A stretch of DNA of 59,399 nucleotides, the filler included, from Bipalium vagum (lineage: Eukaryota): NCBI GenBank assembly GCA_037834085.1. It is 3 parts of 3 records of this genome, joined end to end, with 100 filler letters (N's around TTAATTAATTAA, not from the genome) between each part and the next. Parts side by side here need not be neighbours in the genome. Positions count along the whole stretch, not along the records: positions 38,843 to 59,399 come from JBBMKC010250152.1; 2 more parts are not named here. One strand, given 5' to 3'. The translations under genes were made by a program, and so were the position numbers. The notes beneath the pieces are model-generated. The model made no database searches, was not told where the DNA came from, and was given only the letters and a program-made list of their open reading frames with translations. Within the stretch, counting starts at the first letter, position 1; each line of letters starts with the position of its first letter. Positions 1 through 59,399 of the stretch are shown here, one piece after another.

Positions 1-12499: not shown

Positions 12500-14660
12500 G
12501 TATTGTGTATAGAAACTAGTTCGGTTCTAAATTTCTAAGAGGCAAATCGTCCGTATATTGAACGTTTATCTAGAACTCATTCATTTTCGCGGCCACGATC
12601 TCCAAGTTCCTTCTGGCTTGCCTAACAATTTCAGTATCCTGATGCTTGTGATCATGTACACTGGCATGTAGACCTACTTTGTAACCCAAGACGATTTCAA
12701 AATGAGAAAACTTTGTAAATAAGTATTAATACTGAATTCGATTTTTGGTATTTGTGTCAGTTTTATTTTTCACATCTTTCCTTTAACCATTTAGTGATCA
12801 TGTGTCAAATCATCCTTATTATTCTTTCTACTAATTCATTTAGTTGATGTTAATAGGGTGAACTGAACTCAAGCTTAATTTTCAACTCCTTCCATTTTTG
12901 CTATAACCATGAACTTCTCTCTTCTCTCTATCTGTCAGAATACTTTTTAATCTACCGAATTTGTAAATTCACTGATTCATCACGATCTTGAAGATGGACT
13001 TATCATCCAGTTTCGTCAATGCACTAACCAGTTTACTGAATAGATCGATAATTAAAATTAATTATTTATAACACGCACCAGCCTTATCCATATAGACCAC
13101 TTGAACTACATCTGTCCCATTAAATGTGAAATTCTTCTGGAAATAAGAATCTCTTTTGTGCTTGTTTGATCTATTTTTCGCTTTGCATAGATAATACAAT
13201 TTTTCAAGCATATATTGATCGATCTTCACATCAACAGCCAGAAATATAGGTACTTTAAATAATAAATATTTTCTTAATTCCGAAATGATACAAATCCGAG
13301 TAATTTTCTTTCAAAATTTCTCCGACAGATTCTTCTGGGATTATAATCAGATCTCATTCATCTTTTTTAACGCATCCACCACGGTTAGATCATTTCTCCA
13401 TTGATAAAATTTAATTTTTTGAACTTTTTCCTGTATGTCACCCCCCCTCTCTCTCTTTCCTGGGTACATTATATTCAAGCTCGTGTTTAATAAGTGTCTG
13501 GATCCAAAGGTAATAACTGCTTCTCTCCCTTTTCAGGGATTTTACTCAAAATACCCCTAACCACACTAAAACTAGCGTCTGTGTCCAGGACAAAAAACGA
13601 ACTTCTCGGAAAAGCCAAAATTGGAACCTGGTATAATCTAACCTTCAATTCTTAAAATCTCTTCCTCCATTAGTCAATTGATTGTAGTTTTTCCTTTCCA
13701 TCAGAAATTCCGGTGTACAGTGGGACCGCCATATCCGATAAATTATTTTCGATAAAATATTTATAATAATTTGTTAACCCCAGAAAAGATATCAATTGAG
13801 ACAAAGAACCAGAAGGTTCGACCTTAAATATCTCTTCAATCTTTTTTTCGTTGGTTAGAATTCCGTCGACGCTAACCATGTGACTCAGGAGATCAATTGA
13901 TAATGAAATTTACATTTGGCTGGATTCAACTTCAAACCCTGAAATTACTCCAGCTGCAATAAGCTGCGATACTATTTCATCAATTTTTGCTTCTAAATAC
14001 AACGGTTGTAACTGTATTCTATTAAACATCCGTATCTTCTTTACACATCGATTTCTATTCAGAGTTATTGGCTAGACCCCACACATGAAATGATTTTTAT
14101 TTGTCCGTATCATCTTAAAACTTTCACCTTGATATATTCCATCAATGTCTTCATGAATACACAATACTGGCTTAAGCTCTATCTTCAGACCCTTTTCCAA
14201 AAGTAGGCAGACCGAAAACGATGTCCGTACTTCCTACATATGCGGCATAAATTCTTAAATATTCTCAACTACCGCAAAATAAACATTAACCTGTACGAAG
14301 TTGTTCGTCTCTTGGTGTTCCTAAACCCATATATTTATTATAGAGCCGTCTAGTAATTTTTTCATGAAAATGCTAGAGGGTCTCTCTTCGACCAACAGAA
14401 TCGGTTTCATGTATACTTTGTCTCTACATCACGGACATTATGATGGTAGTATCATGAGATTCTACCATGATCATCCCACCATGCTGATTAGAAATAAGTC
14501 ATATATGCTAAGCCATTGGTCGATTTCTTTTATCAAATGCTCTGATTGCGACGAGCGCTAATTTAGGGATCTGAAAATTTAATATCTTCTGCGCCTGATT
14601 TGGTAAAGCACCCAGAAGCTTTTTCTTTCTTGTCTTCTCGTAACGACATGAATTTTTTCG
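12500..14660 (-). mobile_element. degenerate Ty3/Gypsy LTR retrotransposon (gag-pol remnant)
   Basis: FNPAKCKF, HMVSVDGI, FLGLTNYY (RT C-terminus); PILAFP...FVLDTDAS (RNase H); many stops and frameshifts. Confidence 0.8.
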
Positions 14661-15633
14661 GTATAATTGCCGCCTTCTTTTAAATTAATTATTTAAACTG
14701 ATTCAAGTTTTAAAAAGTTTGTATTTAAACTAAAGTATTATATAATCTCTAACTAATAGACCACAGTAGATTCTTTAGTATGATATGAGAAATTATTCCT
14801 GAGACAAGAAAATATATTATTTAATAATATCTACAAAACAGATTCTTTATATACACACATCGTCTATTGCTATACCAAAAAACCATCAGTGTAACATAGA
14901 TTTTAAGAACATTTATAGAACATTTTAATTCGATAATATAAAAAATTATTTTTAATTAAATTTAATTATGACATTCCAATAGATATAATACTGCCAATGT
15001 ACCTTGTCTGAAATTTTACTAAAAAATCCGAATTTATCCATGTTTCACTTCACTTTACTGAATAATTTTTTAAGCCATGTTTGCAATTTGGGGCAATGAA
15101 AGTTTGATATTTTGAATCGAAAGTTTACCATTTATTTGTTATTCTAATATTTGATATCAATAAAAGAGTAAAATAATTGATCGTTGTTTTAATTATTATA
15201 ACATTATTTAAGAACTGAGCATAATTATTGGGTAACATTATTAATTTATATGAATTAAACTTTCTACGGAAATTTAGGAAAATTTATTAAATTAAATTAG
15301 ATATTGTATAATATTAAATTATTATAATTATTATATAAAGTTATAATAAATTAAAGTTAAATAATAAATTATTATGAAGTTATATATGATATTTATCTAA
15401 ATTTATTAAAATAAGGTTATAAGAAATAGAATTTGTTTTTTCTATTAGGATTTTTACTTTTAAAAGTGCGCTTTATGAAAGAAAATATTTATTTATTTAT
15501 ATTTATATTTTTCATTTTTACATGAAATAAAAAAACATTTTAATGGTAAACAAAATGAATATAAATTCATTTCCACTTATTTTCATTTTACTATAATCTA
15601 ATAAATTAAATTATTATTATATAATTATTATAT

Positions 15634-15733
15634 NNNNNNNNNNNNNNNNNNNNNNNNNNNNNNNNNNNNNNNNNNNNTTAATTAATTAANNNNNNNNNNN
15701 NNNNNNNNNNNNNNNNNNNNNNNNNNNNNNNNN
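15634..15733. other. assembly gap with artificial six-frame-stop linker
   Basis: 44 N + TTAATTAATTAA + 44 N. Confidence 0.95.
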
Positions 15734-17079
15734 TTATTATTATTATTATTATTGGATTAATTTAATTTGACACTACATTTTTTCAAATATGGTGTCCGAT
15801 TTTACTGATATAAACACAAACCAACAGATACATATTTAATTGGTTCAATTAATCGGTGAGCACGTCTGTGTTGTGTGCAATCGTAGATGAAATTAAATGG
15901 ACGAAAACAGCAACAAACGGTTGAGTATAGCGATGTAATAATTATTTTTTTTAATTTTCCTTATTTTTATTTTTAATATATATTAATAGCTTAATTTTTT
16001 TATATCAATATTATTTATTTTTATTATTATTATTTTATTTTTCTTTTAATTTTAAAAAAATTTTACATAGGAAATTTTTATTATTTAATATTATTATTAA
16101 TTTTTAATTTATTAATATTATTTTTAATATTAATACTTCATTATTAATTTAATTATTGTTATTATTATTATTTATTATTATTATTATACATATGAATTTT
16201 AAGAAAATTTAATCTCATTCTTGGCAGGCTATGGTGAGGTAGATACTGATTCTCGGATGTCCGGAGGTGAAGGTAGGGTTGAAAATTCAAGAAAATAGAC
16301 CCCACCGAAAGACGAAATCAACGACCCCCTCCGACCATCTTGCTGAAAGAAGAAAGAGAAAAATGTGAGTAAAACCTGCCAAAATCGCTCCCCCTTCTCC
16401 GCCGGACTAAAGCCAGCTTGGAATTTAATTATTATTATTTAATTATTTCGTAAAGTCATCTCATGATTGTTATTTCTTCGAAGACATGCAAATGTAAAAT
16501 GAATTAATTAAAATATTATTTCTGTCGAATTTTATTATTTTATTATTATCCAATACTTTTAATCTGATCAGGAGATTTATTTATTTTTAATAAAAAATTA
16601 TCATTGAGTATTTATTTATTATTATTGACAAATATTATTAATAATAATAATTTGATAAGATTAAAAATTATTATTAAAATTATTAAAAATAAATTTATAA
16701 ATAATACCAAATTTTAAATTAAAATTATTATTAAAATTTTAAAAATATTATTTAAATTATTACAAAAAATATTAGTAAAAAAAAGAATAATCATTTTTAT
16801 TTGACTCGGGGGATCAATTAAAAATGATGACAATTTAAAATTATGCAATCAAAATTAAGGGATCAATCAGCAATCTTGATAACTTAAAATGCTAACATTG
16901 ATTTATGAAATGGATGATGGAATACGTTTTGCTCAAAAAAGTAATGGATTGTGAAGAAAAAACGATGAAATAAAGATAACCTTGGTTGAAAATGTTTTAA
17001 TAAGAATTGTATAAAATATAAATGTTGGGTGTCCATAAGAAATCATTCCTTTTTTGAAGGTTCCTTAATATAATAAACA

Positions 17080-17290
17080 GAATGGGCAACAGGTTTGTTG
17101 TTATTCAATATTTTAAAAAATATGTCGAAATAAAGCAGATTGCTTTGCGAAAGTAGTTGACCAACGAAGAAATAAAGTTAAAGAATATTACCAATGGCAT
17201 CCAATCATCTTAGGCGGACCTGGCCGCATTGTTCAAATTGTTGAAACAATGCTTTGCCACAAGGTCAAAGCTCATAGAGGCAGAGGGTAA
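17080..17290 (+). mobile_element. Merlin (IS1595/ISXO2-like) transposase fragment
   Basis: LGGPGRIVQIVETMLCHKVKAHRGR matches the Merlin GGPGxIVQIDE...KYHRGR motif. Confidence 0.75.
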
Positions 17291-19399
17291 AACTTAGGGA
17301 GGGTATTTAAAATGGTTCAATAAAATATGGTAAAAAAATATGGATATTTAAGATGAACCNNNNNNNNNNNNNNNNNNNNNNNNNNNNNNNNNNNNNNNNN
17401 NNNNNNNNNNNNNNNNNNNNNNNNNNNNNNNNNNNNNNNNNNNNNNNNNNNNNNNNNNNNNNNNNNNNNNNNNNNNNNNNNNNNNNNTTGAAGATCCCAT
17501 GTCGCGTGATATACGAATAGATTGAAAATTATATACTTTAAATATGACATACTTAAGAAATTAAATATAAATTATAATTTTATATGCATAAGAACAAATA
17601 GATTTTATTGTTTTTTAAAAAAATAAAATTATTCAAAATTAATGAAGATAAATAATATTTTTTTATTTTTAGTTATTATTTTTATTAAATTTAAAATTAT
17701 TATAAAAGATTATATACAAAATTTTATTTATATTATTTAAATTTTATTTCTTTGAGTTTGAAAAATATTATAAAAATTTAATTAAAATCAGAATCGAATT
17801 GTTGCTTTTGCAATGAAGAATAAATAAAATAATAATAATTATTATTATTGTTTTTTGATTTTTTCTACTATCATTGATAAAATTCGTAAGTGATAAAGAA
17901 AGGTTATTTAAGAAATTAATCCAACTTTCGATCTTGAGAGATAAAATTAATTAACGAAATTGGAGATGGTAAAAATCATTTTATTTACTTCAATGGAAAC
18001 TTAATTGCTGTCTTAGTAATCAACTGGAAAAATAATAATTGAAAACTAAATAAATTAATATATTTTCTAATATTTTTTATTAAATAAAATATTTAAATTA
18101 AATTCATACGTGGATTTTACTCTAACACAATTCTAAGAAAAATTCTCAGAAATTTTTCGTTAATTTTATTTTTCGTTTTCAGAATCAAAAAATCAAAGGA
18201 ATATTCTTCTCATATAATATTTTACATTGGTATTTAATCCACTTTTAAATAGAAATGATTGGTCAATATGATATTTGTCACATTGACTACCCTAAGGGTG
18301 TATACTAATTAGCTAAAATAATGGATGTTATAATTAAATCCTATTTCACTTGGATATCCAAGTGTTCTCATTCCTAAAAATCAGCTTCTGGAAAAAGCTT
18401 CATGACAAAGAGTCTTAATTTTAAGAACCAACAGATTTTAACGTAATTATCATTTTTATTTTCATTAAAATCACTATCAATATGACACATTCGATCTTTT
18501 TTGGTTTTTTATCATGATCTTAGCACATTTTTTAATAGTCAGACATATATTTATGATAGTAGGTGAATTTTTTCTACGTCTTTAAAATGGAATAACCCCT
18601 CCATTTTATTTTTAGGAACATAACGTTTTTATCAATGTAAGTTAGATAAAAATAATGTTTAATTAAATATGTCTGCAAGAATATATGTTAAAGCTAAATT
18701 TTAACGTTTGGAAATAATGTATTAATTATAATCTTACATTAAAAAGCGAATTCAAAATTTTAAAGAATGTTAAAAAATGTTTTTAATAATATATCAGAAT
18801 AATTGATTTGTTTAAATATTAAAGTAATGGAGATCAATTTTTGAAAAATATCCAAAATATTTTGCGAAATAAATATCAGGTAACGAACTAAGTTTTTTTG
18901 TTTTTTAATTAAAAACTGAACTAAGACTGAAGTTAAATTTAATGTATTAATCATAAAACATTATTAAACAATAAATCATCCAGATATTCCCCATCTTTTT
19001 CTATTACTGCCTCCATCTATTTAGAAGTTTATTGATCCAAGTATTAAAGAAATCTCGATCTTTTGAATGAAAGAAAGAAAGTACTTCATTCTTTATCTTT
19101 GGAACTCTTAAAATTTTTGTGATTTGTCCAACGAACTTTTGGATAATGATTAATAACATAAATTATACAGTAAATTTGAAATTTTAAGCAACAAACTAAA
19201 ACAAAGAAAATTAAAATCGGTAGATAAATGAGAATCTGAGGGGCTAACAATTAAAACAACTGCAAAAAACGAAGAAACTTAATTCGTTACCTGATATTTT
19301 GAATGCATAGCTGATTTTTGTTTGGAAGAAGTAGAGAAAAGAGCTAAAACCTATTACAGGAAAAGAATCATTTCTAATGATAAATATGAAAGAAAAAAA

Positions 19400-19860
19400 G
19401 ATAATATCCATTGGAACCTATATTTCAATACTATAGTCCTAGGAATACTTATTACCAGGCCTTGTTAAAAAGATTCGTAGGAGAAAACAGTATTTTAACA
19501 AAACAAGTCATTATTGTTTCACAAGAATTCCATTCTGCATTGCAGAAGCGCCAGAAACGTCCCAAGAACAAATGAAGAAAATACTGGTACTGGTGATACA
19601 TACAAACTCTTTTTATGAAGATAGGAAGATATATGTAGCAAGACGGTATAGAAAATGATTTTGAGAGGATCACAAGAGATATTCAGGAAGATTTCACAAT
19701 TTCCAGTGGAAAACAATTTAGTGAAACAAGAGAAAACAATATTGATTCTCACCCTGTTTGTCAAATGTGGCATTCTGAAGTATTTGTTAAAAATTTTCTC
19801 TGCTTCTACATCTTTTAGAGTAATTCTTCCTCTCAATTAAAATTTCCAAACTTGAAAGAA
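19400..19860 (+). mobile_element. Ty3/Gypsy reverse transcriptase remnant
   Basis: IPFCIAEAPETSQEQM resembles MPFGLxNAPxTFQ; heavily frameshifted. Confidence 0.45.
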
Positions 19861-21899
19861 GTTAAATTTATTTAAAGAAATGAAGTTTTTCTTTTTTTAT
19901 GAAACATTAACCATTGTTTCTTACTTAAGACCATATACAAATGTATATGGTAAGTAGAAAGTACTGCTTATAATATGGGTTTTAACAGGAAGAAGTTTAC
20001 AAAGATATTTTATATTCGTTTTCCTTAACATAAAGTCACTGATGCGTATTTAACTTGCGCCGCAAGTCTAGCTAAATGAACGCCGCCACATTTTTTTTGC
20101 TATGTTACGTCAAATTTCGGTGATCTTTCTACTTGTGGTCACTCACTCAGTCAAGCCAAGTCGCTTAAATAATCTTGGCAATTTAATTAATGTATACTGT
20201 TTATTATGACACAATAACATTTATGTTCATCATTGTACGTGTTTGATCTTACAGTCTCTTGAAGTTTTCTTTGGTCCTAATTTAATATCGTTTTTATTTG
20301 TTTTAATTATCTAGAAAAACTTTAACAAGTCATTTGTTTCACAATATTTTGTCAGGGTCATATTAATTTGTTTCGTATAAATAAATCAATTTCAAAATGG
20401 TTTTACTGTTCCCCTATCTCAAACAAGTTTCATACATTACAAATATCCTTTACCTTTGATAAGAACTCTCTCTTTGATTCTTAATTGACAATTTCCATTA
20501 TTGTAATTCGTAAAAGTTGTGAATTAATAAAGTAAAGTGAAAACAGTCTTTGGCCCATTCCTCGGGTCAATATTAAATAAATGCACTTTATTTAAATTTT
20601 GTGAACTGAATCAAAGCTAATTGTATTAATTTATCAATAGTAAAGTTCTGTTTAATGTCAATACAGAAATCAGAGAATATAAATGAGATTTTTATTCCGT
20701 GGAAAATGTTTCGAAATATACAGAATTAAAAGTCACTGGTTTTTTTGTTAATTTGATACAGGTCCCTTTAGATTATTTATCATAAATAATTTCTATGAAA
20801 TATTATCTATTTAATTTTATTCACAATGTCATCTGAACTCCCACCGGACTTTTAAAATAAAAACTCTAACAATGATCAAAATTTCAGTTAATCATACTTT
20901 TATCCTTTATAGAAAAATATAATTTAATATTCAATAATGCTTTATAATAATAATATTATTAATAATAATAAATACATAAATAATCATCATAATAATAAAA
21001 GAAAAATAATATTAAATAATAGAAAAAGTAATAATAATAATAAAGATAAAAATAAAAATAATATTATTATTAATAGATGATAATAATAATAAAAAATATT
21101 AAAAATAAATAATAATAATAACAATATGGATTTCATGAGAAAAAATTAATATATGATTAGCAAATAATTTTTGATACTTCCAATCCTCTCAATTCTCAAA
21201 CATCTATCAATATTAAAATAATGAAAAATTGAAAATAATTAAAAGTTTTGTATCAAACGCATATATTGTACCAAGACAGAGTTCAGTGATAAAAAAAATA
21301 AATAATAAATTAGGATGGAGGGTGACGAATTTTTAACTTTACAATTCAAATGCAAATGCCAATCATAAATGAACAATATTTTCAATAGAAATTTTAATTT
21401 CCATCAAACATTAACAATTTTAATCCAGCCCAAATCAATTATTTATACTTTTATCTTTGACAAATTTTTGATTATATTATACCAGGCAAATGTGAAAAGA
21501 AGTCAATCATTTTTGTTTACAACATTGCACAGGGATCTCACTTTTTATAAACTGCTATCTTTTCGGACCGATTTCACCAATTGGGGATAATGTATTTCAT
21601 TTTGAAGTTCATTTCAGAGAAGGTGAAGTTTATGAAGGTTGGTTTCTCTTTGTTGTTCTTAGGGCATGTTTCTTGAAGTGGATTAATTTAAGTTTAGTTG
21701 TGATATTTTCAAGAAACATGGAATCATGGACTTTGTTTTCCAAAGATATTTTTGTTGAACCTTCATTTCTGATTTAATGATGATAACAAGTATTTTGACA
21801 TTTTTCTGATAGTCTGTTGTAGAATAATCTTCGTGGCTCTCATTTATCTTTTACATTTTCGTTTATTTTTAAGTTTTTAACACTTCTTCATGCATATGT

Positions 21900-22563
21900 A
21901 TGAATACATGTTATGTATCCACGTTTCATTATATTATATATATCATTTGGATTTCCATTAAAAACACTTCAACATAGTTTTGAATCATTAACTCGTAGTT
22001 GCTTTTGATCGATTGTCAAATTGCGTGGCATCCATTTTGCGACAAGCTTTTTCATTTCCAATTCAACTTGAATTTTTTTCCAAACACTATTGACTGATAT
22101 CTTTGCGAGGTTAGATAACTCGCGGATTTTGATTTTTCGATTATTCATAATTGCTTCATCGATTTTTTCAATGTTCTCTAACAAAACCACTTCAATTGGA
22201 CGACTGCTTCGTCCAGAATCTGTGCTTATTCGACCGCGTTTAAAGTCAGCGAACCAATATTTTTTACCGTTGAATATGAAGGAGCAGAATCACCACAATA
22301 TTTATCCAGTTTTCCTTTTGCTTTTTTGGTGTTTTTTTTCGTAAAAAATAATGCTTAATCAATATGCGGAATTCACCCTTTTCCATCTAAAAAATCTAAA
22401 ATGAATATGTAATTTTAATGTTAGTGGATAATTTAAGCAAATTGATAGATTGCATTAAAATTTGGAATTTCATAGTTTAAAAGAATGCACTTTTCATTAA
22501 TTTTGGTAATTTTTTACTATTAGTGTGTTTTCATGTTCGGTCCAGGGTTTTTTCGAACGACCT
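21900..22563 (-). mobile_element. mariner transposase N-terminal half
   Basis: TIR-like end TAGGTCGTTCGAAAAAA; WFADFKRGR...RSSRP...IRELSNLAKIS...KKLVAKWMPRNLT (WVPxxL motif). Confidence 0.85.
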
Positions 22564-24569
22564 AGTAGTTGATGATTCAAGGAATGCAAACATATTTTTA
22601 AGTTGGTTGAGAATAGGAAACCTGCTACGTTATTACCCATTGTAAGGTCATTGTTTATCAGGGTGCTATTAAGCTTACTCTCAATTGTCTAAAGACGTCG
22701 AAAAAATAATCCCATTCTTATTGAAAATAATTATTTTTTATCAGTTTTAGTGCAAATCGTATTATTCTATCTATTTATATTACCACAATATTAAGTCTGT
22801 TTCAATATTATTAGTAAAAAATCTATATTAGATCACTCAAAAGGTTAAAACTGTATCACAATTGTATTTTAACATAAATTATTTGATTTACTATTTCCCG
22901 AATTTCCATTTCTAAAAGTGGTCATCAAATATTAAAAAAAAAATACTACTTTAAGCAAACCTTTTCCATTAGCTAATTATGCATAAGTAAAGGGCGAATT
23001 TTAATTCTCTTATTTTCTGTTGATTTTTTATTTGAAAATCGCGTCTTAATATTGTTTAATATATTCTATTTGTTAATAAATATTAAGAATATATACGAAC
23101 ACCAGTTTTCATTAATTTAAATTGTTCACTTTTTATTATTATTAAAATTGGCAATATAATAAACACTATTTTATCAATCATTTCCTACTGTTCTCAAATT
23201 ATTTCTCCCCCCCCCCCCTTTTTTTTTATTAATTTTCAATATTTTCAATTATTTATGTTAATTTTTTTATTAGGTTAGCAAAATTTAAAAATTATTTTAA
23301 TAATTTAAAATATTGTGTTTATATCTCATTTTATGTAAATTTTCCATTGTATAATCTTTATTAACATCTATTGATTTACAATCAATAGGAGAAGGATTTT
23401 TTAATGATTTATTTATTAACGTAAATAATCTTAATTTTCAAACCAAATTTATCAAACCATGTGATTTTAATCTCATTATAAATTATATGAAATACTTTTA
23501 AATTCTAACATTATTAATTTAATAAGCCCTTAAAATACATTAATAAAATTAAATAATACTTTATATATATATAATATTATATATAATTATTATATGAGGT
23601 AATACTAACCAGTAACAAATATAAAAATCGCATCGAAGACAACCCACCATTTCAATAATGAATGTTGTAAAAATAATGGAGACATTAGTTACCTCAGAAC
23701 ATTCCTTAGTGAGAATTCTCAATAAGTATTGAATATTAACATTTAGTGAATATGATTATTTCAGTTAGTAAAAAGAAAAATAACACTCAACAATTTGTCA
23801 AGACTGTCTTTGGATTGAAAGAGCCCTCAGCTAAATGTTTTTACAGTATTTTGAACATAGTAATTCATGAAAGGCAACACTAACAATAATACTGTGAACT
23901 GTAAAAATAAAATAATTAAAAATATTTTCACACCATTTTGTACTTGGTAATTAAAGATTTGAAAGTAACTAATTTGAGCTATGAAACAGTTTCTGTTAAC
24001 CAAAATGAACATCTTTTTATAAGTTTGAAAAAACCATAGAATTCCAAAATGAAATCTGTTTGCCTCTGTCGCGAGATCTTGTGCAGGTTATCTTCATGTC
24101 AAATTACAGCTTTAGGTATAAATGACTGAAGTATATCGATGAAATAATATCGTTATCATAAATTAGTACCAAAAGAACAAAACTATTGTTAAAATAATCA
24201 AAATGTCTAGGATTTCAAATGCAACTTAAACTAATATCCTTTTTTATGCGTAATATATCTTCAAATTAGGCATTATTAATTAATGAAAAATGTCTTATTC
24301 TTTAGCTGGTTTCTCAAAGGTTTAATTTTAAAGATACAAATACTTACAATTGATTTTATTGGTGAATTTTATCATTTTCTTCTTTTTCTAAAGATTTTTG
24401 AGAGTTTTTTCCTTTTTATTTGGCTGTTTAAACTAAAATTGATGTCCATTTCAAAAATGTTCCTATTTCATATTATTTGTATTCTGTAAAAATTTTATTC
24501 TGAGATTTCACATCCTCATTACTTTTAATATAATTTTTATAATATAAGTCAACATGCCATATCTCAAAA

Positions 24570-24951
24570 TCCACATTAGAATGGTTGCGGGAAAAAAGGT
24601 CGGTATCGTCATGGCCAACTGCCTCCGCTGACCTCGATCCAATTGAAAATCTTTGGGAACTAATGAAAATGAGGTACGAGAAAGACAGTTAAAAGATGCG
24701 GAACATTTATAGATAGATAGATACAGTAAATTTTGGATGGAATCTCTGTTGAAACTATCAAGTTATTATTCGAAGCAAGCCAACAAGAATTGAAAGCTGT
24801 CTTGAGAAAATGGGGGCCAAATTAAATATTAATATTTATTGTTTTATTGAAATAAATCTGTGTAATGTTTATCAAATTTTAAATTTTAAATTAAAGTATA
24901 TTAGTCTTAAAAATTGATAAGAACTAACCTCCACTTTTTATTGTGACAACT
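24570..24951 (+). mobile_element. Tc1 3' remnant
   Basis: SADLDPIENLWELMK resembles SPDLNPIENLW; TIR-like end before TA. Confidence 0.7.
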
Positions 24952-25177
24952 ATACTAACAACTTTATGTTACTGATCTATTTTTGCAATTTTATTTACAA
25001 TCTGTCATTTAATAAGACAATTTTTTATTAACAGTTTTTCTGTAAAAATTCTTATCAGAAATTTCTTGAACAAAAATCTCAAGAAACACAATAACAATTA
25101 AATAAAAATAACTTTATTACAACCAATTATATTTTATATTTATAATATTAAATTTAGTAAATAAATAAATATATTTA

Positions 25178-25495
25178 TATTAGGCTGTTCAAAAAATAAT
25201 GTCGTTTTTCAATATAGAACTTTGAAAGCATATATTTTAATAAAAAACATAGCTAATCAAAATAAAATCCATTTGAATCAATACACTTTCGCCAACAAGT
25301 CACAAGTTTATTTATACCATTTGCATAAAAGTCCGTACCTCTAGTAGCGATGAAATTATTGAAGGCTTGTTTGGCATCGTCTTAATTTCTGAAACACTTA
25401 TCTTCAGAAAATTCTGCAGATGTTTCAAAAAGTGATAATCTGTGGGCGAGAGGTTCGGTGAGTAAGCTGGATGAGGCAGGATGAAACCTTCCACC
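25178..25495 (-). mobile_element. mariner 3' remnant
   Basis: LPHPAYSPNLSPTDYHFLKHLQNFL; TIR TATTAGGCTGTTCAAAAAATAATGTC. Confidence 0.88.
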
Positions 25496-26059
25496 AGTTA
25501 GACTATTGGCTAACCGCGTTGAATATATCTGAGTTGGATGAGTATATGGCGGATCATCACCTAAGGGTTGAAAGGAATATACCTTTTAAATTGAAATTAC
25601 TGCATAAATATAAGTTATTGAGGATTGCTGTCAGTGAAGCGGTTGTTGAAAGATATTTTGGAGTACATTAGTGGGTACATACATCTATTAGATCAATGTT
25701 GAAAAATGATATTGTTGAAGATATATTATTCATAACTTATAATTATAATGATGAGAATAATTTGAACGAAGAAAAATATAATTTTAGTTATTCTGAGAAA
25801 ATTTGTGTAACTCTTTTTGATAAATAAGATTTTGAAATCTGGGTTATATTTGTTATATTAATGTAAAATATATTTCAACTAATGTGGTTGTTCTTTATTT
25901 AAGTTGGTTATGCAAATGTTATGCAATATATAAACCATAAAACAACCCGAAGCCGACCTGAAAACCGTAACCTTAGCCCGAGACCCGTAAAATCCACCAA
26001 TGGCCCATCCGGTCCAATTCCAGTTTATGATTGCTTTCTTAGACGTTTGTAAGAGAAAA

Positions 26060-26260
26060 TCTGTATCCAAATTCGAAAAAGGATAAATCGTTGCCTTTCA
26101 ACAATTGAGAAAAGTTGAAAAGAAATCGGGTAACTTATCAATAAAAGTGAAAGGGTTGTCAGATAATATTTGAAAAATGTTAAAAATTATGCAAAAATTA
26201 AGTTGCCAGGAAGTCCAGAAATTATGACCAAACGGGACGCCAATGATGAGAGCTTAATAC
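26060..26260 (+). mobile_element. Tc1/Tc3-like HTH remnant
   Basis: SKFEKG*IVAF...YLKNVKNYAKIKLPGSPEIMTKRD. Confidence 0.5.
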
Positions 26261-27079
26261 CTGTAGAAGTCATTCAGAACTTGAATATTAGCGTTCTTGA
26301 AAAAATACTCATGGCATTTACCAATAATGGAGCATTTATTAAATACAACATTTAAAAATTGTTGTTTATTTCCTTTTTACGTTGTTGTTCTATGATTTTA
26401 ATTTTAACTGAGTCTAAGATTTAGAAACACACCATATAATGGTAAAATATGATATAATATAATAACATAGACTTGTTTATATAATTAAAACCATTAATAT
26501 ACTTAATTCACTGATATATCATTAAAACAAAATATTTATGTAATGACAGTCATTATATGCTTTTCTTTTTATGAAATCTTGAAGAAATTATGAAAAGATT
26601 TGCCGTCTACCATATACATATAACATTATAATTATTAAATACCCTTTCTTTGTCGGTCCTTATAGAGGGAAATAAGAAATTCAGCCGCAGTCCAGAACAA
26701 TATTACTAAACACATTTTAAACATTTCTCTTGTGGTTTCATTGTCAATTTAATTATTATATTCTTTAAAAATAACTAATTTGATTATCCCTAATGAAATA
26801 ATTTTCATAATCGAAATTTTTTTGATTACTGACTTCAATTCTAATTTGGAATTTTTCTTTGAATTTTCAGATAATTTCTAAGATAACCATAAATTTTAGA
26901 ATTAGATTTTTAAAATTTAAATCAGAATTAAAAATAGACAAAAAATAAAAATTGACCTGTTAAAAAACATCTTTTAAAATTTTTATTTATTATTTAAAAA
27001 AATATTAATTTTCCTTTGTTTATTTGTAGAATTAAATAGGAAAATAATAAAAATTAAAGAACTATTTTTATTTTAAATA

Positions 27080-28180
27080 TTATGGTATGTATAAATTTCC
27101 ATCAATCATGATAGCCATGATACTTTGAATATTATTATAATATATATATGCTTTGTTTGGAAGCATTTGTTTAAGTAAGTCATTATTGATTATATTGATA
27201 TTTATGGCCTCATAATTTATTTAAATTAGCCGACTTATTTCAAGCAATAATTATGGAAGTTGATAAAATGAATATTCTCCATTGCACGTTGCTCCTTTTC
27301 AATCTACCGAAGGCACCAAATCAGTTTGCAAAACGTATGATTATGAAACAATATTCGGAAATTATGATGCAAATGGTTTTGGCGCTTTAGAAACAATGAT
27401 ATTGATTTAAAGAATAAAGAGTGAGTTGGCTGGCTACATGAAATGAGTTCGAACGAGTATGAAGCTCTTTTGAAAGAAGATTAGACTCACTCGAGTGTAG
27501 AGCTGTCGAAAACATTGTATGTTAATCTGAGCACTGTAATTCGACGGTTGCATCAGATGAAAGTTTTGAAAGAAGAAAAATGAATTCCTCATTATCGATA
27601 AACAGCATGTAAGTCGATTCACCACTTATCTTTTGCTTCTCCGTAGACACCGACAAAAGAATAGAATTGTGACCGGAGAAAAATTATGGATATATTATCA
27701 AAATTCCAATCTTAAAAAATTGTGGGTAAATCTTGGAAAACCAAAAAGAAATATTCATGGTTACAAGGTTCTCCTGAGTATATTGTGAGAAATGCTTTAT
27801 TAATAATTTAAATACTATCTGAGACTGCTAGTGCGGAATTATATGGTCGTCAGTTGAGACAATTGAACGAGCAATTAAATTGCCAAAGGGCTTTATTTCG
27901 CAACTAAACAAAAAATAATGTTCTTCTTCTGCATAACAATACCACATCACATGTGACATTAAGACCATAGGACACTTTGATAAACTGAAATTCGGAAATT
28001 GAAATTTTTTTTCAACCCATTCCCGAATATTTTCATTGGAGTATTCATCTTTTGCCCGAAAGATGGGAAAAGGTAGTTAATAATGATGGAAAATATTTTG
28101 ATTAAATGTATCCTGTTATTTTTTATTAATTAATAAAAGTTCTTCGCCTTAAAACGATGAAAATGTATGCATACCCCTAA
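27080..28180 (+). mobile_element. near full-length degenerate mariner
   Basis: Inverted ends TATTATGGTATGTATAAATTTCCATC / TATTAGGGGTATGCATACATTTTCATC; IVTGEKLWIYY and LLHNNTTSH motifs; many stops. Confidence 0.85.
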
Positions 28181-29199
28181 TAATTATTTTTCATTTAACC
28201 GCAACCAAAATCAAAACAAAACAAGAATACAGGAAAAAAATTAATATTATCGAATTTTTCTGAATTAATTTTATAGAAAATGATTTTCAGCACATTTTAA
28301 AGTAATGCTCAAAATATTATTTATAATGAAAAAGATCGCTCTTACATCGGTTAACAAATTAGTAAACTTTTCAAAACATGTCTACAGAGAAATTTTGTGT
28401 ATTATCTGATTTTAATCTGATAATTTACTTCAATTGGTAACCATTATTGAAAAACCAATGTGACTAATAAATATCTATATAAATTTATGCACTAATAATA
28501 AAAGTTACCTTCTTCTAGAGTGTCTATGTAGACCATTATCTTCTTAAGCCCCTAGATGATCTGTTTGGTTTTTCTTGAAAGAAGTCTTTCGACTAAAACC
28601 TTGCTATGACTTTTTTTTGTTCATTTAAGACACTTCTCATTTTGATGAATTTGTTAAAGATCACAAAAATCGGAACTCTTATTTCTGCACCCTCCAGTTC
28701 TGAGACATGTTTTTATATTCTGTTTAGGCCATTCAGGCCGACAGCTCGCTAAACTAAAAAGTCTAAGGAGACATGAAGGGATATTCTCCTCTTCTGTCGC
28801 CTTATTTGGACAGAGAGAGAATTAATCCATTAATGAATTAATTGTCATAATACCTTACTAGGTCAAAAATCGAAAAATCAATTTCCTCTTCTGTCATTCA
28901 GGTAAATAGACAAATGGGTCAATTTAGGCACCTAATGCTGTGAACAAACCCATCCCCCCTTTAATTATTACCATTTTCTAAAGAGTAACAAAATTGAAAT
29001 TTCCAATTTTACATAAACACGTACGAGATAATATTGCAGCTAACGAAAACTTAATAACGAAGATTTATTAACTTAAATTTGTGAAAACTGTTGACAGTTA
29101 CAGTGTAATATAGATTTTAGTAAAAAACACAGACAAATTCTTTTTCGTATGAACGGTTAGTTTAGTTTTTTTTTAATTTGAAGTCAAAATCAATGGTTG

Positions 29200-29780
29200 A
29201 ATATTGCTCAAGCCCTCGAGGGATTACTGTGGGAAATCATTTGTCTTCATTTATTTTGACATTGACGCACCTTGGTTAATAAAACAAGGACAGGACTCTG
29301 AGGACTTCATATGCTGTACCTAATTTGATTTCTAAAGAAGACCTACAACCGTCCTTCGTGAAATCTCTGGAAATTTCAATACGAATTCAACTTTAATAAT
29401 CTTTCTGGCGATATTACAAAGCATTGAGAGCTTTATTTTCAAATAACTGTCTGTGAGCTTACTTAATTTCCTGAAACACATGTCGATTTCACCAGGCATT
29501 CTGCAATGTCAGCGTCCCATTGATAGTAACATATCGACTAAAGAAGTGTATTACATAAGAGGAAAAAGAAATTAATGATTTTATCAATCACATTTCATTT
29601 TGATAAAATTACCCACTGTAAAACGCAATTTTACATTGGTGTTGAACAGGTTTGTTCATTATTTTCTTGTTTTTCTTTTGTACAGTATTTCTGACTGGAA
29701 ATTAGGCTATTTTTTCACAATGGGAATCTGCTGAAATGTCTTGAGCTCACTTCTCATATTGCCCCAACTTTATTTCTGCA
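29200..29780 (-). mobile_element. possible piggyBac C-terminal remnant
   Basis: Weak resemblance only (LQNAW segment, terminal Cys-region remnants). Confidence 0.25.
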
Positions 29781-30068
29781 AAATAGGATCAAATAGTTCA
29801 TACAATTATTAACATAATATACAGTATAGGTAAAAGTATTCATTTTCACATAACAATTTAACGTTATGTTAATTGGATTATTAATGTGACATCATCACCA
29901 TAAAAAAGAGCAATTAAACGGTATATTATATAATAAATATATATAATATAATATACATATAAAATTTCCTTTCTGATTATAACATGTAAAACGACATTGG
30001 CATTTCCAACACTTCAGGAATATTGATATTTACAAGATTGTTGTCACTATGATCAATTTCTAATAGAA

Positions 30069-30069
<1 letters not shown>

Positions 30070-30131
<62 letters not shown>
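30070..30131. repeat. (ATT/AAT)n microsatellite
   Basis: About 20 units; similar tracts at ~10830, ~45622 and ~56870. Confidence 0.95.
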
Positions 30132-30132
<1 letters not shown>

Positions 30133-30399
30133 GCTGTTGATATATTTCATGAAGTAAAAAGAATACATTAGTGAAAGGTATCGTTGAGCCTACTAAATAT
30201 TGTGAATTGCAAAACAAAAAGAAATACTTCTTTTGGAGAAATATAAAAAGTTCATTCCATAAGAAATTGAATTTTTTGTTTTAATTAAAAATAAGATTTA
30301 TATTTTATAAAATATGTATCAGATACAATGTTAATTGAACTCATCTATAATTAATATTGGCAGCTCTTCATCTTAAATCAATAATCTGTCTGTCGATGT

Positions 30400-30950
30400 A
30401 CGTCGTAGTGCTGAAAAGAGAAGTTAATATTTCTTTTTTTTGTCATGTTATGTGGTCACAATAAACTCATATCTTGCATCACTTATTCAAGGAATATAAC
30501 TAATCAAGATCGTTAATAACGGTTGGTCAAGGTTTATCTGTTGAGTTATTTAATTACACTGTCCTTAATGTTGCTTATGGTTTGTAGATTGATTTTATCA
30601 ACACTGTTAGAATGAAAATGTTTTTGGATCAGTACACCTTGTTTGTACTGAGGATATGATTTGTTTATGAATCAGTTGCTAAAAATGACTGAAATCATTA
30701 TGTAAGAACTTTGAAACATAACTTTTTTATGGTTCCTTGACAATTTCTGACTTTTGTGGTTTTACTGAACTCGCCAGAGTTCAATGGGGCTCTTAAAGTC
30801 ATATCTGAAAGCACTTAACGCATTGCATGTTGTTCAGTATGATTTTGCAGCAGTCTTTCCTTGTTTGAAATCATATCATATTATAAATGAGATAAATACA
30901 CCTAATAAGATTTGAAATGCGCGGATTTTTGGTGTTCTATTCAATAATAA
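30400..30950 (-). mobile_element. decayed mariner
   Basis: YDFKQGKTAAKS and HKKVMF fragments. Confidence 0.4.
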
Positions 30951-33900
30951 ATGTTATTCATCAAACCCCGCAATTCTAATTTAACAGCCTTATGCTAATA
31001 TGAATTTTGACACTAGACAATCATTGTGAAATTTTAGAGGTTGATTGGATAAATATTTTTAGGAAAACAATATTAAATCATTGATGGGGTATATATGATT
31101 TTGGAAGCTCTTCGGAATTTGTAAATTATGTAAAATCAATTAATATTATTACAGATATTACAGAATGCGTATTTTTTATTTTTTTGTTTATTTTCTGTAC
31201 AACTAGTAAATAGCGAATGATTGACGTTGTGATATACGAGGATAATATGAAATTGAACACAATTTCAAATTCACAGTAAAAAATTCCAACAAATTTTTTA
31301 TTATCAAATATTAATTTAAAAATGCCTCATTATGCATTTATATCTTAATCTTAGTCTTAACGAAAGATGCGTGAATCTTTTTTAATAAAAGAACGGCAAA
31401 TGGAGATTAATATTCAAATTCGAGAAATTAAAAACCAATAGATTTTCAGTGTGTTCTCTGAATAATTAAAAATATTTAAAAAATAAAAATAATTTTAACT
31501 AACCAGAATTTGATAAAATATTTTAATTAACTATACGATCATTTAATCGATTAATATGTATAATATCAAATATTAATGTCTGAAGAAGAACTGAAAAATA
31601 TCGAAGTATGTTTCATAATTCACAATTTTTTTAACAATTTTTGTTGTCAATTGAAAAAAACGTTTGCGCAAAAGATCGTATCTGTTTATTTGTTTTAATA
31701 TATTAATATAAATTGTACTTTAAATCAAAAAGTCCCATATCACAATGAAATATAATAAAGATTTAAGAAATTTTTTCTGAAAATTAATCATAAGATTTTT
31801 TTGTTAGAATGGATTTCTCAATTTACATAAATTATTTACGTAAATCTTTTTCACTGACCTCATCATGAGGACTGAACAATTGTTCCTTCAGTATTTTGCT
31901 GTGATTAATGATCCACATATTAAGGTAGACTAAAGTATTCATTAAAATATGCATTAAATGGATCAAATTTTATAAAATATATAACCAAAAATTTAGATTT
32001 ATTTAGTCATTAAAAACCCATTATTATTATTATTATTAATAAATTTATTATTATCAAATAAATTTATTAAAATAAATAATATTTTCTAAAATTAATTTAA
32101 TAATCTGAAAAATTTTTGTAGCGAAATGACATTATATATATCTTGTATTAATCAACTCTTACTGATTTGACCCGTTCACTTTTATCATGGTTAGGTTCAG
32201 TAATAATCCTCAGGAAAAAAACTCACACTTATTACTCCTCTCAACTACAATAAGCAATAAAAAATCAGAATTTTTTTCACAATTCTGCGCAATTGATCTT
32301 AAAATACTCAACGACTTGATGATACTATTCAAGCATTTCTAATTATGAGATATAACGTCAATAATTCTCTGGTCGCACATTATGTTCACCTACTACCCGA
32401 TAAATAAAATATGAACAATGCACATGATTGTAAAATGATCGAAAAGGAATATTAATAGCAACTGAAACAATGAATGATATCAATAAAAAATTAGTAATAA
32501 CAATACCATAAAAATATGGAGAATAGGAATAAAAATGAAAAATTGTTATTTTTGTAGAACTATAAGATACTTATATATGACCAGCGATGTCCAATCACAG
32601 CTCTACCATAGCTAAGAGCTCATTTGCTGACTCAACCAAAATAACTAAGCATCCTTGGAAAGATATGACTAAAAGATGATAATTTTAAGCCTAATTTATC
32701 TATAATAAAAATATTTAATTAGATTAAGCACTTTTGGGTTAATTCTTTGAGACAGAAAAATTGTACATTATTATTATAATTATTATTAATTCCTTTTTTT
32801 CTAAAAATATTAATGTTCATATTAGTATTGTTATGGGTTAAAACAAAAGAAATTATCATTTATACATATTTTCTAAATTCCATTTAAATAATGTTGGTAT
32901 GTTACTTCTTTCTGCGTTCTATCAGGATCAAAAAAAATTTAAATTAAATGATTTCTTATTTAAAATAAAATCCTAAATATTTATATTAAATGCTTCATTA
33001 AAACAATATCAGCTTTGGTAATAAGAATTTTCCATATTCTAAAATTAATTATTATCGTATTTTAAAAGGAATTAAAAATTTTGAATTACAGAGTAACAGT
33101 TTTTCCATTGTTTACATTTTTATTTTAAACAGTATTAAAATATTCTGATGTACAAAATTCTTTTAAAAATCTGTGATAAGAAATTTATAATTTAGGAGAA
33201 TTAATTATTTTTAAAAAGATAATTTTAAATATTGAAACAAATATTATTAAAGTATTTTTAGACATTAAATCATGTAAAATTAAACAATATTTTCTTAAAA
33301 AAATATTTAACTTTATAAATATTTGTTTTAATTTATTAATAAGTATTTTAAATTTAAAAAATAAATATTTTAAATATTTAGAAATAAAATATGATAGATT
33401 ATAACAATTATTAAAACTTGTGGCTTGATTTTATATTAAAATCCTTGCGTATTCTCTGAAGACAAAAAATGAGTGCTGAAAAACTGGTAGGTTAGATGAA
33501 AAAAATTTGATTGACAATTAATTAATTTATTGATTAATTTATTATCAACAATTAGTTATTCCTTGACGGGATCTGGAACTGTTTTAGAGCAAAGTATTTT
33601 TCAATAGTGTAATACTTTAAAAGTCATGAAAACAGAGGACTAAGTTATCAAATCATCAGTTTTTACCACATGCTTGAGAAATTTGTAATAGTAATAGTAA
33701 TTGTTTTGTAATAGTCCGATAATGGTTCGCTTTCTGAGAGAAAAGAAACTTGTCAAGAGTAATAATAACCTAAGTGAAATTCGATTTTGGCCAAAAATGT
33801 TTAAAGTTCTAATTCCGACTATATTGATTTTCCGGTAAATGATTAAAAAATTATGGAAAGTATTTCATTTATTGATATTTAAGAGTTAGATAATATCGAC

Positions 33901-36900
33901 AATTTTTCGGTTTTTAAGACAAGGGCTTCAAAATTAAATCTAAAATATAATACTAAATTTTTGAGCCAATAAAAAAAGTTGATAATAATACTTTTTATAT
34001 ATAAAATAACTTATAAAAAAATATTATAAACCTAAAATAAATGAATAAGTAAACGAATAATCAAATCGCGAAATTCGTATGGTATAATATATTTTTTATT
34101 ATTGTTTTTATGGAGAAAACATATTGAATAAATAATTGAATATTGAAAAAAACGTTTTCCTGTTATCAAGAATGTGCCGGATTACGAATAAGGAGATTAA
34201 GAGAAATAATACTGTGAAAGAAAAAGTTAGAGTAATCTAAAAAATCGGAATAATTAATTCGTAAAGAATTATGAATTTAAAATGAATAAAAGAAGATATC
34301 ATTCGATGAAATAATTATCAATAGTGATACTTATACAACGGCAAAGTCTAATAAATACAGTTACTTTTTGTACATATAGGCTTGATATAATTTCAATCGC
34401 GGAGACAGGAAGGAAATGAATCAAGTAGGTAAAGATAAAAGATGTGTTAAATTGTAATCTCGTGAATCAAACAATACCTCAAGCACCCAGATACCTTGAA
34501 TATATGAGAATTAATTATTTTTTAAATAATCTTTAAATATGAAAAAACCCGCGTTTTCATTATTGCTTTTTACAAAATTGCTACTCACTTTTATGACTAG
34601 AATGTGTATTGTTGATGTTAATATCCGTAAAATGATCAAGGGACCATAGAGTGTTCATCTATGAAGGTTCTTTCACTAACAGATAATCAAAACCATCCCA
34701 ACCAGAAATATAACCAGCTCCTACTTAGGTTGCTCTGCATTATGAAAGTAAAGCATAAGCTTATTTATTTATTCAAATTAGTTGAATTTCATTCGAGTTT
34801 ATATTTTAATACGTCAAAATATGTTTTATAAATGAGAACTGCTAAGAAGATTAATATTATCAGATTTCAAAGTGGAGCTGTTGTCTTGTGAATGAATGAA
34901 GAGAATTTTGAAAACAAAAGATGCATTAAATAAATGACAGGATTTTTGAAGAGAAATAATGTTAGGACTTAGATCTAAATAGTACGATCCTTTCTGATCT
35001 ATTTAAGTAAAATAGTTTGCGATTTGTTTTAACTGTTTAAATTATAATGTTAGTATTTGTTTTATTTATAAATATAAATAATAATGTAATTATTATAAAT
35101 AAATTGTTTTTTTTAATTCAAACATACAGTTTTTAGTAATAATGATATTAAGATTCAAATTTCTGCACACCTAACTTTAATCAATGTTTATTTTATTGAT
35201 TAATTAAATGATTTTTATTGAAAATTTCCTTAGATTTCACAATCAGGAAAAAATAATTGATGAATAATTATAGGAAAAGTAATGAAACCATTATCACAGG
35301 GATAGCATTTTTTAAAAGATCAGTCGTATTTAAATGGAATTCTGAAGAAGTGATCTATTTTGATTCTCAGGTTAAAGTGACACTACCCAACACTGGTAAA
35401 AAAAGAAAGGTCTTCGGTGTGATAAGGTCACACATCAAACTTCAAAGAATAAGTGAAAAATGTCCAGAAAAGACAATCAAATATCAATGAAAGACTGACC
35501 ACCTTTCCAAAAAACTGCTTAGAACCATTGATTCAGATGATGTGTTTTGAGACTTCAAATCATTTTGTTCTTGTTTTATTTTGTGAATTTTTCAATAAAA
35601 AACAAAACAACTTAGGATTCACTATAAAAATATTTTAATATTTGACCATAAATGCGAATTTTTCAAATGAAATGTTCAGAAAAAAAATTTAAAAATAAAA
35701 TAATAACAATCATTGAAAACCTCTTTCTCGTATTTATTAATTAATTTTCATATGCATTATTATTTATTATTAAATATATAATTAATAATAAATTAAAATA
35801 ATGAGTAGAATATGTAGGTACTATAAATTAAAATTCTTCAATCTTTAATATTATTTTGGATTTGGAACAAAATAAATGCACGATTCTAATTTACTTAGCA
35901 TTTATAAAGTTTTTATTAATTTCTGAAGAGGTATAAATAATATTGTGATATATGTTTTGTTTAAATATTCACTATATTTAAGCGCTATTTACAATATGAT
36001 AATGACTAACAAAATCAATACTAAACATGAATGTTAATGTATATTGTTGGTGTACGATTTCAATTCGGACCACATATAATTGGTTTAGGAAGTTCAGTCT
36101 AGGTTTTTTATGTTTAAACTATTATTTATTTTTTTATATTTACTATAAATATTTTTCTATTATAAATTTTATATTTTTATGGAAAAGGTCATTGAATTTC
36201 TAAAAAAAATTTGTGCAACGATACTTTCTGAAAAATACATACCTGTAACTTGACCTTTGTTTTTCTTTAAACCTCAATATAAGGTGCTTTCTCACTCACC
36301 CTGAACATAAATTATAAATAAAAAATACATTTTGTAAAAATCGTACAATATTTTATTATTTGTTAATATATAAACTCTTTTTATTATAGGTTATTCGGGA
36401 TGCTTTAATGTTCTTTCATTATATTTTGTTAGCTTTTAAGAATGATATCAAAACTCAAATCCATTCTTAAAATCGCGGTGTTTTTGGTTCGCCTCAAGTA
36501 ACTGAGATGAACAAAATAAAGGTCTACGAAGAGAAAATAGGAAAAAATACGCATGATTTCTATTGGAAGCTAAAATTTAAGAATTCATTCCCAAATATTG
36601 AGAAATATCCATAATTTTTCTAATATCTGTAAGAATGGATGTCTTGACTGGATTGTCAGTTTTGAAATATTTTAATAAAACATAATAAATTAATAAATTA
36701 ATTTCTGAATTAAGCATTCATTTGAAGTTAGCGCGGACACGCTATTATTTCAAAATTATATCTGTTCCTTTACCAAGAAAGAATTTGGAAATATTTGAGA
36801 TCAATAATCGGTCTTAACTTTAAATGAACTGTTCAATTTATGAAATTCTTCGACTTTTAGTCACTCGCATTTCAAGTTTTTGAAAAATATTTTAAAAATT

Positions 36901-37299
36901 AAGCCAAATTAATTAAAAAATTATTATTCTTCCATCATTGAATAAATAAATATTAACCGCTGTCTAAGAAATCAATATCAAAGTTTTCCCATTTAAACGA
37001 ATTGGTTAAAATTGGTTTCTTTTTTAATTATATCATGAATTTCTTTTTATTTAAAAATAATGATAATATTCTGTATGGACATGTAACAATTCAATCATTC
37101 TATATATTTGGTAGTAGAATATATATTACCCACTTTTCATCAGCTGTTGGTATTTTATAGAAAAGGGGTCTACTTTTAGCCTACTAAGATGAGAAGAACA
37201 TATGATCAGTTTTTGGAATTTATTTTCTGATTCATTTCCTTATTTTCCATCTCTTTCTAATGTGATTGTTTCTTCGTTGATATGAAATATCAAACCAAG

Positions 37300-37720
37300 T
37301 TTCTTACATATATGGCATGAGTCTGACTCGATTGGTTTCTAAAAAAACACCATTATAAATGTTAAAGAGTCTCCCATATCTCGGGACATCTTCCAGATTT
37401 TCATCACTAGACAAAACTTCTTGAATCAAAAAATAGGTTGTTCTTTCCTTTACTGTCTCTTTCCCAAGTGCAGAAAAAAAATTTCGACGGGCTTCTAAGG
37501 CATCGAGCTCAAGTTTAAATTCATACAGCAAACAGGAACGAATGATTGAATTTTTATCCAACACTTTGAATACGAGTTAATGACATTTTAAATATAAAAT
37601 CACATGCTTGACTTAAAGTAGTCTAATAAAACAGATTGATTTTCTCATAAATAAATAATAAAATATTTAATGAGATGTCAATTTAATAAAATCGGTAAGA
37701 ACTTACTTAGTCATCTAATA
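37300..37720 (-). mobile_element. mariner 5' remnant
   Basis: TIR TATTAGATGACTAAGTAAGTTC; IRSCLLYEFKL...ARRNF...LEDVPRYGR. Confidence 0.85.
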
Positions 37721-38742
37721 ATGGGTATATTTGCAGGATCAATTTTGAGAATTGCATTTGCCCAGTCCAAAGATATTCTCTTTCTTAACTTTTTCTAGAA
37801 CCTGTTCATATATACTTGTTCTAAAAGATCAAGGTCCATTCAGAGTTCTTGTTATTTACATCTCAGAAACCTCGAGACGGTACGGAAAAGAGAACAGTTA
37901 AACATAAAAACAAACCATTGTGAATATATTTTAATAATTATTTTCATTATCAACATAAGAAATTCAATTTTAAAAATTGGAAATATTTCCCATCTGGAAC
38001 TGCTTTTCAGACAACATAACCAAATAAAATGTGATAAATAACGATCTGACGAAGATTATTGTGATTTGAGGCTGATTATCGTTGCACAATAAATTTAGGT
38101 CTAGACTGCGTTAACTAATTTCTGTCATTTGAAGATTCGTATCAAAATGTAATCCATCTTATTAATTAACTCTCGTCGATTTTATGTTTACCTTTGCGTC
38201 GTTGCAGAGACCGGGCAGAAAATCTGAACAAACAGGCGTGTCGTTATCTAACCAGATCAGTCCGGCAGTCGAAGACAGCGAGACATCTGATCCGTCAATT
38301 GCGAAGTTGGAAATGAGGAAAAAGAAAAGGAGTATGTAAGTATCTCAAATTCTCCGTATCAAGTATACCCATTTGTATTGAAAATTGAAATTAACGTTCC
38401 TAATCACGCTATCTTCTACGATTAATGCTGAAAATTAATTGTATATTTTTAATTATGACTTTGGTATTTTTTCCTTCTTTGCACATTTCAAAGATAAATA
38501 TTGGTTTTTTTGATATTTCAGGAAAAAATTTGAAAAAAAGAAATTTAATTATTGATTTTTGGTTATCAATTTCATTTTGCTTTTTAATTGTCGATTAAAG
38601 ATTTTATTTTATAAAAAAATATATTTTTTAAAAATAAAAAAATATTCAATATTTTATTTTATTTTTCAGTTTTTATGAATCAAAGAAATTACTGATTTTT
38701 GTTTTATTGTTCTGACTGTTGATTTTTAAAATTAATTAAATA

Positions 38743-38842
38743 NNNNNNNNNNNNNNNNNNNNNNNNNNNNNNNNNNNNNNNNNNNNTTAATTAATTAANN
38801 NNNNNNNNNNNNNNNNNNNNNNNNNNNNNNNNNNNNNNNNNN
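38743..38842. other. assembly gap with artificial linker
   Basis: 44 N + TTAATTAATTAA + 44 N. Confidence 0.95.
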
Positions 38843-39959
38843 GGTGTGGAATATTATAAACATTCATTTAAATTCCAAGAAATGCTTTATATTATCTAAA
38901 AAAAATTAAAAAAAAATCATTTATATTTTCAATTTCAGATCAATTTTAAATTGGTAAGTCTTTTAGTGGCCACCCTGTATAAGAAGAAAAAGTAAAAATT
39001 GTCAGATACACAAATAATACACGAATAATGTTATCAAGTTTTTCAGGATTGTCAGATATACAATGATGTTATAAAGTTTTTTGATGAATTACGTTTGCTG
39101 GGTGTCTTAATTTATTTGAACTGTTTTGTTGCTGCACTTGTTGTCGGTTGTCGTAGTCTCCAGAAGCTGAAAACTATCACTGATGTATTCTGGGACTGCT
39201 AAGAACTTAGTCTTTATAACATTTATATATAACATCGAACGAAGCAAACGTGAATATTTCTTAGTATAAGAATGTTCTTCCAAATTAATAATAATTATGT
39301 CAGACATAATAATATTAAAAACACTACGCACATACTTTATAGTGCAAATATTATTTTAAAAATAAAAATTTCGTGGTCTCCTCAGCCTGCTTATGCCCAT
39401 ATATTTCCAAAATATTTAATTACCCTTGCTACATTGCACTGAACTCTTTACTGTTATTAAGCCTAAGTGAATTTCAATGAGCCATGAACATCAACATTGT
39501 TTGGTACAACTCAAAATTTTTAAATATTACACTAATCAAAAGTAATTTTGAGGAAAGTATAAAAAATAGTGACGTTTATCGATTGAGATGCGGTGATTTT
39601 GAATGACATTGATTTTTCTTCATCACATCTAGATATTTTGAATTTTAACTTTTGCGACATTTTAAATTTACAATTCGATCTCATTTGCGCAACATTTTTT
39701 TATTTGTAATATTTCGATTTTCAATATCCGTTACATTTTTTCATTAGATTTGTAAATCCAGAAATAATCTCCTAACTTTGTTTTTAAAAGAAAAAACATA
39801 CTTTGTTTCTGTTCGAATATTGAAGGTCTTTTTGATATCTGAAAGCACGTCATGATCCATCGGAATAGAACCATCAAAACTGAGTTTGAAAATTGTACTC
39901 TTATTCAAATGTACTCTTAAGCCTATTACACCCTTTTTCATTTCATTTTTTTTCAAATA

Positions 39960-41016
39960 ATTAATGAAAAATTATCCAAATGATATAAAAAATATAATTC
40001 TACGTACAGATGAAGATTATATAAGTTTTACTTTTCAGAATTCATGATTTTTAGATTCTTTAAGAATATGTTCTAATATTTTTGTTAAAGCTAAAATCTA
40101 ATAAATTTTAAAATCATATGAATGAAAACAAAAGAAATCATTTTATCCTTATGAGTATATTAAATGTTCAAATTATAATGAAGTTGATAAATTAATATAA
40201 AAAATAGATTTTAAGATTTAATGATTTAAGTAATAAAATAAATGTTTCTAAAACTGAAAGTGATTATAATTACTTTATTAAAGAATATAAAAATTTTAAT
40301 AATTTTTAAAAATTTTAGAGAAACATGTTTAAAATACCGAGATAGATCCTTGTTATTGTTATTCAGCTCCAGGTTTAAGTTAGAATATAGGATTAAAATT
40401 TACAAATGTTAAATTAAAATATTTTAAAACACATATATATGATCAATTATTATTAATTAAAAAAAGTCATGCAAGGAGAAAAATCAAGGGTACATGGAAA
40501 TAGATAAATTAAATTAAACAATAAAATAACATAAAGATTTTCATTATTCTTATGAACCGCCTAAGTATGAAAGGAATGAATCTATAATGGATTTTAACAT
40601 CTATTGTTTTTCTAATGGTTCAGCAAAGCTGTGAAAGTCTGCGACCGATTCAACAAAGTTTCCACAGCTAATGGTGAATTAAAGTTTATACTTAAACGGA
40701 AGATATTTAAAATATAATGATGCTAATATTTTATATTCAAGTTCTATCAACAAATTTTTATCAACCAGAGAAATGTATCATAATAAAAGTTTAATTTATG
40801 AAAGAACTGAAAAAGGAGATATATTTATGTAGTTGATTTAAAATATCTCTCTGGCATAAAAGAGAAAGCAAAAACTTTTAAAAAAAGTTTTAAGTTAATA
40901 ATTTTATTTTATCTAATGATCAGAGACTTTTTCTTAACACAGGGATAAGCCTTGCTCAGACAAGTAATAAACTTTCGATTGATAGTAATGAAGTAAAGTC
41001 TTTTCCACATGGATAA
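39960..41016 (+). pseudogene. Polinton/adintovirus protein-primed DNA polymerase B fragment
   Basis: Motifs in order: EDYISF..FLDSLR, KSFYPYEY, DPCYCYSAPGLS, YNDANILYS (motif A), VDLKY, DQRLFL...SFPHG*; internal deletions and stops. Confidence 0.8.
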
Positions 41017-41989
41017 ACAATTAAATCTAATAATTGTAATAATTGGGTCTATAAATTAGAAGTCATTTTTGTAAATCATGAATATCTATTTTTACCAAAA
41101 AGTTTATCGATTCAAACTTTTGATGTAAAAATATTTCACTATATATTAAAATGAATGAAATAGACAAAAAATATTTTGAATTAAATTAAATTTTATATTT
41201 AAAGAATTTATATCCTGATATATTAGATTTTAAAATATCAAATTTACAAGATATTTATGATCATTTTCATAATAATATTAAGTATTTTATATTTACATAA
41301 GAAGAATAATATTTGATTTAAAAAACCAAAGATTTTATTAAAAATACAAAATTTTTATATTTATTAAAAAAATAAAAATATTTATTTTAAGCTTTATTTT
41401 AAAGGTTTTGCCTTAGGTTTCCATATTGAGCACATTATATAATTGTAATGTGTGTATTGTATGTTTAGTTAAATTTTTTTTTTCACAATGTTTAGATAAA
41501 AAAATTTAATTGGATGAATTTCGGCAGATGTACTACCAAGAGCATCTTTTGTTTAAATATTTTATTTTTAACATTTATGGTTAAGTTCATTTTAAATATT
41601 TATTGTTAAATTTATTAAGTTATATATTTATGTGAGATCACTCCTTAGATGTCCGGGACCGCACGCTCGCTACAATGGCAGTATCAACGAGTATTTTCAG
41701 GGAAAGTGGATTGAAATTTATTAAGTTAAATTTATATGAATGATAACGGTCCTCTTATGGGGCATGTATATATATGGATTGTTAAGAATTAAGTTAAATT
41801 TATTATAATAAGATTTATTTAGTTATATATTTATGTAAATGATAACGGTGATAACCACAGAATTAAGTAAAATTCATTTAAAATATTTAAAACAATTTTT
41901 ATATAATTTTTTTCCATTTGGTTTACTGATAAAGGAGTTTTAATGTTCCTAGATTTAAAATATAAGCATTAAATTATTTTTTAGTCCTT

Positions 41990-42460
41990 ACTTCTATAGA
42001 TATAATTAATATAGAGCGAGTGCCTTTAGAAATGATTCCCATATATTTGCTTTATGGATGCTTCTCCAAATACTTTTGAACAAATGTTCTTGTATGTGTT
42101 CGGAATTTCAATTCCTTGGTTTAATTGGCTTTTCAAAAGCATCCCAAATGCTCTCAATATTATCGGTATGGACACCAGTAATTGGATTTTTATATGAAAC
42201 CAAGTGATTGACAGTTTATGATTGTTCCATGTTTGACAGGTTTCGTAATTATATTTATTAATGTATCTGAAGAACGATCAGGTATTTTCATTTAGTATTT
42301 TTTTCTTCTGTAAGTTCTACACCACTGAGAACCCATGCTCCTTCAACAGAATGATCTCGGTGATATTTCTTTTTCCCATTTTGGTTTCATCGATTTCGAC
42401 GATGATATTGTTGAGGTTCGACTCCTATCTTATAATCTCTGTAAATAAGATTTCTAATCA
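41990..42460 (-). mobile_element. Merlin transposase C-terminal fragment
   Basis: IVEIDET..GKKKYHRDHSVEGAWVLSGVE and TVNHLVSYKNPITGVHTDNIESIW. Confidence 0.85.
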
Positions 42461-43009
42461 GTAGCATGTTATTCTAAAATTATCAAATTTAAATAACTTT
42501 TAATAAAATAAATTTTAAATAGTATCAACTACTGATTTTAGTCAGTAGCAATTCATAATAATTTAATTTTTAGAAATTTATTTCATTTTCGGTAATAATT
42601 AAATATAGAAGGTAAGTCATGATTGACAGCTTAACTGGCCAATCAGAGACGCTAAAATGATCAGTAAAATAATATATAATCCAGCAAAAATTCATTATTT
42701 TTCGCCCAGAAAATTATCTGGTATGAGTTTGATAATTTTTTTTTGCTGACCAGGGTTTACCCTGGCACAGCTTTTTAATTAAAGATTGGTGATTTGCAAC
42801 TGCCTGAGCAGTTTGTTTGTTTTTGTTTGACTGCCGATTGTTGCAGTTTTTTTGTTTATTAGAAGGTTTTATTAACAACGATCTCACCCTCATTAAATAA
42901 ATTTTTAGAGTGTTTTTTTGTGTTTCTTTTGAAAGGGTGAGGTTCGAGCTCAATAGTTAAGCTAATAGCAACCTTAGTAAGGTCAGATAAGCTAAGGGGT
43001 AGCTTTGCG

Positions 43010-43290
43010 CCAACAATATCTTCGCCTCCAAAAGCGGTATCTTCATATTCTTATAAATTTGAGACCACATCACGAAAGATTTGCTGGAATGAGGTAACTG
43101 TTTCAGAACTGCACCTTCGAATATTGTGTCACTTTTTATTGAAATTGTTTTACGGCAATTGTCTTTTATTTCCGCATCTAAACCGCTTGTTATTCATCTC
43201 AATATTCAAAGGCTTGTTACATTTTGGGTATGCTTTACCCAGAGGCAATATGTTTTGATTTATCAGAAATTCTATTGACCTTTCTCCATT
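43010..43290 (-). mobile_element. Merlin transposase N-terminal fragment
   Basis: IEFLINQNIL..PKC...FRC...SIKSDTIFEG...FGGEDIV. Confidence 0.65.
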
Positions 43291-43299
43291 GACCCTCGT

Positions 43300-44130
43300 A
43301 CCTCTCCCTGTCTTTCTGTTATGCTTCAACTTTAACCAGGACTTTATCTCCAATCTTGAAATGCCTGTTACTTGGATACATTCTAGACATTGTCTTCTGA
43401 TTCCCTACCCACTTGTATCTCCGCATGTTTCTCCCGAAAACCATCAGCGTTGAGCTCGTTCCAATTATCTTATGTTAAGTAGCATTTAACATAAATTTTA
43501 GTTCCGACAGCATGATGCCCAACTTTCCTGTTTCGCTCCCTTCAATGAATGCGTTCAAACAATCCCTAATTGTTCGAAATTGTCTTTCGACCTTTCGACC
43601 TTTCGACCTCCATTTGTGTTATGGTGGTATGAACTTGAAAAGCATAACTTGATACCCATGGAAAGAGCCATTTGCAGTATTCTTTGTGACTCGAAAGATT
43701 TTTCGAAGTCAGTGAAACTTTCTTTAAAAGGTCCCCAGATGTCAATGTACATTTTTCTAAGGTTTCTAGAGCGGCACGTTTTATAGCTGATTCGTTTGTT
43801 TTTGTCATAATCACTGTTTTTTGATAAGATGAACATGATTTTGTCACATTGGCTACTATTTCCTCAAGTATACTATGTCGTATCCTTTTTTATGTATCTT
43901 AATGTCTTCTCGAAAGCGGCTAGCTTTAGGTGTTCATGTCTCTCCTTGACCCAATTCATTCTCTTCTCCCTTGGGATCCACACCTTTCCGGATGCTTTTG
44001 GGATCACACTATCCCGTGATTTATAGAAATTCTTGCTCCCTTTATCGATGCTAGATTGTGTTTCTCCTATCTCTTTGATGTCTTGTTGCCATTTGAATGC
44101 TCTGCAGCTGGTCACGGTTTTTAGCTGCCT
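43300..44130 (-). mobile_element. Ty3/Gypsy-type integrase remnant
   Basis: HEHL..CHHC-like region, YIDIWGP, GIKLCFSSSYHHNTNG..VER, ELKFMLNAT...VFGR. Confidence 0.8.
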
Positions 44131-44799
44131 TGTCTTAATTTTGCCTTCAAAATAATAGAAAAATGCTCAATTTTGTTGAGAGTAGTAAATGAGTCAAAAC
44201 TGGTGAACTTAACAGTATTAGAAGAAGTCACACCGGATTTAGTCGGCGGATAAAATCTCCAAATTGCTTCGACTTTTGATTCTTATTTACAAATGACTAC
44301 TCAAGAATATAACTAACCCTATGAGAAATTGGTATGAGGAAAAGTACACCTGCAGGGTTCGCTGGCTGACCTTTGGTACCTTATTCTTAGATTATCCTTA
44401 AAAGGCTTAAAAGATTTAGATTTTGGTTCAGGTGGTATCTGGATTGGCTCTGTATCAGTGATGTATGGTACAATGAGAGTTGATCTCTGTGATCACTATT
44501 TTACCCTCGTCCGCCACCTTGACCTCTCGTTTCTTCTCACCTTTTCCCTCTTATTTTTAGTTTTCGTGCTAGGCAAGATCTCCGTATTCTCTCTTTGCTC
44601 ATATCAGATTCGCAAGGACGCCTTAACGATTTGCCGAATTCTTGGTAGTTGCAATGGTCTTTTCTGGTATTGGCTACACTGCCTTTGATTTGTGCTTCGT
44701 TTTGGTCAGTCCCTGTTTCTTCGGTTCCTGATTCTTCTTCTTCTGCTAATTTAATTATTTAAATAAATAATTAAAAATATTCCCCAGGTTTGATTAGCT

Positions 44800-45250
44800 T
44801 CCTCATACGGACAATTCGTGATCTTATTGACGCGACACTCAAGCAAAGGAAGTAAACAGGTTGGACAGAGATTCTACAAGACGTTGAGTTTGTGATCAAC
44901 GCCCAAGTTTAAAATTCTACGTGGATAAGCCCGTAGAAAATTGATTTTGGCAGGAAAATCTTCAGGGAAAGGTGAATTTCAAGGATCGATTTGGAGATCA
45001 GAATGAGGAAAATAGAAACGAAACAAGATGCCCCCCCAATCTCAACGGCTAGAATCCAATTTTTTGTGGAAGACAATGTCTTGATAAAGCGGAGAACAGG
45101 AACAAGGAACAAGATCGATATATTGGACCATACAAAGTGATCAAGAAAAGTCAAGACAGAAGATATATTCATGGGATCCAGGAGATGTATAGATTTTAAA
45201 AAGTCTATGTACTTTGTTAGGAAGAAAATATGCCACAAAGCAGAACCCAA
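44800..45250 (+). mobile_element. Gypsy/Ginger-type integrase C-terminal remnant (copy 1)
   Basis: RTIRDLIDATLKQRK*TGWTEILQDVEFVINA...FGRK and GPYKVIKK (GPY/F motif). Confidence 0.75.
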
Positions 45251-45619
45251 AGAACAATGCGCTGACGAACCGATCCGTCCATGACGCAGATCAGAAATTT
45301 GAAAGGGAAACGGAACCGGATCAATTATTTTTAATTTTAATCTAAATTTATGAAGATAAATTTATTTAATAAATTTAAAACGGTTATGAATAAAATTTAT
45401 TTCAATCTCCATAGCAGCGCGACCCCTGGTCACAAATATTTTATATTGTGAAAGTAAATTTATAAACAATTTATTATAATAGAATTATTTCCGGTCGAAA
45501 GATTTCGGTCGCTCTCATGATGCACATGTAAACCTTTCGGGTCGAAGGGTTCTTTCAGATAACCAATATGTATCAATTAACATTAAAAATAGAATCGATA
45601 AATCTTCATAATCGATGAA

Positions 45620-45692
<73 letters not shown>

Positions 45693-46147
45693 TCGGAATG
45701 GTCAAAGGTTGAAATCGTTGAAGTTTTTTAATGAAAGATCGCAAAGTTAAATTATCCAAAGTATCAAAAAGGTTTAAAATCATTAACATCAATAAAAGGG
45801 TAAAAGAATTCACTGATTCTGTGTTGTGTTTGTTTGAATGATCGTCATTTGAATGGCAAATCTGGAAAATAACATAACAATGCCTTCATTCTATTAGTGG
45901 TCTTTGGCTGTCACTTTTTGTCTTCGGCGCTCCTATGGAAAAGAAAAGGATAAAAAATGACGTTGGACAGAAATCAATTGGAGATAAGAAATAACCTTTC
46001 TTCATCGTTTGCATCAAATATTTCCGAAGAATTCGTCGACTTCTCCAAAGGTTTGTGTGAGTCTTTCATTTCAATGTATACATGGATGACGTTACCATTC
46101 TCCTTTTCCAAGAAATTATTTGCAAGATCTGATTTATTATAATTTAT

Positions 46148-46178
<31 letters not shown>

Positions 46179-47298
46179 TTATTATTAACTCAGATAAAAC
46201 TCACTAACTTTTCTCCGTTTTTTCCAATTCTGCCCACGGGTTAGAGTCTTTCGAAGCTTGCATTGATTTCGGTAGTCTATCGTTGAAAGGGAGGTCTGTC
46301 GGTTCTCCTCCCTTTCCTTCTGCCAAGCCAGGATATTCCCCATATTCAAAAGCTGACAGAAAAACAAAATTTAAATATCGACCTAATTTTTCGTTCCAAA
46401 GAAACAAATTACCGCGTCCGTCTCCCTCAGGTATTCCTCTTTTTGCTTTTCGTATCGCCATCCTGTACGCGAGAGCACTGACCAATACGCAACCTTAATC
46501 GGTCAACCAATCAGATCAAAGAATAATACAAACAAAATCAACGATACCCAAAAACACAATCGGGATCAAAATCCAAACAGAATCGACGATACCCAATGAC
46601 CGAATATCCTTTGACCTCGGCATGGAAGACTCATTGTCATCGCGACACTCCTCCTCGCTGATCTCATTCAATCTTAGCTCCATCTTAACGACGGTCACGT
46701 TGTCCTTCACACCTCGGTTGTTGTACACCAAGTGGGCCTTGACGAATCCGTCGAACTGCTTCGTTGTGGGTCTGATTTGACCTCCACAAGTCGTCGACAG
46801 CTGAATCGAGAGAAACATCGTCATAAACGAATATCGATATAAAGATTCACATTTCTTTCCTGGTCCCACGAATTGATTTTGATGTCTATTTCGAAAAACG
46901 GACATCGTCGAGTCGATATCTTCTGTTCCATCAACGAAATCCGTTCGATGGACAACAGCAAACGAGAATTGTTAGTTACAGTGCTGAAACTCAAAAGGCA
47001 GTCCAAAGGTTCCGTCAACGGTGGCAGCAGGATGATCTTAAAAAGGCATTTGGAGTGTAGCTCAACTCTGTCTTTGCAATTGTTCTTTGTGATTTCTAAA
47101 AGTGAATTCAAAAGGACTGAAGACTCTAAACTTCCCCCAACCTACAGCCACCAGTGCCCCAAACAGAAGAGAAAATAAAATGTAACTCATTTTAATGATC
47201 ATTTTTAAGAACCGCCTTTGTACAAAATAATAAATTAAATTATTTAAGAACCGCTCTACGCGAATAATTTTAAATTGGATTATTTAAACAAAACCCGA
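44820..47298. repeat. ~2.5-kb duplicated segment, copy 1 (direct repeat with 55479-57909)
   Basis: Shared start GATCTTATTGACGCGACA and end GGATTATTTAAACAAAACCCGA; collinear throughout. Confidence 0.95.
45911..47190 (-). CDS. Unknown type I single-pass membrane protein, paralog A (7 exons, ~308 aa)
   Basis: Exons 47190-47142, 47095-46851, 46800-46548, 46493-46413, 46352-46209, 46128-45996, 45932-45911, all GT-AG and phase-compatible. Signal peptide MSYILFSLLFGALVAV, 6-Cys ectodomain, TM VWILIPIVFLGCVLVSALAY followed by RMAIRKAKR. Confidence 0.75.
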
Positions 47299-47443
47299 TT
47301 TTAAAAATTTTAAAAATTATTTCATTCGCAGTTTTTAACTTTGCTAAGTTTGTTCAGAAATTAAAATTGAAACATTCCATATTTCCGACCATTCTCTGAT
47401 AAAAAGGTATGAGAACAGCACTTGAGAAACAAACTTCAAATTA

Positions 47444-49056
47444 GAGTCAAATCTCGTTACTATGCCACTCCGCTATTATGCCACTTTTCTACGTTCCCGA
47501 CAAAATTTACTACAAAATAAATTTATTATGCCACCCCTAACCCTCGCTACTATGCCACCATTAAATAATGATGATGTTATGTAATTTTTTAATTTAAATT
47601 ATATTTTACTACTAAAAATGTGCATATCAGTCATTGCTTTGTCTAATTATGCATTTTTCAAAAACCATTCAAAAATAAACTCCGCAGTTAACTGATTAAT
47701 TCAATTATTTTTATTCATTTTTTTAAAATTTAATTCATTTTTTTCAATTTTTTTTAAATTCAGCCCATCATGTCAACTGAAAAGCGCAAACGAATTGAAT
47801 TTTCGTTGAAGCAAAAGAAGGAAATTATTGATGCTGCGAAGAAGGAGCCGAATACGTCCAAGCTAGCCAGAGAGATGAACAAGGAGTTGAAGTCAAGAGA
47901 ACTACAGTAAAAGACATTCTCAACAAGAAGGATTGTATTGAGTCTGCCGTAAATGCTGGAGTTCCATCGAAACGAGTAAAGCTGACACAGGGTCACAACC
48001 CAAATCTTGACAAAGGGGTATTCATGTGGTTGAAGCAGACAAGAGGAGCAAATCTGCCTGTCAGCGGAGATCTTATCAAGGAAAAGGCTGTGAAAATGGC
48101 CGAGTTGATGCACATCCAAATTTTTATGGCAAGTGACGGTTGACTAGATAACTTTAAGAAGAGCTACGGCATTGTGTTTAAGACAGTACAGGGCGAAGTT
48201 GGAGCAGTAAATTCACAATCTTTTCTTGAGTGGCAACAACAGGTTCTCCAGTCTTTACTCATAAAGTAAAGCGCAAACGACGTCTTCAACCTAGACGAGA
48301 CAAGATATCTCTGGCAGCTTCTTCCAAATAAGACCATCTCTTTCAGGGATTTTTAAGAAATTGAGAGGGAATTATAGAGATTCTCAAACGTAACTACAAA
48401 AAGCTTTTGCTGTGTCGTCGACTTGAAGCAATGGATGAAGGAAAGGAATTTAAGTTTACATTGCTTGATGCTCTATATGCCATTCGACGTGCTTGGGAGC
48501 AAGTCACCGAATTGGCAATTAGGAACTGTTTTGCAAAGGCCAAGTTCTGTAAAGCAGAAATCCAAACTGAGCCAGAGGATACTGAGCTGCTCGAGATTTG
48601 GGAGTCTCTGCCGGCAGAAAACGAAGAAATTGAGCTGTTGGATTTTCTTAATGCTGACGAGCGCCTGGCGACTGTTGGATCATTTACGTTAGAAGAGATT
48701 GCGGAGGAGGTGCTGTGCAGTGAGGAACGGGTGGAAGACAAAGATAATAAAGTAATAACTGTCGAGGAGGAAGTTATTCCTTTCGGGGAAGCCCAGCGCG
48801 CATGGATTATTGTTCGAAAGTTTATAAAATAGAACAGCGGTAAAACTGATGTTATGTTAGGTTGCGATAGGTTAAATAACGAGATAAATAGAATCCGCCT
48901 AAAGAAAATGCGTCAGCCGACGATTTTTGAAGTCTTTGGATTAGCTGATATTAACTTTAAAAAATAAAGTATTTTTTTACAAACCCTCGCAACTATGCCA
49001 CTCTATGCTACTTTTTTCTTGGTCCCGACGGGTGGCATAGTAACGAGATATTACTG
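47444..49056 (+). mobile_element. pogo/Tigger (CENP-B-type) DNA transposon, internally deleted
   Basis: TA-flanked TIRs (c/g)AGT..ATCTCGTTACTATGCCAC with subterminal copies; ORF from 47770 MSTEKRKRIEFSLKQKKEII...FMASDG*LDNFK...VFNLDET...AWEQVTELAIRNCF. Confidence 0.92.
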
Positions 49057-49394
49057 TATTATTAAAAATCAGGCGATTATATTTAATTGCATAAATATGT
49101 TGGGTTAGCCAAGGACACATTCCTGTAAACCCTTGTAAAAGTTTATCTTAGAGTCCGCAATATGGTCGAGAATAGTGATTATTATTACACATCTGTAACA
49201 AATTTAATTTTTCTTTTCCCTCATAATTTTTTAACTTTATTCAGTTACGCATGTTATAATAGGAAGGGTGACAAAGTTTAACAGAGATCGGTCGAACCGT
49301 TTTAGACTTACATCGCTTTTAACAAAATATAAAAATGTCACAAAACTAGTAATACTTTATTACGAAACAGTATATTAACCAAAGAAAGAGGTGT

Positions 49395-49755
49395 TTCTTT
49401 GGAGTGACCATATCTAATGGGCCATCATTTCATTTGACCGACTGTCATCAAAACGATTTTCATAGAGTGCAGGTTTTATAAAGCCTTTCGCCGTGTTCAT
49501 CGGAAAATCTCCTAAGGTGACGCCCAAATTCCTTCCTATGCTTGAAAAGAAATGCATTTTATTGCTAACATGTTCACAACTCAAAACTGCCAAGCTATCG
49601 ATTAAATCATCTATCCTTTGTTCCCAGTTTTCACTCACTTCCTTACCTAACACAACTTTGACTACCAAGCAAAAGTTTTCGCAGACCATAAACTGACAAG
49701 GTGTCATACTAGCAGAGAAATTGGAGTCATTAATGAGACGACGAATTTCTGGTCA
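49395..49755 (-). mobile_element. Chapaev3-like (CMC) transposase C-terminal fragment
   Basis: PEIRRLINDSNF...VLG...SNKMHF...NLGDFSDEHGER...YENRF...MMAH*IW. Confidence 0.7.
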
Positions 49756-50131
49756 TTTTAAGTCATAAAAATATCAAAATATCACTAAAAAAAAATAATT
49801 GTACTGGGACAAATATATATATTTTGCTATTGTTTTTTCTAGTTTTTATTTTTTAAAAATATTTACAGGGACCAATATATATTTTTTTTAGTTCAAAAAA
49901 TCACTAAAAATTCACTGAAAAATGGTTGAAAATGGTATTGCGAAATTTCTGATAAATTTACTAATAAAAAAATAAAAGTCATTATGAAGATACAGAAATA
50001 CATGAAAAAAATATTCAACGATTTCAACGAAAAAACAACGACTTAAAAAATAAAGCAACGACTGAAAAACAGCGATTAAAAATAACGTCATCAACGAAAA
50101 AAAATAGCGTCCAGTTTTTTTTCCCAAAGTT

Positions 50132-51295
50132 GGTGGTCACATTCAATCAGCTATAACAAATAATAAATTTTTAAGCAAATTTTCCACAGGAAAATACCTA
50201 GGTGAATTACATTTAAAATCTTTGACTCCTTTATATAAAACAAATCCAGTTTCAAATTTTTGTGGATCTGGAACTCATGTTGATTAAGTCAAGTTCAAAA
50301 TCAAACTCCAAAAGAAAAATTTGAAAGAGCAATAGTAAAATTAATTATGAAGAGCCAGGTCGCTTTAGGATTAGGATTAGGAAGATCTTCAAAGTTGCTC
50401 GCAAATGAAACATTATTTAAAAACTCAAAACTTTTAAATCCAGAAAAATCAAAAATACTTGCAAATGAGCTGCATAAAGAATTTAGAAAACAAAAACTTT
50501 TTAAAAGGTAAAGTTAATAACAAAGATGATATTTGGTCTGCAGATTTAACATTTGTCCCAGGAGAAAGAGATTATAAAATAATTCTAACATTTATTGATT
50601 TATATACTCATTTTGCTGTTCCTTTAAAAACTTAAACAGGTCAAAAAATGATAGATACATTTGATAAAATATTTGAAGATTCTAATAGAGTTCCAGAAAA
50701 ATTTTGGGTTAATAAAGGTTCTGAATTTTACAATAAAACTTTTGAAGGTTTTTGTGATGATAGTGAAGTAGAATTCTATTCAACAGAGAATGAAGGAAAA
50801 GAAGTTGCCATTGAAAGATTTAATAAAACTCTAAAAAATTTAATGTTTCAAAAATTTACGGAACAGGAAACAGAAAATGGTTTCATATTTTACCAAATTT
50901 AATTAATTTCTATAACATTAATATTCATAGTTCATTCGGTATTTCGCCAAAAGAAGCAAGTAAAGATCCAGCACAGCTGTCAAGGTCTTCGACTAGTCCA
51001 ACGAAGTTGGCTTAGCCTACGGCTAGTCCAAAAAAGTTAAAGATTCAAAAAGATGACAACGAAAATCTTAATCCTGTAATTGCTAAACCAAAATACCATA
51101 TTGGAGATCATGTGAGAATTTTTAAATATATAAGAATAAATTCGAAAAAGGATATACAGCTAGATGAACAACTGATTTTTTTATTATAAATGAAATTTAT
51201 TTCACAAATCCAATTGTTTACGGTATTATTGATTTAAATGTGGGAAAATATTGGCTAGATGTTACGATTTTGAGCTTCACAGAAGCACTCTATGA
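50132..51295 (+). pseudogene. Polinton PLA2X (parvovirus-like PLA2) fused to rve integrase
   Basis: GELHL...NFCGSGTH and EK..AIVKLIMKSQVALGLG read in frame into LANELHKEFRK; then IWSADL, FWVNKGSEFYN, IERFNKTLK, KYHIGDHVRI, FEKGYT. Confidence 0.9.
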
Positions 51296-51796
51296 GATGT
51301 AATCGGAGACAAACCTCTACTTTAAAATTTAAATATTTTATTTTTTAAAAATTATTAATTACATCATCATGGTAGACGTTCATTATCAAATTTTATTTCT
51401 CAATGTCTTTCATTTCCTGGCCAGCCCGTTTGGCAGTGTGCATGGTACCACGGCTGCGTTGTAGTTGTCAGATATTCGAATCTTCACTTGTCTTCTATTT
51501 CCTTCTCTTTCTTAAAAGACTATTTAAGCCCGCCGGTTACATCAGGGAGAGGCAATTTCGCATTTTGGTTTCCAGTTCGGTCTTGAATAAAGGAAAGTGA
51601 AAAGGGAAGAGAAGTTAAAAAAAAGTTTTTTAATAAAAAAAAAGAAATGATAGCACTGAAAAGGATGGTGGTTGGAACTGCTTGATGGAGAAAAGGAGAT
51701 GTAAGAGTTGATAAAGACAGACCACCATCCAAGCCATCAAAGAGTTTTGTCATTTTTATAAATATTAATGAAAAAAAGTAAATTTATTTTTAAAAA

Positions 51797-52140
51797 ATGA
51801 ATAAGAAAATCACAAATGAAAAATTCAAAAATATTATCGAAATAGGCAAACCTAAATATATAACATTTAATGGAGAAAAATACTACGTCTCCAAGTGGAA
51901 AATCTCAGCGAAGCTGGCAAGACCGAGGTCGAATTAAAATCTAAAGAGGAACAAAAATCTGGAGCTGGACTTTTCTTCAATCCTTGTTTTGGTAAAATAT
52001 TAAGAGATTCAATTTTAAATAGTTCTGAGGGAAAATGTTTAAAGAGATTAAAAGAAATAAAAGCAAAAGCTTTGTAAAAATAAATTAAAATAACTAAACA
52101 AGGACCTGGCCTATTTTTTGATCCTTACAAGAAAAGTAAA
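51797..52140 (+). pseudogene. Polinton small basic protein with GxGLF repeats (putative core protein)
   Basis: A-rich ATG context; SGAGLFFNP and QGPGLFFDPYKK motifs. Confidence 0.5.
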
Positions 52141-52275
52141 TAAACACACATAAATGCTAGTGCCGAAGAGTCTTTTATTCAATTCAAAATTTTCCAACAA
52201 TATTTTTTTCCCATTAAAATTTTTTCTCATATAAAAATTTCTAACAATTTTTTTTCCAATTTTATTTTTAAAAAA

Positions 52276-52727
52276 ATGGCAGAAAGAATAGTGGAATTCT
52301 TTTGTAAATATGGTATAAATACAACAATAACATTTGATTTAATTAATATTGCAACAGATTTAGATATGCCTCTATAAGTTTTGATGAAAGATGACGAAAT
52401 TACATTAAAACATATTACAATGATATTCCACGTAATTCTGATATTCCTTTAATAATTGAATATGAAAATTTGAAAGAAGAAGGAATCCATTGGATTGGAT
52501 ATTAAAATTGTGCTTATTTTAACTCTTATGGTTTACCTCCTTCTTCAAGTATGTTACTTGAAAGTACAGAAGTATATGAACGAACTATAATATTCAATAA
52601 ATTAAATTTTCAAAGTGAAATGGATTTGTTGTATAGTGGACAATTAACTTTATATGTTATACAAGATGGGAAATTTATAGAAATTTTAGAAGAGTTACAA
52701 AATGTTATCTTAGAAAAATTAAAATAA
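52276..52727 (+). pseudogene. adenain-like cysteine protease, copy 1
   Basis: GIHWIGY*NCAYFNSYGLPP...FQSEMDLLYSG (Asp site reads Asn, Cys site reads Ser). Confidence 0.75.
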
Positions 52728-52775
52728 TTTAAAATTGAAAGAATTAAAATTTTAAAAATTAAATTTTATAAAAAA

Positions 52776-53200
52776 ATGAGTCGATTTAAGATTGTAAAAA
52801 CAAATTCATTGCTATAGTTTTTATGTAAACATGGAATTAACACAACATCAAATTTAGATTTAATTGATATTACTGAAGACTTAAAATTACGAGACGGAGT
52901 CTCTCATATCAAAGGTATGCCATTAAAATAATATGGCATGAACTATCTGAAAAAAAGATTTAAATCTGAAGTTTCATTAATTATTAAATATCAAAATACA
53001 AATCAAAAAGAAATTCATTAGGTTGGGTATTACGCTGGATACTATTTTGATTCTTATAGTTTACCACCATTTGAAGATTTAGAAAAACATGTTAAGGAGT
53101 ACAACAGATTTGATTTTCAATCTGAAACAGATTTAGAGTATTGTGAACGAATATTTTTATATGTTTTATATCAACTTTTTCAAGGAAAAAATTGAGGAAA
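52776..53200 (+). pseudogene. adenain-like cysteine protease, copy 2
   Basis: EIH*VGYYAGYYFDSYSLPP...YNRFDFQSETDLEYC (His, Asp, Gln and Cys positions retained). Confidence 0.8.
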
Positions 53201-54229
53201 TTTTAGCAGAGTTGGAATATGTTATTTTTGGGAAGTTGAAACTAAATGAGGGATTATCAGTCTTTGAGAACAAGACCCAGAGCTCCCTTTTATTACTTTT
53301 CCACTTACAAAATTCATTTCCATTTTTAATAAGAAAAAAATGGCTTCAAAAATAGGACTAAAAACAAAATATTTTTCAACAATAAAACTAAACAAAAAAA
53401 TACCAAAAATGTAAAATAAAGGAAACATAAAAACACGTAAACTATAAAATTTAAAAATGATAAAAATGATCCATTTTGCATAAACATGAAAACGAAAAAA
53501 CATACGTATATTTAAAAGTATGCATGAAATAAGTATGAATAAAAAGTACTAATGAAATTAGTACTAGTACTAATAAAGATACTAATAGTATTAATTAAAG
53601 TACTAATATTACTAATTTTAGTTGTACTGAAAAAATTAGTTTTAATAAAAGTACTAATGAAAAAAGAAAAGGAAATGTTCTTAATTAAAAAAGGAGGTGA
53701 TATTTAACAAGCAATAACAAATAATACATTTTAAAACAAATCTACGACAGGTAAATATTCATGAGAATTTCATTTAAAATCTTAAAACCCTTTTCATAAA
53801 ACAAGATGTTCTCCTAAAAATCTTATAAACCTATTTACTCTAACTATTTCCGTTTTTTTACTAATTTTTATAAATAAAAAATTCTTAAAAAATAAAAATT
53901 TGAAAATTTTTTATCACAATATTTTTCATGAGAAATTCTCGCTGCAACAGTTCTAAATTTTCTTCCCGAAAATCGTATTGTTTTTCACGTAGTTGATTAT
54001 CATTTACTTTTTATGTAATTAAATGTGACTTTTGATGTGATCGCACTGCGTCAGTCATCTTCAATCATTGTAGGGCATCGAAATGACAATCCAGAACTGT
54101 GAATGATTGAAAAAGAAAGAGCACGTTCTTCTGCACTTTAACTATCTTCATAAGATTCTCTGTTTTGCGTGATTCTTCCAGCACAAAGGATTTTATGATA
54201 CCTTGACATTTACAGGGTTATTCAGTCTT

Positions 54230-54570
54230 TGTTGTTTTATTCAATCTTCTATCACAATTCCATCAATATTAATCGTACATAATACATTATTGTCTATTTT
54301 TCTGTTTTCTGGAACATTGATATAAGCCTTGGAATTTTTAGACGAGTAACCATACGTTCTAGGGTTTAAATTAAATCATGTTTCATTTCAAATCACTAAA
54401 TTTTCATCAGAAATCATTCCTTTTTTCATACGTTGCACGAGCACTAATTTTTCTCCAGTGTTTCTTTCGTTTGGGACTTGATTGAGACGTTTTCTGGTAA
54501 GATCCATCTTCTTTAATTTCCTGCCAATTGTTGGTTGGGATCAATTGATGCTGTGTTGTGCAGATCCTTT
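54230..54570 (-). mobile_element. IS630/Tc1-like transposase fragment
   Basis: SQPTIGRKLKKMDLTRKRLNQVPNERNT...ISDENLVI*NET*FNL...YGYS...NVLCTINIDGI. Confidence 0.75.
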
Positions 54571-56352
54571 TGGATATAGCCATTTTTAAACGAAACGGAA
54601 TTGAAAATATTTTGACCGACATCGTTTAAACTGCATTTTCCGTTGCTGTGTTATGCTTGGGTCTAATCCCAGCAGAAACAATTTCCTTGCATTGAGTAAA
54701 TATTCTTCAAGTATTTATATAACCTTTGTACCTCCTGCTAGAGTTTGATCAATACATAACATCCTTTTAGATATTTCCACATTATTCGTTACTTCTACTA
54801 AATGGTTTTAAATATTCTTCAACATCTTTTTATCTTTGATTTTTTTATTATTGTTAAATAGGGTTATAATAAATAATAATTAATATTATTAACAGAATTA
54901 ATTAAACTTTCAACATTAGAAATTGACATTATACATTATAATTCAAAATTAGATAAATTATATATTCTAATCACCATACAAGTTTGCGTATTTTACTTAA
55001 AATTATTTTATTTATATTTATTGTTTTCTTAGTCTCAATTATGTTTATTATTTTTCTGAAATCTTTATTTCCTCTCCCTTTCCACAGACGCCATATTTTA
55101 AATTTTCAATCATTTCATCTTCCAATTTTGTTTCAAAATATAAAAATTAATAATCGATTTTGCAATATCAATATTTCCAATAAACCGTTTTGAAATAAAT
55201 TTTAATGCTTCGTTTTTTCTAAATCCAGATCATAATGGATTATTTTTTATAAGATTTATAACACGTTTTTCTCCCAAAGTTATTTGATCGTTATTGACAA
55301 TTGGAATTAATTTCCCTCACTCATTTTTAAAGAGAAAAATAAATGTTTTTCTCAACATTATCTCGATCAAACCAATCTTCATTTTTTTTCAATTACATTT
55401 CTACTTCTGATTTCTGAGAAAATTCTGACCTTTGTTGATTTTTAGGATTTTGGAATCTTATTTTTTTTATATTTTTAGGATCTTATTGACGCGACAATCA
55501 AGCAAAGGAAGTAAACAGGTTGGACAGAGATTCTACAAGACGTTGAGTTTGTGATCAGCGCCCAGGTTCAAAAGTCTACGAGGATAAAGTCGTAGGAAAT
55601 TTTTTTTGGCAGGAAAATCTTCAGGGAAAGGTGAATTTCAAGGATCGATTTGGATATCAGAATGAGGAAAATAGAAACGAAACAAGATGCCCCCCAATCT
55701 CAACGGTTAGAATCCAATTTGTTGTGGAAGACAATGTCTTGATAAAGCGGAGAACAGAAACAAGGAACAAGATCGATATATTGGACCATACAAAGTGATC
55801 AAGAAAAGTCATGACAGAAGATATATTCATGGGATCCAGGAGATGTATAGAATAAAAAAAAGTCTATGTACTTTGTTAGGAAGAAAATATGCCACAAAGC
55901 AGAACCCAAAGAACAATGAGATCGGTCCATAAAACTTTCGTGAGCTGACGAACCGATCCGTCCATGACGCAGATCAGAAATGTGAAAGGGAAACGGAACC
56001 GGATCAATTATTTTTAATTTTAATCTAAATTTATGAAGATAAATTTATTTAATAAATTTAAAACGGTTATGAATAAAATCTATTTCAATCTCCATAGCAG
56101 CGCGACCCCTGGTCACAAATATTTTAAATTCTGAAAGTAAATTTATAAACAATTAATTATAATAGAATTATTTCCGGTCGAAAGATTTCGGTCGCTCTCA
56201 CGATGCACATGGAAGCCTTGTAGGTCGAAGGGTTCTTCCAGATAACCAATTTATATCAATTACCATTAAAAATAGAATCCATAAATCTTCACAATCGATG
56301 AAAATAATAATAAATAATAATAATAATTATTAATTAATTAATAATAATAATT

Positions 56353-56372
56353 GTAGCTCAGCGGTCAGAGCA
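56353..56372 (+). other. tRNA D-arm/A-box-like fragment (possible SINE head relic)
   Basis: GTAGCTCAGCGGTCAGAGCA with GCTC/GAGC stem; no B-box or acceptor stem. Confidence 0.4.
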
Positions 56373-56609
56373 GTCCATTTTCATTGTATTCTGCTTTTAT
56401 CCTTTTCTCTTTCTCTTTTTATGTTTGGGTTGTTTTTTGAAAATAAAAACTGAAAGAAATCGTTGAAGTTGTTTTGATGAAAGGTCACGAAGTATCAAAA
56501 AGATTTAAAATCAAAAATATTAATAAAAAATAAAGGATCCCTTGATTCTGTGTTATGTATGGTTGAATGATGGTGACATGTAAATCGGGAAAATAACGTA
56601 ACAATGTCT

Positions 56610-56863
56610 TCATATTAGTGGTCTTTGGCTGTCAGGTATGGTCAGTGGCGGTCCTTTGGAAAAGAAAAGGATAAAAATGCCATTCAACAAAAATCAATTG
56701 GAGATCGGAACTAACTCTTTTTTTCTTCGTTTTCATCATATACTTCTGAAGATTTCGACGACTTCTCCAAACTTTTGTGTGAGTCTTTCATTTCACTGTG
56801 GACAGGGATAACGTTACCATTCTCTTTTTCCAAGACATTCTTTGCAAGATCTGATTAATTATA

Positions 56864-56915
<52 letters not shown>

Positions 56916-57842
56916 ATAAATTGCTAACCTTTCTCCAATTCCGTCCACAAGACGGTTAAAGTTTGGAGTGATTTTTGTAATTCATCGTTGGAATATTGTC
57001 CTTCTTCTTCCTCGGCACGACTGATCCCTCTTGTTTCTGTTGCATTTTTATTCCTCCTCATTTTCATTACACATTCCCTCTTCACGTACCCGACAGCACA
57101 ACCCAATACGAAACCTTTATCGGTGGACCAATCAGATCAAAGAATAAAACCACACGATATCGACGATACCCAATATGAAAATGGGGACCCAAATCCAAAC
57201 AGAATTGACGATATCCAATGACCGAACATCCTTTGGCATAATCCGAACAGTTGATCTCTGCAGTGAAGACTCGTCATCATCGCGACACTCCTCCTCGCTG
57301 ATCTCGTTCAGTCTCAGCTCCATCCTGACGACAGTGTCCTTGTCCTTCAGACCACGGTTGTTGTAGACCAAGTGAGCCTTGACGAATCCGTCGAAGTGCT
57401 TCATTGAGGGTTTGAGATAACCACCACAAATCATTGATAGCTGAATCGATGGAGACATCGTCATAAACAATCATCGTTATTATCGAGACAAAGTAGATTA
57501 ACTTTTCTGTGTCGGTCCAACAAATTGGTTTTGATGTTTATTTCGAATAACGGACATCGTCGAGTCCATATATCCTGTTTCATCAATGTAATCTGTTCGC
57601 TGGTTAACAGCAAGCGAGAATTTTCAGTTACAGTGCTGAAATTCAAAAAGCAATCCAAAGGTTCCGTCAACGGAGGCAACAGGATGATCTTAAAAAGACA
57701 TTTGGAGTGGAGCTTGACTTGGTCTTTGCAATTGTTTTTTGTGATCTCTAAATGTAACTTTAAAAAGACTAAAAACTTTAAACGTCCCTCTACCTAAAGC
57801 CACCAGTGCCCCGAGCAGAAGAGAAATGAGAAAATAATTCAT
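56610..57842 (-). CDS. Unknown type I single-pass membrane protein, paralog B (6 exons, ~309 aa)
   Basis: Exons 57842-57794, 57747-57503, 57440-57170, 57114-56929, 56850-56716, 56653-56610. Signal peptide MNYFLISLLLGALVAL; TM VWIWVPIFILGFVLGCAVGYV followed by KR; intron positions shared with paralog A. Confidence 0.75.
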
Positions 57843-57989
57843 TTTAAAGAGCATTTAAAAACCGCTCTTCGTAAACAATGTTAAATTGGATTATTTAAAC
57901 AAAACCCGAGGGCCATTAAAAATAAATGGCGGATTAAAAATAGAAATTAATCTATTAAAATATAGATTAAATATATATATAATTGATTT

Positions 57990-58240
57990 GAATTAGGATT
58001 ATCAAAAAATGAGATTTATGAAAGTTTAAAAATAAAAAAAATTTGATTAAAATAAAGATTTTGAACTTAAAGAAAAAACAATAAAAGTTACTTTGAGGGA
58101 TAAAGCAAATGAAATTCAACTTCCTGATAAATTAGATAAAAATTTTAAAAAGTTAATTATTTTTGATGATGTAATAAATGAAAAAAATCAGACTATTATG
58201 GAAATGTATTTTACAAGAGGAAGACATAATAATATTAAGA
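57990..58240 (+). pseudogene. Polinton A32/FtsK-like packaging ATPase fragment
   Basis: LPDKLDKNFKKLIIFDDVINEKNQTIMEMYFTRGRHNNI (Walker B plus RGRH); Walker A missing. Confidence 0.85.
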
Positions 58241-59170
58241 TCAACAGAAGTAGAAACAACTGAATATTTAGGAACTTCAAATTCTATAACAAACTTTGTA
58301 TTAATGATAAAAATAATGATGGAGAAATTTTTGGATGGGTTCCTGATAAAATTAAAGAAGATCCAAATAAAGATAATAAAGGATTTAAAACAAGAAAAAA
58401 TTTATAATCAAATAAAAAATTTATCGGTGAATTTCTTTTAAAATTAATGTTTGGATTTTTACAATTTTTTAATCGAGTTATATATAATATGCAAGGAGAA
58501 AAATAGATATTGATAAAGAAATATTTTTGTTGGAATAAACGAAGATGGAAAAATAAAATTGCTTGATCTAAAATTATTCATTCTAGAATTACAATTAAAT
58601 TCTGAAAGTGAATTACAATTAATTTCTAGAATTGATGATGGAAAAAATATAAGTGTAAATTTTTGTAAAGACATTGTGGAGAAAGAAATTTAACAGACGG
58701 AACAACTCAAACTTTACAATTATATAATATTCCAAATAGGCCAATTTATATTTTTGATGGATTTAGAGAATATGAATTTTAATTTAGAAAAATAAAAGTT
58801 TATTTATTCAAGATGAAATAAAATCTTTAAGAATACAAGTAAATAATTCTTACTGTCCTTTAAAAACCCTGTTCAATTTGAGAAAGGATAAAAAATAAAT
58901 AAACTTATTCGAATTATATAAAAACTCGCAAATATTTTTCAAACAATCCCCAATTATCTTTATTAGAATTTCAAATTTTATATTTTGTTTTGATCAACCA
59001 GAAAATTTGTGTTTAAATGGAGCAGTTATAACTTTACATATTTTTAAAGATAAAGATTTTAAAGGAAAAATAAAACGTTTTTTTTATCGCAAGAGCAATT
59101 TATGGAAATAAAATTAAAAGGCGGAAAATTTTTAATATTGATACAAAAGTAAAAATTAATTTGAAATAGA
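58240..59170 (+). pseudogene. Polinton major capsid protein (double jelly-roll) remnant
   Basis: EVETTEYLG, LKLMFGF..FNRVIYN, KIKLLDLKLF...ISVNF, RPIYIFDGF, LRIQVNNSYCP and PQLSLLEF in the order expected for Polinton MCP. Confidence 0.7.
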
Positions 59171-59399
59171 TTTTTTCATAATGTTTAATATTATTACATA
59201 ATAATATATTAATTATTACACTTTTATAACATTTTCTATTGCCCTTTTTCCGATATATTTTTTAATCTTTATATATTTTTAATTTTTATAATTATTTTTC
59301 AAATATTTTTTTAGTTTAGGTATGTGGAGACTACGACCAAACAAGACTCCAAAAACACAATCAGCACCCAATTCGTGAACTTATTGATAAACTTTTTGT

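Follow-up and report, generated by a model that had tools for sequence, protein, structure and literature searches.

Two intact genes for predicted type I membrane proteins of a likely multi-copy, lineage-specific family in Bipalium vagum

The window, the whole stretch of 59,399 nucleotides analysed here from the Bipalium vagum assembly GCA_037834085.1, consists of three parts separated at 15634-15733 and 38743-38842 by technical filler (44 N, a 12-nt palindromic linker and 44 N) that does not belong to the genome. Within the part taken from JBBMKC010250152.1 (38,843 to 59,399), seven minus-strand exons at 47190-45911 join into an open frame of 308 aa, hereafter copy A, through six GT-AG introns of 46, 50, 54, 60, 80 and 63 nt. 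The initial annotation had proposed this joining of minus-strand reading frames by small introns, and all six sizes are confirmed. The introns of 44 and 53 nt that it cited from the host EGFR gene are found at 8381-8338 and 4347-4295; the host genome is AT-rich and its introns are tiny.

Exon 1 of copy A (47142..47190; 49 nt, as in the second copy described below) carries the ATG and a predicted signal peptide (aa 1-16). Exon 2 (46851..47095) encodes the N-terminal half of the ectodomain, with Cys 23, 33, 49 and 81, and is separated by a phase-0 intron of 50 nt (46801..46850; 62 nt in copy B) from exon 3 (46548..46800), which encodes the C-terminal half (Cys 103 and 150), a stalk and the first half of the transmembrane segment (TM). 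The second half of the TM and a basic stop-transfer sequence are encoded by exon 4 (46413..46493). The tail is encoded by exon 5 (46209..46352), which contains FEYGEYPGL, exon 6 (45996..46128), which contains VYIEM, and exon 7 (45911..45932), which includes the TGA stop. The N-terminus is hydrophobic (Kyte-Doolittle 1.91 over aa 1-19), the ectodomain of 156 aa bears four sequons (58, 98, 132 and 154), and the TM at approximately 173-192 is followed by RMAIRKAKR and a tail of 116 aa. Sequence and hydropathy therefore agree with the earlier description of a signal peptide, a six-Cys ectodomain of about 155 aa with sequons, and a single TM with a basic stop-transfer. The features of a type I topology (N-terminal signal peptide, one TM and a basic inner side) are present in both copies, and the signal peptide and TM would direct the proteins to the cell surface.

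Self-comparison revealed that the block 44820-47247 recurs at 55479-57898. The recurring block contains an intact paralogue, copy B, about 10.7 kb from copy A (56613..57842, minus strand), with six exons (57842-57794, 57747-57503, 57440-57170, 57114-56929, 56850-56716 and 56653-56613) and a product of 309 aa. The earlier view of a single hidden gene was thus correct in that the gene is intact, but it missed the second intact copy and the multi-copy nature of the gene, and the statement that everything around it is pseudogenised does not hold, since copy B sits at 57842-56613. Five of the six introns of copy A (1, 2, 3, 5 and 6) have a counterpart at the same place in copy B. The sole gap in the alignment of exons 1-3 is an in-frame insertion of 18 nt, and gaps of 1 nt and 12 nt fall in introns. 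Intron 4 of copy A (60 nt) contains no in-frame stop and is absent from copy B, which makes it the least secure intron of the model. Both genes are presumably expressed and spliced as modelled.

Over the ectodomain (aa 17-156), the two copies are 76% identical, with pS 0.286, pN 0.115 and dN/dS 0.35 (Fisher p=2e-4), and mismatches are distributed 17/15/31 over the three codon positions (p=0.027). The signal is clearest in the exon 3 part (aa 99-156; dN/dS 0.24, p=4e-4), whereas exon 2 taken alone gives a borderline value (dN/dS 0.47, p=0.07-0.08). Judged by these substitution patterns, the ectodomain is under purifying selection between copies A and B. The TM (dN/dS 1.1) gives no signal of constraint, and exon 6 (dN/dS approximately 0.8-0.91) does not differ from 1. 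The region of exons 4-5, where copy B has strongly diverged, is barely alignable, and copy B stays open and in phase there; both tails, though heavily altered, are open over about 110-116 aa. FEYGEYPGL is absent from copy B, where VYIEM is replaced by VHSEM; two YxxPhi motifs are present in the tail of copy A and none in that of copy B, and a search of both tails for ITAM, ITIM and NPxY motifs gave none. Likewise, none of the four ectodomain sequons of copy A is kept in copy B, which has one of its own. Neither the Tyr motifs nor these sequons are therefore family features. Both Tyr motifs highlighted previously are real in copy A, but the emphasis on signalling is not sustained, since copy B has neither and neither tail contains an ITAM or ITIM.

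Remote relatives were sought with exon 2 by HMMER over 1.84 billion representatives (E<=0.001). Two of the five matches were repeats and were dropped, three were true relatives, and a profile search brought three more, giving six in total (P0002, P0003, P0005 and P0009-P0011). All are unnamed singletons from ENA or Logan contigs of 586-1530 nt and look like gene calls on genomic fragments. They are 29-36% identical to exon 2, and the exon 2 residues F18, P24, P25, C32, L34, F36 and C64 are kept in 8/8 rows of the alignment. P0002 covers both halves of the ectodomain, matching exon 3 with 38% identity over 45 aa. The core Cys are also kept: Cys 23 in 7/7 covering rows, Cys 49 and 81 in 8/8, and Cys 103 in 3/3. 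In four of the six relatives (P0002, P0009, P0010 and P0011), exactly 14 codons separate the Val at the site of intron 2 from a Gln or a stop. From these protein sequences, the stretch would fit the read-through of a 42-nt phase-0 intron of the form GT...CAG/TAG, which provides independent support for intron 2; an equivalent of this intron in relatives of about 35% identity further indicates that the family is old. A Pfam scan of the exon frames of both copies and of the six relatives assigned no family, and a PDB sequence search gave no match. The initial description of an unrecognised, lineage-specific surface protein is supported by these results, as the only relatives are unnamed.

One public sequencing run contains the locus. 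When its contigs were aligned to the 3 kb at 44700-47700 at 80% likeness, 438 contigs were recovered, of which 146 were 90-95% alike and 149 less than 90% alike (295 below 95%); these contig counts are not copy numbers, as flanking transposons contribute to them and alleles or pooled animals may inflate them. Among the 40 of 305 rows listed, the number of contigs with another letter reached 18 at one place in exon 3; it was 6-18 at the listed places in exons 1-3 beyond aa 2, apart from the two closest to the stalk (4 contigs), and 3-5 at three places in exons 5-6. The many divergent contigs point to a multigene family.

By eye, the ectodomain resembles a CUB domain, a likeness that was then tested. 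According to PMC9083331, CUB domains are beta-sandwiches of 100-110 residues that contain four conserved Cys. The ectodomain unit, which comprises about 115-120 aa and includes four kept Cys, agrees with this in size and Cys content. It may fold as a beta-sandwich held by putative disulphides 23-49 and 81-103, with a third putative bond between 33 and 150. The core Cys are spaced 25/31/21 in both copies; in P0002, once its intron is removed, the spacing is 25/27/19. The fourth (103) is followed by Gly. The CUB-like spacing pattern was matched by 78 of 100000 shuffles; this pattern was set post hoc, drew in part on bacterial CUB domains and was broadened to fit.

No profile comparison favoured a CUB assignment. 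The exon frames of copies A and B and the six relatives (P0002, P0003, P0005, P0009-P0011) did not reach the cut-off of the Pfam CUB profile (PF00431), and a home-made profile of 56 bacterial CUB domains recognised neither the spliced ectodomains of copies A and B nor P0002; copy A scored -1.3 bits against it, with 377 of 1000 shuffles as high, and copy B was unscored. The hhalign probability against CUB was 0.4%, which is not significant. A global profile alignment placed the Cys81-Cys103 region gap-free on the CUB core, with scores as high in 14/120 column shuffles and 58/120 block shuffles. In these comparisons the CUB reference was bacterial only, distant and mostly Cys-poor, and the family profile was shallow (Neff 2). 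AlphaFold2 gave a pLDDT of 38.7 for exon 2 alone and of 37.9 for P0002, for which seven strands and one helix were assigned; at this confidence, searches with the P0002 model are not meaningful. On balance, a CUB ancestry of the ectodomain is slightly favoured, and the protein is not filed as a member of the CUB family. As a separate observation, within one bacterial order 124 of the 201 genomes searched have bona fide CUB domains, often in tandem, with Pfam E-values down to 1e-25 (L075-L104).

The reading that we prefer, and to which we give about even chances, is that copies A and B are type I glycoproteins of a likely multi-copy, lineage-specific invertebrate family, with one disulphide-held, possibly much-changed CUB ectodomain that likely binds an outside partner in recognition or adhesion. 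Each copy would yield one such glycoprotein, whose single ectodomain would bind the partner, and the family would follow a birth-and-death course in which duplication and conversion drive its growth and turnover. With the ectodomain kept and the tail, Tyr motifs and glycan sites free to change, the copies could share a common binding scaffold and differ in intracellular output and glycan cover. The negative CUB profile tests, the complete turnover of glycan sites (four in copy A, none kept in copy B) and the lack of a signalling motif common to both tails would also fit a multi-copy type I family whose ectodomain adopts a different beta fold or a novel one, and whose role is that of a variable surface antigen or coat protein, not that of a receptor. 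This is rather unlikely, since selection on the ectodomain between the two copies is purifying and not diversifying, the Cys spacing and the Cys-Gly at 103 fit a CUB domain, and both tails, however much they have changed, have stayed open at about 110-116 aa.

Mobile elements surround both genes. A broken 3' fragment of a Gypsy-type integrase with its downstream DNA (44820..45620, plus strand) lies tail-to-tail with copy A, with a (TAA)n run between them, and the same fragment lies beside copy B (55479..56303, plus strand), with a weak SH3_Tf2-1 match (E 0.01). The integrase is truncated and frameshifted, and its spacing to the two copies is the same. The integrase blocks are 95% identical, whereas the exons, introns and 3' UTR of the genes are only 76-86% identical; the block has therefore not diverged on one clock. 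The DNA upstream differs between the copies, being AT-rich DNA for copy B and a pogo-type element for copy A. The latter, of pogo/Tc5 type (47443-49060, plus strand), lies about 250 nt upstream of the copy A ATG; its ends are inverted, and its HTH_Tnp_Tc5 and DDE_1 frames are broken. A dead Gypsy-type remnant occupies approximately 42.9-44.8 kb on the minus strand. Between the copies, at approximately 49900-53600 on the plus strand, broken integrase frames with weak rve matches and protease-like frames are found in a remnant that we take to be a Maverick/Polinton. Only beside copy B does a short tRNA-5'-like stretch (56350-56375), presumably A-box-like, adjoin the (TAA)n run; ARAGORN found no tRNA in the window. 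Self-BLAST gave four repeat pairs of at least 60 nt, none of them an LTR pair around the gene.

Base composition is also unusual. Ectodomain GC3 is 0.61 compared with 0.30 in the host EGFR exons (p=1e-9). The GC content of introns 1-3 is 0.31-0.39, compared with 0.17-0.18 in two EGFR introns; GC drops toward the tail (GC3 0.39; intron 5 GC 0.11). The raised GC, together with the tail-to-tail arrangement of both copies with the same integrase fragment at equal spacing and the higher identity of that block (95% against 76-86%), would be expected if the gene were an antisense-strand passenger of a Gypsy- or Ginger-type element copied by transposition, in which case antisense introns would survive retrotransposition. 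We regard this as distinctly improbable, because the integrase is truncated and frameshifted, with the (TAA)n run between it and the gene, neither copy is flanked by an LTR pair and the upstream DNA differs. Moreover, the identity gap and the raised GC are both accounted for, with no need for an intact element, if the locus was duplicated locally and the paralogues then underwent conversion. A more elaborate proposal is that of an undescribed invertebrate recognition system in which a single, highly derived CUB-like unit underlies tens of receptors whose tails and glycan sites can be exchanged (a paired-receptor logic without ITAM or ITIM), the genes having been dispersed in the genome as intron-keeping antisense retroelement cargo; this is very improbable.

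The initial annotation had also considered an env-like gene. The env gene of LTR retroelements follows pol on the same strand, inside the LTR pair, and encodes a large fusogen ectodomain with an internal fusion peptide. Here, the gene lies on the strand opposite to the integrase fragment, no LTR pair flanks it and its small spliceosomal introns are common to remote relatives, which oppose an origin as env cargo. The ectodomain of 156 aa is short for a fusogen, and the highest internal 19-aa hydropathy sampled is 1.25. The sole match to a viral contig covers 26 aa in a stop-ridden frame.

Intron 3 begins with a stretch similar to the end of the preceding exon (46516-46590 and 57132-57210, minus strand). 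Read-through of this intron ends in VWILIPIVFLGIVDFVCIIL in copy A and in VWIWVPIFILGIVDIVWFYSLI in copy B, a hydrophobic C-terminus followed by a stop, and may represent a tail-less or GPI-type isoform. That the main product ends in this way, tail-less or GPI-anchored, with exons 4-7 outside the main coding path, would agree with a tail dN/dS near 1. It is nevertheless highly improbable: intron 3 differs by 1 nt in length between the copies and both, when spliced, give a clean TM of 20 aa followed by a basic cluster, and the 186-nt exon 4 of copy B is open in the model frame only and differs by 39 nt, a multiple of three, from exons 4 and 5 of copy A combined.

When GT-AG introns of 40-100 nt were freely chosen, a through frame was obtained in 27 of 60 Markov shuffles and in 5 of 60 other ATG windows. 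As through frames are so frequent in shuffles, stitching is in itself weak evidence, and the copy A model is carried by the paralogue, the dN/dS and the remote relatives. An artefact of free intron picking, or a silent pseudogene, agrees with these shuffles and with a frame that does not force intron 4, but is scarcely credible given two intact copies that differ at about 15-20% of DNA positions, with a dN/dS of 0.35, and an intron 2 whose position and phase are kept in relatives of about 35% identity.

The preferred reading of a type I glycoprotein family with a possibly CUB-derived ectodomain has parallels in several described systems. The CUB type I proteins NETO1/2, C. elegans SOL-2 and LEV-10, and Drosophila Neto, as outlined in PMC9083331, share with copies A and B the type I topology and a unit of about 115-120 aa whose four kept Cys have CUB-like spacing. 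In contrast to those proteins, the present ones have one unit, no LDLa or second CUB, a fifth and a sixth Cys, and no Pfam or profile match, and they are multi-copy and fast-evolving, whereas those presented in PMC9083331 are conserved orthologues. C. elegans RBT-1, in the account of PMC7228132, is a divergent CUB-related surface unit that binds an outside protein, as we infer for the present ectodomain; RBT-1 is GPI-anchored, whereas our model has a TM and a tail and no match to the Pfam CUB-like family.

The Hydractinia Alr genes are clustered single-pass paralogues with tails more divergent than their ectodomains and a fold missed by sequence searches, according to PMC9546547, and the clustering, the divergent tails and the fold unplaced by sequence are as in copies A and B. 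Alr proteins differ in having tandem Ig-like and Fn3-like domains, several with ITAMs or ITIMs (PMC9546547), whereas here one Cys-rich unit is spread over two exons, the ectodomain of 156 aa is too short for such an array and there is no ITAM or ITIM. A further trait of the Alr receptors is allele-specific homophilic binding. The Biomphalaria PTC2/GRC clusters, as characterised in PMC7494358, likewise encode lineage-restricted single-pass proteins with no known domain, of 166-530 codons compared with about 308 here; they are hyperpolymorphic, with paralogues less than 50% identical, whereas the present ectodomains are 76% identical and under purifying selection. By analogy with the Hydractinia and Biomphalaria clusters, the family could have an immune or self-recognition role. 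The gene cluster is of a known kind and the family within it is new and well supported, with its fold and function predicted. Lineage-specific single-pass clusters control self-recognition in Hydractinia and, in snails, resistance to parasites. In an animal group that has been sparsely sampled, an old unnamed family of this type is a concrete candidate for a function in immunity, in adhesion or at the host interface. If the ectodomain is CUB-derived, it would extend the CUB fold past the limit of profile detection.

Elsewhere in the window, the identification of the host EGFR is sound (Pfam GF_recep_IV, 1.6e-11; ErbB4, 2e-18). One of its exons had no close relative in a search of 5.8 billion proteins, so the host lineage seems poorly sampled. 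The EGFR exons extend over approximately 2400-8550 on the minus strand and encode several Cys-rich repeats. At approximately 12500-14700 on the minus strand lies a further broken element of Gypsy type, whose frames were labelled by eye as RT, RNase H and integrase-like.

Follow-up and report, generated by a model that had tools for sequence, protein, structure and literature searches.

A predicted six-cysteine membrane protein gene of Bipalium vagum is one of a large family and differs from its neighbouring paralogue chiefly in the segment just inside the membrane

The gene at positions 56610 to 57842 of the stretch analysed here (59,399 nucleotides from Bipalium vagum, three parts joined with filler, hereafter the window) and its nearby paralogue, which we call B and A, respectively, belong to a large family and do not form a mere pair. 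The real remodelling concerns the segment just inside the membrane, which is replaced between copies, and constraint is clear only in exon 3. The predicted product of B is a type I single-pass membrane protein whose outer domain has six cysteines, and the gene likely works, or did so until recently. We lean, without strong conviction, towards seeing in B one member of a large family restricted to its lineage, whose products would serve as recognition receptors at the cell surface and which would be renewed through gene duplication, loss and recombination.

Gene B, its paralogue A and their surroundings

The models of A and B were built on GT-AG boundaries on the minus strand, with all splicing predicted. 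B has six predicted exons of 49, 245, 271, 186, 135 and 44 nt, separated by five introns that are all of the GT-AG type, and encodes 309 amino acids in an unbroken reading frame without an internal stop, in agreement with a previous sequence-only reading of this DNA, which had called the copy intact. The features relevant to the analysis are as follows:

57881..57909, minus strand: 29-nt block upstream of B, repeated without change in A (47270-47298); a candidate promoter element with CCAAT
57794..57842, minus strand: B exon 1 (49 nt); encodes the hydrophobic N-terminus, a putative signal peptide
57503..57747, minus strand: B exon 2 (245 nt); membrane-distal ectodomain with Cys 23, 33, 49 and 81
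57170..57440, minus strand: B exon 3 (271 nt); remaining ectodomain (Cys 103, 150), stalk and first half of the transmembrane helix
56929..57114, minus strand: B exon 4 (186 nt); completes the transmembrane helix and begins the tail
56990..57085, minus strand: B hypervariable juxtamembrane segment, residues 199-230, including Tyr229; unalignable to that of A
56716..56850, minus strand: B exon 5 (135 nt, phase 1-1); includes the codons of His268 (56798-56800) and Tyr288 (56738-56740)
56654..56715, minus strand: B last intron (62 nt, phase 1); retention would give an in-frame stop codon
56610..56653, minus strand: B exon 6 (44 nt); last residues of the protein, with terminal DSQRPLI
55479..56351, plus strand: retrotransposon-like fragment on the downstream side of B, sharing 95% identity with one downstream of A (44820-45667)
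45911..47190, minus strand: paralogue A, seven predicted exons, 308 amino acids; carries YPGL, YIEM and a 133-nt exon 5

Each predicted protein has a hydrophobic N-terminus and a single strong hydrophobic window (residues 179-197 in B and 173-191 in A), followed by a predicted tail of 111-116 residues, and the start context AAAATG is common to the two genes. The structural details of the previous reading were all borne out by direct comparison: introns 1-3 coincide in position and phase (1, 0, 1; lengths in B and A 46/46, 62/50 and 55/54 nt), exons 1 and 2 measure 49 and 245 nt in both genes, all six ectodomain cysteines are kept at identical positions (23, 33, 49, 81, 103 and 150), and exactly 20 of the 82 exon-2 residues differ. 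Over the ectodomain 104 of 136 residues are identical, and identity between A and B amounts to 83-86% in exons and 76-86% in introns. Coding indels, said before to preserve the frame except at the terminal exon, are indeed absent from exons 1 and 2 and comprise 18 nt in exon 3 (the stalk of B has six extra residues), a net 39 nt in exon 4 and 2 nt in exon 5, the last of which puts the last intron in phase 1 in B and in phase 2 in A. Neither the 60-nt intron of A nor its YGEYPGL segment occurs in B, with the qualification that a whole segment of 32-40 amino acids is unalignable and the difference is not a clean deletion, and B has HSEM at the position of A's YIEM. For its part, B has two tail tyrosines (229 and 288) and two extra cysteines (194 and 203) that A does not share. 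The 60-nt intron of A lies inside the juxtamembrane segment and, being a multiple of three and stop-free, could be retained. The idea that A and B are two alleles was rejected, since the window contains both, at a distance of 9 kb.

The window is AT-rich (GC 0.19-0.36), includes five N gaps and abounds in transposon fragments, among which A and B sit. It contains exons of an EGFR-family gene at ~4065-8550 on the minus strand (Pfam GF_recep_IV, E=1.6e-11; best PDB match ErbB4) and is thus animal DNA. These exons encode an extended cysteine-rich region, and a word-based protein search with two of the EGFR-like exons retrieved no word-sharing relative, suggesting a poorly sampled lineage. GC content at third codon positions is 0.58-0.61 in the ectodomains of B and A (57170-57747 and 46548-47095) and 0.23-0.32 in four EGFR-like exons of the window; GC-biased conversion among copies, strong codon selection and foreign origin are possible causes of the high ectodomain values.

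Self-comparison of the window revealed one duplicated unit, ~44820-47298 versus 55479-57909, in which the A/B duplicate aligns at ~80% over 815 and 510 nt, beyond chance. The retrotransposon-like fragment on the B side gave in Pfam a weak match to SH3_Tf2-1 (E=0.01), below the cut-off. Other mobile elements nearby include a broken transposon of the pogo/Tigger type immediately upstream of A (47450-49060; HTH_Tnp_Tc5 and DDE_1 above the cut-off), minus-strand fragments at ~42900-44700 that by eye look like the integrase region of a retrotransposon (nothing in Pfam at E <0.09), and a decayed plus-strand element at ~50400-53200 in which fragments of an integrase (Pfam rve, E=0.005 and 0.19) occur with two short repeats of a protease-like motif, and which may resemble a Maverick/Polinton. 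The flank shared by the two copies is 95-99% identical in most intervals compared, whereas the gene is 68-88% identical, with the step located near an ATT repeat (microsatellite) at ~56300. Flank identity of 95% differs strongly from the intron identity of 76-86% (p=7e-12), and since neutral introns would not be four times more diverged than the flank after a single duplication, the likely cause of the step is exchange, either among members of the family or among copies of the repeat.

A family of copies with different tails

The family was surveyed in contigs of one public run, X1, which holds 0.47 of the sampled words and is possibly the source of the window; as its contigs cover introns, the run behaves as DNA. 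Exons 1-4 (976 nt) matched 142 related records, seven of them at 99% identity or more, 11 at 95-99%, 49 at 90-95% and 75 below 90%, a count that does not equal copy number, as contigs overlap and some variants may be alleles. Position 57698 has a letter other than that of B in 21 contigs. Depth is 15-20 in the eight of 148 pieces listed, against a summed depth of up to 794 in exon 2, figures that likewise give no copy number; a cautious reading of the contigs would put the family at ten to several tens of related copies, with dozens being likely. Two parts of B (56560-56853 and 56925-57306) each match one X1 contig with 0 differences, as may be expected if X1 is the window's source, and no piece identical to B exon 2 occurs among the eight of 148 pieces listed.

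Residues 199-230 of B and 193-232 of A align no better than shuffled sequences (p 0.31 for protein, 0.84-0.85 for DNA), and the score of the tail block next to this segment is reached by none of 500 shuffles. In run X1 the interval 56925-57056 is covered at 80% likeness solely by B's own contig, and the alignment of three contigs breaks off at 57102, from where they continue, as translated by eye, into another hydrophobic helix end followed by Gly-Lys. The segment of A, that of B and the divergence at 57102 therefore imply at least three tail types that share the ectodomain.

The end of the tail matched 16 X1 records. Five overlapping contigs (depths summing to 74.0) cover the His268 codon (56798-56800), and the tyrosine letter is found in one of the five, a contig that represents A itself (its 14 differences match the number counted between A and B); YIEM is thus peculiar to A. 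At residue 288 B has Tyr, and the Phe of A recurs in three contigs with about half the depth. Three contigs that are neither A nor B span exon 5, two without gaps and one 6 nt shorter, so that 3/3 keep the phase 1 of B, and none of the nine indel rows from the X1 tail-end contigs matches the 2-nt loss in exon 5 of A, a loss read from the window alone because A's own contig ends short of the exon 5 donor. An assembly slip in the A-run of B was rejected as the cause of the phase difference, given that one contig of X1, possibly the window's own source, is identical to B and that its phase recurs in three more. No variant falls at 56599-56635 among the 40 of 78 variant rows listed, and a -1/+1 pair that compensates itself is seen in one contig within B's last exon. 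The motif DSQRPLI is also present in the DNA of A, in a frame unused by A's predicted splice: read in B's frame, the last exon of A ends with DSQRPLI and differs by two silent third-position changes and a 3-nt indel before the stop.

With the motif shared, no variant listed and the phase kept, the C-terminus of B is likely that of the family, and DSQRPLI is probably family-wide. A likely lost this C-terminus or uses a weaker downstream acceptor. Exon 5 of A is 2 nt short of the family norm (45911-45996), with loss of the conserved C-terminal motif predicted, and three AG sites located 19, 25 and 31 nt downstream would restore the frame and with it the C-terminus of the family; either a real change or an assembly error is possible. 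Judged from these contigs, the distal tail is family-wide, with B near the family norm at the tail end and A the deviant, the polarity of changes being taken from the family majority and not from a rooted tree. The earlier description of B's tail as remodelled hence holds in that the tails differ, but when the family is taken as reference most of the change lies in A, both in the phase of the last intron and in YIEM.

Selection and the fold of the ectodomain

Counting (NG86, A-B) gave an ectodomain omega of 0.38 (interval 0.21-0.67), and a codon model of the A-B pair with transition and base-frequency terms gave 0.45 for residues 17-152 (p=0.010). By the same model omega is 0.20 in exon 3 (residues 99-152; p=0.001), 0.77 in exon 2, which is no difference from 1 (p=0.52), 0.68 in the stalk and helix, and 0.99 in the homologous tail, which does not differ from neutral. 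At replacement sites the ectodomain has diverged less than the introns have (37/319 versus 49/249, p=0.009). Coding changes private to B, at positions where A agrees with the family, number 23 (14 replacement and nine silent, p=0.053) among the 40 of 286 variant rows listed; in the same rows the ectodomain, with a signal-peptide change excluded, has 13 replacement and nine silent changes (p=0.034). Seven of the nine silent changes run from G/C to A/T, which may inflate the silent counts. In simulations with 45-90 neutral substitutions per lineage, the chance that both frames stay open was 0.002-0.03, and that the frame of B alone stays open 0.04-0.17.

Pairwise A-B omega is nowhere significantly above 1, so the values for exon 2 and the tail are evidence for weak constraint only and none for positive selection. 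The proposal that both copies are under selection is borne out for part of the ectodomain, by the values for exon 3 and for residues 17-152 and by the open frames, but not for exon 2 or the tail; dN/dS per domain, the check suggested for it and run here on the A-B pair, falls below 1 in exon 3, is near 1 in the tail and does not differ from 1 in exon 2.

Compared by eye with the consensus, the ectodomain resembles a CUB domain; the typical CUB tyrosine/aspartate and Gly-Phe motifs are not evident in A or B. Four of the six cysteines (23, 49, 81 and 103) are spaced by 26, 32 and 22 in both proteins, with Gly after the last. For the last two intervals the spacing in PCPE-1 CUB1 is 27 and 22, so that the Cys81-Cys103 distance of 22 followed by Gly is the same in the two, as counted by eye. 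CUB domains are described as having 100-110 residues and four cysteines (PMC9083331). Pfam PF00431 did not match single-exon pieces of A and B or the protein P0003 (see below) at E up to 1-10, and PDB sequence searches gave nothing better than E above 0.5. The best scores in the ESM Atlas, 0.75 and 0.84, belong to unnamed proteins, and AlphaFold models of single exons were of low confidence, at pLDDT 38 for exon 2 and 50, with a two-strand hairpin, for exon 3. Against a CUB profile derived from two cysteine-free repeats of one bacterial protein (from one of 401 Bacillota genomes), a comparison of low power, the ectodomain scored below 48 of 60 shuffles. The source of this profile, a Bacillota protein encoded by 543 codons (L006:466-2094, minus strand) whose two CUB-like repeats contain no cysteine, is itself the only CUB match in the 401 genomes. 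All in all, the chances that the outer domain is a divergent CUB-type beta-sandwich seem to us evenly balanced.

The only relative outside the window and run X1, among 1.84 billion representatives searched, is P0003, an unnamed fragment of 97 amino acids that is distantly homologous to exon 2, is 36-40% identical and keeps Cys 23, 49 and 81. It was the one match of three that was kept; P0001 and P0002 were rejected as repeat proteins matching short stretches, and the metagenome and bacterial-contig loci L001-L005 as chance matches of 11-33 residues around one short motif. A word-based protein search with exon 2 (lengths 44-142) returned nothing, no relative turned up in the viral contigs and phages searched, and a literature search made without a species or family name found no published description of the family.

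Interpretation and comparison with known systems

If the family indeed consists of cell-surface recognition receptors, a role that is likely by analogy, and if B is expressed, the parts of the protein would have different duties. Exon 3, the membrane-near half of the ectodomain, is held by purifying selection and would be a structural or binding scaffold. Exon 2, the membrane-far half, varies almost freely and would set the ligand of each copy, and the juxtamembrane segment changes wholly between copies with the distal tail kept. The differing tyrosine content of A and B may alter signalling; individual tail positions gain or lose tyrosine (His or Tyr at 268, Tyr or Phe at 288), so that any difference in signalling would form a gradation over many members instead of an activating/inhibitory split. 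A bolder possibility, which we deem rather improbable, is a recognition system not described before, built on a divergent CUB-like domain instead of Ig or lectin domains, in which dozens of receptors with specificity in the distal ectodomain and a recombining juxtamembrane signalling cassette would provide a mix-and-match repertoire for self/non-self or parasite recognition.

The previous reading had seen in A and B a receptor pair that differs in signalling. On this view they would bind the same class of ligand, with A signalling via YxxL and YxxM and B giving the opposite signal or none. The two genes are indeed adjacent and combine similar ectodomains with different tails, and A has two Yxx-hydrophobic motifs (YPGL and YIEM, with the core YxxL/M), whereas the tail of B has none and a single YxN. 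However, by the account in PMC2413239 ITIMs mark the inhibitory members of receptor pairs, and the activating members act through ITAM adaptors, which they often recruit via a charged helix. Neither tail has any match to ITIM, ITSM or ITAM, neither helix has a charged residue, and hemITAM is absent from both, the YPGL of A being without the three acidic residues of the definition in PMC12582321. A and B thus do not qualify as paired receptors. Their tyrosine motifs are, moreover, as frequent as in shuffled tails (p 0.06-0.11), YIEM occurs in one of five contigs, and the family includes many members besides these two and no fewer than three types of tail, so we consider the proposal very unlikely. 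Hardly more probable is that B has recently lost constraint and is becoming a pseudogene with its frame still open: its identity to A is as high in introns as in exons, exon 2 and the tail are near neutral, its private silent changes mostly run from G/C to A/T, and an open frame survived in 4-17% of the simulations, but this is hard to square with the omega of exon 3, with the depletion of replacements among B-private changes, with the preservation of the six cysteines, the five GT-AG introns, the start context and the 29-nt upstream block, and with B's keeping of the majority terminal phase.

A somewhat better, yet still low, probability goes to the family being CUB-type adhesion or channel-accessory membrane proteins, with a tail serving anchoring or trafficking that simply drifts and a diversity created by transposon-driven duplication. 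This would suit omega values that exceed 1 neither in the tail nor in exon 2, tails without immune tyrosine motifs, the cysteine spacing shared with PCPE-1 CUB1 and the position of the genes among transposon fragments. Conserved accessory subunits, however, usually have recognisable orthologues, and the sole outside relative here is the short fragment P0003; one tail segment is replaced wholesale between conserved flanks, which is not plain drift, and CUB membership is unproven.

The recognition-receptor reading that we prefer can be compared with several known systems. Like the clusters of lineage-restricted single-pass membrane genes GRC/PTC1 and PTC2 of Biomphalaria glabrata, which are described as highly divergent and devoid of known domains, the A/B family is multi-copy, divergent, single-pass and without distant homologues. 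The PTC clusters are proposed to recognise parasites, and PTC2 is genetically associated with resistance (PMC7494358). Unlike the PTC2 paralogues, which by that account are less than 50% alike and vary mostly between haplotypes, the A/B family is ~80-90% alike in DNA and shares one exon plan; the likeness is one of pattern, no homology is claimed, and PTC2 has its resistance association, whereas the A/B family is known from sequence alone. The Fester family of Botryllus, with more than 35 genes diversified by intergenic recombination (PMC12582321), is likewise a large family of invertebrate surface receptors with a fold not obvious from sequence and with variable tyrosine motifs in the tail. 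It and its co-receptors are, however, described there as members of the Ig superfamily, some with a canonical ITIM or hemITAM, motifs that A and B do not carry, and here, too, only the pattern is compared and not descent.

Vertebrate paired receptors (FcR, KIR, LILR and Xenopus XFL) also combine similar ectodomains with different tails and birth-and-death evolution, but the ITIM tails and the charged helix recruiting ITAM adaptors that characterize them in PMC2413239 are absent from A and B. With CUB-domain membrane proteins (PF00431) the two share an ectodomain of ~110-130 residues in which four of the six cysteines approach the CUB spacing, and they differ from them in having two extra cysteines and no Pfam or PDB match, the Pfam scans being of single exons. 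The A/B family, with no named relative in the searches made, follows a common genomic pattern. Invertebrate recognition systems are described as arising lineage by lineage without shared genes (PMC12582321), and unnamed expanded receptor families with exchangeable tails are therefore worth listing.
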